Origin: a candidate division FCPU426 bacterium
Lineage (GTDB): Bacteria; Oederibacteriota; JAAXVQ01; JAUVAV01
DNA length: 64,000 bases
Direction of reading: 5' to 3'
NCBI GenBank assembly: GCA_040756875.1
Contig: JBFLYH010000001.1
Location: 160,001-224,000, forward strand
Part shown: positions 1-64,000 of the stretch, in pieces
Position numbering within the stretch: position 1 is the first letter of the stretch
How the letters are laid out: every line of letters starts with the position of its first letter
Translations under genes and position numbers: made by a program
The notes under the pieces: generated by a model
The model's input: only the letters and a program-made list of their open reading frames with translations
Told to the model about the DNA's origin: nothing
Database searches by the model: none

Positions 1-2683
1 TGCCGGCGTCCAGGCAGCGTTCGCGGTCGCCTTTCAGGGCGTGGGCCGTCAGCGCGATGATCGGAATGCGGCCGCCGCCCTCCTTTTCCAGCCGCCGGAT
101 TTCCCGCGTCGCCTCGAGCCCGTCCAGCTTCGGCATTTGCACGTCCATCAAAATCAAATCATAGGTCTGTTCGCGCCACCGCGCCAGCGCCTCCTCGCCG
201 TCTCCGGCTTCGGTGACCGCATCGCCATGTTTGGCCAGCATGGTCAGGAGCAGTTGGCGGTTGATGGCATTGTCTTCAACCGCCAGGATGCGCAGGCGGC
301 GTCCGGTTTCCCGCAGGTGATGCTGCGTAATCAGCGGAACGGATGCTTCGCCGGGTTTGGCGGGCGCGAGCACGGCGGAGACCGCGCGCTGCAGCTCCGA
401 CCTTCTCAGCGGCTTGGTCAGATAGGCATCCAGCCCCAGCTCGCGCGCTCTGGCGCCGTCGCCGCGCTGGCCGCCGGAAGTGATGAGGATGATCTTCAGG
501 TCGGCGCCGAGATCGATGGCCTTGATTTTTTCGCATACCCCGAACCCGTCCATCTCCGGCATGCACTTGTCCAGCAGCAGCAGCTTGAAGGGCCGGCCGG
601 AGGCGCGCGCCTCGGCCAGCCGCATGAGCGCCTCGTTTCCGGAGGAGGCCTCGGCGATTTCCATTCCCCAGGGCTGCAGCAGTTCGCGCAGGATCTGCCG
701 GTTGATGTCCAGGTCGTCCACGATCAGCGTTTTCACCCAGGCCAGACCCACGGCGGCGGCCGGTTCCACGGGTTGCGGCTGGGATTGCAGGGGGAAGGGA
801 ATGTCCACGGTGAACGTGCTGCCCTGGCCGGCCCGGCTCGCCACCTGGATGTTTCCACCCATCAATTGAACCAGCTGCCGGCTGATGGACAGGCCCAAGC
901 CGGTTCCGCCGTAGCGGCGGGTGGTGGAGATGTCCGCCTGGGTGAAGGTCTCGAAGATCGTATCCAGTTTGTCCTCCGGGATGCCGATGCCGGTGTCGCT
1001 GATCTGGAAGCGGAACTCGGCCTTTTTATCGGTCTCCGACAATACGTTCACGGCCAGCATGATTTGGCCGCGTTCCGTGAATTTGATCGCATTTCCGAGC
1101 AGGTTGATCAAGATTTGCCGCAGCCGGCCCGGATCGCCCACCAAGCCGGTCGGCGCTTCGGGCGGGACGCGGCAGATGAATTCCAGTTGCTTCTCCGCGG
1201 CTTTGGAGGCTAGGGTTTCAGCCGCGTTCTCGACGGTCAGACGGAGATCGAAGTCGATTTCCTCCAGGAGCATATGGCCGGATTCGATTTTGGCAAAATC
1301 CAGAATGTCGTTGATCAGGCGCACCAGCGCGTCCGAGGCCGTCATGGCTTTCTCCAGGTAATCGCGCTGTTCCGGTGTGGTTTCCGTGTCCAGGAGCAGC
1401 TGCAGCATGCCCATGACGGCGTTCATGGGCGTGCGGATTTCGTGGCTCATGTTGGCGAGGAATTCGGTTTTGGCCAGGCTGGCCTGCTCGGCCAGCACAG
1501 CCAGGTCATTGGCCTGGCGGACCGCTTCGCCCAGCAGGTGGTTGGCGTGTTCGGCCTCCTCGCGGGCCTTGTGCAGGGCCGAAATGTCCACCAGGGCGGT
1601 CAGCAGGGCGGGTTCACCCTCGAGTTCAATGGTCCGGACCGTGCGCAGGATCGGCAAAGCCGGCATGTCGGGCCGGAGCAGCAGGGTTTCGGATTCCATC
1701 TCCACGCCGCAGGCTCCCTCGCCGGCGGTTTCGCCGAGCTTGAAGAAGTCGGAACAGGAGCGCCCCAGAGCGTCTTCGGGGAGCGCCAGGCCCATCATGG
1801 ACAGGGCGGCTGCGTTTACCCGGCGGATGCGGTGGTCGAGGCCGGTTATCATCACGCCGACCGAAAGGTTTTTCAGGATCGCGCGGGGAGTTTCCAGGGC
1901 CTGCTCCAGTTTGGTTTGGACCTGCTGGCGCTGGATGACGCTCGAAAGATTGCCGGCCAGCGAGAGCAGCAGGTAATCTTCGTTTTGGCTCCAGGTGTGC
2001 TCGCCTTGGCAGCTCTCGAAGCCCAGAAACCCCCAGGCGCGGTTGTCCACGCGGATGGGGAGCAGGCGGATGGAAACCACGCCCAGGGACTCCAGGTAGC
2101 CCCGCTCGGCGGGCAGGAGGCTCTGGGTTTCGCTGCGCACACCCTGGCCGGATTCCAACAGCCGCTGCCAGCGGGTGAAAACCGGACGGCTGTACAGGCA
2201 GTTTTGCGTTTCCGGATTGGACATCTGCTGGCTGTAGGGTTTGACCGCCCATTCGTAGCGCCGGCTGAAAGCCGGGTCGCCGGTTTCCGGATGAGGATGA
2301 TTCTGGCACACGTACGCCCGGTGATAGCCGGTAATGGGAACGATCGAGGCGAGGATTTCATAGAGCGCCACCTCATAATCCTCGTTGAAATCCATGATCG
2401 AGAGCAGGCGGTTGGTGGCTTCGTTCAAGGTCTGCAGCAGGAGGGCCTGCTGTTCCCGCTGGCGGTTTTGCTCATGGTGGAATCCGATTTCGATCTGCGT
2501 CAAGTCGCGCAATTCGGCCAAATCGCGGGTGAGCTGGTCGAATAATTCCTCGACCGGCCGCTGGGAGGAAGGATTGAGCCCCTGGGATTCCCTGCGCATG
2601 GACCAGCCGGCCAGGACGCGCCCCAGCACCCAGGCTGCTGTAAATCCGATCGCAATGCCGAGGGCAATCTGCCAATACGCCAC
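1..2683 (-). CDS. Hybrid sensor histidine kinase/response regulator (N-terminal TM, GAF, PAS, HisKA, HATPase, REC); 3' end runs off the left edge
   Basis: Missing from the ORF track because it has no stop in the window. My translation from GTG at 2683 (AGGAGG upstream): [21 protein letters not shown]..., H-box [22 protein letters not shown] near 1440, G-box [11 protein letters not shown], receiver motifs LIVDD and [11 protein letters not shown]. Confidence 0.9.
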
Positions 2684-2836
2684 CAGGCGCCTCCTGCGGG
2701 CCGGATTCCATTTAAACCGGAAAACCCGCTTCGGACTTGTTCCTACTCTGCAAGCTTCCTGGTTATTGTCGGCTGTTTTTCCATCCGACTGAATGGCCGG
2801 TCCGTTAAAACCCCTCTTTTTAAAGGAAAATAACGC

Positions 2837-2865
2837 TTGCATTCGCGCGATGGCACGGCTACAAT
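2837..2865 (+). promoter_or_regulatory. Putative sigma70 promoter of eno
   Basis: TTGCAT-17 nt-TACAAT about 50 nt before the start codon. Confidence 0.55.
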
Positions 2866-2913
2866 ACCGCCTGTTTTTTAATCATGCCCAACTTATCCGC
2901 CCAGGAGGCCAGC

Positions 2914-4200
2914 ATGCCCAAGAAAATAAAAATCGAAAAAGTCAGCGCTTTGGAGATCCTTGATTCCAGGGGCAATCCCACGGTCCGCGTATTCGTGACC
3001 GCGAAAGGGCAGGATACGGTGTCCGCCTCGGTGCCCTCGGGCGCTTCGACGGGCGAGCACGAAGCGGTCGAATTGCGGGACGGCGACAAATCGCGTTATT
3101 TGGGCAAAGGCACCAGCAAAGCCGTGGCCCATGTCAACGGTGAGATTGCCGAGGCCGTGACCGGCATGGATGTGCTCGATTTCAAAGCCGTGGACAAAGC
3201 CCTCTTGAAATTGGACGGTACGCCCAACAAAGGCCGGCTCGGAGCCAACGCCATCCTGGGCGTGTCCATGGCCGTGGTCAAAGCCGCGGCTCAAGCCGAA
3301 GGGCTGCCGGTTTACCGGTATCTCGGCGGCGCCAAGGCCAAGCAGCTGCCGGCGCCCATGATGAACATCATCAACGGTGGCAAGCACGCGGACAACAGCG
3401 TGGATTTCCAGGAGTTCATGGCCATGCCCCTGGGCCGGCCGTCCTTCCGTGAAGCCCTGCGCGCAGGCGCGGAAACTTTCCACCATCTGGCCAAGATTTT
3501 GAAGAAGAAAGGGTACTCCACCGCCGTTGGAGACGAAGGCGGATTCGCGCCCAACCTCAAGAGCAACGAAGAGGCCTGCGAAGTCATTCTCGAGGCGATC
3601 CAGGCCGCGGGGTACCAGCCCGGCCAGGACATCATGATCGCCCTGGACCCGGCCGCGAGTTCGCTCTACGAAAACGGGAAATACAACCTGGCGGATTCGG
3701 GCAGCGGTTATAAGACCACGGACGAAATGATCGCCCTGTGGGAGGCCTGGGTGCAGCGCTATCCGATCGTGTCCATCGAAGATCCCCTGTATGAAAACGA
3801 TTGGACGGGATTCCAAAAATTCACCCAGCGGGTGGGCAATAAGATCCAAGTGGTGGGCGACGATTTGTTCGTCACCAATCCCGCCTTTGTCAAGAAAGGC
3901 ATCGAGCAGAAGGCCGCGAACGCCGTGCTGGTTAAAGTCAATCAGATCGGGACCATCTCCGAAACCATCGCCACCATCAAGCTTTGCCAGAAGGCGGGTT
4001 GGAACTACATCATTTCCCACCGCTCCGGCGAAACCGAAGACACGTTCATCGCCGATTTGGCCGTGGCCATGGGCGGCGGGCAGATCAAGACCGGGTCCGC
4101 CAGCCGCAGCGACCGCATCGCCAAATACAACCGGCTGCTGGAAATCGAGGCCGAGCTCGGCAAAAAAGCGCTGTACCGGAACGTAGTGACCAAACGCTGA
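2914..4200 (+). CDS. eno: Enolase
   Basis: [52 protein letters not shown] motifs; AGGAGG before ATG 2914. Confidence 0.98.
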
Positions 4201-4220
4201 CGCGGTTAGAATCAACCCTC

Positions 4221-4251
4221 GGGGCGGGCCTCTGGCCCGCCCCTTTTTTTT
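4221..4251 (+). terminator. Intrinsic terminator of eno
   Basis: GGGGCGGGCC-TCT-GGCCCGCCCC followed by T8. Confidence 0.9.
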
Positions 4252-4354
4252 CAACCCTTCTCTCCCACCTAACCTTTGCCTGGCCGGTTGCCGATCCTAA
4301 TGACGAACCACGCTGCTCCATATTTGTGCGTCGCGGGCCACGCGGGAGACTTGC

Positions 4355-6895
4355 ATGCCGGAAACGCCGTTTTCCATACCGGGACCTCAAGCTCTGCAAT
4401 TTCCGCAGGGAGCCGACCCCTATGCCATGCTGCCCTGCCCGGACCTCGGCCTTTGGCATTGGGACTTGCCCACGGGCAGTTTCAATTACGACAACCGCTG
4501 GAAGGAAATGGTGGGCTGCCCGCCGGAGGCAAACACCCGGACGCGGGCGTGGTGGGAAAACTTGATCCATCCCGAGGACCGGCCGCACCTGGCCGGCGCG
4601 GTGGAGCAAATCCATATTTACCAGGTCCCGTTCTACGAGGTGGAATACCGGCTGTGCCTTCCGGATGGGAGCTGCCGCTGGATTCTGGACCGGGGCTGGG
4701 TCAGCGCCCGGGAGGCGGATGGCAGCGTGTCCCAACTGATCGGCCTGCATTTTGACATCACCCGCCGGCGCGAGGAACAGGAACGGGCAAAGCGGAGTTA
4801 CCAGACGCAGGCGGTGTTGCATGAACTGATCAATCTTTCCCTCGAAACCTGCCAACTCAACGAATTGCTGGTCAAAGTTATCGAACGCCTGGTGACCGTC
4901 CCCTGGCTCAGCCTGGAGCCGGCCGGCGCGGTTTTCCTGGCCGAACCCAACAGCGAGGCGTTTGTCCTAATGGCCGCCTTGAACCTTCCCGGACCAGCCT
5001 GCCGCCAGTGCGCCAAGATCAAACCCGGGAATTGCTTCTGCGGACGGGCGGCCAAACTGGGCCAACCCGTGATCGTGGACACGGAACGTGAAAACCTTTC
5101 GGCCTTCATGCCGCCCCATCTGCATTACAGCCTGCCCCTGCTCACGTCCGAGCAAAGCGTGCTGGGCGTGCTGAGCCTCTACGGCAAAGGCGGACGCGTC
5201 CCGGATCTCAATGAGGTGGCGTTCCTGGTCAATGTCACCCAGGTCGTGGTCGGCATTGTGCAACGGGCGCGGGCCGAGGAAACGACGATCCGGGCCAGGG
5301 AAGCCATTGCGGCCAATGCGGCCAAAAGCGAGTTCGTGGCCCACCTGAGCCACGAGCTGCGCACGCCCTTGAACGGCATCATCGGCATGACCGACTGCCT
5401 GATGGAGACGGGTCTGTCGGTCGACAGCCGGGACTGCGCCCAGGTGATCCGCAACAGCGCCGACGTGCTGTTGACGCTGATCAACGGCGTGCTGGATCTC
5501 TCGAAGATCGAGGCGGGCAAAATGACGCTCGAGGAGCGGACGTTCGACCTCTGCCGGCTGCTGGAACAGCGCCGCAGCCTGTTCGCGGCCCAGGCGCAGG
5601 AGAAGCGCCTGGAATTCGTGTGCGCGGTGGCGGCCGGCGTGCCGCGGCGGGTGACCGGCGATGAAGCCCGGCTGTCCCAGGTGCTGATGAACCTGGTGTC
5701 CAATGCGCTCAAGTTCACCTCCGCCGGGAAGGTCGGCCTGGAAGTGAGGACGCAGGTGGAGACAGCGGAAACCGCGCTGCTGGAGTTCAAGGTGAGCGAT
5801 ACGGGCATCGGCATTCCCATGGACCGCCAGGCCGTCCTGTTCCAACCTTACGTGCAGGCCGAGGCGTCCATCTCGCGGGATTACGGCGGCACGGGCCTGG
5901 GGCTCTCAATTTCCCGGCGTCTGGTGGAGCTGATGGGAGGGCGGATCGGGCTGGAAAGCGAGCCGGGCCGGGGCTCGACTTTTTGGTTTACCGTGGAGGT
6001 GCGCAAACCGGCCGCCGGCGAGGAACCTGGGCCCAAGACTGAATCCCAGGGGGAAAACCACGCCCGGCCGGATGAAAACAGGGTCAAGGGAAGCATCCTC
6101 GTGGCCGAAGATAATCCTACGAACCAGAATGTGATCCGCCGCATGCTGGGCAAACTGGGTTACCAGCCGATCCTGGCCGGGAATGGCCGGGAGGCCCTGG
6201 AATTGCTTGAACAGCGTGCGTTTGACTTGATATTCATGGACATCCAAATGCCCGAAATGGACGGGCTGACCGCCACGCGGAAAATCCGGTTCGGAACGCT
6301 GCCCGAACTCCGGCGTGCGATACCGATTGTGGCCATGACCGCGCATGCGCTGGCCAGCGACCGGGAAAAGTGCCTGAACGCAGGGATGAACGATTTTATC
6401 ACCAAACCGATACGGCTCGACGCGCTGGCGGAGACGCTGCAGAAGAACCTGCCGGCAAACCACCCGGCCCCGGCGCCGGAATCGGAGCCGAAACGCGAAC
6501 CGGCCGCGGAGGACGACGGAAAGGTTTTTTCATACTCGCAGGCTTTGGAACGGTTCGGAGGGGACAGGGAATTGCTGATTGAGATTTTGGACACTTTCTC
6601 GCAGGATGCGCCGGCGCAGATCGACGGCTTGACCCGCGCCTGGTCCGGAGGCGCGGAAGCGCAGGAGGTGGCCAACCGCGCCCATACGCTCAAAGGCGCC
6701 GCCGGCAACGCCGGCGCCCTGAGCCTGCAAGACATGGCCGCGGCTTTGCAACACGCGGCTGAAGCCGGCGACCTGAAAAAGGCTGAAACGCTGGTGCAGG
6801 CCATTCCCGGGGAGTATGCGCGGTTTCAAGACGCCTGGAAACGGTTCAGTATACAGGCATCGGAAGGAGGAGCGTATGCGAACGCTGGTGGTTGA
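4355..6895 (+). CDS. Hybrid histidine kinase (PAS, GAF, HisKA, HATPase, REC, HPt)
   Basis: [47 protein letters not shown]...[11 protein letters not shown]; HPt [10 protein letters not shown]. Confidence 0.93.
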
Positions 6896-7274
6896 GGACG
6901 ATTTCACCAGCCGGAAGCTGCTGCAGCGTTTCCTGGCGTTCTACGGGGAATGCGACGTGGCGGTCAACGGCACGGAGGCGGTGGAGGCTTTCAGGGAGAG
7001 CCTGAAGAGGGGCGACCGTTATGATCTGATCTGCCTGGACATCCGCCTGCCGGAAAAAAACGGCCATGAGGTGCTGGAGGAGATTCGCCGCATCGAGGCG
7101 GAACGGGGCATCAACGGCCTGGACGCCTCCAAAGTCATCATGACGACCGCGGCAGGCGACGCCAAGAGCGTCTGCTCCGCGTTCCGCTCGCAATGCGACG
7201 GCTACCTCGTCAAACCGTACGACCGCAGCAAGATGGCCGTGCAGTTGAAGGAACTGGGGTTGATCAAAATCTGA
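6876..7274 (+). CDS. Single-domain CheY-like response regulator
   Basis: [30 protein letters not shown]; overlaps the kinase stop. Confidence 0.92.
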   Translation: MRTLVVEDDFTSRKLLQRFLAFYGECDVAVNGTEAVEAFRESLKRGDRYDLICLDIRLPEKNGHEVLEEIRRIEAERGINGLDASKVIMTTAAGDAKSVCSAFRSQCDGYLVKPYDRSKMAVQLKELGLIKI

Positions 7275-7284
7275 ACGCCCCGGC

Positions 7285-7575
7285 TCATTCCAAAACGTGA
7301 TCGAGGCCTGATTTGACCAGCGCTTCGATATGTGCGTCGATCAGGCGGTAAAAACAGGTTTGGCCGGCGCGGCGCCGTTCCACCAGCCGGGCGGTCCGCA
7401 GTTGGCGAAGTTGGTGGGAAACCGCGGAAATCGTCACGCCGAGCAGCCTGGCCAACTGGCCCACGGACCGCTCCCGATCTGCCAGCAACATCAACAAATG
7501 AAGCCGGCAGGGATCGCTCAAATGCCGGAACAGGTCGGCCGCCGCCTGCAACCGGGCGCGATCACCGGACTTCAC
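7285..7575 (-). CDS. ArsR/SmtB-family metalloregulator with an alpha5 metal site
   Basis: LSDPCRLHLL...SAVSHQLRQLR HTH; C-terminal DAH-x10-H-x2-E matches the SmtB/CzrA alpha5 site. Confidence 0.92.
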   Translation of the reverse strand: MKSGDRARLQAAADLFRHLSDPCRLHLLMLLADRERSVGQLARLLGVTISAVSHQLRQLRTARLVERRRAGQTCFYRLIDAHIEALVKSGLDHVLE

Positions 7576-8858
7576 GGCTGCCTCCGGCCGGAATCAGGCA
7601 CTTGGTAACCCGCTTCCTGCACCGCCCGGGCCAGTTGTTCGCGTTCCAAATCCCGCCCCCATACCAGCGCACAGCCGTGTTCCAAATCCACGCTGACATT
7701 TTTCACGTTGGGCAATTTGGACAGCGCGCTTTCCACCCGCCGGGCGCAGGACTGGCAGCTCATGCCCGCGACCGGCAGTGAGGTCCGTTCTTCCTGGGCG
7801 CGCCGACTGCGGCGGCCGAGCCAGGCTGTAGCATCCAGCCACGACCAGCGTGCGATCAGGGCCGCCAGCGCAGCCGCGGCCAGGGCGCTGACAACCTGCC
7901 AGACCGGCGACGCAGTGTGATGATGGTGAAGGCCGAGGATCCAGCCCGAGGAATTGCCCCCCAGCCAGGTTTGGAAGATCCAGCCGAAAACCATGCTGCC
8001 CAGGACGATCGTGGCCAGATACACCGCGAGGTTCTTCCAGCCCAAGGTCCGGTAGACCGCGCCCACGGTGGCGGCATTGGAGGCCGGGCCGGCCATTAGA
8101 AACACCAGCGCGGACCCCAGGGGCAGGCCGGCTGCGATCAGCGAGGCTGCGATGGGGACCGATCCCGTGGCGCAGACGTACAGGGGCAGGGAGATCAGCA
8201 ACATCAGCAGCATGCCCAGTGGTCCCTGCAAGGCCGGGATGTGGGCCAGGGACTGCGCGGGGAACACGACCGCGATCAGGGCCGCGATCAGAATGCCGGC
8301 CGCGAGGTAGCGGTAAATGCCACCCAACAGCTCTTCCACGGTATAGCTGTAAAAGACCTTCAGCCCTTGGGTGAACGAAAGGCGCGCGGGCGAAGCGGCA
8401 GGCCCGGGAGTAGGGGGCGGCGCCGGAGCCGAAGCGGACGGACGGCCTTCCAATCCGTGCGTCACCAGGCCGCCGACGACGCCGGTGACCAGGGCAGCCG
8501 CCACCTTGAACAGGGCGAAAGGCCAGCCAAAAAACGAGGCGCTGACCATCACGGAATCCAGCCCGGTCTGAGGCGTGCTGATCAGGAAACCGACCGTGGC
8601 GCCATCGCTGGCGCCGGATTTTTTCAGGCCCAAGGCGGTCGGGATCACTCCGCAGGAACAGAGGGGAAGGGGAACGCCAATGGCCACGGTCTTAAAGATG
8701 CTCGACAACCTGCGCCCGCCCAGGTGCCGCGAGACGAAGTCAGCGGGCAGAAACAGCTTCAATAATCCTGCAATGGCCATGCCCAGGAACAACCAGGGGG
8801 CCAGTTCGGTCAGAATAGACCAAAGGGAAAACAGGTAATTGCTTATCAAGGACCACAT
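7572..8858 (-). CDS. DUF318/ArsP-type permease with C-terminal HMA domain (putative Zn/Cu efflux)
   Basis: PLPLCSCGVIP and LYVCATGSVP motifs, many TM helices, HHHH tract, GMSCQSC HMA motif; GGAGG before ATG 8858. Confidence 0.88.
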   Translation of the reverse strand: MWSLISNYLFSLWSILTELAPWLFLGMAIAGLLKLFLPADFVSRHLGGRRLSSIFKTVAIGVPLPLCSCGVIPTALGLKKSGASDGATVGFLISTPQTGLDSVMVSASFFGWPFALFKVAAALVTGVVGGLVTHGLEGRPSASAPAPPPTPGPAASPARLSFTQGLKVFYSYTVEELLGGIYRYLAAGILIAALIAVVFPAQSLAHIPALQGPLGMLLMLLISLPLYVCATGSVPIAASLIAAGLPLGSALVFLMAGPASNAATVGAVYRTLGWKNLAVYLATIVLGSMVFGWIFQTWLGGNSSGWILGLHHHHTASPVWQVVSALAAAALAALIARWSWLDATAWLGRRSRRAQEERTSLPVAGMSCQSCARRVESALSKLPNVKNVSVDLEHGCALVWGRDLEREQLARAVQEAGYQVPDSGRRQP

Positions 8859-8918
8859 GGCAGGTCCTCCTTTCACAAGCCGCTCCGCCGCAAAATCCGG
8901 CAGTAGTCGATATTTTAA

Positions 8919-8970
8919 TATTTGAATAACTATTCAAATAAACAATACAACGGTATTGCCCGTTTGTCAA
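8919..8970 (-). promoter_or_regulatory. Sigma70 promoter plus SmtB/CadC-type operator
   Basis: Minus strand TTGACA(8970-8965)-17-TATTGT(8947-8942), immediately followed by the perfect inverted repeat TATTTGAATA-AC-TATTCAAATA (8919-8940). Confidence 0.85.
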
Positions 8971-8985
8971 GGGGTGGAAAAGAGC

Positions 8986-10122
8986 TCAAGTATGGGGGTG
9001 AAGCCGGGTGACGATGGCGGCGGAGGTCAGGCGAAATCCCGCGGCCGAAGCTTCCGCGCCGCGCAACCGGATGAGGTCGCCGCGCCGCAGGTCCGGAAAT
9101 ACCCGGTTGGAATCGGAGACATCCCGGGGATGCAGAGCCAGGCCCACGCGGCCTGCGGGTCCGCAAGCTAGGAAACGCCAGCGCCCGTTTTTGGAACGCA
9201 TGCGTTCGGACACGATCAGGAAATCCTCGTTGCCGGCTTCCGGACGGGAATCAGGGGCGGGTGTCAGAACCAACAGGGAGGCTTTCAGCGTTTCCTTCTT
9301 GAACCCGGCCCGGATGATCAGGCGCTTGATAAACGCGCCGGGCTGCCACTCCCACTCCTGATGGCAGCTGTCCACCGGCGGGACCAGGGCCGGACAAGGG
9401 GCCGGAGTCAGGCAGGGGGCGGCCAGGCCGAACCCTTCGGCCAGGGCCTGATTCCGTACGTGCAGCAAATCCCTCGAGGTGGCGGTCAGGGCGGGTTCGA
9501 GGATCACCAGCCACCCGGAACGCCTGAGCAGGGGACGCAGCCCGGCCAGCAAGGCGGTCCGGCGCCGGATCCGGTCCGGCGCGCCGGACCAAAGTTCGTT
9601 CAAAACGTGCTGGAACCCTATGGCGTCAAAGCTGCCGGAAAGCCGCGTTTCGTCCAGGGGGTTCCACTCTCGGCAGTCGTGCGGCAAACCCGCCAGTTGC
9701 GCCAGCCGGTCCGCGAGCCGGAGGATTCTGCGGCTGCGGTCGGCGAAAGTCGCCCGCCGCGCGCCCAAATCGAATGCCGCCGCGGCCAGGGGGCCGGCGC
9801 CTGCGCCCAGTTCCAGCCAGGACTGCGGCACGCGGGGCAAACGGCGGAGCGTATGGAAAGCCTGCAGATAGGAGAGCGGCCAGAAGTAGAGCAGGTAGGC
9901 GCCGAGCAGGTCGGGGGCCCGGAAATAATCCTCGCCGGCCAGGCGGCGTTCGCGCGTCAGGCCGTGCGAGAGCTTCTGCATGCCCCGGACCACCGTCCGT
10001 TCTTCATCCGGCGAGAGGCGTGCTGACGGCCCGGACGGCAGGCCGGCCGCCTCCCGCCAGACAGCGGTCAGGCGCGGCCACCAGCGGTCCAGTTCAGGCC
10101 CGGGCGTTCGCTTGGGGGGCAT
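8986..10122 (-). CDS. Rsm22/METTL17-like SAM-dependent methyltransferase
   Basis: AYLLYFWPLSY, LELGAGAG SAM motif, VLNEL, ILEPA, APC-x5-C-x9-CH. Confidence 0.75.
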   Translation of the reverse strand: MPPKRTPGPELDRWWPRLTAVWREAAGLPSGPSARLSPDEERTVVRGMQKLSHGLTRERRLAGEDYFRAPDLLGAYLLYFWPLSYLQAFHTLRRLPRVPQSWLELGAGAGPLAAAAFDLGARRATFADRSRRILRLADRLAQLAGLPHDCREWNPLDETRLSGSFDAIGFQHVLNELWSGAPDRIRRRTALLAGLRPLLRRSGWLVILEPALTATSRDLLHVRNQALAEGFGLAAPCLTPAPCPALVPPVDSCHQEWEWQPGAFIKRLIIRAGFKKETLKASLLVLTPAPDSRPEAGNEDFLIVSERMRSKNGRWRFLACGPAGRVGLALHPRDVSDSNRVFPDLRRGDLIRLRGAEASAAGFRLTSAAIVTRLHPHT

Positions 10123-10137
10123 GTCCGGGGAAGGGAA

Positions 10138-11049
10138 CTAACGGGTGACCTTGGCTTCCAGCTTGGCGAACTTGTCGAACGGCTTGGCGTCCGTGGAGAC
10201 CCGTCCGCAGCGGCGCAGCACCGCTTCCTCCTCGGGCGTGGGCTGCACCAGATAGGTGGTGGGCGTGAAGTGGTCCAGTTTCCGGCCCGCGCGTTTCAAA
10301 CGGAGCGTGTTTTGTTCCAGACGGCGGTAGCTCAGCGGCTGCATGGAGGCCATGCGGTAGGTCCAGCCCATGCCGAAGCAGGGCATATCCACGCGTGCGG
10401 TCAGCAGGCGGGGGAATACCGAGGTCAGGGTTTTATAGATGGTGGCGAAGGATTCCGGAAAAAGAAAGTAATTGTCCGTGTGGATGGAAAGGATGCCGCC
10501 GGGCTTCAAGCGGGAGCGGCACAGCCGGTAGAACTCCCGGGTGTACAGCATTTTCGATGGGCCGTGAGGCTCGGTCAGATCCACCACCAGGACATCGAAT
10601 TGCTCGCGGTTGTCCTCCAGCCATTTGCGCGCGTCGGTGTAAATGATCTCGATGCGCGGATCCCGCCTGACCCGGCGGATGACGGGGTAATGGCGCGTGC
10701 AGAAATCCACCACCCCGCGGTCGATCTCCAGCATGAGGATGCGCTCCAGGGAGGGGAACTTGGCCGCTTCCTCCAGGGCGAAGCAGTCGCCGCCGCCGAG
10801 GATGCACAGGCTGCGGGGCCGGGCATGGGCCAGCAGCGGCGCTGACACCAGGTATTGGTGGTAGCGGTTTTCGTCGCCTTCGGAAATCTGGATCTTGCCG
10901 TCCAGAAACAGCAGGGTGCCGAACGTGCCGTGTCGGAAGATTTCCATGCTTTGGAACTTGGAGCGCCCCCTGTAAAGGGGCCGCCCGAGGTAGCAATGGC
11001 CGAAGTCGTTGTTTACCCATTCGGTTTTTTGCGCGCTGGTTTTGCCCAT
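10138..11049 (-). CDS. speE: Spermidine synthase / polyamine aminopropyltransferase
   Basis: SKFQSMEI, LFLDGKIQ, DENRYHQ, ILGGGD, EID, FDVLVVDLTEP, LYTREFY; GGGAGG before ATG 11049. Confidence 0.9.
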   Translation of the reverse strand: MGKTSAQKTEWVNNDFGHCYLGRPLYRGRSKFQSMEIFRHGTFGTLLFLDGKIQISEGDENRYHQYLVSAPLLAHARPRSLCILGGGDCFALEEAAKFPSLERILMLEIDRGVVDFCTRHYPVIRRVRRDPRIEIIYTDARKWLEDNREQFDVLVVDLTEPHGPSKMLYTREFYRLCRSRLKPGGILSIHTDNYFLFPESFATIYKTLTSVFPRLLTARVDMPCFGMGWTYRMASMQPLSYRRLEQNTLRLKRAGRKLDHFTPTTYLVQPTPEEEAVLRRCGRVSTDAKPFDKFAKLEAKVTR

Positions 11050-11173
11050 GAAAGACCCTCCCGTAAATTGATGAGCGCACATTATGCCATAAACCTTTGC
11101 CTGCCGGGTAAAAAATGCTTGCCGCAGGGGCGCGCCGGAGGTATAGAATAAGGCCGGATTGAGGAGGGGAAAC

Positions 11174-11734
11174 ATGCCCAAACCAGGCGGATATCGGAAG
11201 GCGGCAGTGGCGGTCATTCTGGGCGGATTATTGGCCGCCGGTTGCGCTACCCGGCCCGAATCAGGCCCTGCGGCGGCCACGGAGGTGAGCGGCATGAAGA
11301 TCAGCAGTCCTGCTTTCCAGACAGGGCAGCCCATCCCTGCCCGTTATACCTGCGACGGCGAAGACCTTTCTCCGGCACTGTCCTGGTCCGGTGTTCCGGC
11401 CGGCGCCAAAAGCCTGGCCATGATTTGCGAAGACCCGGATGCGCCCATGGGCACCTGGGTTCACTGGATTGTCATCAATATCCTGCCGGCTGCTTCCGGC
11501 ATTCCGGAGAGCGGCCCCTTGCCTGCCGGCGCGGTGGAAGTGAAGAATAGTTTCGGCAAAACCGCTTACGGCGGTCCCTGTCCCCCCGGAGGGACCCACC
11601 GCTATTTTTTCAGGTTGTATGCCCTCGACACGGAACGTCTCGATACGCTGACCCTGGCCAATTACCGCACCCAGCTTCAGCCGCACATTCTGGCGCAGGC
11701 AGAATGGATGGGAACCTACCGCAGAAACCGTTGA
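11174..11734 (+). CDS. YbhB/YbcL (PEBP/Raf kinase inhibitor-like) lipoprotein
   Basis: Lipobox LAAGC; YTCDGEDLSP, EDPDAPMGTWVHW, YGGPCPPGGTHRYFF. Confidence 0.9.
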   Translation: MPKPGGYRKAAVAVILGGLLAAGCATRPESGPAAATEVSGMKISSPAFQTGQPIPARYTCDGEDLSPALSWSGVPAGAKSLAMICEDPDAPMGTWVHWIVINILPAASGIPESGPLPAGAVEVKNSFGKTAYGGPCPPGGTHRYFFRLYALDTERLDTLTLANYRTQLQPHILAQAEWMGTYRRNR

Positions 11735-11959
11735 TCTTGGCCGGTTTTTTATAACCCGCTGTTTTCCCGCTTAGGCCAGAACTTTCCCTCCCTCCGAAGG
11801 TCTAAGAGAATGTGCAATGGACATTCTCGAGGGGTATGATCATGCTTTTAAAACCGCTTCCACCCTAACAGCGCTTTCGATCCTGGCAAGTACATTTTGA
11901 TTGTGTTCAATGGGTGCGATGGATAGAATATATCCACTTTGGCCAAGGAGGCAGCTAAA

Positions 11960-12481
11960 ATGAAAAAAATCGTGATCGGGTTGATGGCAGGAATGGTTCT
12001 GATGGGGCTGGCGGTCGGCTCGCAAGCAAGGGTGACGGAAAAAGTCGAAGCCATGATCGCGGAAAACACCCCTCTGAAAGTCAATGACACGGATTTGTGG
12101 ATTCAAGTCGGTTATCCGCTGCTGGTGGGACTGCAGTACGACAAATATGCGACCGGCAATCTGGTTTTGGGCGGAGGCGCCGGTTCCTATCTGAACGGCT
12201 TTTCCCTGGATTTATCCGTGAAATACCTCTTTTTAACCGGAAAATTTTCGCCTTTCATCGCGGCCGGCCCGGTGCTGTACTACACGGATCCCAATAAAAA
12301 CCTCTTCGGGATTTATGGGACCGCCGGGCTGGGTTATTTCTTCGACAGTGGTTTGGGGCTTTCCCTGGGCGTGACCTTTGTGCGCGCCATTACCGAGAGC
12401 GCCCAACCGTGGAGCTATCCCTGGGTGAATGACAAGCTGAGCCAGGCGTCGGCGCAGTTCGGCTTTCATTGGAATTACTAA
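11960..12481 (+). CDS. Putative small outer-membrane beta-barrel protein
   Basis: Signal peptide, alternating amphipathic strands, C-terminal QFGFHWNY aromatic ending; AAGGAGG RBS. Confidence 0.65.
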   Translation: MKKIVIGLMAGMVLMGLAVGSQARVTEKVEAMIAENTPLKVNDTDLWIQVGYPLLVGLQYDKYATGNLVLGGGAGSYLNGFSLDLSVKYLFLTGKFSPFIAAGPVLYYTDPNKNLFGIYGTAGLGYFFDSGLGLSLGVTFVRAITESAQPWSYPWVNDKLSQASAQFGFHWNY

Positions 12482-12519
12482 ATCGTCCGCCGAGACAAAA
12501 CTCAAAGGAGGGATTGGCA

Positions 12520-13122
12520 ATGAGAAAATGGTGGTGGGTAGGCGCGGTGGTTCTGAGCGCGGGCCTGTTGGCCGGCTGCGGCATGGAGGTCAAGCGGATT
12601 TCGCCGGACGAGGTCGTGGACCTGTCCGGACGCTGGAACGACACGGACTCCAAGCTGGTGGCCGAGGAAATGGTGAAGGAAGCTCTGGCCAGGCCTTGGC
12701 TTTCCAAGTATATGAAAGCCCACGGCGGCAATGAGCCCAAAGTGATCGTCGGGACCATTGCCAACAAGAGCGACGAGCATATCGCCATCGATACGTTCGT
12801 CAAGGACATCGAGCGCGAGCTGACCAACTCCGGCATGGTGCAATTCGTCGCCACCAAGAGCGAGCGCGAGGAGATCCGCGAAGAACGCGAAGACCAGCAG
12901 ACCTGGTCCTCACAGGACACCCGCAAGGAAATGTACGACGAAACCGGCGCGGATTATATGATGAAGGGCGTCATCTCCAAAATCACGGATTCGCGCGACA
13001 GCAAGGCGACCTTCTATTACCAGGTCGACATGGAGCTGGTTGACCTGCAGAAGAACCTGAAGGTATGGTTCGGCAACAAGCAGATTAAAAAGTACATCAA
13101 ACGCCCGGGCGCCCGCTTCTAA
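12520..13122 (+). CDS. LpoB/CsgG-like lipoprotein (PBP activator family)
   Basis: Lipobox LLAGC; DLSGRWNDTD, IANKSDEHI, GADYMMKGVI, YYQVDMEL. Confidence 0.8.
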   Translation: MRKWWWVGAVVLSAGLLAGCGMEVKRISPDEVVDLSGRWNDTDSKLVAEEMVKEALARPWLSKYMKAHGGNEPKVIVGTIANKSDEHIAIDTFVKDIERELTNSGMVQFVATKSEREEIREEREDQQTWSSQDTRKEMYDETGADYMMKGVISKITDSRDSKATFYYQVDMELVDLQKNLKVWFGNKQIKKYIKRPGARF

Positions 13123-13143
13123 CCGGCCCCCGCAGCGTTTCTC

Positions 13144-14571
13144 ATGACGAGCCGCCGGCCGTTGCCCATCCTGGACGCGTCCCGAACCGGAGCCGAATCC
13201 GGCCCGGTTCGGGGCGTTTCCCCTGCCTTCACCCCCGCTCCGGGCAAACGGACCGCGGTTCTGGCTTTTGTCGTGCTCTCCGCCTGGCTGCTGACGGGGT
13301 GCGGCGGGGTGCGCGTGGCCAAACAAGTTGCGGCTGACGCGGCGGCGGGGAATTACGGCGCGGCGCTGCAATTGATGGAAAAAGAAAAACAGCAGTATTC
13401 CGGCCCCAATAACCTCCTGTATTACATGGATAAAGGCTCCCTCCTGCAACGCGTCGGCCAATACGGGGACAGCACCCAGGAACTGGAGGAGGCCGAGCGC
13501 CTGGTGGAGGAGTTGTACGGCACGAGCGTCAGCGAAGCCGCGGCCTCCATGTTGGTCAATGACATGAGCCTTTCCTACACCGGCGAAGACTTCGAACAGG
13601 TTATGATCAACGCCCTGAAGGCGCTCAACTTCCTGTATATCAACGATCTGGAAGGCGCCGGCGTGGAGGCGCGGAAAGTCAACACCCTGCTGCTCAAACT
13701 GGCGGACAAATACGGCAACGACGCCGTTTACCAGCAGGATGCTTTTGCCCGCTACCTGGCCGCTTTCGCGTATGAGGCCGGCCGGGACTACAACAACGCC
13801 TACATTGATTATAAGAAAGCCTACGAAGGATTCCAGTGGTACGAGAAGCATTTCGGCATGCCCATGCCCGCGTTGATCAAGTCGGATCTGTTGAGGCTGT
13901 CCCACCGGCTGAGGTTCGACGACGAATACCAGCGGTGGCGGGGCGTATTCGGCCCGGATGTTCCGGAGCCGGGCTCCAGGCCTAGGAAACAGGGCGAAAT
14001 CCTGCTGGTGGTTTACGACGGGCTCATCCCGGCCAAGGAAACCCGGTACGTGGCCACGGAGATCACGGATCCGGACGGCCACCCTTATGCGCTCAAGGTG
14101 GCGTTCCCGATTTTCCGTCCCCGGCCCAACATAGTGGAGCGCGTGCGCGTGGGGCTGGAGGACGGCAGCACGGTTGACAGCGAATTGATGGAACCCCTGG
14201 ACGCCATCGCCTACCAGAACCTCGAACAGCGCATCGGCCTGATTTCAGCCAAGGCGATCGCGCGGGCCACGGCCAAGTACATCGCCTCCTTCCAGGCCCG
14301 CAAAGCCGCGCGGGCCGGGAGCGAAGGCGCCGGCATGCTGGTGGGCTTGGCGGCCAATGTCTTCACCTGGGCCACGGAACAGGCGGACACCCGTTCCTGG
14401 CGCACGTTGCCAAACCGTTTCCACGTGTTGCGCCTGCCGTTGCCGGCCGGCGAACACCAGCTGGAAGTCCGCTTGAAAACCATTTATGGCGACGTCCGCG
14501 CTCTGCCGCCTTTGACGGTGAAATTGAAAAAGGGCGAAAAAAAAGTCATCCCGCTCTACGTTCCGCGCTGA
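13144..14571 (+). CDS. COG3014-like TPR lipoprotein (start uncertain)
   Basis: Lipobox LLTGC; YTGEDFE, VEARK, EQADTRSWRTLP; directly after the lpoB-like gene. Confidence 0.75.
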   Translation: MTSRRPLPILDASRTGAESGPVRGVSPAFTPAPGKRTAVLAFVVLSAWLLTGCGGVRVAKQVAADAAAGNYGAALQLMEKEKQQYSGPNNLLYYMDKGSLLQRVGQYGDSTQELEEAERLVEELYGTSVSEAAASMLVNDMSLSYTGEDFEQVMINALKALNFLYINDLEGAGVEARKVNTLLLKLADKYGNDAVYQQDAFARYLAAFAYEAGRDYNNAYIDYKKAYEGFQWYEKHFGMPMPALIKSDLLRLSHRLRFDDEYQRWRGVFGPDVPEPGSRPRKQGEILLVVYDGLIPAKETRYVATEITDPDGHPYALKVAFPIFRPRPNIVERVRVGLEDGSTVDSELMEPLDAIAYQNLEQRIGLISAKAIARATAKYIASFQARKAARAGSEGAGMLVGLAANVFTWATEQADTRSWRTLPNRFHVLRLPLPAGEHQLEVRLKTIYGDVRALPPLTVKLKKGEKKVIPLYVPR

Positions 14572-14669
14572 TAACCGAAACCCCGGCGGAAAAACGGGGT
14601 CAAAAGAGATGTAGCATACCGGTCCGTTTGCATGCAGGGAACGGGCGGCACTTGAAAGGAGCAATAGCC

Positions 14670-15545
14670 TTGTCGCGCACGGCCTTGGAAATTCCCGGAT
14701 TGAAACTCGTCAAACAAGGAAAGGTGAGGGATATTTACGACGCGGGGGAGGATTTGCTGCTGGTGGCCTCGGACCGCGTCTCCGCTTTCGATGTGGTCTT
14801 GCCCACGCTGATCCCGGGCAAGGGCGAGGTCCTGACGCAGTTGTCCTGTTTCTGGTTCGACCGCTTTTCCGGTCTGGTGCCCAACCACCTTTCGCCCCGT
14901 CCGCTCTCCGAACTGATCAAGGACGCCTCGGTTTATCAGGCTTTGGAACGCCGGACGATGCGCGTGAAAAAAGCCCAGCCGCTCGGGGTCGAGGCCATTG
15001 TCCGGGGGTATCTCTCCGGTTCCGGGTGGCAGGAGTATAAAAAGTCGGGAACTGTATGCGGCGTGAAGCTGCCGCAGGGATTGCGGGAATCCGATCCTCT
15101 GCCCGAACCAATTTTCACGCCTTCCACCAAGGCGGAGATCGGCCTGCACGACGAGAACATCTCTTTTGAAAAAGCCGCGGACATCGTCGGCCGGTCCGTG
15201 GCGGAACAAGTCCGCGATCTCAGCCTGCGCATTTACCGCGCAGCCGCGGAATACGCCCGGACGCGGAACATCATCATCGCAGACACCAAATTCGAGTTCG
15301 GACTCATCGGCGGCACCCTGGTGCTCATCGATGAAGTCCTCACCCCTGATTCCTCGCGTTTCTGGCCGCTGGCCCAATACCAACCCGGCCAGGGGCAGCC
15401 TTCGCTGGACAAGCAATACGTCCGGGACTGGCTGTTGGCCTCAGGCTGGGACAAAACGCCTCCCGGCCCCGAACTGCCCGAAACGGTCGTGCGCAATACC
15501 GCGCAGAAATATAATGAAATTCTTCAAATACTGACCAGGATTTGA
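14670..15545 (+). CDS. purC: SAICAR synthetase
   Basis: GKVRDIY, SDRVSAFD, FTPSTKA, IIADTKFEFG, DEVLTPDSSRFW; TTG start after AAAGGAG. Confidence 0.97.
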   Translation: MSRTALEIPGLKLVKQGKVRDIYDAGEDLLLVASDRVSAFDVVLPTLIPGKGEVLTQLSCFWFDRFSGLVPNHLSPRPLSELIKDASVYQALERRTMRVKKAQPLGVEAIVRGYLSGSGWQEYKKSGTVCGVKLPQGLRESDPLPEPIFTPSTKAEIGLHDENISFEKAADIVGRSVAEQVRDLSLRIYRAAAEYARTRNIIIADTKFEFGLIGGTLVLIDEVLTPDSSRFWPLAQYQPGQGQPSLDKQYVRDWLLASGWDKTPPGPELPETVVRNTAQKYNEILQILTRI

Positions 15546-15582
15546 GGGGAATAAACAGCCTGGCAAGGGAGGGCAAGTCGTC

Positions 15583-16374
15583 ATGCGCAAACGTTGGATT
15601 TCGTACCTGGTGGTGGCAGTCGCGGCGGGGATGGCTTTCACCGTTTGGGCCAAACCCCGGATTTACAAATGGGTGAAGGACAAACGGGTCTCCTCGGAAC
15701 TGGTGCTGCAGCGGTCGCAGTTCCAGCGGGTGGTGCCGGTGACCGAAGGCCAAACCCAGGAATTGGTCAAACAGGTCATGACCGATGATCTCTACCTGGC
15801 CCTGGCCCAATACCACACCACCAAGCACCAGCAGGACGCGGAGACCACGGTGGACTCAGCGCTGCCTGAAGAGGTGGTCAAGCAGGCCACTGTCGATCTG
15901 ATCGATGAGGACTACCGTTTCGTGCTGGAAGTCCAGTTGAAAAAATTCGGCAGCCGCACGCGCGTGACCGCCAAAGCCTGGCCGGTTTACCGCCTTCGGG
16001 ACCTAGAAGCCGAGGACGCCAGGGACGAAGACAACACGGCTGGCAACAGCATCGAGGTGAAAGTCCGGGCCGACCAGGGCAACGCGGTGGCTTTGGGGCC
16101 CATGGTGATTGCGCCGATCCTGGGCATCCCGGGCGATTATGGCATCACCCCACTGCCCGACGGAGCGGAGCGGGCCGCGGAACTGGTCCGCTCGTTCATG
16201 TACCTGCTGGACAGGCGGGTTTCGCAGGCCCGTCCCCGCGTCAGCCAGCCGGTGCAGCCGGTGTCGGCAGGGGAAGCGGACCAGGCGCAAGGCGATTCGG
16301 CTCCTGCGACGCAGATCGGATCGGAATCGGCCGGTTCTGGCACGGAAGTGGATATCAAAATGCAGAGCCGATAA
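15583..16374 (+). CDS. Hypothetical exported or membrane-anchored protein
   Basis: 263 aa ORF, GGGAGG RBS, N-terminal hydrophobic segment, typical codon bias. Confidence 0.7.
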   Translation: MRKRWISYLVVAVAAGMAFTVWAKPRIYKWVKDKRVSSELVLQRSQFQRVVPVTEGQTQELVKQVMTDDLYLALAQYHTTKHQQDAETTVDSALPEEVVKQATVDLIDEDYRFVLEVQLKKFGSRTRVTAKAWPVYRLRDLEAEDARDEDNTAGNSIEVKVRADQGNAVALGPMVIAPILGIPGDYGITPLPDGAERAAELVRSFMYLLDRRVSQARPRVSQPVQPVSAGEADQAQGDSAPATQIGSESAGSGTEVDIKMQSR

Positions 16375-16384
16375 AGACGGCAGG

Positions 16385-16430
16385 AAATAAAAAACCGGAG
16401 GCCGGTGAACCGGCCTCCGGTTTTTTATTT
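16385..16430. terminator. Bidirectional intrinsic terminator
   Basis: AAATAAAAAACCGGAGGCCGG-TGAA-CCGGCCTCCGGTTTTTTATTT between convergent genes. Confidence 0.92.
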
Positions 16431-16439
16431 TCCAGAACC

Positions 16440-16781
16440 TCAGCCGATGGCGGCCTTGCCTTTCTCCCGCGTGCGGATCCGGTAGCATTCCAGAAGATCC
16501 AGCACGAAGATCTTGCCGTCGCCGATGGTGTCCGTGCCCGCTGCGTCCATGATAGTGTCAATGGTGGTCTTTAGAAAGTCGTCATTGACCGCGATCTCCA
16601 GGCGGACTTTTTTCAGCAGGTTGACGCTCATTTTAACGCCGCGGTAGCTTTCCTCGTAGCCCATTTGCTGGCCGCATCCCAGGGCGTTGGTGACCGACAT
16701 TTTACCGACGCCGGCGGCCGCCAAGGCGTCCTTTACTTCCGTTAAACGGTGCGGTTGGATGTACGCAATGACCAGTTTCAT
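16440..16781 (-). CDS. glnK: P-II nitrogen regulatory protein
   Basis: YRG T-loop, [20 protein letters not shown]; co-transcribed with amtB. Confidence 0.9.
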
Positions 16782-16794
16782 CGTCGTGTTCCTC

Positions 16795-18210
16795 CTATTC
16801 AGTACTGAAAATCTGGAAGCCGGCGTAGGATTCCGCGCCGTGCTCCGTGATGTCCAGGCCCCGCAGTTCCTCTTCCTTGCTGACCCGCAGACCGATGGTG
16901 GCCTTGAGGATGCCGAAGAGCACCAGTCCGCAAGCCAGCGTCCACCCCAGGACCGAAGCGACGCCGATGAACTGGGTCTTCAGCAGTGCCAGGCCGCCGC
17001 CGTCCAGCAATCCCGAGACGCCGCCGAAATCCTTGGCTGCGAAAACCCCGACCATCAGGGTGCCGAACATGCCGCACACGCCGTGCACGCTGATGGCGCC
17101 GACCGGATCATCAATGCGCAGGACCTTGTCAATGAATTCCACCGAGAACACCACTAGCATGCCGGCCAGGAATCCAATCATCACCGCCCCGCCGGGCGAA
17201 ACGTTATTGCAACCCGCGGTGATGGCAACCAGGCCGGCCAGCGCGCCGTTGAGGGTCATGGAGGTGTCGGGTTTTCCGTTCTTGAACCAAACGGTGAACA
17301 TGGCGCCCAGGGTCCCGGCTGCAGCCGCCAGGTTGGTCGTGACCGCGATCAGCCCCGTATTCATGGTAGCGGCCGTGGTGCTGCCCGGGTTGAACCCGAA
17401 CCATCCGAACCAGAGGATGAAGACGCCCAGGGCGGCCAACGGAATGTTGTGGCCCATGATGGCTTTGGATTCGCCCTTGGGCCCGTATTTGCCCAAGCGG
17501 GGTCCGAGCAGCACAGCGCCGGTCAGCGCCATCCAGCCGCCGACCGAATGCACCACCGTAGATCCGGCAAAGTCGATCATGGGCGTAGAGAGCTTGCTCA
17601 GCCAGCCTCCCCCCCAAATCCAGTGGCCGACCACCGGATAAATCACCAAGCTGATGACCGCGCTGTAGACGAGATAAGTAGTGAACTTGGTCCTCTCGGC
17701 CATGGCGCCGGAAACGATCGTGGCGGCCGTGGCGGCAAATACGACTTGGAACATCCAGAAGGCATATTGCCACAGGCCGTCTTTGCCCGCGGTGTTGCCC
17801 GAGGAGAGAAACCAGCCGCTGGTGCCGAAAAGCCCCAGCTTGTCCGCGCCGAACATGATACCGTAGCCGATGGCGAAGAAAGCCAGGGACCCGATGGCGA
17901 AATCCAGGAGGTTCTTCATCATGATGTTGCCTGCGTTTTTAGCGCGGGTCAGTCCTCCTTCCACCATGGCAAATCCGGCTTGCATGAAGAAGACCAGGAA
18001 GGCAGCGACCAGAATCCAGACCCAGTTTGCCGAATCCTGGGCCGTGGCGGCCGCGGTTGAGGCCGAGTCGATTTTGGCGGCCAGCTCATCCATCGGCGCA
18101 ACGACCGCCGGAGCCGCAGAGGAGACGACTTCCTCCGCCCAGACCGGCCCTGCGGCCATCAAACCGGTCAGGAGCATTGTGAAGATGAGAAGTTTCTTGG
18201 GGAACGACAT
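16795..18210 (-). CDS. amtB: Ammonium transporter
   Basis: [54 protein letters not shown] before ATG 18210. Confidence 0.97.
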
Positions 18211-18229
18211 GACATTCACCTCCGTCGAG

Positions 18230-18985
18230 TTAGAAGCTGAAGCTGGCTTTTAAAACCGCAACTACGTAGCTGGTTTCGTCGCGTGCTGTTTGAATCTCCG
18301 AATCCAGCAAAGCAATATAGGAGACGCTGGGCGTGAGCGTGACCGGATCCAGGCCCAACGGCAGAGCCAGCGTGGCCACCAGGTCCACGGGCGCCGCTTT
18401 GTCCAACCCGAAGTAAAAGCGGTTGTAGGAGCCGCTCCCATAGCCGGCGGTCAGGCCCAGGTCCACGCTTTTCAAAGGCGCCAATTCGAGCCCGAAGCTA
18501 TGGGCCAAGGCGAGCAGGAAATACGATCCCTTGACTTCGTCCACATCGCTGTACACCGTGAGGCTGGGTTTGGCCGGAACGTCGGCGGCCACGCCCAGGA
18601 ACAACTCGTGGGTGGTTGAACCGATGCCCGGGAAGACGTAGGAAATGACGCCACCCGTGACTGAGAGCGGTCCGAAACCATAGCTTTCACTGAGGGTCAG
18701 ATCGAGTTCCGTGAATTCGCCGGAACGGTTGCCGTAGCCTGCTTCTTCGCCGTATCCGGTGAGGTCCATATTGCCCCACAGATTGAAACTCAACCCGTAG
18801 GGCATGGGCACTGTCAGGGACGGTTGCAGGACGGCTTCCTTGTTGGCTTCGATCCCGCGCCAAACATACTTGCTGACAACCGGTACATCCAAAGCAACAT
18901 CGGCCGCGGCAGCGGCGGTGGCCAAGGCAGAGGCCAACGCCCCGGCAACCAGCATGACGGTCACTCCTGAAAGTTTTCGGTACAT
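18230..18985 (-). CDS. TorF/TIGR02001-like outer-membrane beta-barrel (putative porin)
   Basis: Signal peptide, SKYVWRG, LQPS, ELDL, terminal Phe; first gene of the amtB-glnK operon. Confidence 0.75.
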   Translation of the reverse strand: MYRKLSGVTVMLVAGALASALATAAAAADVALDVPVVSKYVWRGIEANKEAVLQPSLTVPMPYGLSFNLWGNMDLTGYGEEAGYGNRSGEFTELDLTLSESYGFGPLSVTGGVISYVFPGIGSTTHELFLGVAADVPAKPSLTVYSDVDEVKGSYFLLALAHSFGLELAPLKSVDLGLTAGYGSGSYNRFYFGLDKAAPVDLVATLALPLGLDPVTLTPSVSYIALLDSEIQTARDETSYVVAVLKASFSF

Positions 18986-19046
18986 GATGAACACCTCCTG
19001 TTTTATTGGGAAAGACGCTTTCCCTTGATTTATAGGTAAAATCAAA

Positions 19047-19063
19047 TGCAGAAAGCGTGCCAA
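19047..19063 (-). promoter_or_regulatory. Sigma54 (-24/-12) promoter of porin-amtB-glnK
   Basis: Minus strand TTGGCACGCTTTCTGCA = GG-N10-GC, about 60 nt before the first start codon. Confidence 0.85.
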
Positions 19064-19152
19064 CGGTAAGAGAAGAGAAAATCCCTGTGTTTAAAGGAAA
19101 AACCGTCAGGAAAAGAAACGAGACAAATTACAAAAAGGATATTATAATAAAA

Positions 19153-19174
19153 ATAATTACAATAAAGTAATTAT
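19153..19174. promoter_or_regulatory. Candidate upstream activator sequence for a sigma54 enhancer-binding protein
   Basis: Perfect inverted repeat ATAATTAC-N6-GTAATTAT, 90-110 bp upstream of the -24 element in an AT-rich tract. Confidence 0.55.
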
Positions 19175-19194
19175 ATGTAAATAGTACGCAAGTG

Positions 19195-20412
19195 TTAGTC
19201 GAACTCGAAGTATAACTGCCCGAAATCAATGCCCCCGATCATTTTTTTCACGCTCTGGTAATCGTATTTAATCCGTTTGCGCGCGTCGGAAAGTTCGTGG
19301 CTGGAACTGCCGTTGCTGATCGCTACATCGGCTTCCAGGAAGGCGGCCAGTTCGTCCGCGGCCCTGACCAGGTGGCCGTCGCGGGGGTTGAAACGATCAT
19401 GGTTGTAGTGCTCGTTGATGTCGTCACAACTGATGCTTTCTCGGGTGCGGCCTTGATCTTCCACCAGATTCGAGAACTCGTGCTCGGTAAACAGACGCAT
19501 CTCTGCGTGCCATTCCGGCGGGAGCAGGCTATAGACCTCTTTATGCATCAATTCTTTTTCGTATTCCTTGATCAGGTCACTGAGGCCTGCGACCGATTTC
19601 TTGACCGGGGAAATGATGTCGCGGGTCAGAACTTCCGGCAGATCGTGGAACAGCCCCGTGAAGAAATTGTTGGAGCGGCGGCGCGGGCTCGCCTTGACCT
19701 GGAGGGAAAAGAGGTAAGCCAGGATTCCGACGAACAGCATGTGGCCCATGACCGACGTTTTGGGAATGCGGTGCAGGTTGGCCCAGCGGATTTGAAAACG
19801 GAGCTCTCCGCACAGGTTGATGAAGCGGGTCAGGAGCTTGTCCTTCTCCGGTTTGCCGGCCTCATGTTTCAGTGCCTGGATCCCCACCAGGTCTTGGTAC
19901 CGCTCCTGCTTGGAGTGGAGGTCTGCGGCGATATCTTCGATGTCGTAACTCGTGGGGTTTGCCTTCTGAATGATGTCGAATTCCCACTTGGTGGCGAAGA
20001 AGTGGGCGGCGTTCAGGATCCTTCGGTTGATGTTTTCTTCGGGCTGCGCGAAATAAGCCTGGAAGCGGGAACAAAATTCCGGGCCCAGAGGCTTCAGCGT
20101 ATTCTCGAGCACGCCGAAGACCCATTGGTTGAGAAGCCGGTATTTGGCGGCGTCGGCGCGGATGCGATGGAAAATCGGGGGCTTGATGTCCGTGACCACC
20201 ATACGTTGCAGAAGCTCGAAGATACCTCCCTCGATGATTTCGATCCAGTCGAACCCCGCATCTTTTTCCTGGAGTTTGCCCAGAATATAGGCGATGACCA
20301 TTTTGTGCGCCTGTTTGTCCAGTTCCACCAAATCCACGGGCCTGACTTTATCGTTCCACCGGAGCATATAGGCCGCGTCAAACAGCCGCAGCAGCAAATC
20401 TTTGGTCAACAT
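19195..20412 (-). CDS. HD-domain phosphohydrolase with tandem YfbR-like halves
   Basis: MLRWND...ELDKQAHKM and QIRWAN...SVMGH...GLFHDLPE...DIISPVK; AAGGAGG RBS. Confidence 0.85.
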   Translation of the reverse strand: MLTKDLLLRLFDAAYMLRWNDKVRPVDLVELDKQAHKMVIAYILGKLQEKDAGFDWIEIIEGGIFELLQRMVVTDIKPPIFHRIRADAAKYRLLNQWVFGVLENTLKPLGPEFCSRFQAYFAQPEENINRRILNAAHFFATKWEFDIIQKANPTSYDIEDIAADLHSKQERYQDLVGIQALKHEAGKPEKDKLLTRFINLCGELRFQIRWANLHRIPKTSVMGHMLFVGILAYLFSLQVKASPRRRSNNFFTGLFHDLPEVLTRDIISPVKKSVAGLSDLIKEYEKELMHKEVYSLLPPEWHAEMRLFTEHEFSNLVEDQGRTRESISCDDINEHYNHDRFNPRDGHLVRAADELAAFLEADVAISNGSSSHELSDARKRIKYDYQSVKKMIGGIDFGQLYFEFD

Positions 20413-20564
20413 GTGAACCTCCTTCGCCCGGGCGCGCTGGGCGGGTCTATCTTGGCAAAAGCGCCCGGCAGGTGCAATAGAAAAAGGGTTTTATTCCGGT
20501 GTCAAATCCCCGGGAATGGAGGTAGAATATTTTTCCGGATGGATGAGGTCAGAGGAGGTTTGAC

Positions 20565-21164
20565 GTGGAAGCATATGCCAAACCGGGATCTGCCACGGGA
20601 CGCACTTCGGCCTGGGGCGTGCAGCCGCTTATTCTTGACCGCTGGTCGCCTCGGGCGTTTCTCGACCGCCCGATTGCCGAGCGGGATCTGCTGGGGATTT
20701 TGGAGGCCGCGCATTGGGCGCCCTCCTGTTTCAACGAGCAACCCTGGCGGTTTATCGTGGCGAGGACGGAGAACGACCGCCGGCAACTCTCGGCCTGCCT
20801 GACACCGCAAAATCAGGTATGGGCAGGACGCGCGCCCGTGTTGTTGGTGGTCTTGTCCTCCCCGAATTTTACCGAAACCGGCAAGCCGAACCGCTGGCAT
20901 GCCTTCGATGCGGGCACGGCGTGGGGATATTTGGCCTTGGAGGCTTCAGCCCGCGGGTTGAACGCCCACGCCATGGGCGGATTCAGCCAGGATAAAATCA
21001 GAGCGCTCTACGGCGTGCCGGAAGGTTGGGGAATCCATGCGGTGGTGGCCGTGGGACACCACGGTCCCAAAGAATCGCTGCCTGAGGATTTGCGGGACCG
21101 GGAACTTCCCAGCGGACGGAAGCCTCTGAATGAGTGCTGGGCCGAAGCCAAGTTTGCTTTTTAA
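20565..21164 (+). CDS. Nitroreductase family protein
   Basis: RWSPRAF, AAHWAPSCFNEQPWRF, FDAGTAW, HAMGGF. Confidence 0.93.
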   Translation: MEAYAKPGSATGRTSAWGVQPLILDRWSPRAFLDRPIAERDLLGILEAAHWAPSCFNEQPWRFIVARTENDRRQLSACLTPQNQVWAGRAPVLLVVLSSPNFTETGKPNRWHAFDAGTAWGYLALEASARGLNAHAMGGFSQDKIRALYGVPEGWGIHAVVAVGHHGPKESLPEDLRDRELPSGRKPLNECWAEAKFAF

Positions 21165-21220
21165 ATTACGGGTTGGGTGCTGGGACGGTCGCGAGGCCAA
21201 TGCCGTGGGAACCCCCGACA

Positions 21221-21544
21221 TCAATCGGCGAGGGAATGCTCCAGGGCGGTTTGCAGTTTTTCCAGTTGATTAAGCCGGTCGGAAGGGATATACCCGTACA
21301 TGGAGAGCACCATGAGCTCCCAGCGGGATTTGGCGAGCGTATGGCGGCAGCGCGTACGATACAGACGGCCGTCGGAAGGACGGGAGCAACGCAGCCAACG
21401 GCGGTAATAGCGGATGACGCGGCTGATGAGTTGGAGCCATTCGCTGGTATATTCACGGGGTAGGGTACAGGCCGTGGCGCTGCATTGCTGCCACCAACGC
21501 TGGAGCAGGTGATCGGAAACGAACGGCGCGGAAACAGGCAGCAT
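21221..21544 (-). CDS. Hypothetical protein, weakly four-helix-bundle (IVP/TIGR02436)-like
   Basis: 107 aa from ATG 21544 after a G-rich RBS; C-terminus ELMVLSMYGYIPSDRLNQLEKLQTALE reads like the family's last two helices. Confidence 0.4.
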   Translation of the reverse strand: MLPVSAPFVSDHLLQRWWQQCSATACTLPREYTSEWLQLISRVIRYYRRWLRCSRPSDGRLYRTRCRHTLAKSRWELMVLSMYGYIPSDRLNQLEKLQTALEHSLAD

Positions 21545-21738
21545 GGAACCCCCCGGAGATCGGCGGCCGGTCATCCTCCACGTTTCTCGAGAACAACAGG
21601 CCGGGTGATGGTGCGCCTGCCAAAGCACGCTGTAAAGGTGTGGCGGCGAGGCGAAGGCATGACGGTAGGTCGCGTCACTATAACTATCGGCCCATCAAGC
21701 GATCGGGTTAAGTGTAAAAAGAAATAAAGGAGGAAAAG

Positions 21739-22245
21739 ATGACCACACAGCGCGTTTGGCGCGGGGCGATGGCCCTGGCGATACTGGGAATGGTGTCGGG
21801 GGGAACCACGGTTGCCTGGGGGGGCTCGCAAGGGGGATTGAGCCTGTATGTGGAGGCGCAAAAAGGGTATCAGACCATGGCGCCTGTCACTAAAAGCGCA
21901 GAGGAATGGAAAACCCAACTGACTCCGGAGCAATTCCGGTTGATGCGGCAAGGCGGCACTGAATCGCCATTCAGCGGAGCGTTTTGGAACAACCATGCCT
22001 CGGGCATTTACCACTGCGCCGGATGCGGAACGGATCTATTCAGTTCGAATGCGAAGTTTGACGCCGGTAACGGTTGGCCCAATTTTTGGCAGCCGATTTC
22101 CGGTGCCAACCTGAAAATCAATGGCAACGAGATTCTGTGCGGGCGGTGCGGCGCTCATTTGGGCTTCATTTACAACGACGGTCCCAAACCCTCGGGACGA
22201 CGATATACCGTGAATTCGGGCGGTCTTACCTTTACGGCGAAATAA
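21739..22245 (+). CDS. Exported MsrB-fold protein lacking the catalytic cysteine
   Basis: EEWKTQLTPEQF, GTE.PF, CAGC and CGRC Zn motifs, GWP.F, HLG, DGP.P.G.RY.VNS; signal peptide; AAGGAGG RBS. Confidence 0.88.
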   Translation: MTTQRVWRGAMALAILGMVSGGTTVAWGGSQGGLSLYVEAQKGYQTMAPVTKSAEEWKTQLTPEQFRLMRQGGTESPFSGAFWNNHASGIYHCAGCGTDLFSSNAKFDAGNGWPNFWQPISGANLKINGNEILCGRCGAHLGFIYNDGPKPSGRRYTVNSGGLTFTAK

Positions 22246-22286
22246 ACCGACGGATCCGGCTTGTTCACAGAGGGCGTCTTGTCCCT

Positions 22287-22601
22287 TCACCCGCCACTGA
22301 CACGATAACCGCGCTGTTGCAGCCAGATTTTGATCGCAGTCTGATGATCGCCTTGCAACTCGAGGCGGTGTTCCTTGACAGTGCCACCGGTGCCGCAAAG
22401 CTGCTGTAATGCTTTAAGGAAGCGGCGCAATTCGTCGTCCGAAATTGCCAGGCGTTCCACCACCGTGACGGTTTTCCCAGCCCGGCCTTTTCTTTCCAAA
22501 CGCAGCACTGCCTTGCCAGTGCCCGGCGCATGGCCCGGCATTTCCTTTTTAAAACGGCTAGGATCGTCGGAATAAACCAACCGGGCTTTTAAGTCATCCA
22601 T
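22287..22601 (-). CDS. yciH: SUI1/YciH translation initiation factor homologue
   Basis: RLVYS, ERKGRAGKTVT, CGTGGTVK, ELQGD. Confidence 0.9.
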   Translation of the reverse strand: MDDLKARLVYSDDPSRFKKEMPGHAPGTGKAVLRLERKGRAGKTVTVVERLAISDDELRRFLKALQQLCGTGGTVKEHRLELQGDHQTAIKIWLQQRGYRVSGG

Positions 22602-22788
22602 TTTTCCCTCCGGAAGCAATTCGTCCTCTGGGTTCATCCTTGCAACGCAGAAAATCCCGGGCCCTTCGGCCGGGAGACCCCATTTTACCTTTTTCCAACG
22701 AGGGCGTTAAATTTTCATTGACATTTTTATAAATATACATTACAAAAAGCATGATAATACTAATGAATTAAAAAGGCCAAATATATAT

Positions 22789-23235
22789 ATGAAAATTTCA
22801 ACCAAAGGAAGATATGCTGTCAGAGCCATGGTAGAATTGGCGATAGCTGACAGTCCACGGCCAGTGTTATTGGCTTATATTGCCAAACGTCAGGAAATTC
22901 CCGAACGCTATCTGGTACAGATTTTTGGGTCTCTGCGCCGGGCTGGTCTGGTGAGCAGTTATCGGGGAGCCAAAGGCGGATTTCAATTGTCCCGTGCGCC
23001 TGCGGAAATTACCTTGGCGGAAATCCTGGAGGCCTCAGAAGGGAAGCTGGAGTTGGTGGAGTGCCTGCGCGACGACGAGGACCGCTGCAACCGCCAGGGG
23101 GCATGTTCCACGCGCGCCATGTGGGCTGACATCAACGGGCAGGTTCGCGCGCTGCTTTCCAAAATCACTTTGGCGCGCATGGTCGAAATGCACCGGGCGG
23201 ATCAAACCCGTCTGGGAGCAAGCTATTCCATTTAA
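22789..23235 (+). CDS. Rrf2-family regulator (IscR/CymR-like, three Cys)
   Basis: [24 protein letters not shown]-x7-C-x5-C; heads the cysK operon. Confidence 0.92.
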
Positions 23236-23246
23236 GGAGAGACGGG

Positions 23247-24167
23247 ATGGGGATCGCAGCGGATGTGCTCGGCTTGATCGGCAACACGCCCCTGGTAAGG
23301 TTGAATCGGGTCACGCAGGGCGTGGAGGCCGAAGTCGTCGTTAAAATGGAATCGTTTAACCCGTGTTCCAGTATTAAAGACCGGATCACCTGGGCCATGA
23401 TCCTGGCGGCGGAGGAAAGCGGCGCCTTGCAGCCCGGTGGCGTGGTGGTGGAGCCTACCAGCGGCAACACGGGCATTGGTTTGGCCATGGTGTGCGCGGT
23501 CAGGGGCTATCGCCTGATTCTTACCATGCCCGAAACCATGAGCATGGAACGCAGGCAGATCTTGAGCGTGCTGGGCGCGGAAGTCATCCTGACGCCGGGA
23601 ACGGACGGCATGCGCGGAGCCGTGCGCCGTGCGGAGGAGCTGGTCAAAGAGCTTCCGGGGGCGTATATGCCCCAGCAATTCAACAATCCGGCCAATCCGG
23701 ACATCCACCGCCGCACCACTGCCGAGGAAATTTGGCGGGATACGGACGGCCGGGTGGATGTCCTGGTCGCGGGCGTGGGAACCGGCGGCACGCTGACCGG
23801 GATCGGACAAGTCCTGAAGGAGCGGAATCCCCAGGTCAAAGTCATTGCGGTTGAACCCGCCACTTCACCGGTGCTTTCCGGCGGCAAACCGGGGTCGCAT
23901 AAAATCCAGGGAATCGGCGCGGGCTTCGTGCCCCAGGTTCTGCGGCGCGAACTGATTGACGAAGTCATTACCGTGCTGGACGAGGAAGCCGGCGTCATGG
24001 CCAGGCGGCTGGCCAGGGAAGAGGGCCTGCTGCTGGGAATATCGGCCGGGGCGAACGTATGGGCCGCGGTCCAGGTGGCCGGGCGGCCGGAGCACCGCGG
24101 GCAGCGCATTGTCACCATCGGCTGCGACACCGGGGAGCGTTATTTATCCACCTGGGCATTCAAATAA
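23247..24167 (+). CDS. cysK: Cysteine synthase A
   Basis: IGNTPLV, SIKDR PLP Lys, [34 protein letters not shown]. Confidence 0.97.
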
Positions 24168-24281
24168 ATCAAGTCACCTGCACGCCGGGCGTGCAGGCAT
24201 TCCGGCTGTCATACCTTGAAATCCTGCCCGCTTTTTTGGCGGCAACAGGTGGCAGGGTGCGGCAGCGGCGAGGAGCGCATC

Positions 24282-25577
24282 ATGCCAGAGCCGAAATACC
24301 GTTTTGAAACCCTGAGTTTGCACGCCGGCCAGACAGCGGATCCCTGCACGTTTTCCCGGGCCGTGCCCGTGTACCGGACCAGCAGTTTTGTGTTCAAGAA
24401 CACCGAGCACGCGGCCAACCTGTTCGGGCTGAAGGAACCGGGCAACATTTACACGCGGTTGATGAATCCCACCCACGAGGTGCTGGAAAAACGCATGGCC
24501 GCCCTGGAAGGCGGGGTGGGGGCCTTGGTACATGCCTCGGGCACGGCCGCGGTCTTCAACACCATCATCAATCTCTGCCAGAACGGGGACGAGGTGGTGG
24601 CTGCGCGCAACCTGTACGGCGGCACCTATACGATGTTCGACGCCATCCTGCCGCAATTCGGCATTAAGGTGAAGATGGTGGATCCGGCCAAGCCGGAGGC
24701 ATTCAAACAGGCGCTGACCGACCGCACCCGGGCCATATACGTGGAGACCATCGGCAATCCCACCCTGGAAATAACGGACCTGGAGGCTGTGTCCAAAATC
24801 GCCCAATCGGCCCATGTGCCCCTGGTGGTGGATTCCACGTTCACCACTCCGTATTTGCTCCGCCCCCTCGAGTACGGGGCGGACATTGTCGTGCATTCGC
24901 TCACCAAATGGCTGGGCGGACACGGCACGGCCATCGGCGGGGTGGTCGTGGACGGCGGCAAATTCGACTGGACGGACAAGAAGTTCAAGCTGTTCAACGA
25001 ACCGGAACCCAGCTACCACGACCTGCGTTTTGCCCACGACCTGGGCGATTTGCAGCCGCAGGCTTTCATCCTGCGCCAGCGGCTGGTGGCCATGCGGAAT
25101 CTGGGGGCCTGCCTTTCGCCGGACAATGCCTGGCTGTTTCTGCAGGGGCTGGAAACGCTGCCGTTGCGCATGCAGCGGCATTGCGAAAATGCGCTGGCTG
25201 TGGCCCGCTTTCTGAAACAGGAGGACCAAGTCAGTTGGGTCCGGTATCCCGGGCTCGAGGATGATCCCGCCCACGGCCTGGCCAAACGGTATTTGCCGCG
25301 CGGGGCCGGCGGCATGGTGGTTTTCGGAATAAAAGGGGGGGCGCTCAACGGCCAACGCTTCATTGAGGCGCTGCAGTTGTTCTCGCACCTGGCCAATGTC
25401 GGAGACGCCAAGAGCCTGGCCATCCACCCGGCTTCAACCACGCACGCCCAGCTGTCCGCGGCCCAGCAGCAGGAGGCCGGCGTGACGCCGGATATGATCC
25501 GCCTTTCGATCGGCCTCGAACATGTGGACGATTTGAGGGAAGATCTCCGGCAGGCCCTGGTGCGGGCCATCGTCTAA
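24282..25577 (+). CDS. metY: O-acetylhomoserine sulfhydrylase
   Basis: GNIYTRLMNPT, LYGGTY, HSLTKWLGGHG, HLANVGDAKSL, HPASTTH. Confidence 0.93.
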   Translation: MPEPKYRFETLSLHAGQTADPCTFSRAVPVYRTSSFVFKNTEHAANLFGLKEPGNIYTRLMNPTHEVLEKRMAALEGGVGALVHASGTAAVFNTIINLCQNGDEVVAARNLYGGTYTMFDAILPQFGIKVKMVDPAKPEAFKQALTDRTRAIYVETIGNPTLEITDLEAVSKIAQSAHVPLVVDSTFTTPYLLRPLEYGADIVVHSLTKWLGGHGTAIGGVVVDGGKFDWTDKKFKLFNEPEPSYHDLRFAHDLGDLQPQAFILRQRLVAMRNLGACLSPDNAWLFLQGLETLPLRMQRHCENALAVARFLKQEDQVSWVRYPGLEDDPAHGLAKRYLPRGAGGMVVFGIKGGALNGQRFIEALQLFSHLANVGDAKSLAIHPASTTHAQLSAAQQQEAGVTPDMIRLSIGLEHVDDLREDLRQALVRAIV

Positions 25578-25591
25578 GCGGATACGGACTC

Positions 25592-26581
25592 ATGCCCAAG
25601 GCGATCGCCCTCTACTCCGGCGGCTTGGACAGCACGCTGGCTGTCGCCCTCATGCGACGGGCCGGCGTGGAGGTCATTCCGTTGACCTTTACCTCGCCTT
25701 TCGGGGGCGGCTCCGGTGAAGAGGGCAGGATGCGGGCCGTGGCCGACACATTCGGCCTGGAACTGCAAACCGTGCCCTTTGCGGAGGAATTGATCGCCCT
25801 GGTCAAATCGCCCCGGCACGGCCACGGTAAAAACCTGAATCCGTGCATTGACTGCCATCTGCTCATGCTGCGCAAGTCCAAGGCGCTCTTGCCGGCGTAT
25901 GGGGCGGATTTTGTGGTCACGGGCGAGGTCTTGGGACAGCGTCCCATGAGTCAGCACCGGCAGGCATTGGACCTGATCGCGCGCCAGTCCGGGCTGGCGG
26001 AACTGCTGCTGCGCCCGCTCAGCGCGCGTCTTCTGCCGCCGACTCTGCCGCAGGTTAAAGGCTGGGTCGGGGAGGAATGGCTGCTGGACATCGCCGGGCG
26101 GGGCCGCACGCGTCAGCTGGAACTGGCGAAAAGCCTGGGGCTGGAAAAGTACCAGCCGCCTGCGGGCGGCTGCCTGTTAACCGATCCCGGCTACACCCGC
26201 AAGCTCCGCGATGTCATGGATTCAGGCCTGCTGACCGAACATGCGGCCGAGGTCATCCGCCACGGACGCTACTTCAACCTGGGTCCGGCCGCGAAGCTGG
26301 TGGTGGCCAGGCAGGAAGCCGAGTGCCGCCGCCTGGAGGCTTTGGCGCAGGCGGAGGAGTGGCTGCTGGTGCCCGGCGACGCGACCCGGGGGCCTTCGGG
26401 TTTGCTGTTGGGACCCGAGGGCGAATCGAACCTCGGAGCGGCGCTGGAAATCCTGGCTCATTACTGCCGGCCAGCTCCTGCCATGGAAATGGAAATCGGA
26501 AAGCCGGGCGGGCAACGCTCGCTGGTCCGGCTGCCCGCGGAGATGGCGGAAGAACGCTTGCGCGCTTTATTGGTGGGGTAA
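25592..26581 (+). CDS. ThiI/MnmA-like PP-loop tRNA thiolase (DUF814-associated type)
   Basis: SGGLDS PP-loop, NPCIDC, TGEVLGQRPMSQ, PAGGCLLT. Confidence 0.85.
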   Translation: MPKAIALYSGGLDSTLAVALMRRAGVEVIPLTFTSPFGGGSGEEGRMRAVADTFGLELQTVPFAEELIALVKSPRHGHGKNLNPCIDCHLLMLRKSKALLPAYGADFVVTGEVLGQRPMSQHRQALDLIARQSGLAELLLRPLSARLLPPTLPQVKGWVGEEWLLDIAGRGRTRQLELAKSLGLEKYQPPAGGCLLTDPGYTRKLRDVMDSGLLTEHAAEVIRHGRYFNLGPAAKLVVARQEAECRRLEALAQAEEWLLVPGDATRGPSGLLLGPEGESNLGAALEILAHYCRPAPAMEMEIGKPGGQRSLVRLPAEMAEERLRALLVG

Positions 26582-26589
26582 ACGGCGCT

Positions 26590-27144
26590 TCAATCCCAAC
26601 GCAGGTGCCAGCGCCACGTCAGGGGATTGCTCTCGTCTTTTTGCACTTTCATATTGGGCAAATGCAAAAGTTCTCCCACGCCTAAAAAATATCCGCTCAA
26701 ATATTCGCGCATGTACGGGGGATATTCGGGGTAATTGCTCAGAACAAAGGTCATCTGCTTGGGGCCGGTGTTTTCCACGGAAGCATCCCCGCTGTCGTAA
26801 AAGCTGCGCCAGAGCACGGCCACGCGCTTCCAGACAAATTGCGGCGTGGGGATGCGGATGAAGATTTGGTAAAACCAGGGCAATCCTTCCTTGGCCATGA
26901 TGCGGCCCAATTCCCGCAACGCCCGGTTGGAATCCCCGGGAAAAAGCACCAGAGCTGCTTCATATAAGACCGATCCCTTCGCTTCGAGCGGCAGCGGGTT
27001 CCATGAAACCGCCAAGGTATCGGCCTTCCAGACATCGATATTTTCCTGATCCAACAGTTCGAGGAGTTTGGCTTCCATGGCCGGTCCCCGGTCCCGGACG
27101 ATTTTTTTCAGAATCAAAGTTCCCGAGCCTTTAACCTTGTTCAC
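26590..27144 (-). CDS. DUF2378/TIGR02265-like (V4R/HNOB-type fold) hypothetical protein
   Basis: VKGSG start, SWNP, LRELGR, LWRSFYDSG, terminal RW; AGGAG before GTG; TTGACA-17-TAAAGT upstream. Confidence 0.6.
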   Translation of the reverse strand: MNKVKGSGTLILKKIVRDRGPAMEAKLLELLDQENIDVWKADTLAVSWNPLPLEAKGSVLYEAALVLFPGDSNRALRELGRIMAKEGLPWFYQIFIRIPTPQFVWKRVAVLWRSFYDSGDASVENTGPKQMTFVLSNYPEYPPYMREYLSGYFLGVGELLHLPNMKVQKDESNPLTWRWHLRWD

Positions 27145-27453
27145 GATATGTCTCCTGAAACCAAGATGAACAGCTCTAAAATACTTTAATCATCCGGAAG
27201 GCGTTTGTCAATTCACAAGCTTTTTCAAGCCTTATCCAAAACCCGCGAACCAAACCCGGCTGACGGTGTCTCTTGTTATACATATAAAGGAAATCTAATA
27301 TAAAATCGCCGGGGTTTTAGGGGTCATTGGAACAGGCGTTCAATTCCTCTTCAGTCATTCCTGAGTTGCCGTTGGGGAACGTTTTACAGGATTGAGTTGC
27401 GGAGGAGGGAAACTCAGCCACCGAAAAGCCTTGGGAAAGGAACAGGGGAGATC

Positions 27454-28149
27454 ATGATCCGGGTGCGATGGATGATCGGAATGGGGCTTCTTATTTTCTG
27501 GACGGTTTCAGGGACTGTGTATGGACAGGTGGAGACGGGCTGGCAGGCAGGTGCTTTTTTCAACGGGGGCTTGAGCGGGCCCCGGATTAGCATGGACCGG
27601 ATGTTCCAGGCGGGAATCAAAAGCGCGTTGGAACCCAAGGCTTATTTAGGGCGGAACGCGCCCAATGGGCAGGCAGGTGAGCGGGCGTTCCCTGGATATT
27701 CCAGCCGGATTGAAAACGAAAGCAGTCCGCTGGCAAAGGCTTTGCACGACCCCGAAGCGCTCCGGGCGGCATGGATGAACTTCCTAAGCGGGGACGGCAT
27801 GGATTCCAGGGGGCGCTTGGATCGCGAACGGGAGTTCGTCATGGCCATGGTCCGCTATATGCAGCAAACCAGGGCATATGCTCCTGCGGATCATGACCGC
27901 AACCTTCGTTTTTTCAGCGATTTGCTGGGCTCGGTTTCCAACGTTCGTTCAGTGCAAATCGCGGATGCGACTTTTTCAGGCTTTACCGCGCCTTTTACAG
28001 TGCCCGAACAATTCCTCAAGCCCGGACGCCGGGGCGCTTTAGGGGCGATTCTCGACACCCTGCAGGGCTCAAGTTACGTGGTCCGGCCGCAAGTCAGGCA
28101 CTGGTTCGAGAGACCGGCTTGGCTGCGTTGGTTCGATTCAGCCGTGTGA
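27454..28149 (+). CDS. Hypothetical exported protein
   Basis: GGGGAG RBS, signal-peptide-like N-terminus, 231 aa. Confidence 0.6.
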   Translation: MIRVRWMIGMGLLIFWTVSGTVYGQVETGWQAGAFFNGGLSGPRISMDRMFQAGIKSALEPKAYLGRNAPNGQAGERAFPGYSSRIENESSPLAKALHDPEALRAAWMNFLSGDGMDSRGRLDREREFVMAMVRYMQQTRAYAPADHDRNLRFFSDLLGSVSNVRSVQIADATFSGFTAPFTVPEQFLKPGRRGALGAILDTLQGSSYVVRPQVRHWFERPAWLRWFDSAV

Positions 28150-28254
28150 GGGTTCTTGCCTGCAGAGGCAACCCAGGCGGGCGGTTTTACCCCCTTCACC
28201 AAGGCTCCGCAGCTTGCCGCTGGGAGTTTCGTCCGCCTGGGTATTTTCCGTACC

Positions 28255-28294
28255 GTCAATAATCATTGACACGCAAGGGTTTCCTGCTTACGAT
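28255..28294 (+). promoter_or_regulatory. Putative hgcAB sigma70 promoter with a palindrome over the -35
   Basis: TTGACA(28266)-17-TACGAT(28289); GTCAAT-AATC-ATTGAC inverted repeat at 28255-28270. Confidence 0.6.
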
Positions 28295-28351
28295 TAAATT
28301 GCGATGGTGGTTCGTAACCATTCGCTTTCCCGTTGAAGAAGGATTCGGCCA

Positions 28352-29377
28352 ATGCCCGACACCCCCCGCGATTTTTCCATCCCCCAGCCGACCCCCTTGG
28401 GCACCAAGCTGACCTGGCAGGATTATTGGGGTGCCGTCAAAGTCCGCTGGAATTGGGGCCGCGGCAATTACGCGATGCAGCCGGGTTTGTATTCAGTCAA
28501 CGAGCCAGACGCGGATTCAATCGTCCTGCTGTCAAGCAACTACAAACTCAGCCTGGACATGCTGCGCAAGCATCTCGGCCGCATGAAAGCCTGGGTGCTG
28601 GTATTGGATACCCGCGGCATCAACGTCTGGTGTGCGGCCGGCAAGGGGACTTTCGGTGCCGCGGAAGTGGTCCGCCAGGTTAAGTCCGTCCAACTGGCCC
28701 AGAGGGTCCGGCACCGCCGTCTGGTGGCTCCGCAGCTGGGTGCCCCGGGGTTGTCAGCCCAGGAAGTAAAAACCGGCTGCGACTTTGAGGTGGTGTTCGG
28801 GCCGGTGCGGGCGCAGGATTTGCAGGCTTTCGTCGAAGCCGGGTTCCGAGCCACGCCCCGTATGCGCCGCGTCGAGTTTTCCCTTGGAGACCGGCTGGTG
28901 CTGATTCCCGTGGAGGTGCTCGGCCATCTTAAACTGTTGGCCATCGTGGCCTTGGTTTTCGGCTTGGTGGACGGGCTGTTCCGCAACGTTTATTCCGTGA
29001 ATCATGCGATAGCCGGCGCCCTGACCGCCGCTTTTTTCCTGGCGCTCGGTTTGTTCGCGGGATCGGTTCTTACACCGCTGCTGCTTCCCTGGGTTCCTGG
29101 CCGGGCTTTTTCCCTGAAAGGGGCGGTCGCCGGCCTGGTTGTGTTCATTGGTTTTGGGAGTATATTCCGGACGGTTTTGGTCTGGACGCCTTTGGTGGCT
29201 GCGGCCTGGCTGTTGCTGGTGCTGGCTACGGCGTCGTTTACAGCCATGAATTTTACCGGCAGTTCAACCTATACCTCCCTCTCTGGCGTTAAAAAAGAAA
29301 TGAGTCTGGCTTTGCCCTTGCAGGCCCTGGCGGCGGTCGCCAGCTTGGTCTTGCTTATTCTGGTGCGGTTTCGATAA
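28352..29377 (+). CDS. hgcA: Mercury methylation corrinoid protein
   Basis: Cap-helix GINVWCAAGKGTFG, NYKLSLD, PQLGAPG, FGPVRA, C-terminal TM helices, MNFTGSSTYTSLSGVKKEM. Confidence 0.97.
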   Translation: MPDTPRDFSIPQPTPLGTKLTWQDYWGAVKVRWNWGRGNYAMQPGLYSVNEPDADSIVLLSSNYKLSLDMLRKHLGRMKAWVLVLDTRGINVWCAAGKGTFGAAEVVRQVKSVQLAQRVRHRRLVAPQLGAPGLSAQEVKTGCDFEVVFGPVRAQDLQAFVEAGFRATPRMRRVEFSLGDRLVLIPVEVLGHLKLLAIVALVFGLVDGLFRNVYSVNHAIAGALTAAFFLALGLFAGSVLTPLLLPWVPGRAFSLKGAVAGLVVFIGFGSIFRTVLVWTPLVAAAWLLLVLATASFTAMNFTGSSTYTSLSGVKKEMSLALPLQALAAVASLVLLILVRFR

Positions 29378-29385
29378 AAGACAAG

Positions 29386-29694
29386 ATGAACGGTTTTCGT
29401 TATTTAAAAAACGTAACCACCCTGCGTTTCAACCCCGAACGCTGCAACGGCTGCCGGTTGTGCCTTCAGGTTTGCCCGCACGGTGTCCTCGAACCGGCTG
29501 AAAAACGGATTAAAATCGGCGATGCGGACGCCTGCATGGAATGCGGAGCCTGCGCCCGCAATTGCCCGACCCAAGCCCTGCAGGTGAAAGCCGGCGTGGG
29601 TTGCGCCGGCGCCCTGCTCACCGGCTGGTTCTACCGGACCGAACCCACCTGCGACTGCGCTTGCCGTTCGGCCGCCCCGGTAAAAACGAAATAG
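29386..29694 (+). CDS. hgcB: Mercury methylation 2[4Fe-4S] ferredoxin
   Basis: YLKNVTTL, two CxxCxxCxxxCP motifs (CMECGAC), GVGCA, C-terminal cysteines; 8 nt after hgcA. Confidence 0.96.
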   Translation: MNGFRYLKNVTTLRFNPERCNGCRLCLQVCPHGVLEPAEKRIKIGDADACMECGACARNCPTQALQVKAGVGCAGALLTGWFYRTEPTCDCACRSAAPVKTK

Positions 29695-29856
29695 AAAAAC
29701 TTTTAAGCTTTTTCACTCCTGCCAACCTGTTCGAATTTAGCGCGGTTTTTCCCTCGTTTTGAAACACTTGCAACAAGCCGGATTTTAGCCACGAATGCTT
29801 GCTCCGAATAATCCTTGCAAATAAGACATTTTCCAGGTGCCGGTATGGATGGGAAG

Positions 29857-29873
29857 TTGGCATCAATCCTGCT
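29857..29873 (+). promoter_or_regulatory. Putative sigma54 promoter of hsp20
   Basis: TTGGCATCAATCCTGCT = GG-N10-GC, 45 nt before the ATG. Confidence 0.65.
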
Positions 29874-29918
29874 CTATCAATGGGCAAATGCAGGAAACTT
29901 CGAAAGGAGCGATTCATC

Positions 29919-30326
29919 ATGACCCTCATCAAATGGCAACCGTTCAGAATGTTCAACTGGCAGGATCATTGGGACAATTGGCTGGATTCCCCGTTGCGCG
30001 GGACCTGGGCGCCGGCTTCCGAAATAAGGGAATCGAAAGATGGGTACACGATCCATCTGGAATTGCCGGGAGTGAAAAAGGAAGATCTTAAAATCGATCT
30101 GGCGGACGATGTACTGACCATTCAAGGCGAGAAACGCCACGAAAAGGAGTTGGCAGAGGACGAACAGAGGAGCAGCGAAAGGTTCTACGGGACGTTCACG
30201 CGGAGCTTCGCGTTGCCCGGGCAAGTCGCGGCCGACAAGATCAAGGCTGAATACCGGGACGGCGTTCTGCAGGTGACTGTTCCCAAATCCGAACAGGCCA
30301 AGGTCAAGCAGATTACCGTTCAATAA
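29919..30326 (+). CDS. Hsp20/alpha-crystallin small heat-shock protein
   Basis: ELPGVKKED, ERFYGTFTRSFALP, YRDGVLQVTVPK; AAAGGAG RBS. Confidence 0.95.
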   Translation: MTLIKWQPFRMFNWQDHWDNWLDSPLRGTWAPASEIRESKDGYTIHLELPGVKKEDLKIDLADDVLTIQGEKRHEKELAEDEQRSSERFYGTFTRSFALPGQVAADKIKAEYRDGVLQVTVPKSEQAKVKQITVQ

Positions 30327-30378
30327 AGCCGTTCATTCCGACGGCGCGAGGATAAAATCGGACCGTCGGTCGCGGCCG

Positions 30379-30428
30379 TTCCCTCTGCCCGGGGTGAGAA
30401 ACCCATGCCTCGGGCAGAGGGGAATTTA
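30379..30428 (+). terminator. Long hairpin, probable terminator after hsp20
   Basis: TTCCCTCTGCCCGGGG...CCTCGGGCAGAGGGGAA then TTTA; short U-tract. Confidence 0.5.
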
Positions 30429-30517
30429 ATAAATATCCGTCAGGAGGCCTATCGGGTCTGCTGTGAAAATAACGCCGGCCGGATCGGCTGCAGAATGCCG
30501 GTCCGGACGGCGTGTTA

Positions 30518-30901
30518 TCATTCCTCTAACAAACGCAGCGCTTCCTCCAGAGAACCCACTACATCCACCGGGATGGTATAACCGGCGTCCTTGCCCGTGC
30601 GCTCGAATTGCACTCGCGCCAGCACGTTCTTGGGATCCACGATCCGGATGACGCGCCGGACGCCCTGCTGCCGCATGAATTCCTGGACCCGTTGGATTTG
30701 TTCCGCGCCGCGGCCCGAGGTTGGCAGGGTTTGGGTGATGTCGTTGATGATCACGAATCCCGGCTTGAGTTTCGTGGCTTCGGCGATGGTTTTGTCAGCG
30801 ATTTCGACGGTCAGGTTTTCCGGAAAAAATCCTTTGAAGGTGATGTAAAGCCGGTTTTTATCGATATCAGCGCGAATGTCGTAAGAAATTTCTTTACTCA
30901 T
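30518..30901 (-). CDS. Hypothetical STAS/SEC14-like small protein
   Basis: 127 aa: KNRLYITFKGF, GFVIINDI, GVRRVIRIV, SLEEALRLLE; AAAGGGG RBS. Confidence 0.65.
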   Translation of the reverse strand: MSKEISYDIRADIDKNRLYITFKGFFPENLTVEIADKTIAEATKLKPGFVIINDITQTLPTSGRGAEQIQRVQEFMRQQGVRRVIRIVDPKNVLARVQFERTGKDAGYTIPVDVVGSLEEALRLLEE

Positions 30902-30980
30902 GTTGACCCCTTTCTTTCCGTGGGATTCCCGTTGCCGGACGCGGCTTGGGGAAGTCTGCAAACATAACAATTATCAACTG

Positions 30981-32165
30981 TTATCTCGCCTGAATCAAGA
31001 TGTCCCGGATGTCCTGAGGTTCCAAACGAACCGGATTGTTCCGGTTCGGCGTTTTGGCGGCGATAGCATCGGTCTCCTCAGCGGTCAATCCATAGGCGCC
31101 AAGCCGGGGGATTTCCAGGCTCCGAGTCCAGGCGTCCAGCTGGTTGAGCAGGGCTTCGCAGCCTTCTTCCCATGAATGCACGACGCGGCCGGACAGCAGT
31201 GCGCCTGCGGTTGCATGCTTGCGGAGCGCGGGCAATGCTTCGGCGCCTGCCTGGCGCAATTGATCGAGGTTGCGGCGCATGCCGGGCGCCAGCAAAGCGC
31301 CGCAAATAACGCCATGAGGGATGTCGCGCAGGCCGCCGAGGACCGACGACAGGGAATGGATGATTCCCAAACCCGCATTGGCCAAAGTGATTCCCGAGAG
31401 CAGCGCGGCGTACGCCATGCCCGTGCGCGCCTCCAGGTTGGTTTGGCCGCTTTCGAAAGCCGGCAGCAGGTGGTCGCGCACGGCGGCCAAGCCGTTTTCG
31501 GCCAAGACGTCGGTCAGCGGGAAAGCGCGCGGGGAAAGATATGACTCCAGCAGCTGGGCCAGGGCATCCATGCCGCAGGCCGCGGTGAGGGCCGGCGGGC
31601 ACGTCAGGGTGAGTTCGGGATCGACCAGCGCCACGTCCGGAACCAGCGCTTCGTGTCTGAGCGAATTCTTGAATCCTTCTGGACCCAGGCGCCGCAGGGA
31701 GGCGTTCTTGGTGGCTTCGGTGCCCGTGCCGGCGGTGGTGGGCACGGCCAGGAAGGGAAGCTTGGTTCCGGGGTGGCTGCGGCCCTGTCCCGCGCCTTCG
31801 AGATACGGCAGCACGGATTCGTTGAGCGGCAGCATGGCGGACAGGGCTTTGCCCGCATCCAGCACACTTCCGCCGCCGATGGCGACCACCAGTTCCAAAC
31901 CGGTTCCGGCCAATTGCTTGACTGCCGCATCCACCCATGCTGCTTCCGGTTCGCCGGATACCGCAAGTTCCCGCACGGTCAAGCCGGCATCTTTCCAGGT
32001 TTCCTGCCATTCTTTCCAACCCGGAGAGCGGCGAAGCGAAGCGTGGCCTGTCACCACCAGGGCTCTGCGGCCAAAACGCCCCATTTCCGTCGCCAGTTCC
32101 CGGCGCGTTCCGGCTCCGAAGAGGATTTTAGGACTGCGCCCCAGGGAGAAGGAGGGAATCACCAT
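30981..32165 (-). CDS. Iron-containing alcohol dehydrogenase
   Basis: GGGSVLDAGKA, PTTAGTGTEAT, GMDAL, GLGIIH, HGVICG. Confidence 0.93.
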   Translation of the reverse strand: MVIPSFSLGRSPKILFGAGTRRELATEMGRFGRRALVVTGHASLRRSPGWKEWQETWKDAGLTVRELAVSGEPEAAWVDAAVKQLAGTGLELVVAIGGGSVLDAGKALSAMLPLNESVLPYLEGAGQGRSHPGTKLPFLAVPTTAGTGTEATKNASLRRLGPEGFKNSLRHEALVPDVALVDPELTLTCPPALTAACGMDALAQLLESYLSPRAFPLTDVLAENGLAAVRDHLLPAFESGQTNLEARTGMAYAALLSGITLANAGLGIIHSLSSVLGGLRDIPHGVICGALLAPGMRRNLDQLRQAGAEALPALRKHATAGALLSGRVVHSWEEGCEALLNQLDAWTRSLEIPRLGAYGLTAEETDAIAAKTPNRNNPVRLEPQDIRDILIQAR

Positions 32166-32467
32166 TGTTCCGGATCCTCGGGCGCCAGAGGGCGATGCGG
32201 CACGCCTTCCCGGGGTTTGGCCATCCAACCGGCCACGGTTTCCTTCCACTTATTATAGTGGGGCGTTTGCTTGTGGGCTGCAGCGTCGGCTTCGGATCGG
32301 TAAGCTTCATACAGGAAGAACCGGCTGGGGTCCGAAGCGCACTGTAGCACATCGAACCGCAGGTTTCCGGCTTCCGAACGGGACGCCCGGTGGTTTTCCA
32401 GCGTCGCCTGGATGAAATCTTCGATGCGATCGGGCTGGACGAAAATGGTAATGCAAGTCACGATCAT
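32159..32467 (-). CDS. ABM/LsrG-like putative monooxygenase or isomerase
   Basis: EAGNLRFDVLQ, FFLYEAY, HKQTPHY..W; GGAGG before ATG 32467. Confidence 0.88.
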   Translation of the reverse strand: MIVTCITIFVQPDRIEDFIQATLENHRASRSEAGNLRFDVLQCASDPSRFFLYEAYRSEADAAAHKQTPHYNKWKETVAGWMAKPREGVPHRPLAPEDPEQW

Positions 32468-32590
32468 GCCGCACCTCCCGGCCTGGCAATGGTGGAAGCG
32501 GAAAATCATTTTATCACAGCGCGGGAAAGTTGAGGCGGCCGGGCGTGTTTTTTTTGTACACGCCCGGCGTTTTGTGCCACAATAAACGGC

Positions 32591-33937
32591 ATGAACATCC
32601 GTCTGCGAGTCCTGGTGCCGCTGTTGTGCGCCGCAGCCTGGCTGGGCGGCGTTTCTGTCTGCCCGGCCGGATTGATGTCCGAGGCGGAAAAAACCCTGTT
32701 CATCAATTTCATGGTGGACTACGCCACGCCCGAACGGTCTGCTGAGTGGAAGGGCTGGAATTACAGCAACAGCCAGGTCAGTCACAATCCCGATCAGATG
32801 GGTCCTGACCAGCGCCGCGACATCGCCTCCTGCCTCTATCCGCTGGTCGGGGTGTATGACATGAGCGATCCCATGATCGCCGAGTACCATTGCCAGCTGA
32901 TGAAGATGATCGGCGCGGACGCCGGTGTTTTCACCCTGAGTTTCAACGAGGATCCCAATGCCGCCAAGCCGCAGATGCGGAACCTGCAGCGGCGGGTGAT
33001 GGAAAATTATTTCCGGTATCTCAAAGCATACAGCCTCAAGGGCGTGCTTCTGTTCGAGGACAAAGCGCATTGGCTGTGGAACGACCGGCATAAAACCAGA
33101 ACCGAGACGGTCTGGGCCGCCTTCGCGGATTTGGACCAATGGCTGGGCCAGTTCCGCGACGTCCAGGTCCAGGTGGCCGGCCGCCCCCTGGTGCTGCTAT
33201 TCAGCTACAGCCAGCAGGTTCCGGGCCGGGGTGAGAGCCGTTTTTCGCCCGATGAAATCGGCTATTGGATGAAATCCTTCGAAGAAAACCAGCGGCCGAT
33301 TCTGCTGGCTCAGTGGTTCAGCCCCGAGTACCGCGGCTCCCTGGACGGCTATTACGAGTGGCCCCATGTGGTCGGGCCGCCGCCGGCTGGCAGGGATTGC
33401 CGCGTGTTCAACGACTTCGACCAGGAAGTCAAGCTGTGGGAGAGCCGGCACGAGGAATTGTATTTTAACCTGGCCAACGGGCATTACCAGCTGGTGATCG
33501 GCGGCGTGTGGCCCGGCTTCGAGGATACGGGCTGCTACGGGTGGGGCGGGGGCTGCCGCATCATCCCCCGTTACAACGGCAAGGTCTATGCCTATCATTG
33601 GAAGCGGATGATCGAATCGAATTATCCCCTGGTGCAAATCGCCACCTGGAACGACTGGGGCGAAGGCACGGCGATTGAGCCCAGCCGCGAATACGGCACC
33701 CAGTACCTGGAATTGACCCGGGAATGGTCGGCCCGGTGGCGGAAAACCGACGCTCTGACCGGGAACCTGCATGTCCCCGCCTGGATCTATGTCCTGCGCA
33801 AAACCTCCAAGCAGCAGAAGGCGCTGGAGGCCGCGAAAGCGGCCAGCGCCGCGATTCAAAACGGCCGTTTCGACGAAGCGGAGCGGCTGCTGCAGCCGTT
33901 CGTCCAGCCCCTGCAACTGGAACGGAAGCTCCCCTGA
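32591..33937 (+). CDS. Exported GH99/GH71-like glycoside hydrolase
   Basis: DIASCLYPLVGVYD, PGFED, IATWNDWGEGTAIEP. Confidence 0.8.
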   Translation: MNIRLRVLVPLLCAAAWLGGVSVCPAGLMSEAEKTLFINFMVDYATPERSAEWKGWNYSNSQVSHNPDQMGPDQRRDIASCLYPLVGVYDMSDPMIAEYHCQLMKMIGADAGVFTLSFNEDPNAAKPQMRNLQRRVMENYFRYLKAYSLKGVLLFEDKAHWLWNDRHKTRTETVWAAFADLDQWLGQFRDVQVQVAGRPLVLLFSYSQQVPGRGESRFSPDEIGYWMKSFEENQRPILLAQWFSPEYRGSLDGYYEWPHVVGPPPAGRDCRVFNDFDQEVKLWESRHEELYFNLANGHYQLVIGGVWPGFEDTGCYGWGGGCRIIPRYNGKVYAYHWKRMIESNYPLVQIATWNDWGEGTAIEPSREYGTQYLELTREWSARWRKTDALTGNLHVPAWIYVLRKTSKQQKALEAAKAASAAIQNGRFDEAERLLQPFVQPLQLERKLP

Positions 33938-34036
33938 ACCGCCCGCCGGTTTTTTGCGGGCTCGCCCATTAAAAAACTGGCAAAATTCCGATAAATGGAT
34001 AAAATGTGGGCAGTTTCCGGAGGGGGGCTTGATAAT

Positions 34037-36835
34037 ATGAAGCGAATAGCAGCCGTGATCGGCATCTTTCTGGCGCTGGGCGCCGGCGGGTGCCAGCAAG
34101 CCATGGTGCACGTCAGTCCCGGCGAGGTGGCCTTTCAACCGGGCGCTGAACCGCCGGCGGTCCTGGCTTATTATTTTACCGGGTATGAAACCCCGGTCCG
34201 GAGCAACCGCTGGCGTTTTTGGTCCTGGGAACAGAAACCCCGCCGCCACAACCCGGACCGGATGTTTCCGGACGGCCGGCGCGACATTGCCGGCATCCAC
34301 TATCCCCTAATTGAACCGTACGATTCAATCGATGAGGACGTGATCGAATACCACATGCTCCTGGCCAAGGCCGCCGGTTTGGACGGGTTTGTGGTCGATT
34401 GGTACGGGTTCAACAATGAATTCGGGCAGCCCCGCTACGAAGACCAGGTGTTTCGGAAAATGCTCGCCCTGGCGGAGCGCTTGAAATTCAAAGTCTGCCT
34501 CAGCTTCGAAGATAAAAGCATGTTCCCGCCTTTTCAGCGTCTGGCTGACCGCAAGGCCAGCGTCGCCCTGGCGCAGCAAACCATCGCCCAGGCCTGCAGG
34601 CAATACGGCCAGCAGCCGGGCTATTTCAAGCTGGACGGCCGTCCGGTTCTGACCGGCTATAATTGGAACCTGGCTACCGAGGAAGCGCCCCAAAACGGGG
34701 CCTTCACGGTTTCCGAATGGCAGCGCATTCTGGCCGGCATGGGTCCCAAGCGGCCGGTTCTGATCTCCAACGTCCACTGGCACTGGAACCGTTCCCTGGC
34801 GGACACGCGGTATGCCGAAGTGGCGGACAGCCTGTATCCCTGGGTGGCCAACAGCTGCAAGCAGCTGGACCGCTTCTACACCGAGGAAGCCCGGCTGGTG
34901 GCCGGGGACAAGCTGAAGTTCTTAAGCGGCGTGGTCTGCCCGGGCGCCGACAATTTCGGCACCTGGGGCGGGGACGAGAGCCGCACTATTGTCCCCAGGA
35001 AAAACGGCGAGGTTTACAAGAACACCTGGCGCGAGAGCCTCAAGCACAAACCCCGCTGGATCCAAATCGCCACCTGGAACGATTTCCCGGCGGGCAGCAC
35101 CATCGAACCGTCCAGGGAGTACGAATATCAATATCTCGAGATCACCTCCGATTTTGCGTCCGCCATCCATGGCCAGCAGCCGGATTACCAGGCCCTGCGT
35201 GTGCCAAAAAAGATTTTCGATGCCAAGCGGGAACTGCGCGAATTGAGCCAGACCAAGGCGGCAAACCGGTCGGTGCTTGACCTACTGCAAAAGGACATCG
35301 GCGAAGCCGTGGACTTGATGGCGGGAAACCAGACGCGCCAGGCGGACGCACTCATCAGCCAGACGCTGCGCGGGCTGGCCGGTGAACGAGCCAAAGTGCA
35401 GCCCGAACCGGAGTTGATCGTAACGCTTGAACCCGAGAAACTCAGCCTCCATGCGGGGGAGGCGAAATATTTCTGGGTGGAAGTCAAAAATGCGACGCCC
35501 AAAGCCGTGCGCGGCCGCATCAAGCTGGACAGCGACCGTGATTTGCCCGCCGATTGGTTCAATCAAAGCACCATGCCCGTGGATTTGAATCCCCGGCAAA
35601 AAACCAAGCTGCCTTTCCGGATCAAGGTTCCGGAGGAGGCTGGCAATATCAAAGCCTTGCTCGAAGCGCAGTTGTACGCCGGCGGCAAGTTCATCCGGTC
35701 GCGGGTCTCAACCGTGGATGTCGTCACTCCGTATTTCAACGTGGATGTGGGTTCCCGCAACCTATACCAGCTGGGCGAGGAAGCGGAGGTGCGCGTTTTG
35801 CTCGCCGGTCTGGAGGAGGACAGCGGCAAAATCCAGCTGATTGCTCCTGCCGGCTGGCAGGTTCGGCCGGTTGAAGTCGAATATACGCTCGTCCCGGATC
35901 AGCCCAGCGAGGCGGTTTTTTGGGTCAAACCCACTACCAGCCAGGCCGGCTTGCTGACCGCTTCGGTGAAAAGCCGGACCCAAGGACAGGTGCGGGTCCA
36001 GGAACCCGTGCAGGCGTTGCGGGGCGGGGAAACCGTGGCGCTCCAGGGTGACGTGGACAACGACGGCGAAACCGATTTCGTACTGGGTAACCGCCGGGTG
36101 GAGGTCCACGTCAGTTCCACCCATGGCGGCCGCATAACCGGGTTTTTCCTTAAAAGCGACGGCGGTGACAATCAGTTGTTTTACGATCCCAACCTGTCCC
36201 GCCAGCGGGCGGCTGCAGAGACCGACCAGTGGATTGAATATGGAGGCATCAACGATACCTTTCCCTTGAATTGGCCGGGCGAGGTTTGGAACAACCGCTG
36301 GCCCACCCGTATCGTGGAATCCGGCCCGGGCAAAGGGTTGGAACAAACAACGCGTGCGGCCAACGGCCTGGCATTGACCCGCCAGCTGCGCCTGCGGGAC
36401 GATTCACCCCGCCTGGAAGCGGTTTACTTGGTGAAGAACACCGGATCAAAGAAAATCAAATACCGGTGGCACAATCACCCGGATCTGTCACCCGGTCCGA
36501 ACGACGAAGCCCAGCGTTCCATACGCATCCAGGTTCCCCAATCCGGAGGAGTCGTTAACGTCCCCTTTTCAGGCAACCTGACCAAGGAGCATTATCCGCC
36601 GTCGCAAAACTGGTGCCTCACCTGGGACAGCGAATCGGACGAATACTTTCTGCAACAGTTCGACGCGCGCCGGGTGGAGAAAATCGGGGTTTGGCAGGGC
36701 AGGAATTTTTTCACCATGGAAATCATTTCCAGGGAGGCGGTTCTGGAGCCGGGCGCGACCGACCGCTTCCGCGTGGATTATATAGCCGGCAAGGGAGATT
36801 GGGAGAACCAATTGCCGCTTTTTTCCACCCGCTGA
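34037..36835 (+). CDS. Lipoprotein with GH99-like domain, Ig-like modules and a mutarotase-like C-terminal domain
   Basis: Lipobox AGGC; DIAGIHYPLIEPYD, GFVVDWYG, IATWNDFPAGSTIEP; C-terminal GGRI...YGGIND...WHNHP. Confidence 0.75.
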   Translation: MKRIAAVIGIFLALGAGGCQQAMVHVSPGEVAFQPGAEPPAVLAYYFTGYETPVRSNRWRFWSWEQKPRRHNPDRMFPDGRRDIAGIHYPLIEPYDSIDEDVIEYHMLLAKAAGLDGFVVDWYGFNNEFGQPRYEDQVFRKMLALAERLKFKVCLSFEDKSMFPPFQRLADRKASVALAQQTIAQACRQYGQQPGYFKLDGRPVLTGYNWNLATEEAPQNGAFTVSEWQRILAGMGPKRPVLISNVHWHWNRSLADTRYAEVADSLYPWVANSCKQLDRFYTEEARLVAGDKLKFLSGVVCPGADNFGTWGGDESRTIVPRKNGEVYKNTWRESLKHKPRWIQIATWNDFPAGSTIEPSREYEYQYLEITSDFASAIHGQQPDYQALRVPKKIFDAKRELRELSQTKAANRSVLDLLQKDIGEAVDLMAGNQTRQADALISQTLRGLAGERAKVQPEPELIVTLEPEKLSLHAGEAKYFWVEVKNATPKAVRGRIKLDSDRDLPADWFNQSTMPVDLNPRQKTKLPFRIKVPEEAGNIKALLEAQLYAGGKFIRSRVSTVDVVTPYFNVDVGSRNLYQLGEEAEVRVLLAGLEEDSGKIQLIAPAGWQVRPVEVEYTLVPDQPSEAVFWVKPTTSQAGLLTASVKSRTQGQVRVQEPVQALRGGETVALQGDVDNDGETDFVLGNRRVEVHVSSTHGGRITGFFLKSDGGDNQLFYDPNLSRQRAAAETDQWIEYGGINDTFPLNWPGEVWNNRWPTRIVESGPGKGLEQTTRAANGLALTRQLRLRDDSPRLEAVYLVKNTGSKKIKYRWHNHPDLSPGPNDEAQRSIRIQVPQSGGVVNVPFSGNLTKEHYPPSQNWCLTWDSESDEYFLQQFDARRVEKIGVWQGRNFFTMEIISREAVLEPGATDRFRVDYIAGKGDWENQLPLFSTR

Positions 36836-36914
36836 GGGGGCGGCCGCCGGAACGGAGGCTTCTTCCGGACGCGGCGAAAAACGGAGCCGGTAGAAGTAAG
36901 CATAGGAGACGGCC

Positions 36915-37475
36915 GTGTCCTGGATCGCTTTATTGCTGGTTGCCGTGGGCTTGGGTATGGATGCCTTTGCCGTGGCTGTGGCCACGGGCGTCAAGCTCTG
37001 CCGCGTGAACTGGCGCCAGGCCGGCCGCATGTCCCTGGCTTTCGGTTTTTTCCAATTCGCCATGACAGCCGCGGGGTGGCTGGGCGGCCGCACGCTCAGC
37101 GGATTTTTACATGCCGTGGACCATTGGGTGGCTTTCACCCTGCTGGCCGTGGTGGGCGGACGCATGGTCTGGGGCGGTTGGCACCCCGAACAGGCAGGCT
37201 GGCGGGCCGAGGATCCGACCCGCGGCTGGCTCCTGCTCACTCTGGCCCTGGCTACCAGCGTGGATGCTTTGGCCGTGGGGTTTGGGTTTTCACTGTTGCA
37301 GATCCCGATTTGGGGGGCAGCCGGGCTCATCGGCGTGGTTGCTCTGCTGATGACGCTCGTAGGATTGCACATCGGCTGCCGGGTGGGGCTGACGTTCGGC
37401 CAACGCATGGAAATCCTGGGCGGCCTGCTTCTGATTGGCATCGGAATTAAAATCCTCGTGGATCACCTCACCTGA
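36915..37475 (+). CDS. mntP: Manganese efflux pump
   Basis: LGMDAFAV, FGFFQ, DHWVAF, ATSVDALAVG, EILGGLLLIGIG. Confidence 0.92.
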   Translation: MSWIALLLVAVGLGMDAFAVAVATGVKLCRVNWRQAGRMSLAFGFFQFAMTAAGWLGGRTLSGFLHAVDHWVAFTLLAVVGGRMVWGGWHPEQAGWRAEDPTRGWLLLTLALATSVDALAVGFGFSLLQIPIWGAAGLIGVVALLMTLVGLHIGCRVGLTFGQRMEILGGLLLIGIGIKILVDHLT

Positions 37476-37567
37476 ACTTTTCCCGCCGGAAGAATTACAT
37501 AGGCATTTTAATATTCCGATAGTATGATGAAAGCTCATTGCGCTTAACATCCGAGGAGGACTGGGTT

Positions 37568-38503
37568 ATGACGACGCGGTTGATGCGAGGATGGGTGATG
37601 GTGGCGCCCATGGCACTCGTGGTTTTATGCGGGCATCCCGGCTGGGCGGCCAAAAAAACGGCCAGATCCGTCAAACCGCCCAAGGTTGAAAAGACCGCGG
37701 AGCAGCTGCGCCAGGAGGTGGCAGCCGCGCCGGACCAGGCCCAGTTGCAATACGAACTGGGCGTGGCCCTGGCCAAAGAGGGCAAACCGCAGGACGCTGT
37801 CAATGCGCTGAAGAAAGCCACGGAACTGAAAAACGATTTTACCGCCGCCCATTATACTTTGGGCGCGGTCTATTACAGCCTGAAACGCCCGGACCAAGCC
37901 AAAACCTCGTTTCGACGGGCCGTGGAGCTGGATTCCCGGCACGCCAAGGCCCACCTGGGCTTGGGAACCTTGTGGCTGCAGGAAAAGAAATACGCCGATG
38001 CTGTCAAGGAATTGGAAGCCGCCTTGCGCGCAGACTCCCGCCTGCCTGCTGCGCATTACCAGCTGGGACTCGCCCACTTTTACCAGGGACAGTACCGGCC
38101 CGCGGCCGCTTCCTTGCGTCAGGCGATTGCGCTGGGCAAACGGGATGGGGAAACGCATTACACCCTGGGCAATGTTTATCGGAAACTAGGGCAATGGGAA
38201 CAGGCCGCGGCCGCTTTTTTGGACGCCACCAAGGCTGAACCGAAAAACGCCAAAACCTGGAATGAATTGGGATACGTCAAATATGAGCAGAAAGAATTCA
38301 AGGCCGCGCAAAAGGCCTGGGAAACGGCAGTGTCGCTGGACCCGCAATCCGCCGAAGCCCACTATGGATTGGGGCTGGTGCACCTTCAGGCCAAGCGCTG
38401 GGACCAGGCGCAGGCGGTGTACGAGCAACTGCGGAGCTTGGACGCCGAATTGGCGGCTGACCTGCTTTCCGAACTGGAGGCCAAACGGCCGAAGGAGAAG
38501 TGA
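37568..38503 (+). CDS. Exported tetratricopeptide-repeat protein
   Basis: Signal peptide and about seven 34-aa AHY.LG repeats. Confidence 0.9.
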   Translation: MTTRLMRGWVMVAPMALVVLCGHPGWAAKKTARSVKPPKVEKTAEQLRQEVAAAPDQAQLQYELGVALAKEGKPQDAVNALKKATELKNDFTAAHYTLGAVYYSLKRPDQAKTSFRRAVELDSRHAKAHLGLGTLWLQEKKYADAVKELEAALRADSRLPAAHYQLGLAHFYQGQYRPAAASLRQAIALGKRDGETHYTLGNVYRKLGQWEQAAAAFLDATKAEPKNAKTWNELGYVKYEQKEFKAAQKAWETAVSLDPQSAEAHYGLGLVHLQAKRWDQAQAVYEQLRSLDAELAADLLSELEAKRPKEK

Positions 38504-38513
38504 GGCGGTCCGG

Positions 38514-38969
38514 TCAGGTATAAAGCGGCGAGTTCATGTCATCGAGTTCGAAATCCACCAAAAACTGCTTCAACAGCTTGCGGCTCGAAGGTTCGAGGTC
38601 CAGGAATTCCACGCCCACGGCGTAGCGTCCCTCGCCGCGGGGCTTGGACCAAGCCACGCGGGCCAGAATGCTGACCAGATTACATTCGTCCTCTTTAAAA
38701 ACGCTGGCATCCACCAGTTCCCGCCGCTTGGATTCGGGCGGCAGGAACAGCGTCAAGGTCAGGAGCTGCCCCCCCTGCAGCGGGGATTGGCTGCTCATGG
38801 CCAGGCCCTTGGCCCCCAGGTCGTCAGCGAGGCTGTGGCTCACTTCGAAGCGCGATTTTTCGCCCCGGATGAGGATGCGGTATTTCAGCTTCATCCTCAG
38901 GGGGATGCGAGGATATCTCCGGGATTCAACAACCACCATCTCGCCCTTTAAATCCGGCTGCTCTTCCAT
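38514..38969 (-). CDS. PilZ-domain protein
   Basis: RRYPR, DLGAKG, ARVAW, VGVEF; GAGGAGG RBS. Confidence 0.85.
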   Translation of the reverse strand: MEEQPDLKGEMVVVESRRYPRIPLRMKLKYRILIRGEKSRFEVSHSLADDLGAKGLAMSSQSPLQGGQLLTLTLFLPPESKRRELVDASVFKEDECNLVSILARVAWSKPRGEGRYAVGVEFLDLEPSSRKLLKQFLVDFELDDMNSPLYT

Positions 38970-39010
38970 GGCCATTCCTCCTCGCGGTCTGCCTTGCCTC
39001 CCGCCTAATT

Positions 39011-39982
39011 TTATACTACCACGCGCAGGGCTTGCGGCACCACTTCAATATCCACGGGCATATGCCCAAGGTATTCGCCGTCCAGCTGCAGATGCTCCCG
39101 GCGGTTCAGTACGGTGATGCGGCGGCACTGTAGGTATTCGACATCCAGGAATTTGTCCAGCGCGCTGTGCTGCCAGCCCCAGATGTAGCCGAGGAAATGC
39201 AGAAAACTGCGGCGCTTGAAAATGCACACGTCCAGCTTTCCGTCCTGCAGGTCGGCCCGCGGCAGCAGCGCCATGTTGCCGCCGTAATATTTAACGTTGC
39301 CGGCGATGACCAAGTATCCGCGCCGGGGTTCGGGTTGTCCGTCGATGCGCACCCAGACCTGGCGGAAAGGGTAGAGAAAGAAGGCGGCAATGCCCGCCAC
39401 CAAGTAAGCGAACGCGCCGGTCAGGCGTTTGAGCCTCCAGTCGGTATTCTTGATGACAAAGGCGTCGAATCCCACCCCGGCCATGCAGGTGAAGTAGCGC
39501 TGATTCACCCGGCCCAGATCGATGGCGGTCTGCCGTCCCCGCGCCAGCAGGCGGCAGGCGGCGTCCAGGTCCAAGGGGATGTTCATCTGCAGGCTGAAGA
39601 GGTTTACGGTTCCGGCAGGGATGACGCCCAGCGCGGTGGAGGAACCGGCCAGGCCGTTGATGACCGCGTTGATGGTGCCGTCGCCTCCTGCCGCGACCAC
39701 CAGATCGTAGCGGTTTTTAACGCATTGCCTGGCAGCGGCCGTGGCTGCGCCGGGAGACAAGGTCAGCACCGGTTCGGCCTGGAGTCCCTGGTTCCGCAGG
39801 GCCTCGAGAATTCGACGGAGATAAACCTGGGGGGATTGGATTTTGGACTGCGTTAACGCGCCCGTCCAGGCGAGCGCTCCGCCCGAACCGGACTGCGGAT
39901 TGAAGATCAGCTTGATTTTTTTCAGCCGGGGTTTCCGTTGGCCGGTCCTCGCCGGCGCGGCAGGCGGCTTGCTTCGCATCAT
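39011..39982 (-). CDS. Diacylglycerol kinase (YegS/DgkB) family lipid kinase
   Basis: IFNPQSG, AGGDGT, PAGTVN, GVGFDA, QLDGE. Confidence 0.92.
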   Translation of the reverse strand: MMRSKPPAAPARTGQRKPRLKKIKLIFNPQSGSGGALAWTGALTQSKIQSPQVYLRRILEALRNQGLQAEPVLTLSPGAATAAARQCVKNRYDLVVAAGGDGTINAVINGLAGSSTALGVIPAGTVNLFSLQMNIPLDLDAACRLLARGRQTAIDLGRVNQRYFTCMAGVGFDAFVIKNTDWRLKRLTGAFAYLVAGIAAFFLYPFRQVWVRIDGQPEPRRGYLVIAGNVKYYGGNMALLPRADLQDGKLDVCIFKRRSFLHFLGYIWGWQHSALDKFLDVEYLQCRRITVLNRREHLQLDGEYLGHMPVDIEVVPQALRVVV

Positions 39983-40210
39983 ATCCCCTCGTTTCCCGAA
40001 TGGGGCGAACAGGCGGTTTGGCGCCGGAACGATTTCGCGCCCCTCCGCCGATTGCACCGCCGCTGGCCTCGGAGGAATTCATTGTAGCATTTTTGACCCC
40101 CGCTCCGACCGCCAAAAAGAATCCAACGCTTTGCGGATTTAGGAAAAATGTGCTAGGATTAAAATCCTGGAACAGTCCCGGTCCTGCGGGCCTTGAAAAG
40201 GAGCAGCGGC

Positions 40211-41935
40211 GTGAAACCTGGCAACATCATTCTCGCTCTTTTTCTGGTGATCGGCGTATTCTTGGTGATGATGGGACTGCAGATCGTGTCCTTCAGCACG
40301 GCATTTATTTTCATCGCCGTGCTGACGGTGATCGCCCTGATACTGATCGCCGTTTCCCTCAATAAAGGGCCGGAAGCGAAAGCCGCGGCGGCCGCGGCGG
40401 CCGCCGGAACGGCGGTCAAGACTCAGCCGGCGCTCATCGAGCCACCCAAGCCTGAATTGCCCAAAATATTGCAAAGCAAGACCCCTGAAACCCCGGCCGA
40501 AGCCCCGACTCCTCCGGTGGCTGAACTGGTGGTTCCCAACCAGCCCCTGGAAGTCATCACGCATTTGGCTGAACCCGAGCCTGCGGTAGAAGCGCCGGTT
40601 TCGGCTCCGGAATCCCTTGCCGCCGAGCCGGCGGTTTACGCAGAACCCCAGGCAGCAACGGTTGAAATCCAACCCCCCGTTTCTCCGGATACCGAGGTAA
40701 AGCCGGAAATAGAGCAAACCATCGAACTGGTCGCTCCTGCCCCTGTTCAGCTTGAACCCGCGTCAGAACCGGTTGCCGAACCCGCGCCAGTGCCAGTGCC
40801 TGAGCCCGTGCCCGAGCCTGCTGCTGAATCCGAGTTCGCGGCAGCGCCTGAACCCGAGCCAGCCTCCGAACCGGAACCGGACTGGGCGTCAGCGGTTGAA
40901 GCGGTGCCTGAACCGGCGTTCGAACCCTCGCCCGAACCTGAGCCTGCGGCGGCGCCGGAGCCATTGCCCGAACCTGCCGCCGAACCCGTGATGGCAGCCG
41001 AACCGGAATCAGCGCCACTGGCCGTCCCTGAGCCTGCCGTGGAAACCCAGCCAGAACCCGTTACGGCGCCTGGGCCTGAGGTCCAACCCGAACCGAAAGT
41101 CGAGGTTGAAGCCCAGGACCGGCAGGAAACCCCGGCACGTCCTGAAAGCCAAGCGGTTGCCGTGCCGGAAGCAAACGCCAGTCCCAGGCCGTCCTGGGCG
41201 CCGATGGAAAAAGAGCTTACAGGATCCGCGGCGCAGCCGGAGGAGCCGGTCTCCGCCCGCTTGGAAGTGCCGGCTGCCCACCCCCCGGGCGTGGAAGAAC
41301 TGGTCGTGCCCAGCCGCGATGTGTCCCGGATGGAAGTCCGGACGGTTCCGTCGCCTGTCATTCCAAACCGGCTGAACCGCGGCGAACGCGGCAGCGCGGA
41401 GACGCGTTCCATTCCCGCGGAATTGGGCCAAAGACTGGCCCAGCTGCGCCAGCAATGGTTCGAAGCCTGGGTGGAAGGCATACGCCGCTTCAACCGGCAG
41501 CAGCGTCAAACCGGGGTCCGGATTCCGCTGGAGCACTCCCGCTTGGGCGGGGAGGCGGAAATCGCCCTGCGGGTTTACCAGGTGAATCTGGTTGCGGATT
41601 ATCTGCGTCGTTATCCATACCTGCCCGGCCAGGAAGCGGTTGATTTCCTGGCCAAACTCGAGCAACAGGTTTTCGGCGCCGAGCGGGAGGTCTGCTTGTC
41701 ATACCGGAAAAAGACTGAATCCGACGAGGCCGATCCGGTCGGGCGCTTCGCCGCGCACGTGCCCGCCGTCAGCGCGTATTTGGCCGGGAGGAATCCCGGC
41801 GACCTGGTTGCCAAACTGCTGCTGGACAAGCTGCCGGCGTGGGTGGAAGGCAATCAACTGGAAATCGCCCAGGCCCTGGGCGACAAACGCACGGCCAATA
41901 AACTCGGCAACCGGCTCCGCCAAGGCGTGCGCTGA
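40211..41935 (+). CDS. Membrane-anchored protein with a long Pro/Glu/Ala linker and helical C-terminal domain
   Basis: Two N-terminal TM helices, about 250 aa low-complexity EP-rich stalk; GTG after AAGGAG. Confidence 0.75.
40750..41110 (+). repeat. Imperfect coding repeats (EPxPEP / EPAAEP)
   Basis: Recurrent GAACC/GAGCC units encoding Glu-Pro. Confidence 0.65.
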
Positions 41936-41968
41936 CCGGGCCGGCAAAACGGAAGGCGAGGGACCGCG

Positions 41969-43243
41969 ATGAGTTCACTGCTCGAATTCAACCAGCAACC
42001 CAGCCCGTTCATCGACGACGTGCTCGTGCTGTCGGTCAGGGGCTCGATCGATTCGGAAACCGCGCCGCGGTTCGAAAAAGAGTTGTCCGCACTGCTGACC
42101 GGCGGCCATTCGCGGGTGCTGGTGGACATGGCTGAAACTGAATACGTCAGCTCGGCCGGGGTGGGCGTTTTCATCGGCATGATCCAGGAATTCCGTTCGC
42201 GTCCCGACGGCGACATCAAAGCCTGCCGGGTTTCCAAAAAAATCCTGAAAATATTCGAGTCCATCGGCCTGGACGACATGCTCGATATTTATCCGGATGC
42301 GCAGTCCTTGACCATCTGGACCGCGGCGCCCCAGATCGAAGAGACACTCAGCCGTTTCGCGCTGGCGGTTCCCGCGGCCGAGGTCTATTGCGGCGAGGAA
42401 TTCGTTCTGCGGGTCGAGGCCAGGGATTCCAAGGGCGCGCTGGCCATGGACTACCAGGCCGCGCCCGCGTTGCAGGTCTCGGCCGGCATGATTTTTCCCG
42501 TAGAACTCCTGGGGTTTTACCAGGGTTCGTGGCAAGGCAAGGTTAGGGTTACGGCTTCCGGAGAACTCACACTGACCGTGAAAGACGGCCACCACGTCGG
42601 CAACCTGACCCTGGCCGTGAAGGAACGCGAGCGGAAAGCGGTCTTTCCCATTGTCCACCAGTGCCCCACCTGCCGCGCCCAGATTCAGGTCCAAGGACCG
42701 GACTTGTATCGCTGCGAGATGTGCGACGAGACCTTTCGCGTGGATGATTGGGGGCATGTTTTCACCCTGAAGCCGGGCAGCCTGGCGCGCCGCCGCAAAT
42801 CGCGTTACAAGGGCATCGACATCCGGATGAACGCGGATGTGAATTACCTGGGCGTCATCCGCCAAACCGTCAGCAGCATCTGTCAGAAAGAAGGCATGGA
42901 CGATGTGACCACCAACGCCGTGACCCTGGCGGTCGAGGAAATCCTGCTCAACATCATCGAGCACGGCAACGACTATGATCCCTGGCAGATCCTGCGCCTG
43001 CGCCTGGAATTCCAAAAGAAGCAGGCCAAAATCCAGATCAGGGATTACGGAGATCCCTTCGATGTGACCAAACGCAAGGATTTGTCGCTGAAGTCGAAGA
43101 TCGCCCAGGGGGCCAAGCGCGGGGTGGGCGGCCTGCTGGTCAATCAGTTGATGGATCAGGTCAAATATGAAAGCCTGCCCACCTACAACCAGCTGACCCT
43201 GATCAAGCGATACGGCGAAGCTGAACCTGGAACCGCGACCTGA
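41969..43243 (+). CDS. STAS anti-anti-sigma / Zn ribbon / RsbW-like kinase fusion
   Basis: VRGSID...YVSSAGVG (STAS); CPTC-x13-CEMC; LAVEEILLNIIEHG, IRDYGDPFD, RGVGGLLVNQLMD (HATPase_c_2). Confidence 0.85.
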   Translation: MSSLLEFNQQPSPFIDDVLVLSVRGSIDSETAPRFEKELSALLTGGHSRVLVDMAETEYVSSAGVGVFIGMIQEFRSRPDGDIKACRVSKKILKIFESIGLDDMLDIYPDAQSLTIWTAAPQIEETLSRFALAVPAAEVYCGEEFVLRVEARDSKGALAMDYQAAPALQVSAGMIFPVELLGFYQGSWQGKVRVTASGELTLTVKDGHHVGNLTLAVKERERKAVFPIVHQCPTCRAQIQVQGPDLYRCEMCDETFRVDDWGHVFTLKPGSLARRRKSRYKGIDIRMNADVNYLGVIRQTVSSICQKEGMDDVTTNAVTLAVEEILLNIIEHGNDYDPWQILRLRLEFQKKQAKIQIRDYGDPFDVTKRKDLSLKSKIAQGAKRGVGGLLVNQLMDQVKYESLPTYNQLTLIKRYGEAEPGTAT

Positions 43244-43276
43244 AGCCCCGCCGAACAGACATGGATGAAGGGAAAT

Positions 43277-43309
43277 AAAAAAGCCGGGAGCTGTTGCTCC
43301 CGGCTTTTT
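43277..43309. terminator. Bidirectional intrinsic terminator
   Basis: AAAAAAGCCGGGAGC-TGTT-GCTCCCGGCTTTTT between convergent genes. Confidence 0.9.
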
Positions 43310-43324
43310 GCATTTATCAGGTTT

Positions 43325-43546
43325 TTACTGGGATTCCTCGGTTTCGCTTTCTTCGGAAGACTCATCCTCGCCCATCTCTTCGTCTTCGGCTTGATTCTTG
43401 TCCTCGCCCATGGTTTGGCCGCCGGATTGGACGGTTGTCTCTTTCTTGCCTCCGTTAGAGCCCATGGCCTGCGCACTGCCGTGAATCCAGGGGATTAAGG
43501 CCGCGACGAACAATCCGATCAACAACCCCATCCATACTTTACGCAT
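43325..43546 (-). CDS. Small exported acidic protein
   Basis: AAAGGAG RBS, signal peptide ending AQA, Glu/Asp/Ser-rich tail, own terminator. Confidence 0.7.
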   Translation of the reverse strand: MRKVWMGLLIGLFVAALIPWIHGSAQAMGSNGGKKETTVQSGGQTMGEDKNQAEDEEMGEDESSEESETEESQ

Positions 43547-43615
43547 CCTACGCTTGCTCCTTTCTATGAGATGTGGAACAGGATTGCTAGTATAGCATAA
43601 AAACCGGCTAAAAAA

Positions 43616-44854
43616 TCATCGTTGGTGACGGGAATCGCCTCCGGTGATCAAACGGGAAATTTTTGCCATGAACGTGCCGGTTTCGGTTTTCAACCTTTTA
43701 AGCAATATGCGCGCCCAGGCCACTTCAGTAGCCAGAATGCCCAATCCAGCGGCGATCACTAAAAGCCCTGGGCCGGGGGTGATCAGCATGACCAAACCGG
43801 CCAGCAGGACGGTGGTTCCGATCAACACCACCGCCAGACGGCGCAGTCCCTGGTACGTTACTTGCGCCAGCTGGCCGAGGTCCTGGGCCAGCGGGGAGGC
43901 GGGATCCGTGCCAGGCCGGGGAGCGATGAAGATGGCCGCCAGCAATCCTCCGGCGACCAGACAGCCGATCACCGCCAGGACCGTAAGCGGCCGCAGGGGG
44001 CGGAGCGGGTCCAACACCAAGACCAGGCCTAAAAAAAGCAGCAAAAAGACCTGGCTGAGGCGGATGAACCGGAGCCGGCTCATGAGCGAAGCCAGGGCGA
44101 AGTACAGGGAGCGAAGCCCCAGGAGGGAAAACAAAGTGGCGGTCATGGCGATCCAAGGGTCGTGGGTGACGGCAAAAATTGCGGGAACCGTATCTGCGGC
44201 AAACAGCAGGTTGGACGTCATCACCAGCAACAGGGCTGCGAACAACGGGGTTGCAGCCGGCCGGCCTGCGGAGGGCACCCAGAAGCGTCCGCCGGCCTGA
44301 TCCGCAACGGACGGGAATAAGCGGCGGCTCAGCCAAACCGCGGGATTGCGTTCCGGCAGCAGGTGCCCCTGCCGTGACACCGCCAGCTTGACTGCGGTGG
44401 CGATAAGCAGCAGACCGAACAGGTAGTCGATCCAAAGCAAGCGGTGCACGAGAAACGAACCCCCGGCCAAGGCCAGCGATCTGAGCGTGATCATGCCCGC
44501 CAAACCCCAAAACAGGACGCGGTGCTGGCATTCCAGGCAGATGCGCAAGGAGGCGAATATGCAGGCGATGAGATAGATATTGTCCAGGCTGAGCGACTTT
44601 TCGAGCAGAAAACCCGCGAAAAACTGCCGGGCAGCCTGGCGCGGCGTCAGTGAGGAAACGGCGGCTATGGCCGGATCGGAGTAATAAAAATAAATAAAGA
44701 AATTAAACAGCAGGGCCAAAGCGAACCACACGGCGGATAAAAACCAGGCCCGGCTGATGGACAAGCTTGCAGCCGGCGGTTGCAGGATCCGCGTTTCCAG
44801 CAGCAAAAGCAGGATGGCGACCAAGGGAAGTAAAAACCAAGCCCAGAGGGACAT
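43616..44854 (-). CDS. TerC/Alx-family membrane protein fused to a PGPGW-like TM domain
   Basis: LEKSLSLDN, QHRVLFWG, ATPLF, LGLRSLYF; C-terminal MLITPGPG...LATEVAWA. Confidence 0.85.
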   Translation of the reverse strand: MSLWAWFLLPLVAILLLLLETRILQPPAASLSISRAWFLSAVWFALALLFNFFIYFYYSDPAIAAVSSLTPRQAARQFFAGFLLEKSLSLDNIYLIACIFASLRICLECQHRVLFWGLAGMITLRSLALAGGSFLVHRLLWIDYLFGLLLIATAVKLAVSRQGHLLPERNPAVWLSRRLFPSVADQAGGRFWVPSAGRPAATPLFAALLLVMTSNLLFAADTVPAIFAVTHDPWIAMTATLFSLLGLRSLYFALASLMSRLRFIRLSQVFLLLFLGLVLVLDPLRPLRPLTVLAVIGCLVAGGLLAAIFIAPRPGTDPASPLAQDLGQLAQVTYQGLRRLAVVLIGTTVLLAGLVMLITPGPGLLVIAAGLGILATEVAWARILLKRLKTETGTFMAKISRLITGGDSRHQR

Positions 44855-44900
44855 CACAGGGCCTCCCCAAGTCCCGGAGAAGCAAAAAGGCGGCGGCGGT

Positions 44901-45506
44901 TCACTTGCCCTGGCGGCTGAAACGGCCGAGCGCATCATCCAGCCGGTTGGTTTCGGGGTGGAGGAAAGGAAACGCCGACGGACTGACGGTCCGGATGTCT
45001 TCCACGGTGTATACAGCTTGGGGATCGTGGCATTTGACGATCTCCAGAATTTCCCGGATGCGTTTGCGCTTGACGATGGAAAACAGCACTTTGACCGGGC
45101 GAAAGAGCCCTTGCCCGTCGATGGTGGTCACGCCGAACCCGCTTTCACGCAAATTGGCCAGCAAATCCGGCGTGGGCTGGGGCGTGATGATGCGGATGAT
45201 GGACAAGCCCATGGCCAGACGGTTTTCCAGCCACATGCCCGCGAAGGTGCCGGTGGCGAATCCGCCGGCGAAAGCGAAATACGTGGCCAGATTGTTGAGG
45301 TTGCGCATGAGCTGAGTGATGGCCAAAAGCCAGATCAGGACTTCGACGAATCCGATGAGCGGCGCCCAATACCGCTGGCCGCGGGTGATGAAGATGATGC
45401 GGATGGTGCCCAGGGTGACGTCCACGACGCGGGCGCAAAAGATCAAAAGCGGCAAAAGCACCCACTGGAAAACGCTGCTTTGCGCCCATTCGCTCAAAAT
45501 CGGCAT
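44901..45506 (-). CDS. DUF2179/UPF0316 membrane protein
   Basis: ARVVDVTLGTIRI, GFVEVLIW, GGFATG, GFGVT. Confidence 0.85.
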   Translation of the reverse strand: MPILSEWAQSSVFQWVLLPLLIFCARVVDVTLGTIRIIFITRGQRYWAPLIGFVEVLIWLLAITQLMRNLNNLATYFAFAGGFATGTFAGMWLENRLAMGLSIIRIITPQPTPDLLANLRESGFGVTTIDGQGLFRPVKVLFSIVKRKRIREILEIVKCHDPQAVYTVEDIRTVSPSAFPFLHPETNRLDDALGRFSRQGK

Positions 45507-45686
45507 GGGGTTCGGACTCCTTGGCAGGGTGGCCTATTCCCGGTTGCGGGACTCCATTATCACCGTAGAGTATCGGAAGTCAATGAATTATGGTTGACCG
45601 GTGCTTGCAGGATGGCCGTCAGGCGGGTATGATAGGGGCGTTCGAGGCGCTAGGAGGGAAAATTCCAAGCGGGGAGGGCAGCTGCC

Positions 45687-46064
45687 ATGTTGAAAGCGAA
45701 GCATGTCATGACCACCGAGGTGGTCACCATCGGCCCCGAAGCCACATTGGCCGAGGCCATCGGAGTGTTGTTGGAAAAAAAGATCAGCGGTATGCCGGTC
45801 GTTGACATTCAGAAGCGTTTGGTGGGGATTATTTCCGAAAAGGATATGCTCAATTTTGCGTTCAGCGGCAATCTGGCACTGACCAAAGTCGGGGAAGCCA
45901 TGACCCGCGAGATCGTCAGTTTTCCTCCTGAGACCGACGTGGCGGAAATTGCGCTGGCCATCGGCCAGCGCAATTTCCGGCGCGTGCCGATCGTGGAAGC
46001 GGGGCGCGTGGTGGGTATCGTTTCCCGGCGCGACATTATCCGGGTGGCCCTGCTGGGCAAGTAA
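45687..46064 (+). CDS. CBS-pair protein
   Basis: ISGMPVV, GIISEKD, RRVPIV, GIVSRRD. Confidence 0.92.
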   Translation: MLKAKHVMTTEVVTIGPEATLAEAIGVLLEKKISGMPVVDIQKRLVGIISEKDMLNFAFSGNLALTKVGEAMTREIVSFPPETDVAEIALAIGQRNFRRVPIVEAGRVVGIVSRRDIIRVALLGK

Positions 46065-46251
46065 ACCATCCTGCGGCAGCCGGCAGAAGCGATGGATCAG
46101 GGCCGGAAATGAAGCGGTCATGCGGACCGTTCCGCATGACCGAAACTGCCGCGTTCACTCCCTCCCGAAGCATCCCCGGGGAGGCCACACCCTTCCTTTG
46201 CGGAAAACCACGGGTCCTGCCGCGCGCCTGCACTTGCGCCGGCCGCCTGCG

Positions 46252-46297
46252 TATTACGAGTTGACGTAATAAAATAAAAATGGTACAACAATACCAT
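46252..46297 (+). promoter_or_regulatory. Promoter with two palindromes upstream of the second rrf2
   Basis: TTGACG(46261)-17-TACAAC; TATTACG-N6-CGTAATA (46252-46271) over the -35 and ATGGTA-N6-TACCAT (46280-46297) over the -10. Confidence 0.65.
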
Positions 46298-46319
46298 AAT
46301 AAGACTGGAGGAGGATGAA

Positions 46320-46811
46320 ATGGCGGGTTTGCTGAGGGTGTCGGAAGCGGCCACCTTGGGATTACATGCGCTCGCTTTCTTGGCGCAGAATCCCGCGCGC
46401 AGGAATTCCAGCCGGGAAATGGCCCGGGTTTTACAGGCTTCGGAAGCGCACCTGGCCAAGGTAATGCAGCGGCTGGAGCGTGCGGGGTTGGTGCGCGGGC
46501 GCCGCGGGCCGGCTGGCGGCTTTATGCTGCTGGTTCCGGCGGAAAAACTTTCCTTGCTCCGCGTGTATGAAGCGATTGAAGGACCGCTGCAGAGCGAACA
46601 GTGCCTGCTGGGGCAACCGATCAGCCGGCATGCCTGCCCATTGGGAAGGTTGATTAAGGGCTTGGAGAGAGACTTGGCGAAAAAACTGGAGGCGGCCACC
46701 GTAGCGGACTTCGCCACTCAGGCCAATCTGCGTAAATGTTCGGGATTCAAAGAAACGGGAGGGAAAATCCATGCAGCTCAGCGGCGCAACGCGGGTTCAA
46801 GAACTGCTTGA
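46320..46811 (+). CDS. Rrf2-family transcriptional regulator
   Basis: SEAATLGLH, HLAKVMQRL, RGPAGGF, VYEAIEG. Confidence 0.9.
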   Translation: MAGLLRVSEAATLGLHALAFLAQNPARRNSSREMARVLQASEAHLAKVMQRLERAGLVRGRRGPAGGFMLLVPAEKLSLLRVYEAIEGPLQSEQCLLGQPISRHACPLGRLIKGLERDLAKKLEAATVADFATQANLRKCSGFKETGGKIHAAQRRNAGSRTA

Positions 46812-48231
46812 AGCCCATCCGTATTTGATCGACTTTTTAGCCGGCTACCACCCTAAATTCCACCTTCTGAAAAATCCTGTCATGCGGATCACCATCGGCC
46901 GGGTGGCAACGTTGAAGATGGTGGCTGCCATGGGCGAAATCGAACTGGGAAAACTGCTGCGGGATGTCCAACAGGCCATCAAAGCAAAGACCCGCACCCT
47001 GGTCGAGATCGCGGAAACGCTGCCTGAGGAGGACCGCCAAGCCAAAGTGGAAGCTTTAAAGGCCATTATTCAAGGGTTGCATGCCAGCGGCGACATGAAC
47101 AATGCACGGCAGCAATTCAATTTGCTGCTGCAGGATGTGCAGGCGGATGAGATTCGCCACCTGGAAGAGGATTTGGTCAAGCAAGGCATGCCCGTGCAGG
47201 AGATCCAGCGGCTGTGTGATCTGCACGTCGGTGTTTTTAAGGACGCCTTGGAGAAAAAACAGGAGGCTTCAGTGCCGCCTGGACATCCTGTGCACACCTA
47301 TCAACAGGAAAACCGCCTGCTGGAAGCTCGCGTTGAAGCTCTGGATTGCCTCCTGAAAGCTTTGGGACAGCCGCCTGACAAGGGGAAAATGCGGGAATTG
47401 AAACCGGAGTTTCAGGCCGCCGTTGCGGGGCTGGCGCCATTGGAATTGCACTATGTGCGCAAAGAAAACCAACTATTTCCCTTTATGGAAAAGCACGGCA
47501 TCACCGCGCCACCCCAGGTGATGTGGGGGGTGCATAACGAGATCCGCGCCCTGGGCAAGCAGGTGAGGCAGGCGCTGGCTGCGGACGATGCCCATACGCT
47601 GGCCGAACAAGGCGCAGCCTGGTTGCGGGCGGTTGTTGAAATGATCTATAAGGAGGAAAAAATCCTATTTCCCATGGTTTTGAACGCCTTCAGCCAAGAA
47701 GAGTGGAATGAAATCCGGCACGGCGAGGATGAACTCGGTTATGCCGTCGCTCCGGGCCAGGAATGGCAACCAAACGGAGGCGGACAAATTCATCAAAAGG
47801 AGAACCGACCTATGCAATCCCAAGTAACCCTGAAAACGGGCGGTCTGACAATGGAGCAACTGGACCTGATGCTGAAGCATCTGCCGGTGGATGTCAGTTT
47901 CGTGGACGAACAGGACGAGGTGCGTTACTACAATGACGTCAAAGACCGGATCTTTCCCCGCTCGCCGGGAGTCATTGGCCGCAAGGTTCAGCAATGCCAT
48001 CCGCCTAAAAGCGTGCACATGGTCCAGCAGATATTGGATGAATTCAAGGCCGGCCGCAAAAACACGGCGGAGTTTTGGCTTGATCTGCATGGCCGCAAAC
48101 TGCACATCCGGTATTTCGCGGTGCGCGACCAGGCGGGACAATACCGCGGCACTTTGGAAGTCAGCCAGGATATCACTGCCATTCAGCGTTTGGCTGGGGA
48201 GCGGCGCCTGTTGGATTGGGAAAAGCCCTGA
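46771..48231 (+). CDS. DUF1858/DUF438-hemerythrin-PAS protein
   Basis: LCDLH, GHPV...EN, HYVRKENQLFP, VMWGVHNEIR, KEEKILFP, PAS with CHPPKS. Confidence 0.88.
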   Translation: MQLSGATRVQELLEAHPYLIDFLAGYHPKFHLLKNPVMRITIGRVATLKMVAAMGEIELGKLLRDVQQAIKAKTRTLVEIAETLPEEDRQAKVEALKAIIQGLHASGDMNNARQQFNLLLQDVQADEIRHLEEDLVKQGMPVQEIQRLCDLHVGVFKDALEKKQEASVPPGHPVHTYQQENRLLEARVEALDCLLKALGQPPDKGKMRELKPEFQAAVAGLAPLELHYVRKENQLFPFMEKHGITAPPQVMWGVHNEIRALGKQVRQALAADDAHTLAEQGAAWLRAVVEMIYKEEKILFPMVLNAFSQEEWNEIRHGEDELGYAVAPGQEWQPNGGGQIHQKENRPMQSQVTLKTGGLTMEQLDLMLKHLPVDVSFVDEQDEVRYYNDVKDRIFPRSPGVIGRKVQQCHPPKSVHMVQQILDEFKAGRKNTAEFWLDLHGRKLHIRYFAVRDQAGQYRGTLEVSQDITAIQRLAGERRLLDWEKP

Positions 48232-48279
48232 GTTGCGGGAAAACGGCGCGAACGGAACGACTTGACGAGAGGTGAGGAA

Positions 48280-48612
48280 ATGGACCAGTCCGTGGATTCG
48301 ATTCGCGGCCAGGCCGGTCGTCTGGCTGCGTTGGTGGATTATCAGACCGGAGCGGTCGTGAGCCGCACGCTGATTGACAAGAGCGCGGGCACGGTGACTT
48401 TGTTTGCCTTTGACCGCGGCCAAGGCTTAAGCGAACATACGGCGCCTTTCGATGCCCTGGTTTTCATATATGAGGGAGCGGCGGAGGTGACCATCAGCGG
48501 GGAAGGGCGCCGGGTGATAGGCGGTGAAGTGATTCTCATGCCCGCCCGTCAGCCGCACAGCCTGCGCGCTTTGGAACCGTTTAAAATGATGCTGGTGATG
48601 ATCAGGCAATAA
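48280..48612 (+). CDS. Cupin-domain protein
   Basis: TLFAFDRGQGLSEHTAPFDA, MPARQPH. Confidence 0.9.
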   Translation: MDQSVDSIRGQAGRLAALVDYQTGAVVSRTLIDKSAGTVTLFAFDRGQGLSEHTAPFDALVFIYEGAAEVTISGEGRRVIGGEVILMPARQPHSLRALEPFKMMLVMIRQ

Positions 48613-48614
48613 AC

Positions 48615-49271
48615 TCAGGCTTTGGGCGCGGTGCGTTTGGCGAACTGGTGGCGCAAAAATTCCCAGACGGCGGGAAGTATTGAAACGAAAATGATGCCTA
48701 AAATAACCAGTGTGAAGTTTTTCCGGACCATGGGTAAATTGCCGAAAAAATAACCCCCGTAAACGAACATGCCGACCCATGCCACCCCGCCGATCACGTT
48801 ATAACTGATGAATTTCAGATAATTCATCGTCCCGATGCCGGCCACGAACGGCGCGAACGTGCGGATGATGGGGATGAAACGGGCCAGGATGATGGTCTTG
48901 CCGCCGTGCCGTTCGTAAAACCGGTGGGTTTTTTCCAGATGCTTTTTATTCAGCAGGAAGAGCCGTTCCGAAGAGAACACTTTGGGCCCCAGGAAGTGCC
49001 CGATCCAGTAGTTGACCGTGTCGCCCAGGATGGCAGCGATGGTCAGGAGGATGAACAAAAGATGGGCGTTCAAGCTGCCCAGCGCCGCAAAAGTACCGGT
49101 GGCGAAAATCAGGGAATCGCCGGGCAGGATCGGCGTCACGACCAGCCCGGTCTCGCAAAAAATGATCATAAAGAACAGGACATACACCCACGGGCCGAAA
49201 TACGCGATGATTTGGCCCAAGTGATGATCCATGTGCATTACATAATCCCATGCCAAGTGAATCAATTCCAT
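48615..49271 (-). CDS. dedA: DedA family membrane protein
   Basis: FCETGLVVTPILPGDSL, GDTVNY, ARFIPIIRTFAPFVAG. Confidence 0.93.
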   Translation of the reverse strand: MELIHLAWDYVMHMDHHLGQIIAYFGPWVYVLFFMIIFCETGLVVTPILPGDSLIFATGTFAALGSLNAHLLFILLTIAAILGDTVNYWIGHFLGPKVFSSERLFLLNKKHLEKTHRFYERHGGKTIILARFIPIIRTFAPFVAGIGTMNYLKFISYNVIGGVAWVGMFVYGGYFFGNLPMVRKNFTLVILGIIFVSILPAVWEFLRHQFAKRTAPKA

Positions 49272-49314
49272 GTCAGTCCCCGTTTCTTTTGAAAGTCGGA
49301 AGCGGAAAGCAAAC

Positions 49315-50514
49315 TCACTGTTTGACGCCTTCGGCCGTGAACCGGCGGACGTGATCCACGAGGCCGGCGAGGTCCAAGCGCATGACGCCCACGCGTTCAT
49401 CGGCCGCGCCGTAGCTGATCAGCAATTCGCCGCCCAGGCGGATCAGGCCGGTGATGAAGATGCAAGGCGTTTTGAATTTGTGCGGCTGCTCCCAGGATTC
49501 CCGGGCGACCAGCAGGCGCTCGGAGCAGCGGTGGGTGATGCGGGGCGTGCTGTCCGGCACGTCCTCCAGGATCATGAAAGACTGGGTATAACCCACTTCC
49601 GCATCCTGTTTGCCATGGTAGCACAACAGCCATTCCCGGTCCGAGATCCTCAGCGGCGGCGTGCTGGCGCCGATGCGGTCACCTTCCCAAGGAAAGACCG
49701 GAGAAGCAAATACGGTCTGGTTTTCCTCCCGCCAGAAATGTTCAAACCGCTCCGCGCTGCAGAGCAGGATGGACGGTTTGAGCGGCCGGCCGACGGCCGG
49801 GTAGGCTTGGGGCGTGAAAGGCCGGTGCAGGCACACATAGCGGGTCTGCCCGCGGATTTGCATTTTTTCAGGGAACAGGACGACGTCCCGGTTTTCGCCG
49901 TATTCGGGATTGGTCAGATGGATGACATAACGGAACGCCCGCTCATACTCGCGCCGGGTCAATGCGTCGAGGTCCACTTCGTAGAGGACATTGTTGGTCA
50001 CGTTTTCCCGGGCGGCACGGCCGAACGGCTGGTCCGGAGCCAGGATCCATTCGGGACTGCATTGGACCGGATCGTCATGCTCCCAGTAGGGGCCAGGCGG
50101 CATCAGGCGGGTGGCTGCGATCAGGTAGCAGCGCCCTTCCAGCCAGAAAAGCCGGGGGTCTTCGATGCATCCGTTGGCATAATTGACCACCTGTTTGCCC
50201 TCGCGGTTGGTCAGGTATAGTTCTTCCTGGCGGTAAGACAAAGCAGGGGCAAGCGCGGGGCGTTCCCAGTCGATTTGCCAGGTGCGCCCCTGGTCGTCGC
50301 TGCCGGCAAAACCCAGAAAAATAGGGAAGGGCAGGGGCTTGCCCGGCAGGCGTTTTTGCGGATAAGGGCCGGTGGCCCGGAACAGCATGATCACGTTGCC
50401 GGTCTTGGGATCCTGCGCCAGGCCCGGATTCAACACCATTTCGCCGGCCCAGGCGGAACCGAGTTGGGGTTCCATGACCAGGGTTCGCGAGAGAATGAAA
50501 GGAAAATCGTTCAA
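49315..50514 (-). CDS. GH130-like five-bladed glycosidase/phosphorylase
   Basis: VLNPG, GCIEDPR, NRDVVLFP, LHRP, WEGDRIG, YHG, YGAAD; TTG start after GGAGG. Confidence 0.8.
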   Translation of the reverse strand: MNDFPFILSRTLVMEPQLGSAWAGEMVLNPGLAQDPKTGNVIMLFRATGPYPQKRLPGKPLPFPIFLGFAGSDDQGRTWQIDWERPALAPALSYRQEELYLTNREGKQVVNYANGCIEDPRLFWLEGRCYLIAATRLMPPGPYWEHDDPVQCSPEWILAPDQPFGRAARENVTNNVLYEVDLDALTRREYERAFRYVIHLTNPEYGENRDVVLFPEKMQIRGQTRYVCLHRPFTPQAYPAVGRPLKPSILLCSAERFEHFWREENQTVFASPVFPWEGDRIGASTPPLRISDREWLLCYHGKQDAEVGYTQSFMILEDVPDSTPRITHRCSERLLVARESWEQPHKFKTPCIFITGLIRLGGELLISYGAADERVGVMRLDLAGLVDHVRRFTAEGVKQ

Positions 50515-50617
50515 CCGCCGCCTCCCAGGAAAGAGAGTGAGCTTGCCGCAGGCAAGTCGCAACAGCTTAGGCCATTTGACCGCAACCGTCAAGCGCGGAT
50601 TTGGAAGGGCGCGGGGA

Positions 50618-50652
50618 TTGACAGAACCGCAGCGGTATTATAAAGTAATACC
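50618..50652 (+). promoter_or_regulatory. Promoter and operator of the RHH-znuACB operon
   Basis: TTGACA(50618)-17-TAAAGT(50641); perfect inverted repeat GGTATTA-N5-TAATACC (50634-50652) centred on the -10. Confidence 0.8.
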
Positions 50653-50680
50653 CATTCCGGGGCACTATGGGAGGCCGAAC

Positions 50681-50932
50681 ATGCGGGCGCCGAAGCAAGA
50701 GATTGTAACCTTCAAGCTGGACCGCCAGCTGCATCAGGACCTCTGCCGGATCCCCAACAAGTCCGAATTCATCCGTTCGGCCATCCAAACGGCGCTGTCC
50801 GGCACCTGCCCGTTGTGCCAGGGTTCGGGCAAACTGACCACCCACCAGCGCCGGCAATGGCGCGCTTTCACCCGGCAGCACGCAGTTCGCACCTGCAAGT
50901 CATGTCAGGCTCTGCACGTCAGACCGGATTGA
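50681..50932 (+). CDS. Small ribbon-helix-helix (CopG-like) regulator with Cys4/His metal-binding tail
   Basis: 83 aa from ATG after GGGAGG: EIVTFKLD strand, NKSEFIRSAI helix, CPLC...H...H...CKSC...H. Confidence 0.8.
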   Translation: MRAPKQEIVTFKLDRQLHQDLCRIPNKSEFIRSAIQTALSGTCPLCQGSGKLTTHQRRQWRAFTRQHAVRTCKSCQALHVRPD

Positions 50933-50942
50933 GCGCGCGTCC

Positions 50943-51866
50943 ATGAGAACCCTTGCGGTCCTGTGGCTGCTTGGTTGCCTGCTGGGAGGCCCGGCCCTCG
51001 CCGGAGCGAAAACGCTGCGGGTGGTCACCACCTTGTTTCCCTGGTTCGATTTTGCGCGAACCATCGGCCAGGACCAGGCGGAGGTCAGCCTGCTGCTGCC
51101 ACCGGGCGTGGAGGCCCATACCTATGCCCCCACGCCGCGGGATTTGGAGCGCATCGCACAGGCGGATGTGTTCATTTACTCCGGGCCGTCCATGGAACCG
51201 TGGGTGGAGGACCTGCTGGCCGGCTTGCAACTGAAACATACGCGGGTGGTCAATGTCAGCGAGGGGGTCAAAGCCGGCGCGTCCGCCGAACCGCACGCCG
51301 GGGGGATTGAACACTCCGGCCATGACAACGGACCTGATCCGCACTTCTGGCTCGACCCGCAACTGGCCAGCCAGGCAGTGACGGTGATCGAGCAAGCCCT
51401 GTCGGCCCAAGCGCCCGACCAGGCGAAAGTATTTCACCTTCATGCCGGGGCTTTACGCCGTGAGCTGGCGTCGCTTGATGCTGAAATCGCCCAGGGCTTG
51501 CAACAGTGCCGGAGCCGGGAACTGGTCAGCGCCGGACACAGCGCCTTCGCCTATTTCGCCCGGCGGTATCATCTGCACATGCATGCGGCATATCCCGGTT
51601 TCTCGCCCAATGCCGAACCGTCGCCCCGCGCCCTGGCCCATCTGGTTGAAGACATCCGCCGTCTGGGAGTTCGCACGATATTTTACGAGGAATTGATCGA
51701 ACCCCGCGTGGCCCGCGCCCTGGCCGCGGAGACTGGTGTGGCCATGCTGCCGTTGCACGGAGCCCACAACCTCTCGGCCGCAGACCGCGAACGCGGCCTG
51801 ACGTATCTGCAGCTCATGCGCGAAAACCTACGCCGCCTGAAACAAGGATTGGGGTGCGAACCATGA
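50943..51866 (+). CDS. znuA: Zn/Mn ABC transporter substrate-binding protein
   Basis: EAHTYAP, His-rich loop, DPHFWLDP, HSAFAYFA, IFYEE. Confidence 0.88.
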   Translation: MRTLAVLWLLGCLLGGPALAGAKTLRVVTTLFPWFDFARTIGQDQAEVSLLLPPGVEAHTYAPTPRDLERIAQADVFIYSGPSMEPWVEDLLAGLQLKHTRVVNVSEGVKAGASAEPHAGGIEHSGHDNGPDPHFWLDPQLASQAVTVIEQALSAQAPDQAKVFHLHAGALRRELASLDAEIAQGLQQCRSRELVSAGHSAFAYFARRYHLHMHAAYPGFSPNAEPSPRALAHLVEDIRRLGVRTIFYEELIEPRVARALAAETGVAMLPLHGAHNLSAADRERGLTYLQLMRENLRRLKQGLGCEP

Positions 51867-52624
51867 GCGTACGCCTGGACAACCTGGTGGTCCAGTACGG
51901 GTCCGTGTCTGTCCTGGACCACGTAAACCTGGAGATCCCGACGGGCGCTTATGTGGGCATCGTGGGGCCCAATGGGTCGGGCAAAACCACACTCATCAAA
52001 GCCATCCTGGGGTTGACGCCGAAAACCTCGGGCCGCATCGAATTGCTCGGCCGGCCGCTGGAGCAATTCGACCAGTGGCAGCGCGTGGGTTACCTCCCTC
52101 AATTCATGCCGCTGGCGCGCCAGGGATTCCCGATCCGGGTGCGGGAAGTTGTGGCCATGGGCAGGCTCGCCAACCGGCCTTTTCCGCGGCGTCTGCGACC
52201 GCCGGACCGCACGGCCGTTGCGGACATTTTGCGCGAGCTGAAAATCTCGGACTGGCAGCACCAGGAATTCGGCAGCCTGTCCGGCGGCCAGCGCCAGCGG
52301 GTGCTCCTGGCCCGCGCCCTCGTTTCCCACCCGGATTTGCTGATTCTCGACGAGCCGACCGCGGCGCTTGATCCAGAAACCCGGATCGTTTTTTACCGGA
52401 TTCTGGAGGACTTGAACCGGCGGCTCGGGACCACGATCCTCCTCATCACGCACGAAAGCGGCACCATCGGGCAATTTGCCCAGCGGCTGCTGTATCTGGA
52501 CCGCAAAGTCATCTTCTACGGCGGTTTCAAGGATTTTTGCCTGTCACGGGAAATGACGAATTACTTCGGGGATTTCGCCCAGCACATCATCTGCCACCAG
52601 CACCAGGAAGGACAGGGTTCCTAA
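51863..52624 (+). CDS. znuC: Metal ABC transporter ATPase
   Basis: [21 protein letters not shown]-terminal HIICHQH. Confidence 0.88.
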
Positions 52625-53430
52625 TGGCGGAATTTTGGCATTTGGGATTCATGCAAAGGGCGTTGATCGCCGGCGCGCTGATCGCCGTGGCGTGCTCTTT
52701 GCTCGGCGTGTTTCTGGTTTTGAGGCGGCTTTCGCTGATCGGCGAAGGACTGGCGCATTTCGCCTTTGGGACCATCGGGCTGGGGCTGCTCCTCAACATC
52801 TATCCCTTCCCTTTGACGCTGGTGCTGGTCGTGATCGCTTCCTGGGGAATCCTGTATCTGATGGACAAGACCAACGTTTATGCGGATGCGGCCATTGGCC
52901 TGGTTTCGGCGCTGGGAGTGGCTTTGGGGGTGATCCTGGCCAGCAAGGGCCGCGGATTCAACGTGGATTTGTTCAGCTATCTTTTTGGAGACATTCTGGC
53001 CGTGACGCCCGGCGAGGCCTGGATCGCGGGCGGCCTGTCCCTGGCCGTCACCGCCACGGTGGCCCTGTTTTATCATGACCTGTTGGCCGTGACGTTTGAC
53101 GAGGAGTTTGCGCGCACCCAGGGGCTTTCGGTCCGTCGCCTGAATCAGTTCCTGGTCACGCTGACCGCCCTGACGATCGCCCTGGGCATCCGGGTGGTGG
53201 GCACCCTGCTGGTGGCCAGCCTGATGATTTTTCCGGCTGTGACCGCCCTGCAGCTGGCGAGGGGCTTCAAGGCCGTGCTTCTGGCTGCCGCGGGCACGGC
53301 GCTGGTTTCCGTGGCCGCGGGCATCCTGTTGTCTTATGTGCTGGATTTGCCGGCCGGCGCCAGCATCGTGCTGGCCAATTTCGTCCTGTTTTTGGGCGCC
53401 GCGTCCTGGCGCCTGATCGCGCGCCGCTGA
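52624..53430 (+). CDS. znuB: Metal ABC transporter permease
   Basis: FMQRAL, GEGLAH, SYLFGDIL, FDEEFA, VVGTLLV. Confidence 0.88.
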   Translation: MAEFWHLGFMQRALIAGALIAVACSLLGVFLVLRRLSLIGEGLAHFAFGTIGLGLLLNIYPFPLTLVLVVIASWGILYLMDKTNVYADAAIGLVSALGVALGVILASKGRGFNVDLFSYLFGDILAVTPGEAWIAGGLSLAVTATVALFYHDLLAVTFDEEFARTQGLSVRRLNQFLVTLTALTIALGIRVVGTLLVASLMIFPAVTALQLARGFKAVLLAAAGTALVSVAAGILLSYVLDLPAGASIVLANFVLFLGAASWRLIARR

Positions 53431-53434
53431 ACCT

Positions 53435-53764
53435 TCACCATTTCTTAAAAATGAAAAACACAGCCGAAACGATCAGCGAAAAACCCACCAGGTAATTCCA
53501 CTTCAGCTCTTCCTTCAAGTAAAACAATGAAAAGGCGCAAAAAACAACCAGCGTGATGACTTCCTGGATGGTTTTAAGCTGCGCCGCGGTGAATTGTCCG
53601 TGACCGATGCGGTTGGCAGGCACCATGAAACAGTATTCGAGAAATGCGATCAACCAGCTGACCACGATAACGAGCGGCAGAGGCGAGTCTTTGTACTTCA
53701 AATGTCCATACCAGGCGAAGGTCATGAAAATATTAGAAATGCTCAACAGCACAATGGTTTGCAT
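53435..53764 (-). CDS. DMT-superfamily small membrane protein (DUF486)
   Basis: SNIFMTFAWYGHLK, EYCFMVPANRIG, QLKTIQEVITL. Confidence 0.9.
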   Translation of the reverse strand: MQTIVLLSISNIFMTFAWYGHLKYKDSPLPLVIVVSWLIAFLEYCFMVPANRIGHGQFTAAQLKTIQEVITLVVFCAFSLFYLKEELKWNYLVGFSLIVSAVFFIFKKW

Positions 53765-53884
53765 CTGGACCTCGTTTGCAGACGTGGTGACTGGGATGGG
53801 AAGAAATGGCCAATACCTTAACGGGGGAAAGGCGGAATGGCAATCGTTATTTGAAAAAAATATCGGAAGGGCCGGAAGTTGGGA

Positions 53885-53913
53885 TTGACGCCCGCGAACC
53901 CGATCCGTATAAT
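53885..53913 (+). promoter_or_regulatory. Sigma70 promoter of DUF47-pit
   Basis: TTGACG-17-TATAAT. Confidence 0.75.
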
Positions 53914-53985
53914 GAGCCGCCGTTTATTGATGTAATGCTTGAGATGTATTCAAGTCCAGCCGAATGACCGTACGTTGGAGGCCGC

Positions 53986-54618
53986 ATGCTTTCGAGACTT
54001 TTCCCCAAAGAGACCCAGTTTGCCAAACACATGTTGTGTTTCGCCGATCACATCGAACAGGCGGCGGAGCGTTTCAGCGGTTTTATCCGCCAGTTCGATC
54101 CCGCCCACCTCGACGCCTGGGTGGAGTCGATCAAGGAACTGGAACACGCCTGCGATCTGAACACCCATCAAACCATGAATTGGCTGGAAAGCACCTTCAT
54201 CGTCAACTACGACCGGGAGGACATTTTGCGGCTGGCCGGGGACCTGGACGACATTCTGGATTTTATGGACGCGGCGGCTACCCGGATATCCCTGTACAAC
54301 TTCAAATCGTTCATCCCCGACATCATCCAGATGGCGGAAGTCCTCAACCAGGCCTGCAAGGAAACGGCCAAGGCGGTCCGCGCCATTGCGAGCCCCAAAC
54401 TGAACCGCAATGTCCTGGAAATTTGCCGGAACATCAAGAATTTCGAGGAACAGGGTGATGATATCTACCACCACGGCCTGGCCTCTTTATTCCGCGGCGG
54501 GATGGAACCGCTGGATGTCATCAAATTCAAGGAGATCATCGAGGAGATCGAACGGTCCCTCGACAAGTGCAACCAGACGGCCATGAACGTTGAATCCCTC
54601 ATTTTTAAATATGCCTAG
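53986..54618 (+). CDS. DUF47 (PhoU-like) Pit accessory protein
   Basis: LEHACD, DREDI, DDILD, EEQGDD. Confidence 0.9.
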   Translation: MLSRLFPKETQFAKHMLCFADHIEQAAERFSGFIRQFDPAHLDAWVESIKELEHACDLNTHQTMNWLESTFIVNYDREDILRLAGDLDDILDFMDAAATRISLYNFKSFIPDIIQMAEVLNQACKETAKAVRAIASPKLNRNVLEICRNIKNFEEQGDDIYHHGLASLFRGGMEPLDVIKFKEIIEEIERSLDKCNQTAMNVESLIFKYA

Positions 54619-54621
54619 CCT

Positions 54622-55659
54622 ATGACCGAATCCCTGCTGAATCTGCCGGTTTTTTTCTGGGTGGTTATTTTCGCCGCCTTGGCGTTCGATTTCGCCAACG
54701 GCTGGAATGACACGGCCAACGCCGTGGCCACGGTTATTTCCACCCGGGTTTTACGGCCAGGAGCAGCCATCATACTTTCGGCTGTATTGAATTTTATCGG
54801 AGCCTTGCTGTCCACCAAGGTAGCCAAAACCATCGGCGGCGGAATCATCAATCCGGCTGCAGTGCAAAACATTTCCGGCTCCTACGTCATCCTGGCGGCT
54901 ATGCTGGGCGCAGTGGCCTGGGTGGCCATTACCACCATAAAAGGGTTGCCGATCTCCGGGTCGCATTCGCTGATCGGCGGGCTGATCGGCGCGGCGGTGG
55001 CCTTCTTCGGCTGGAAGGTCGTGGTGGTGGGCGGGATCATCAAAGTACTGGTAGCCATGCTCCTCTCGCCGGTCTTGGGTATGTTGCTGGGATTTATCGT
55101 GCTTAAACTGTCTTATAGGGTGGCCTCCTGGATGCGGCCGAACCGGGTCCAACGCGTTTTTTCGTGGATTCAAATTGGAACCGCATCGGCTATGTCGTTG
55201 ATGCATGGCCAAAATGACGCGCAGAAAGTCATGGGTGTGATCACGTTGTTGCTTTTTACCGGCGGATATTTCGGCGCCGCAGAGTTCAGCCAGGTGCAGG
55301 TGCCGATCTGGGTTATGCTGGCTTGCGGAATGGCTATGGCCCTGGGGACCGCCACCGGCGGGAAACCGGTGATTAAAACCCTGGGCAGCCGCTTGTCCCA
55401 TTTGCGGCCCATAGAAGGCGCGGCCGCCGAATCCGCGGCTTCCATTGTTCTGGAAGCCGCGGCTTCGCTCGGCGTGCCGGTATCGACCACACATACCATC
55501 ACCGGCAGTATCGTGGGCGTGGGCACGGCCAAACGCATGAAAGCGGTCAAGTGGGCCACGGGTTTCAAGATCGTCTATGCCTGGATCTTCACCCTGCCCA
55601 TCACCGCACTCGCAGCCGCCGGCTTCGCCTGGCTGATCCGTCTATTGCTGCCGCACTGA
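54622..55659 (+). CDS. pit: Inorganic phosphate transporter (PiT family)
   Basis: NGWNDTANAVAT, PISGSH, HGQNDAQK, PVSTTH. Confidence 0.93.
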   Translation: MTESLLNLPVFFWVVIFAALAFDFANGWNDTANAVATVISTRVLRPGAAIILSAVLNFIGALLSTKVAKTIGGGIINPAAVQNISGSYVILAAMLGAVAWVAITTIKGLPISGSHSLIGGLIGAAVAFFGWKVVVVGGIIKVLVAMLLSPVLGMLLGFIVLKLSYRVASWMRPNRVQRVFSWIQIGTASAMSLMHGQNDAQKVMGVITLLLFTGGYFGAAEFSQVQVPIWVMLACGMAMALGTATGGKPVIKTLGSRLSHLRPIEGAAAESAASIVLEAAASLGVPVSTTHTITGSIVGVGTAKRMKAVKWATGFKIVYAWIFTLPITALAAAGFAWLIRLLLPH

Positions 55660-55783
55660 AATCCCGCCTTCCCTCCGGAGGCGGGCCACCTCCCGGCCTT
55701 GCCGTACTTTTGCCTTGTTCTCGCCTCGCAACCCCATTACAATACTGACACGGATCGCCGAGGATCACGATAGGAAACGTCCT

Positions 55784-55915
55784 GGGTCCGGAGAAACGCT
55801 CCGGAGGGGTAAAGCAGATGGTCGGGCCGCCATCTAACAGGGTGCTGAGAAACCCAATATAAATTCCGCTGGCACCCTGTTACCCCAAGAAAAACCTCTG
55901 GCTTTTCTTGGGGTA
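55784..55915 (+). ncRNA. Structured leader RNA; candidate nhaA-I-type (Li+/Na+) riboswitch plus expression platform
   Basis: Promoter TTGTTC-17-TACAAT (55715-55743); GGG-[TCCGGAG/CTCCGGA]-GGGGTAAAGC-[AGATGG-TCGGGCCG-CCATCT]; then 11-bp and 13-bp perfect stems. Family assignment is from memory of the motif, not from a search. Confidence 0.55.
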
Positions 55916-55994
55916 TTCCAGGCAATGCCAGCGACTATAGTCATCAGCCTGCTAAAACGCCGTTCTGGGCAGTTGGGTTATTTCGGGGGGTGCC

Positions 55995-57581
55995 ATGGCC
56001 AAAAATCTTTTCGAACGCTCCTGGCAGACGATCAAGGACTCGCTGACGCGCGCCGCAGAACGGGCCGAACGGCTGCGGGAACTGCAACATGCGGCCGACC
56101 GCGAATCGCTGACCGATCTCGTCAACCGCAAACTCAAGGGACGGCAGCTGATCCTGGCCTCCCACCGCGAACCTTATGTCCACATTTTGTCGGACGGAAA
56201 AGTTTCCTGGTACCGCTATGCCGGCGGGCTGACAATCGCCCTGGATTCCATGGCTGCGGCCTGCCAGGCGGTCTGGGTCTGCTGCGGGAGCGGCGAAACG
56301 GACTTCGCCGTGGCGGATGCCAAGGGTCTGGTCGCGGTCCCGCCCAACCGCCCGGCTTACCAGCTGCGGCGCCTGCTTCTTACCCCTGACGAGGAAAAAG
56401 GCTATTACGAGGGTTTTGCCAACGAAACCCTGTGGCCGCTGTGCCACGTGTGCTATATCCGCCCCCGGTTCGCGCCGGAAACCTGGCAGACCTATCAGGC
56501 CGTCAACCGCAAGTTCGCGGACGCCATCCTGGACATGGCCACGCCCGGCAGCATCGTGTTTCTGCAAGATTATCATTTGTGCCTGGTCCCTAAGTACCTG
56601 AAGGAAGCCCGCCCGGACCTGACCACGATCATGTTCTGGCACATTCCCTGGCCCAACCCGGAAATTTTCCGGATCTGCCCCTGGAAACGGGAAATTCTGG
56701 AGGGCTTGCTGGCCAATGATATTCTCGGGTTCCACGTGCAATACCACGCCGCCAATTTCATGGAAACCGTGGGACTGGAACTGGAAGCCCGGCTGGACTG
56801 GGAAAAGACGCAGATCATCCGCAACGAGTCCCAGACCAAGATCAGAGCATATCCCATTTCCATTGACTTTCAATCCATCTATCAGCAGGCGGATGCCCGC
56901 ACCACCACCCAGGCATGCCAACAGCTCGGCGCGTCGCTGGGACTGGAAGGGAAGAAGGTGCTGCTCGGCGTGGACCGCTTGGATTACACCAAGGGCATTC
57001 CCGAACGCCTCGACGCCCTGGACCGGCTGCTGGAAAACTATCCGGAGTACCGCGGCGCCATCGTGATGATCCAGATCGGCGTGCCCAGCCGCGCCAATCT
57101 GGAGGATTACCAGCAGGTGGTGCAGAAGATCGAATCCCGCTGCGACGAAATCAACGCCAAGTACGGTCAGGCGGGATGGAAACCGGTGATTTTTCAAAAA
57201 GGCCACCATGACTTCGACACCCTGATCCCGTTTTACAAACTGGCGGACGTCTGCATCGTGAGCTCGCTGCACGACGGGATGAACCTGGTGGCCAAGGAGT
57301 TTGTGGCCGCTTCCAGCAACGACCGCGGCGTGCTGCTGCTTTCCCGGTTCACGGGCGCCTCGCGGGAACTGGAACAGGCGCTCTTGATCAACCCCTATGA
57401 TCTGGAAAACTTCACGGCCGCGTTGCATCAGGCCCTGCAGATGCCGGTGGAGGAGCAAAAGCAGCGGTTGGGGCGCATGCGCCAGACTGTAGCCGAGCAG
57501 AATGTCTATCAATGGGCCCAGTTATTGTTCCAGGACGTCGTCAAGCTGGCCGAAGACACGGCCGTGACGGCCAAAGCCTAG
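55995..57581 (+). CDS. otsA: Trehalose-6-phosphate synthase
   Basis: AGGL, YYEGFANETLWPLCH, QDYH, FWHIPWP, VDRLDYTKGI, DGMNLVAKE. Confidence 0.95.
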   Translation: MAKNLFERSWQTIKDSLTRAAERAERLRELQHAADRESLTDLVNRKLKGRQLILASHREPYVHILSDGKVSWYRYAGGLTIALDSMAAACQAVWVCCGSGETDFAVADAKGLVAVPPNRPAYQLRRLLLTPDEEKGYYEGFANETLWPLCHVCYIRPRFAPETWQTYQAVNRKFADAILDMATPGSIVFLQDYHLCLVPKYLKEARPDLTTIMFWHIPWPNPEIFRICPWKREILEGLLANDILGFHVQYHAANFMETVGLELEARLDWEKTQIIRNESQTKIRAYPISIDFQSIYQQADARTTTQACQQLGASLGLEGKKVLLGVDRLDYTKGIPERLDALDRLLENYPEYRGAIVMIQIGVPSRANLEDYQQVVQKIESRCDEINAKYGQAGWKPVIFQKGHHDFDTLIPFYKLADVCIVSSLHDGMNLVAKEFVAASSNDRGVLLLSRFTGASRELEQALLINPYDLENFTAALHQALQMPVEEQKQRLGRMRQTVAEQNVYQWAQLLFQDVVKLAEDTAVTAKA

Positions 57582-57592
57582 GGGCCGGCCGC

Positions 57593-58408
57593 ATGGCGCG
57601 CTGGTTTTTTACCTCCGTTGCAGGCCGCAAGCCGGCTCGGGACCTGGCAGCCTGGCAGGCGGCGCGGCCGCGGCTGCTGCTGCTGGATTTCGACGGCACG
57701 CTTTCGCCGATCGTCGCCTCGCCCGGCCGCGCACGGCTGGCGCCGGGCATGCGCCAGGTGCTGTCCTCCCTCGGCCGTTCGCAGGGCACGGCCGTCGCTC
57801 TTCTGAGCGGCCGCTCGCTGCCGGATCTCAAGCAACGGGTGGGCGTGCCCGGCCTCTATTACCTCGGCAATCACGGCGCCAGCGGCTACGGCGCGCCGGC
57901 TGTTTCACCCGCCAGGAGGGAACGGTCACGCCGGCTGGCTGCGGCACTGCGCCCCCTCCTGCGCCGCTGGCCCGGCGCCTTGCTGGAATCCAAAGGACTG
58001 GATCTGAGCCTGCATTACCGGCAGGTGGCGCCCAAACGGGTGGCCGGCCTGCTGACCGCGGCACGCGCCGCAGCGGCCGGCCACCCGTTTGATTTGCGCG
58101 ACGGCAAGAAAGTCCTCGAATTCCGCCTGCCCGGTGCGAGGGGCAAGGGCGACGCCGCCAACCGCCTGGCGCGGTCCCTGGCGCGCGGCTGGCGGCGCAC
58201 GGGCCTATGCCTGTGCCTGGGCGACGATGCCACCGACGAGGACGCCTTCGCCGCCATAAAACGCCTGGGCCCCCGGGCGCACAGTTTCAAAGTGGGCACC
58301 GGCCCGACTGTTGCGGACTACCGTCTGCGCGATGTCGGGGAAGTGGGCCGCCTTTTGCGGGCTTTGGCCGGTCCCGTGCAATCCACCACAGGCAGGAGGA
58401 CGCGATGA
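57593..58408 (+). CDS. otsB: Trehalose-6-phosphate phosphatase
   Basis: LDFDGTL, SGR, GNHG, LHYR, GKKVLE, GDDATDEDAF. Confidence 0.93.
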   Translation: MARWFFTSVAGRKPARDLAAWQAARPRLLLLDFDGTLSPIVASPGRARLAPGMRQVLSSLGRSQGTAVALLSGRSLPDLKQRVGVPGLYYLGNHGASGYGAPAVSPARRERSRRLAAALRPLLRRWPGALLESKGLDLSLHYRQVAPKRVAGLLTAARAAAAGHPFDLRDGKKVLEFRLPGARGKGDAANRLARSLARGWRRTGLCLCLGDDATDEDAFAAIKRLGPRAHSFKVGTGPTVADYRLRDVGEVGRLLRALAGPVQSTTGRRTR

Positions 58409-59091
58409 ACAACCTGGATATTTTCTGGCTGAAACCCTGGATGACGTTCATGAACGACGCGACCGCGTTTGCGCCAAAGATCGTGGCCGCGGTGCTGGTG
58501 CTGCTGGCCGGGCTTTTTTTCGGCTGGCTGGTCAGGAGCCTGGCGCACCTGCTGTTCCGCTGGATCAAGCTCGACCAGAAGGCAGGGGAGATCTGGCTGT
58601 TCCGGCTGTGGTCGCGGAGCACCCACGGGCATCTCTTGTCCGATTCCGGCGCCAACTTTTTCTTCTACGCGGTGATGTACGCGGCCATCCTGCTCGCCGT
58701 CAGGTTCCTGGGGGTGGGCGATACCGTGCTGCGCGCGCTGCTGGATCTCGTGCCCCGGGTTTTCGGGTTCATCCTGATCCTGCTGCTGGGCGCGCTGATC
58801 GCGATGTTCCTGTCCATCCTGACCCAGCTTTTCCTGGCCACGACCCGGCTGCAACATCCGAACTTCTGGGGCAAGGTGATCGCCTGGAGCGTTTTCGGCG
58901 TGACTATGATTTACTCTCTGGAGCAGCTGGGCCTGGCCGGCCGGTTCCTTACGCTGGCGGTGTTCCTGGTCCTGGGCACGGCCGGCCTGGCCGGCGCCCT
59001 GGCCTTCGGACTGGGCTGCAAGGACCTGGCGCGCGAGTTTTTGATCGAGTTGCTCAAAGAGGAGCATGGAAAAAACGGAACCCAAGAGTGA
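58405..59091 (+). CDS. MscS-related TM-helix (CmpX-like) membrane protein
   Basis: PKIVAAVLVLLAG, LEQLG, ALAFGLGCKDLARE; AGGAGG RBS. Confidence 0.75.
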   Translation: MNNLDIFWLKPWMTFMNDATAFAPKIVAAVLVLLAGLFFGWLVRSLAHLLFRWIKLDQKAGEIWLFRLWSRSTHGHLLSDSGANFFFYAVMYAAILLAVRFLGVGDTVLRALLDLVPRVFGFILILLLGALIAMFLSILTQLFLATTRLQHPNFWGKVIAWSVFGVTMIYSLEQLGLAGRFLTLAVFLVLGTAGLAGALAFGLGCKDLAREFLIELLKEEHGKNGTQE

Positions 59092-59845
59092 GCGCATGCC
59101 CGAGTCTTTTCATTTCCTGACCTCCATCCAGGCCATCGGGCTGACGGGCTTGCAGGCCCAGACCCTGGCCGAACTCTACCAGGGCCTGGAGCAGGTGGAC
59201 GGGTCCTCCATCTACCATCATACCTACCGTTTTTTGCGGTCCCTGCACTTCCTGCCGGACACCCCCCGCTCGGATTTCGCCTCCTGGCTCAGCGAGAAGC
59301 TGCGGGAGGAGGAGCTGGCCGAACAGATCGCCGTGCTGGACCTGCGCGCCTATCCCACGCTGCGGGACTTGCGGCAGGCGCTCCTCGCCATCATCGGCCG
59401 GGCGCGCAACGACCCGCGGCGCTGGACGCGCACTGCGCCGCCGGGAATGGAATTCCACTTTGGGCGTTCGACCAGCATCGTGCTTTCGACCGGCTACGAA
59501 GCGGCCGGCCAGCCTGAATTGGTGCACGCCCTGGAGCGGGTGGACGTGGGCAGCCTGTTTTTCCACCTGGTGGAGGCGCCGCTGCACCAGACCTCGCCCA
59601 GCCCCTGGAACAACGATTTCTCAGCCTGGCTGGACGGCCAGCTGCAACTGGGCGCCGAAGCCAAGGCGATCGCCGCGCTGGACGTCTACCAGCTGGATTT
59701 GGAAACCATCCGGGAGCGGATGATCGCCATTCTCGGCGGCAAAAAATGGCAACGCGCCTTCCGGCGCGCCCTAGACCGTCCCGGACCGTCCTCGCTGTCG
59801 CCCCTGGTGCGCGGCTGGCTGCGCCGGTTCAAATCCAACCCCTGA
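59066..59845 (+). CDS. DUF5752 (OrfY-like) protein
   Basis: Internally duplicated: SSIYHH...SDFASWL and SLFFHL...NDFSAWL. Confidence 0.8.
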   Translation: MEKTEPKSERMPESFHFLTSIQAIGLTGLQAQTLAELYQGLEQVDGSSIYHHTYRFLRSLHFLPDTPRSDFASWLSEKLREEELAEQIAVLDLRAYPTLRDLRQALLAIIGRARNDPRRWTRTAPPGMEFHFGRSTSIVLSTGYEAAGQPELVHALERVDVGSLFFHLVEAPLHQTSPSPWNNDFSAWLDGQLQLGAEAKAIAALDVYQLDLETIRERMIAILGGKKWQRAFRRALDRPGPSSLSPLVRGWLRRFKSNP

Positions 59846-59853
59846 GGCTGCCC

Positions 59854-61089
59854 GTGGCGTCCCCCCTTTCCGAATACCGCAAACTGATCGGCGAGACCGA
59901 ATACCAGCTGCTGTGGAAGCTCGGGGCGACCTTGCGCGGGTTGCGCGTGGTCATGGTCAATTCGACCCGCGAGGGCGGCGGCGTGGCCGAGATTCTGCAA
60001 AACCTGGTCCCGCTTCTGAACGAACTGGGCCTGGACACCACCTGGGAAGTCATCGGCGGCGCGCCGGAGTTTTTCAACGCCACCAAGACCCTGCACAACG
60101 CGCTGCACGGCCGGCCGGAGCCCCTCACGCCGGAGATGCTCGCGGCCTATGACCAGGCCACGGAAGAAAACAGCCGCCGCCTGCGCGGCGCGCTCAACCG
60201 CGACCTGGTGTTCATCCACGACCCCCAGCCGGCCGGGCTGATCCAGGCGCTGCGGAAGCCCGAGCAAAAGTGGGTTTTCCGCTGCCACATCGACCTCTCC
60301 AACCCGTATCCCGAGGCCTGGGAGTTTTTGCGCGCGCACATCGCGGCCTACGACGCCTCGGTCTTTTCCCATCCGCGGTTCGCCCAGAAATTGGAGCACC
60401 CGCAGTTCATGATCGCGCCGTCCATTGACCCGCTCTCGGACAAGAACCGGGAGCTGCCCGACTCCCTGGTGCGGCAGACCCTGGAGCGGTTCGGCCTGGA
60501 CCCCGAACGGCCGCTGGTCACGCAGATCTCGCGCTTCGACAAACTGAAGGACCCGCTGGGCGTGATTGCGGCCTACCGGTTGGTCAAGAAAACGCACCCG
60601 GACGTGCAGTTGCTCCTGGCCGGCGGCGGCGCCAGCGACGACCCCGAGTCCGGCGAGATCCTGGCGCGCCTGCGCGAGGAAGCCGGGAAGGACCCGGACC
60701 TGCACCTGCTGGACCTGCCCTCGGGGTCCAACCTGGAGATCAACGCCCTGCAGCGGGGCAGCACGGTCATTCTCCAGAAATCCCTGCGCGAAGGCTTCGC
60801 GCTCACGGTCAGCGAGGCGCTGTGGAAGCGCAAACCCGTGGTGGCCTCGGACGTGGGCGGCATTCCCCTGCAGATCCTGCACGGCAAGACCGGCTGGCTG
60901 ACCTATACGGTCGAAGGGGCGGCCTACTACGTCCGCCGCGTGCTGAACAACCCGGCCGAATCCCTGGCCCTGGCCAAGTTCGGACGGGAGCATGTCCGCC
61001 GCAATTTCCTCATCACGCGGCATTTGCGCGAATATATCAGCCTGTTCCATTGCGTGCGCCAGCCGGGCCAAAATATCATCCGCTTGTGA
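59854..61089 (+). CDS. treT: Trehalose glycosyltransferring synthase (GT4)
   Basis: VNSTREGGGVAEIL, TKTLHNALHG, IHDPQP, RCHID, SRFDKLKDP, DDPE, QKSLREGFALTVSEALWK; GTG start inferred. Confidence 0.88.
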   Translation: MASPLSEYRKLIGETEYQLLWKLGATLRGLRVVMVNSTREGGGVAEILQNLVPLLNELGLDTTWEVIGGAPEFFNATKTLHNALHGRPEPLTPEMLAAYDQATEENSRRLRGALNRDLVFIHDPQPAGLIQALRKPEQKWVFRCHIDLSNPYPEAWEFLRAHIAAYDASVFSHPRFAQKLEHPQFMIAPSIDPLSDKNRELPDSLVRQTLERFGLDPERPLVTQISRFDKLKDPLGVIAAYRLVKKTHPDVQLLLAGGGASDDPESGEILARLREEAGKDPDLHLLDLPSGSNLEINALQRGSTVILQKSLREGFALTVSEALWKRKPVVASDVGGIPLQILHGKTGWLTYTVEGAAYYVRRVLNNPAESLALAKFGREHVRRNFLITRHLREYISLFHCVRQPGQNIIRL

Positions 61090-61273
61090 TCCCCCCGGCC
61101 GAAGGCCGGGGTACCGCGAAATAACCTTGCCTCATCCGCCGCCCGTCCCTTTTCCCGCACTGCCGGAATTCTTCAGGTTATAATCGTGTCCCGACGATCC
61201 TATCTCTGTCGTCGGACAGGTGACAGATCCGCAAGCCTGCGGTGTTATATCCCTTGGGAGGGGAAGCGGTTCG

Positions 61274-61762
61274 ATGCCCGTGGATATCGAGTCCTATTAT
61301 CGAAAATACGGGCCCATGGTGCTGAGGCGCTGTCGGACGCTGCTGCGCCATGAGGAGTGGGCCCTGGACGCCCTGCAGGAGGTCTTCGTGAATCTGCTGC
61401 GCCATCAGGAACGGCTCCACGACGCTTACCCCTCCAGCCTGCTTTACCGCATGGCCACCCGCGTGTGCCTGAACCTGCTGCGGACCCGGCGGCGCAAGCC
61501 CGAGACGCCGGACGAGGCCCTGCTGCTTTCCATCGCCCACGAGCCGGAGACGGAAAACCGCGTGCTGGCGGGCGCGATCCTGGACCGCCTGTTCGCGCGC
61601 GAACGCCCCTCCACGCGCGCCATGCTGGTCATGCTGTACGTGGACGGGCTGACGCTGGAGGAAGTGGCCAGGGAAACCGGATTGTCAGTCTCGGGCGTGC
61701 GCAAGCGCGTCCGGGAATTCAAGGCCAGGGCCCAGGCGGAAAAGGAGCAAAACCATGGCTGA
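61274..61762 (+). CDS. ECF sigma factor
   Basis: YGPMVLRRC, DALQEVF, LYRMATRVCLNLLR, DGLTLEEVA...SVSGVRKR; GGGAGG RBS. Confidence 0.93.
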   Translation: MPVDIESYYRKYGPMVLRRCRTLLRHEEWALDALQEVFVNLLRHQERLHDAYPSSLLYRMATRVCLNLLRTRRRKPETPDEALLLSIAHEPETENRVLAGAILDRLFARERPSTRAMLVMLYVDGLTLEEVARETGLSVSGVRKRVREFKARAQAEKEQNHG

Positions 61763-62528
61763 CCAGCTCCCGGATTATCTTTTGGAGCGCTATTTGCTGG
61801 GTGAGTTGCCGCCCCGGCGCCTGGCCGAGATTCGCGCGGCCTTGGAACAGGACGCGGATGCCCGGGAACGCCTGGAAGCATTGCAAGCCTCGAACGCCGA
61901 GATTCTGCGGCAGTATCCCGCGGAGCGCATGGCGCCCGCCATTCAGAAACAGCTGGAACGCGAATCCCCGGCTCGGGCCAGGGGCTGGCAATGGCTTCCG
62001 GTGTTTTCCCTGGCTGCGGCGGCGGTTGCCTTGCTGGCCGTGGCGCCGGTCGTGGAACGCGCCCTGTTCGCGCCCGCGGACACGACCCGGCTCAAGGGCA
62101 GGGACATACGCCTGGTGGTCTACCGCAAAGAAGGGAACCAGGCCATGCCCCTGGCCGACCAGGACCGCGCCAGGGACGGAGACCTGCTGCAAATCGCCTA
62201 CGCCGTGCCGCCCGGAACCCACGGCGTCATTTTCTCGCTCGACGGCGGGGGCAAGGTCACCCTGCACTTTCCCGCCGCCCCGGAATTCTCCACCCTGATG
62301 CCGCAGGGCAGCGGGAAGGTGCTGCTGCCCGTGGCGTATGAATTGGACCGCGCCCCGGGGTTCGAACGCTTTGTCCTGATGACCGCGCCGTTTGAACTGC
62401 AGGTTCCGGCCGTGCTGGCCGCGGCCCGCGAGGTGGCGGCTGACGGCCGCACTGCCCGGACCCGGCCGATTCCCGCGCCTGCGGGCGCGGAACAAATCAC
62501 ACTGGTCTTGACAAAGGACACGCCATGA
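61755..62528 (+). CDS. Membrane anti-sigma factor (ActD-like, extracytoplasmic DUF4384-type domain)
   Basis: LLERYLLGEL anti-sigma start, one TM helix, GDLLQIAY, SLDGGGKVTLHFP, LDRAPGFERF; overlaps both neighbours. Confidence 0.8.
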   Translation: MADQLPDYLLERYLLGELPPRRLAEIRAALEQDADARERLEALQASNAEILRQYPAERMAPAIQKQLERESPARARGWQWLPVFSLAAAAVALLAVAPVVERALFAPADTTRLKGRDIRLVVYRKEGNQAMPLADQDRARDGDLLQIAYAVPPGTHGVIFSLDGGGKVTLHFPAAPEFSTLMPQGSGKVLLPVAYELDRAPGFERFVLMTAPFELQVPAVLAAAREVAADGRTARTRPIPAPAGAEQITLVLTKDTP

Positions 62529-64000
62529 AAACCATCCGCCTGTTTCTTCTGCTGAACGCGTTTGTGCTGGCGGCCGCGGTCCCGGCGCCGGCGGCGCCGC
62601 AGGATTCCATGCGGCGTTTTGCCCTGGTGGTGGGCGCGGACGACGGCGGCCCGGAGCGCGGCCGCCTGCAATACGCCGAATCCGACGCCCGGCTCATGAC
62701 CCGGCTGCTGCAGAAGCTCGGCGGCGTGTTCCCCATTGATTGCGTTTTTCTCCTCCAACCCGACCGCGAGCGCCTGCTCGGAGGGTTCAGGGATTTACAG
62801 GAAAAAATCCGGCGCGCCCGGGAGACGGCCAAAAGAATCGAGCTGGTTTTTTATTACTCCGGCCATTCGGACGAGGAAGCCGTCCTGCTGGGACAGGACA
62901 GGTTGTCGTATCAGGAGATCAAGCGCAGCCTCGACCGCGTCCCGGCCGACGTCAGGATCGCCATTCTGGATTCCTGCTCTTCGGGCGCTTTCACGCGGCT
63001 CAAGGGCGGCCAGATGCGGCCGCCGTTTCTGCTGGACGAAGCGAACGACATGAAAGGCAGTGCCTATCTGACCTCGAGCGCCTCGGACGAGGCCTCCCAG
63101 GAGTCCGACAAGCTGCAAAGCTCGTTTTTCACGCACTTCCTGACTTCGGGCCTGCGCGGCGCGGCGGATACGTCCCAGGACGGCCGCGTTTCCCTGCATG
63201 AGGCCTACCAATACGCCTATCACGAGACCTTGAACAAAACCGAGAAAACCCTGGGCGGCCCGCAGCACCCGAACTACAACATCCAGATGACCGGCACCGG
63301 CGACGTGGTGATGACCGATATCCGCAACAGCTCGGCGATCCTGACCTTTGACCAGGACCTTTACGGCCGGTTCCTCATCCGCGACCAGAACGAGCGCATC
63401 GTGCTGGAGATGCGCAAGCCCGAGGGCCGCAGCCTGCAAATCGGCCTGGAGGAGGGCGTTTACCAAGTCAGCAACGAAAGGGACCAGCGGCTGTTCGAGA
63501 CCCGCGTCGAGCTGACGCTGGGCCAGGAACTGGTGTTGAACGCGGCCGCCTTCGGGGAGGTGGCGCGCGAGGCCGCCCGGCTGCGGGGCGAGGAACCGGC
63601 GCCCGAGAACAAGTTTGCGGCCCCGGGCTACCAAGTCGTGCCCTGGGACGTGACGCTGGTCCCGGATTCAAACCGCTACGCGCGCACCATCCATTACTGC
63701 GTGCTGGGCCTGGTGGGGAGCACGAGCGCCAAGCTGGACGGATTCGCCCTCAGCCCTGGGCTGAGCCTCGTGATCGAAGAGGCGCGGGGCGTGCAATGCA
63801 CGGGCCTCGGCAATTCAGCCGGCCGGGAGATGGAAGGGGTGCAGCTGGCCGGGCTCTTCAACAGCTGTGCAGGAAGCATGAAAGGCGTGCAGTCCGCCGG
63901 GATCCTGAATTCGGCCAAGGGGCAGATGGCCGGCGTGCAGGCGGGCGGCGTTCTCAGCCTGAGCCAGGGCGCGTTCTCCGGCCTGCAGAGCGGAGGGGTT
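62525..64000 (+). CDS. Exported caspase-family (peptidase C14) protein with C-terminal GVQ repeats; 3' end beyond the window
   Basis: Missing from the ORF track because it has no stop. My translation: signal peptide MKTIRLFLLLNAFVLAAAVPAPA, RRFALVVGAD, LQYAESDA, FYYSGHS (His 62864), ILDSCSSG (Cys 62975), SQES, SFFTHFL.SGLRGAAD. Confidence 0.92.
   Translation, partial: MKTIRLFLLLNAFVLAAAVPAPAAPQDSMRRFALVVGADDGGPERGRLQYAESDARLMTRLLQKLGGVFPIDCVFLLQPDRERLLGGFRDLQEKIRRARETAKRIELVFYYSGHSDEEAVLLGQDRLSYQEIKRSLDRVPADVRIAILDSCSSGAFTRLKGGQMRPPFLLDEANDMKGSAYLTSSASDEASQESDKLQSSFFTHFLTSGLRGAADTSQDGRVSLHEAYQYAYHETLNKTEKTLGGPQHPNYNIQMTGTGDVVMTDIRNSSAILTFDQDLYGRFLIRDQNERIVLEMRKPEGRSLQIGLEEGVYQVSNERDQRLFETRVELTLGQELVLNAAAFGEVAREAARLRGEEPAPENKFAAPGYQVVPWDVTLVPDSNRYARTIHYCVLGLVGSTSAKLDGFALSPGLSLVIEEARGVQCTGLGNSAGREMEGVQLAGLFNSCAGSMKGVQSAGILNSAKGQMAGVQAGGVLSLSQGAFSGLQSGGV
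63740..64000 (+). repeat. 15-residue coding repeats (G-[VL]-Q-x-x-G-x-x-N)
   Basis: GVQCTGLGNSAGREME / GVQLAGLFNSCAGSMK / GVQSAGILNSAKGQMA / GVQAGGVLSLSQGAFS / GLQSGGV; 45-nt period. Confidence 0.85.

Follow-up and report, generated by a model that had tools for sequence, protein, structure and literature searches.

A three-gene operon near the end of the window (the whole stretch of 64,000 nucleotides analysed here) is proposed to encode a proteolytic envelope-to-cytoplasm switch, in which an exported caspase-fold protease would act as the dedicated site-1 protease of the anti-sigma factor encoded immediately upstream. Judged from sequence conservation and structural models, this reading is given a probability of about 0.55, that is, somewhat better than even. 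The original prediction of an ECF sigma factor, a single-pass anti-sigma factor and an exported C14 protease is borne out by three co-directional, overlapping genes on the forward strand: the sigma gene (61274..61762, 162 aa), the anti-sigma gene (61755–62528, 257 aa), which overlaps it by 8 nt, and the C14 protease gene, which begins at 62525 within a 4-nt ATGA overlap, occupies 62525..64000 of the window and extends past it to a genomic end at 64747, giving a product of 740 aa.

The sigma protein consists of regions 2 and 4 only (Pfam Sigma70_r2, E 6e-11; Sigma70_r4_2, E 3e-7), is small, and scores 56.2 bits against the ECF model TIGR02937 (cut-off 42.9), all of which identify it as an ECF (group IV) sigma-70 factor. 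Its reading frame can open at GTG 61220, but this triplet belongs to the −35 element of an ECF-type promoter, GTGACA-N16-GTGTT (61220..61246, +), which lies 27 nt upstream of ATG 61274; the latter is therefore the likely start. A scan of the operon for sigma-70-type promoters and terminators found nothing promoter-like, nor did a convincing terminator follow the caspase gene. Overlapping or antisense reading frames (61357–62298, +; 61719–62495, −; 62198–62758, −; 62795–63634, −) gave no Pfam match and were treated as shadows of a GC-rich coding region.

The same gene order recurs far beyond this genome, as had been expected from similar trios in myxobacteria and spirochaetes. The caspase gene lies directly downstream of the anti-sigma gene at 81 of 86 loci, with a sigma match upstream at 73 of the 86, and 51 of the 81 anti-sigma/caspase junctions are 4-nt overlaps. 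These loci come from records labelled Myxococcota, Spirochaetota, Acidobacteriota/Aminicenantes, Fibrobacterota and others, and the anti-sigma profile matches 2303 clusters (50% identity) at E ≤ 1e-30; the three-gene unit is widespread. That the caspase locus of Myxococcus has no adjoining sigma gene was counted against the site-1 reading.

The anti-sigma protein matches no Pfam family, and two NCBIfam anti-sigma models align to residues 9–109 with scores below their cut-offs. Its AlphaFold model (mean pLDDT 87) comprises a cytoplasmic helical, sigma-binding part (7–70), a membrane helix (about 79–103), a flexible linker and a periplasmic Ig-like β-sandwich (119–254); the membrane helix is modelled as helical over 86–103. 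With N-terminal helices, one membrane helix and a gene adjoining that of the sigma factor, the protein belongs by its model to the class I single-pass type, and sigma binding is predicted. Other types were considered and set aside. A zinc-binding anti-sigma factor (ZAS, H-x3-C-x2-C) is contradicted by a zf-HC2 match of E 0.055 only and by residues 1–60, which contain neither His nor Cys, and a DdvA-type protein with a fused periplasmic TPR-CHAT module by the length of 257 aa, the presence of an Ig-like domain only and the placement of the protease in a separate gene. Cell-surface signalling of the FecI/FecR/FecA type, considered on account of an adjacent TonB system, was rejected as the anti-sigma protein has no FecR match; that the receptor encoded downstream matches CarboxypepD_reg and Plug only also counts against it. 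Foldseek returned weak, generic Ig-sandwich matches only for the anti-sigma model (RhoGDI-like, TM 0.3–0.5), so that no specific ligand can be deduced from them, and a profile-profile comparison of the anti-sigma and caspase alignments, aimed at a possible kinship of their Ig-like domains, gave no meaningful match (probability 0.5%).

The third gene product matches Pfam Peptidase_C14 (PF00656) over residues 30–227 (E 8e-12; 45.7 and 44.5 bits, cut-off 21.4). In its AlphaFold model (mean pLDDT 90), a signal peptide is followed by a caspase domain (29–268), an Ig-like domain (~245–345), a linker, a β-solenoid (370–590) and an 8-stranded barrel (589–740). Comparison of the fold by VIA-align places Arabidopsis metacaspase 4 (AtMC4) first (Z 21.0, rmsd 2.8 over 207 residues), followed by caspase-9 (Z 19.5), MALT1 (Z 18.8) and GSU0716 (Z 17.6), and Foldseek also gives Yca1 and MALT1, so the modelled domain has the caspase-haemoglobinase fold of C14 (clan CD). 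The predicted His/Cys dyad is intact, consisting of His114 (62864..62866, +; within S112-G-H114) and Cys151 (62975..62977, +; within D149-S-C151), both invariant in 81/81 homologues. Equally invariant (81/81) are S112 and D149, which occupy the positions of Ser84 and Asp137 in AtMC4 and thereby uphold the expectation of a metacaspase-type pocket for a basic P1 residue. D54 aligns with the Asp of the metacaspase 'ND', and the conserved E189, E193 and D195 in the p10-like part are candidates for the equivalent of AtMC4 Asp352. The protease is accordingly of the metacaspase/orthocaspase type with an acidic S1 pocket, as far as its residues indicate, and is predicted to cut after Arg or Lys.

The C-terminal half of the protease was originally regarded as a repeat domain that senses a signal. 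Repeats are indeed present, beginning with a solenoid of LA_2272-type GVQ repeats (63632..64000, + and onwards past the window) that matches NF047436, the LA_2272 surface repeat family, at residues 550–575 (33.8 bits, cut-off 25) and resembles a beta-helical antifreeze protein (VIA-align Z 20.3). As a full description, the term falls short, given that the part of the protein encoded past the window goes on from the repeats to an outer-membrane barrel of 8 strands. The AlphaFold strand pattern has eight long antiparallel strands across 591–739, VIA-align matches these to the OprF N-terminal barrel (Z 16.2), NspA (14.6), PagL (14.0) and OmpA (14.0), and the sequence ends in ...AYSF, with a C-terminal aromatic residue (Phe); the barrel is thus modelled as an OmpA-like 8-stranded outer-membrane anchor. 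In proteins with such a barrel ending in Phe, the N-terminal part is held in the periplasm. Since the modelled region is a solenoid plus a barrel, and short forms of the caspase exist that lack the solenoid, it reads as an outer-membrane tether with no evident sensor, contrary to the sensing role first assigned to it.

The protease and the anti-sigma factor share a short basic-Gly motif at the positions first reported. TRLKG occurs at anti-sigma residues 111–115 (62085–62099, +), next to the membrane helix, where the K114–G115 bond is the candidate site-1 cut, and again at caspase residues 157–161 (62993–63007, +), T157 being six residues after Cys151, where K160-G161, followed by G162, is a candidate self-processing or self-inhibiting site. 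The variant ARLRG lies at caspase residues 351–355 (63575–63589, +), in the linker that joins the protease module to the tether, with R354–G355 as a candidate release site. In 86 locus copies of the anti-sigma factor, K114 and G115 are invariant (86/86 each), R is kept in 75/86 and T in 53/86; among the best 150 representatives of distinct 50%-identity clusters, the counts are 150/150 for K, 149/150 for G and 139/150 for R, within a linker that otherwise varies in sequence and, by tens of residues, in length. In the caspase loop, K160, G161 and G162 are found in 81/81, R158 in 79/81 and T in 58/81, and in the caspase linker R354 is found in 80/81, G355 in 79/81, T or A at P4 in 69/81 and E or D at P6 in 65/81. 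Conservation of R-x-[K/R]-G at all three positions, as proposed, therefore holds for the basic-Gly pair throughout and for the first Arg at the anti-sigma and post-Cys sites, but the first Arg is present in only 9/81 at the linker. The pattern T-x-x-[K/R]-G, with T (or A) at P4, is common to the three sites, and E/D at P6 to the anti-sigma and caspase linker sites. The linker R-G always falls at the junction of protease module and anchor, short forms without a solenoid included.

How far this likeness exceeds chance depends on the homologues. Residue shuffles of the two proteins of this genome share a 5-mer somewhere in 1245/5000 cases, so the single-genome TRLKG match proves nothing alone; when the search covers only the 15 positions that follow the Cys and the 20 that follow the membrane helix, chance predicts about 5e-4 matches. 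Conservation across homologues shows that, at the level of sequence, the sharing is far beyond chance. All three sites also fall in low-confidence loops of otherwise confident AlphaFold models: the anti-sigma motif in the stretch between the membrane helix and strand 119, and the caspase motifs at or beside two of the only three segments with pLDDT <50 (21–26, 161–173 and 353–358). It could nonetheless be argued that the motifs are structural and uncut, the K-G capping the N-terminal edge of the Ig-like domain, the K-G-G shaping the post-Cys loop and the R-G forming a hinge, and that their likeness reflects convergence on small common residues. The anti-sigma K-G stands only four residues before the first Ig-like strand, a point counted against the site-1 reading, the shared 5-mer is non-significant in one genome, and a basic residue followed by Gly, 8–14 residues past the catalytic Cys, occurs in unrelated C14 proteins with no sigma or anti-sigma gene nearby (ARG in L101, SRG in L106, SRGG in L114, TRGG in G017), so that the caspase-side motif predates the trio, extends beyond it and may serve structure or maturation in general. 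Structural constraint is, however, least expected in the lowest-confidence loops of good models, fold does not readily explain the common T at P4 and E/D at P6, and the anti-sigma K-G is invariant over at least 150 clusters within a linker of widely varying length; a purely structural role for all three sites is thus considered very unlikely.

Co-variation between the partners, which had been anticipated, did not materialize: the variable middle residue does not co-vary, and a comparison of P2 and P3 residues of the anti-sigma factor with those of the caspase across loci revealed nothing convincing. Eleven anti-sigma factors lack the P3 Arg and in 10 of them the caspase retains it, with one opposite case seen. 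The pairing itself is kept in distant paralogous trios of three myxobacterial genomes (VRLKG/TRLKG, NRIKG/TRTKG, VRIKG/TRLKG and VRVRG/GRTKG), and one divergent trio is without the P3 Arg in either partner (GEKG/GIKAG). Loss of the P3 Arg from both partners was noted anecdotally at two loci, L085 and L102. A complex prediction for caspase 25–345 with anti-sigma 98–257, each with its own alignment, scored 0.05 (mark 0.32), a value that speaks neither for binding nor against it.

If the motifs are sites of cleavage, another enzyme might still be responsible. The caspase could be a mere co-transcribed effector or output, acting for example in envelope remodelling or cell death, with some other protease of the periplasm (HtrA/DegS-like, Prc-like or trypsin-like) cutting the basic-Gly sites, if they are cut at all. 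As a cut site, [K/R]-G is of a generic tryptic type, the anti-sigma motif is retained in paralogues with no adjoining caspase (L006, L058, L079 and L080), although such caspases are encoded elsewhere in their genomes, and operons of this kind were placed in a cell-death frame by Asplund-Samuelsson et al. in 2012 (PMC3501461). Against this, only the anti-sigma and caspase genes travel together: across this genome and 40 relatives, both are present in the same 5/41 genomes, and both are absent from one genome of the same genus, so the two are acquired and lost jointly. Across the 80 loci examined, no further protease gene recurs as a conserved neighbour, and the overlapping next gene encodes a protease with matching Lys/Arg pocket residues. 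On balance, an effector role alone appears quite unlikely.

The strict promoter pattern GT[GA]AC[AG]-N16-GTGTT is present in 43/65 sigma upstream regions, always with a 16-nt spacer, and occurs 6 times in the whole of this genome (G000) against ~4 expected. A second copy precedes ExbB in this genome as well as in G012 and G014; here, the ExbB-ExbD-ExbD-TonB-receptor operon concerned adjoins the trio on its downstream side. In G003 and G014, the motif is carried by a gene for a small outer-membrane protein, of which G000 has a 23%-identical relative only, without the motif. Given that the operon appears self-induced, the sigma factor would count the caspase among its own outputs, which is in keeping with a different role for the anti-sigma motif, namely that of a pseudosubstrate or docking site. 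The periplasmic region would then hold or inhibit the caspase, much as securin does separase or the linker lysine of AtMC4 its own active site; the real targets would be other envelope proteins, and either sigma release would not be driven by a cut at K114–G115 or information would flow from the anti-sigma factor to the caspase. The motif data fit this too, and an uncut Lys can occupy the AtMC4 active site as an inhibitor, as described for that enzyme (bioRxiv 10.1101/2020.03.09.983940). On the other hand, a pseudosubstrate usually differs at P1 or P1' from the site that is really cut, but K-G here is identical to that of the caspase loop, and a flexible linker between the membrane and a globular domain is the classic site-1 position (PMC11506125, in the portion available). 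A pseudosubstrate is considered unlikely, and site-1 cleavage by the caspase is the reading we prefer.

What the analysis documents is the linkage of the genes, the conservation of the motifs and their placement in loops, the modelled folds and the recurrence of the promoter; in the preferred scheme, the cuts themselves, the sequence in which they follow one another and the signal that starts them are inferred. The ECF sigma factor would be kept at the inner membrane by the single-pass anti-sigma factor, while the caspase, exported to the periplasm, would hang under the outer membrane by its β-solenoid and 8-stranded barrel. Upon a cue, the protease would first open its own loop at K160–G161, then leave its tether by a cut at R354–G355, and subsequently cut the anti-sigma factor on its periplasmic side at K114–G115, past the membrane helix and before the Ig-like domain. 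The remaining stub would become a substrate of an RseP-type site-2 protease, for which an M50 gene is present in the genome (PF02163, E 5.5e-67; G000:C2:341507-342769), and the sigma factor, once released, would act on the GTGACA-N16-GTGTT promoter of its own operon and, here, on that of the adjacent TonB operon as well. A further and more tentative proposal is that the caspase is a releasable periplasmic messenger, kept on a rigid solenoid beneath the outer membrane until it opens its loop, cuts its tether, diffuses to the inner membrane and cuts the anti-sigma factor there, the three cognate sites relaying an outer-membrane signal to transcription. Such a messenger, which we regard as possible but doubtful, would place prokaryotic caspases in signalling instead of cell death, with outputs comprising a TonB-dependent uptake system here and small outer-membrane proteins in other lineages.

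Bacterial caspase homologues are abundant, and, to our knowledge, a substrate or physiological role has been established for hardly any of them; similarly, we know of no site-1 protease or signal for most ECF sigma groups. The trio offers a concrete pairing of one protease, three predicted scissile bonds (K114–G115, K160–G161 and R354–G355) and one promoter, in a large family that includes a tractable model, Myxococcus xanthus. A literature search found no paper on cleavage of the anti-sigma factor by the caspase of this trio. If the proposal is correct, site-1 proteases would gain a new class and signals a new route from the outer to the inner membrane, and caspase-fold gating of sigma factors, proposed for DdvA and reportedly shown for Craspase, would extend to a widespread, housekeeping-type envelope system.

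Among known systems, RseA-DegS-RseP and RsiW-PrsW operate by a periplasmic site-1 cut of a single-pass anti-sigma factor, followed by an M50 site-2 protease (summarised in PMC11506125). The trio resembles them in its single-pass anti-sigma factor and in the presence of an M50 gene in the genome. Their site-1 enzymes, however, are inner-membrane-anchored proteases of the serine or metallo type that do not come from a dedicated third gene, whereas the candidate here is a caspase-fold cysteine protease anchored to the outer membrane and carrying matching self-sites. Craspase, composed of Cas7-11 and the TPR-CHAT protein Csx29, reportedly cuts Csx30 and thereby frees the ECF sigma factor RpoE (as cited in PMC11506125). 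In both cases, an ECF sigma factor is, or would be, activated when a caspase-like protease cuts the inhibitor bound to it, but Craspase is cytoplasmic, RNA-guided and CRISPR-linked, employs CHAT instead of C14, and has no membrane or envelope step.

The linkage of sigma and metacaspase genes is itself already known, having been noted in 2012 by Asplund-Samuelsson et al., who reported sigma-70/metacaspase operons in M. xanthus (four operons), Anaeromyxobacter, Haliangium, Sorangium, Ralstonia and Fibrobacter; the available part of that paper deals with co-occurrence only, in terms of cell death, and mentions no anti-sigma factor, motif, tether or mechanism (PMC3501461). For the protease, AtMC4 is the closest structural relative, and, according to the accessible part of its description, Ser84 and Asp137, the counterparts of S112 and D149, line the pocket that holds Lys225; a linker lysine of AtMC4 occupies the active site and is where the enzyme first cuts itself (bioRxiv 10.1101/2020.03.09.983940). 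AtMC4 differs in being a cytosolic enzyme of eukaryotes that Ca2+ activates and that has a long linker domain, whereas the candidate Lys here is only 9 residues past the Cys. A close precedent for the mechanism is DdvS/DdvA of Myxococcus xanthus, in which, as set out in the portion of the source available, an ECF sigma factor is likewise held by a single-pass anti-sigma factor, and a periplasmic caspase-superfamily His-Cys domain is proposed to make the site-1 cut, ahead of RseP, in a flexible linker by the membrane helix (PMC11506125). In DdvA, the TPR-CHAT module is fused to the anti-sigma factor, its active site is incomplete, and the cut, there too a proposal only, would occur in trans within a dimer (PMC11506125). 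The trio, unlike DdvA, has a separate C14/metacaspase-fold protein that is predicted to be tethered to the outer membrane, and its anti-sigma factor carries only a small Ig-like domain.

The three overlapping, co-directional genes predicted at the end of the window are all present. An ECF sigma factor (61274-61762, + strand; Sigma70_r2 and r4_2 in Pfam, TIGR02937 above cut-off in NCBIfam) is followed by a single-pass anti-sigma factor (61755-62528, +), which overlaps the sigma gene by 8 nt and is matched over its first ~100 residues by two NCBIfam anti-sigma models only, both below cut-off. The third gene, sharing 4 nt (ATGA) with the anti-sigma gene end, encodes a 740-residue C14 protease (PF00656), called the caspase here, and extends on the + strand from 62525 past the window end to 64747 in the genome. 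Its His/Cys dyad is intact, as anticipated, with S112-G-H114 and D149-S-C151 invariant. Overlapping and antisense ORFs across the trio gave no family match. Directly upstream, on the same strand, are a DUF5752 protein (59066-59845) and a TreT-type trehalose synthase/glycosyltransferase (59746-61089), whose ORFs as listed overlap by ~100 nt and whose adjacency to the trio is not kept at other loci.

The trio family is widespread. Homologues came from three sets: anti-sigmas of relatives (5/41 genomes, including the source genome); one genome per species, in which 126 pattern matches yielded 102 confirmed cases, the best 80 being kept; and, from a library of 1.84 billion proteins clustered at 50% identity, the 150 best representatives, each standing for a different cluster. 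The anti-sigma and the orthologous caspase co-occur in the same five of 41 genomes (the source and 40 relatives), and one search for each found neither in G001, a genome of the same genus; this patchy distribution suggests that the unit is gained or lost as a block. The caspase gene directly follows that of the anti-sigma in 81 of 86 loci, with a 4-nt overlap at 51 of these 81 junctions; the five loci where it does not are L006, L058, L079, L080, and L065, the last of them at the end of a contig. In 73/86 loci, the anti-sigma is preceded by a sigma gene, once on the opposite strand; among the other 13, four are at contig starts and eight, of Myxococcus type, genuinely have no sigma gene next to the anti-sigma.

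The system seems to be divided, in Myxococcus and Pyxidicoccus, between two loci with a common promoter motif and R-I-K-G, one consisting of sigma, anti-sigma, and a 202-aa barrel-like protein without a caspase (L058, L079, L080), the other of promoter, anti-sigma, and caspase without a sigma (L016, L024, L027, L029, L030, L039, L050, L054). L006 (G014:C10:38201-38956; L116:8202-8963) is an orphan second anti-sigma paralogue with the motif TRTKG, located directly after ExbD-TonB, ~5 kb downstream of the trio of the same relative (G014), where the source genome has a TonB-dependent receptor. At one myxobacterial locus, a solenoid/barrel-only protein (L035:3225-4415) that matches the C-terminal part of the caspase, with no protease domain, is encoded upstream of the sigma gene and has the promoter motif ahead of it (L035:3203).

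The motif sites of the original prediction are found where it put them: TRLKG at anti-sigma residues 111-115 and caspase residues 157-161, the latter starting six residues after Cys151, and ARLRG at caspase residues 351-355. Within this genome alone, the TRLKG match is not more than chance, a pentapeptide being common to both proteins in 1245 of 5000 composition shuffles of the source proteins; the coincidence of its positions (~5e-4 expected by chance) is rarer than any shared pentapeptide. The real test is conservation rather than a single-genome match. In 86 anti-sigmas, K114 and G115 are invariant, with R112 in 75, T111 in 53, and E/D at P6 in 65; in 81 caspases, the loop site keeps K160, G161, and G162 throughout, R158 in 79, and Thr (58) or Ala (19) at 157, and the linker site keeps R354 in 80, G355 in 79, Thr (50) or Ala (19) at P4, and E/D at P6 in 65. 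The independent set of 150 cluster representatives agrees at the anti-sigma site (K 150/150, G 149/150 with one Ala, R 139/150, T 81/150, P6 E/D 117/150). Common to the three sites is thus T-x-x-[K/R]-G, with an additional P3 Arg at two of them. The prediction of R-x-[K/R]-G at all three positions therefore holds for the basic residue and glycine, but not for P3 Arg, which occurs in only 9/81 linkers. In three genomes of myxobacteria, more distantly related paralogous trios carry the anti-sigma/caspase pairs VRLKG/TRLKG, NRIKG/TRTKG, VRIKG/TRLKG, and VRVRG/GRTKG, and a very divergent trio has GEKG and GIKAG, P3 Arg being gone from both. The linker around the anti-sigma motif differs in length by tens of residues among species, and its other columns are unconserved; that motifs at three sites conserved to this degree are purely structural is very unlikely.

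Co-variation between partners, which was also to be checked, is absent, P2 varying freely; the interpretation is supported in part, by strong three-site conservation. Against simple matching, ten of the 11 anti-sigmas without P3 Arg are paired with caspases that keep it, and one reverse case exists. Moreover, among C14 proteins encoded away from any sigma or anti-sigma gene, four of nine inspected by eye (L101, L106, L114, and the G017 protein at L097) have Arg-Gly 8-14 residues past the catalytic Cys, which marks the caspase loop motif as a trait shared more widely among bacterial C14 proteases; its copies in the anti-sigma and the tether linker are what is specific to the trio family. As a side observation, the loop with Arg-Gly(-Gly) after the Cys may serve for self-processing or self-inhibition in bacterial C14 proteases generally.

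In the structural models, the candidate bonds lie in low-confidence loops. Only three segments of the caspase fall below pLDDT 50 in its AlphaFold model (81-row alignment; mean 90): 21-26, the signal-peptide junction; 161-173, beginning right after K160; and 353-358, surrounding R354-G355. By whole-bank structural alignment, residues 29-268 form a metacaspase domain (Arabidopsis metacaspase 4, AtMC4: Z 21.0, rmsd 2.8, 207 aligned), residues 381-617 a right-handed beta-solenoid (Z 20.3 to antifreeze protein 3p4g, with further matches among TPS and autotransporter passenger folds), and residues 589-740 an eight-stranded outer-membrane barrel (OprF N-domain, Z 16.2; also NspA, OprH, PagL, OmpA, and OmpW). 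In Foldseek, MALT1 aligned over ~400 columns, which suggests a caspase-plus-Ig arrangement. A barrel of eight strands ending in Phe serves as an anchor rather than as the pore of an autotransporter, so by established outer-membrane-protein topology the protease would stay periplasmic. The repeat domain, proposed as a sensor, is modeled as solenoid and barrel; since the solenoid is missing from short forms in Acidobacteriota and Aminicenantes, where a barrel-like domain directly follows R-G, the domain looks like a spacer and tether, with R-G at the boundary where the protease gives way to the anchor. In the anti-sigma model (pLDDT 87), cytoplasmic helices (7-70) are followed by a membrane helix, then by a linker of low confidence in which the motif lies, and finally by an Ig-like sandwich (119-254) that has generic structural matches only.

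In AtMC4, Ser84 and Asp137 line a negatively charged pocket holding Lys225, which sits between the catalytic residues at rest and is the first self-cut upon activation (bioRxiv 10.1101/2020.03.09.983940). Caspase S112 and D149 occupy the positions of Ser84 and Asp137, and their invariance supports, by analogy, the predicted cutting after Lys/Arg; K160 would likewise have a direct precedent in Lys225. A pseudosubstrate or docking role, for which the resting position of Lys225 offers a parallel as its cleavage does for processing, is an unlikely explanation of the motif. Rather improbable, too, is cleavage by a third-party protease with the caspase merely as output. In favor of that reading, and against simple matching of partners, the motif is kept in anti-sigma paralogues without an adjacent caspase, those of Myxococcus lying in sigma/anti-sigma/barrel-only operons of genomes with several such caspases.

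The favored reading (probability about 0.55) is that a single protease makes three cuts in a cascade ending in sigma release. The caspase loop would open at K160|G161, a cut at R354|G355 would free the caspase from its tether, and site-1 cleavage of the anti-sigma at K114|G115 would be followed by RseP, for which the source genome encodes an RseP-type M50 protease; the freed sigma would then feed back positively on its own operon. On geometric grounds, tether release would explain how an outer-membrane-anchored protease reaches a site ~15 residues from the inner membrane.

Of 65 loci examined, 43 carry the motif GT[GA]AC[AG]-N16-GTGTT 38-116 nt ahead of the sigma start, with a spacer of 16 nt without exception; spirochaete loci have a variant. 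The 80 loci together contain 74 copies in 0.77 Mb, where roughly one is expected by chance (~4 per 6.4 Mb, from the base composition of the source genome); the source genome has six versus ~4 expected. Two of these six have the exact hexamer GTGACA: one before the sigma gene (61220-61246) and one, GTGACA-N16-GTGTT, just outside the window (C1:224929-224955, or 64929-64955 in window numbering; L087:4929-4955), in the 386-nt gap between the caspase gene and ExbB. Downstream follow ExbB, two ExbD, TonB, and a TonB-dependent receptor with CarboxypepD_reg and Plug (L087:5134-9488). The promoter before ExbB recurs in the relatives G012 and G014, and in G003, G014, and spirochaete loci the motif faces small outer-membrane-protein-like genes. 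From these placements, the predicted regulon consists of the trio operon plus lineage-dependent outer-membrane/TonB functions. The small exported proteins (206-260 aa; L115:8253-9110 in G003, L116 minus strand ~12737 in G014, and spirochaete loci such as L072:3792-4454, minus strand) look outer-membrane-like, end in ...FGYF, ...FGFF, or ...LGW, resemble the barrel anchor of the short-form caspase at L046, and seem to be recurrent regulon members.

Regulated proteolysis of anti-sigma factors is already known. Full-text literature yielded no separate C14 protease acting as an anti-sigma site-1 protease, and supplementary tables may list the linkage. Sigma-70/metacaspase operons were reported in M. 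xanthus and five other genera (Asplund-Samuelsson et al. 2012, PMC3501461), in passages that mention no anti-sigma, motif, or mechanism. Among systems in which the caspase superfamily controls sigma factors or is proposed to, Craspase frees an ECF sigma by cutting Csx30 in the cytoplasm (as cited in PMC11506125), and DdvA of M. xanthus carries a fused periplasmic TPR-CHAT for which the same source proposes, but does not demonstrate, cleavage in trans of the juxtamembrane linker ahead of RseP. What is new relative to these, and partly supported here, is a dedicated, outer-membrane-tethered protease of caspase fold in the regulated proteolysis of an anti-sigma factor.
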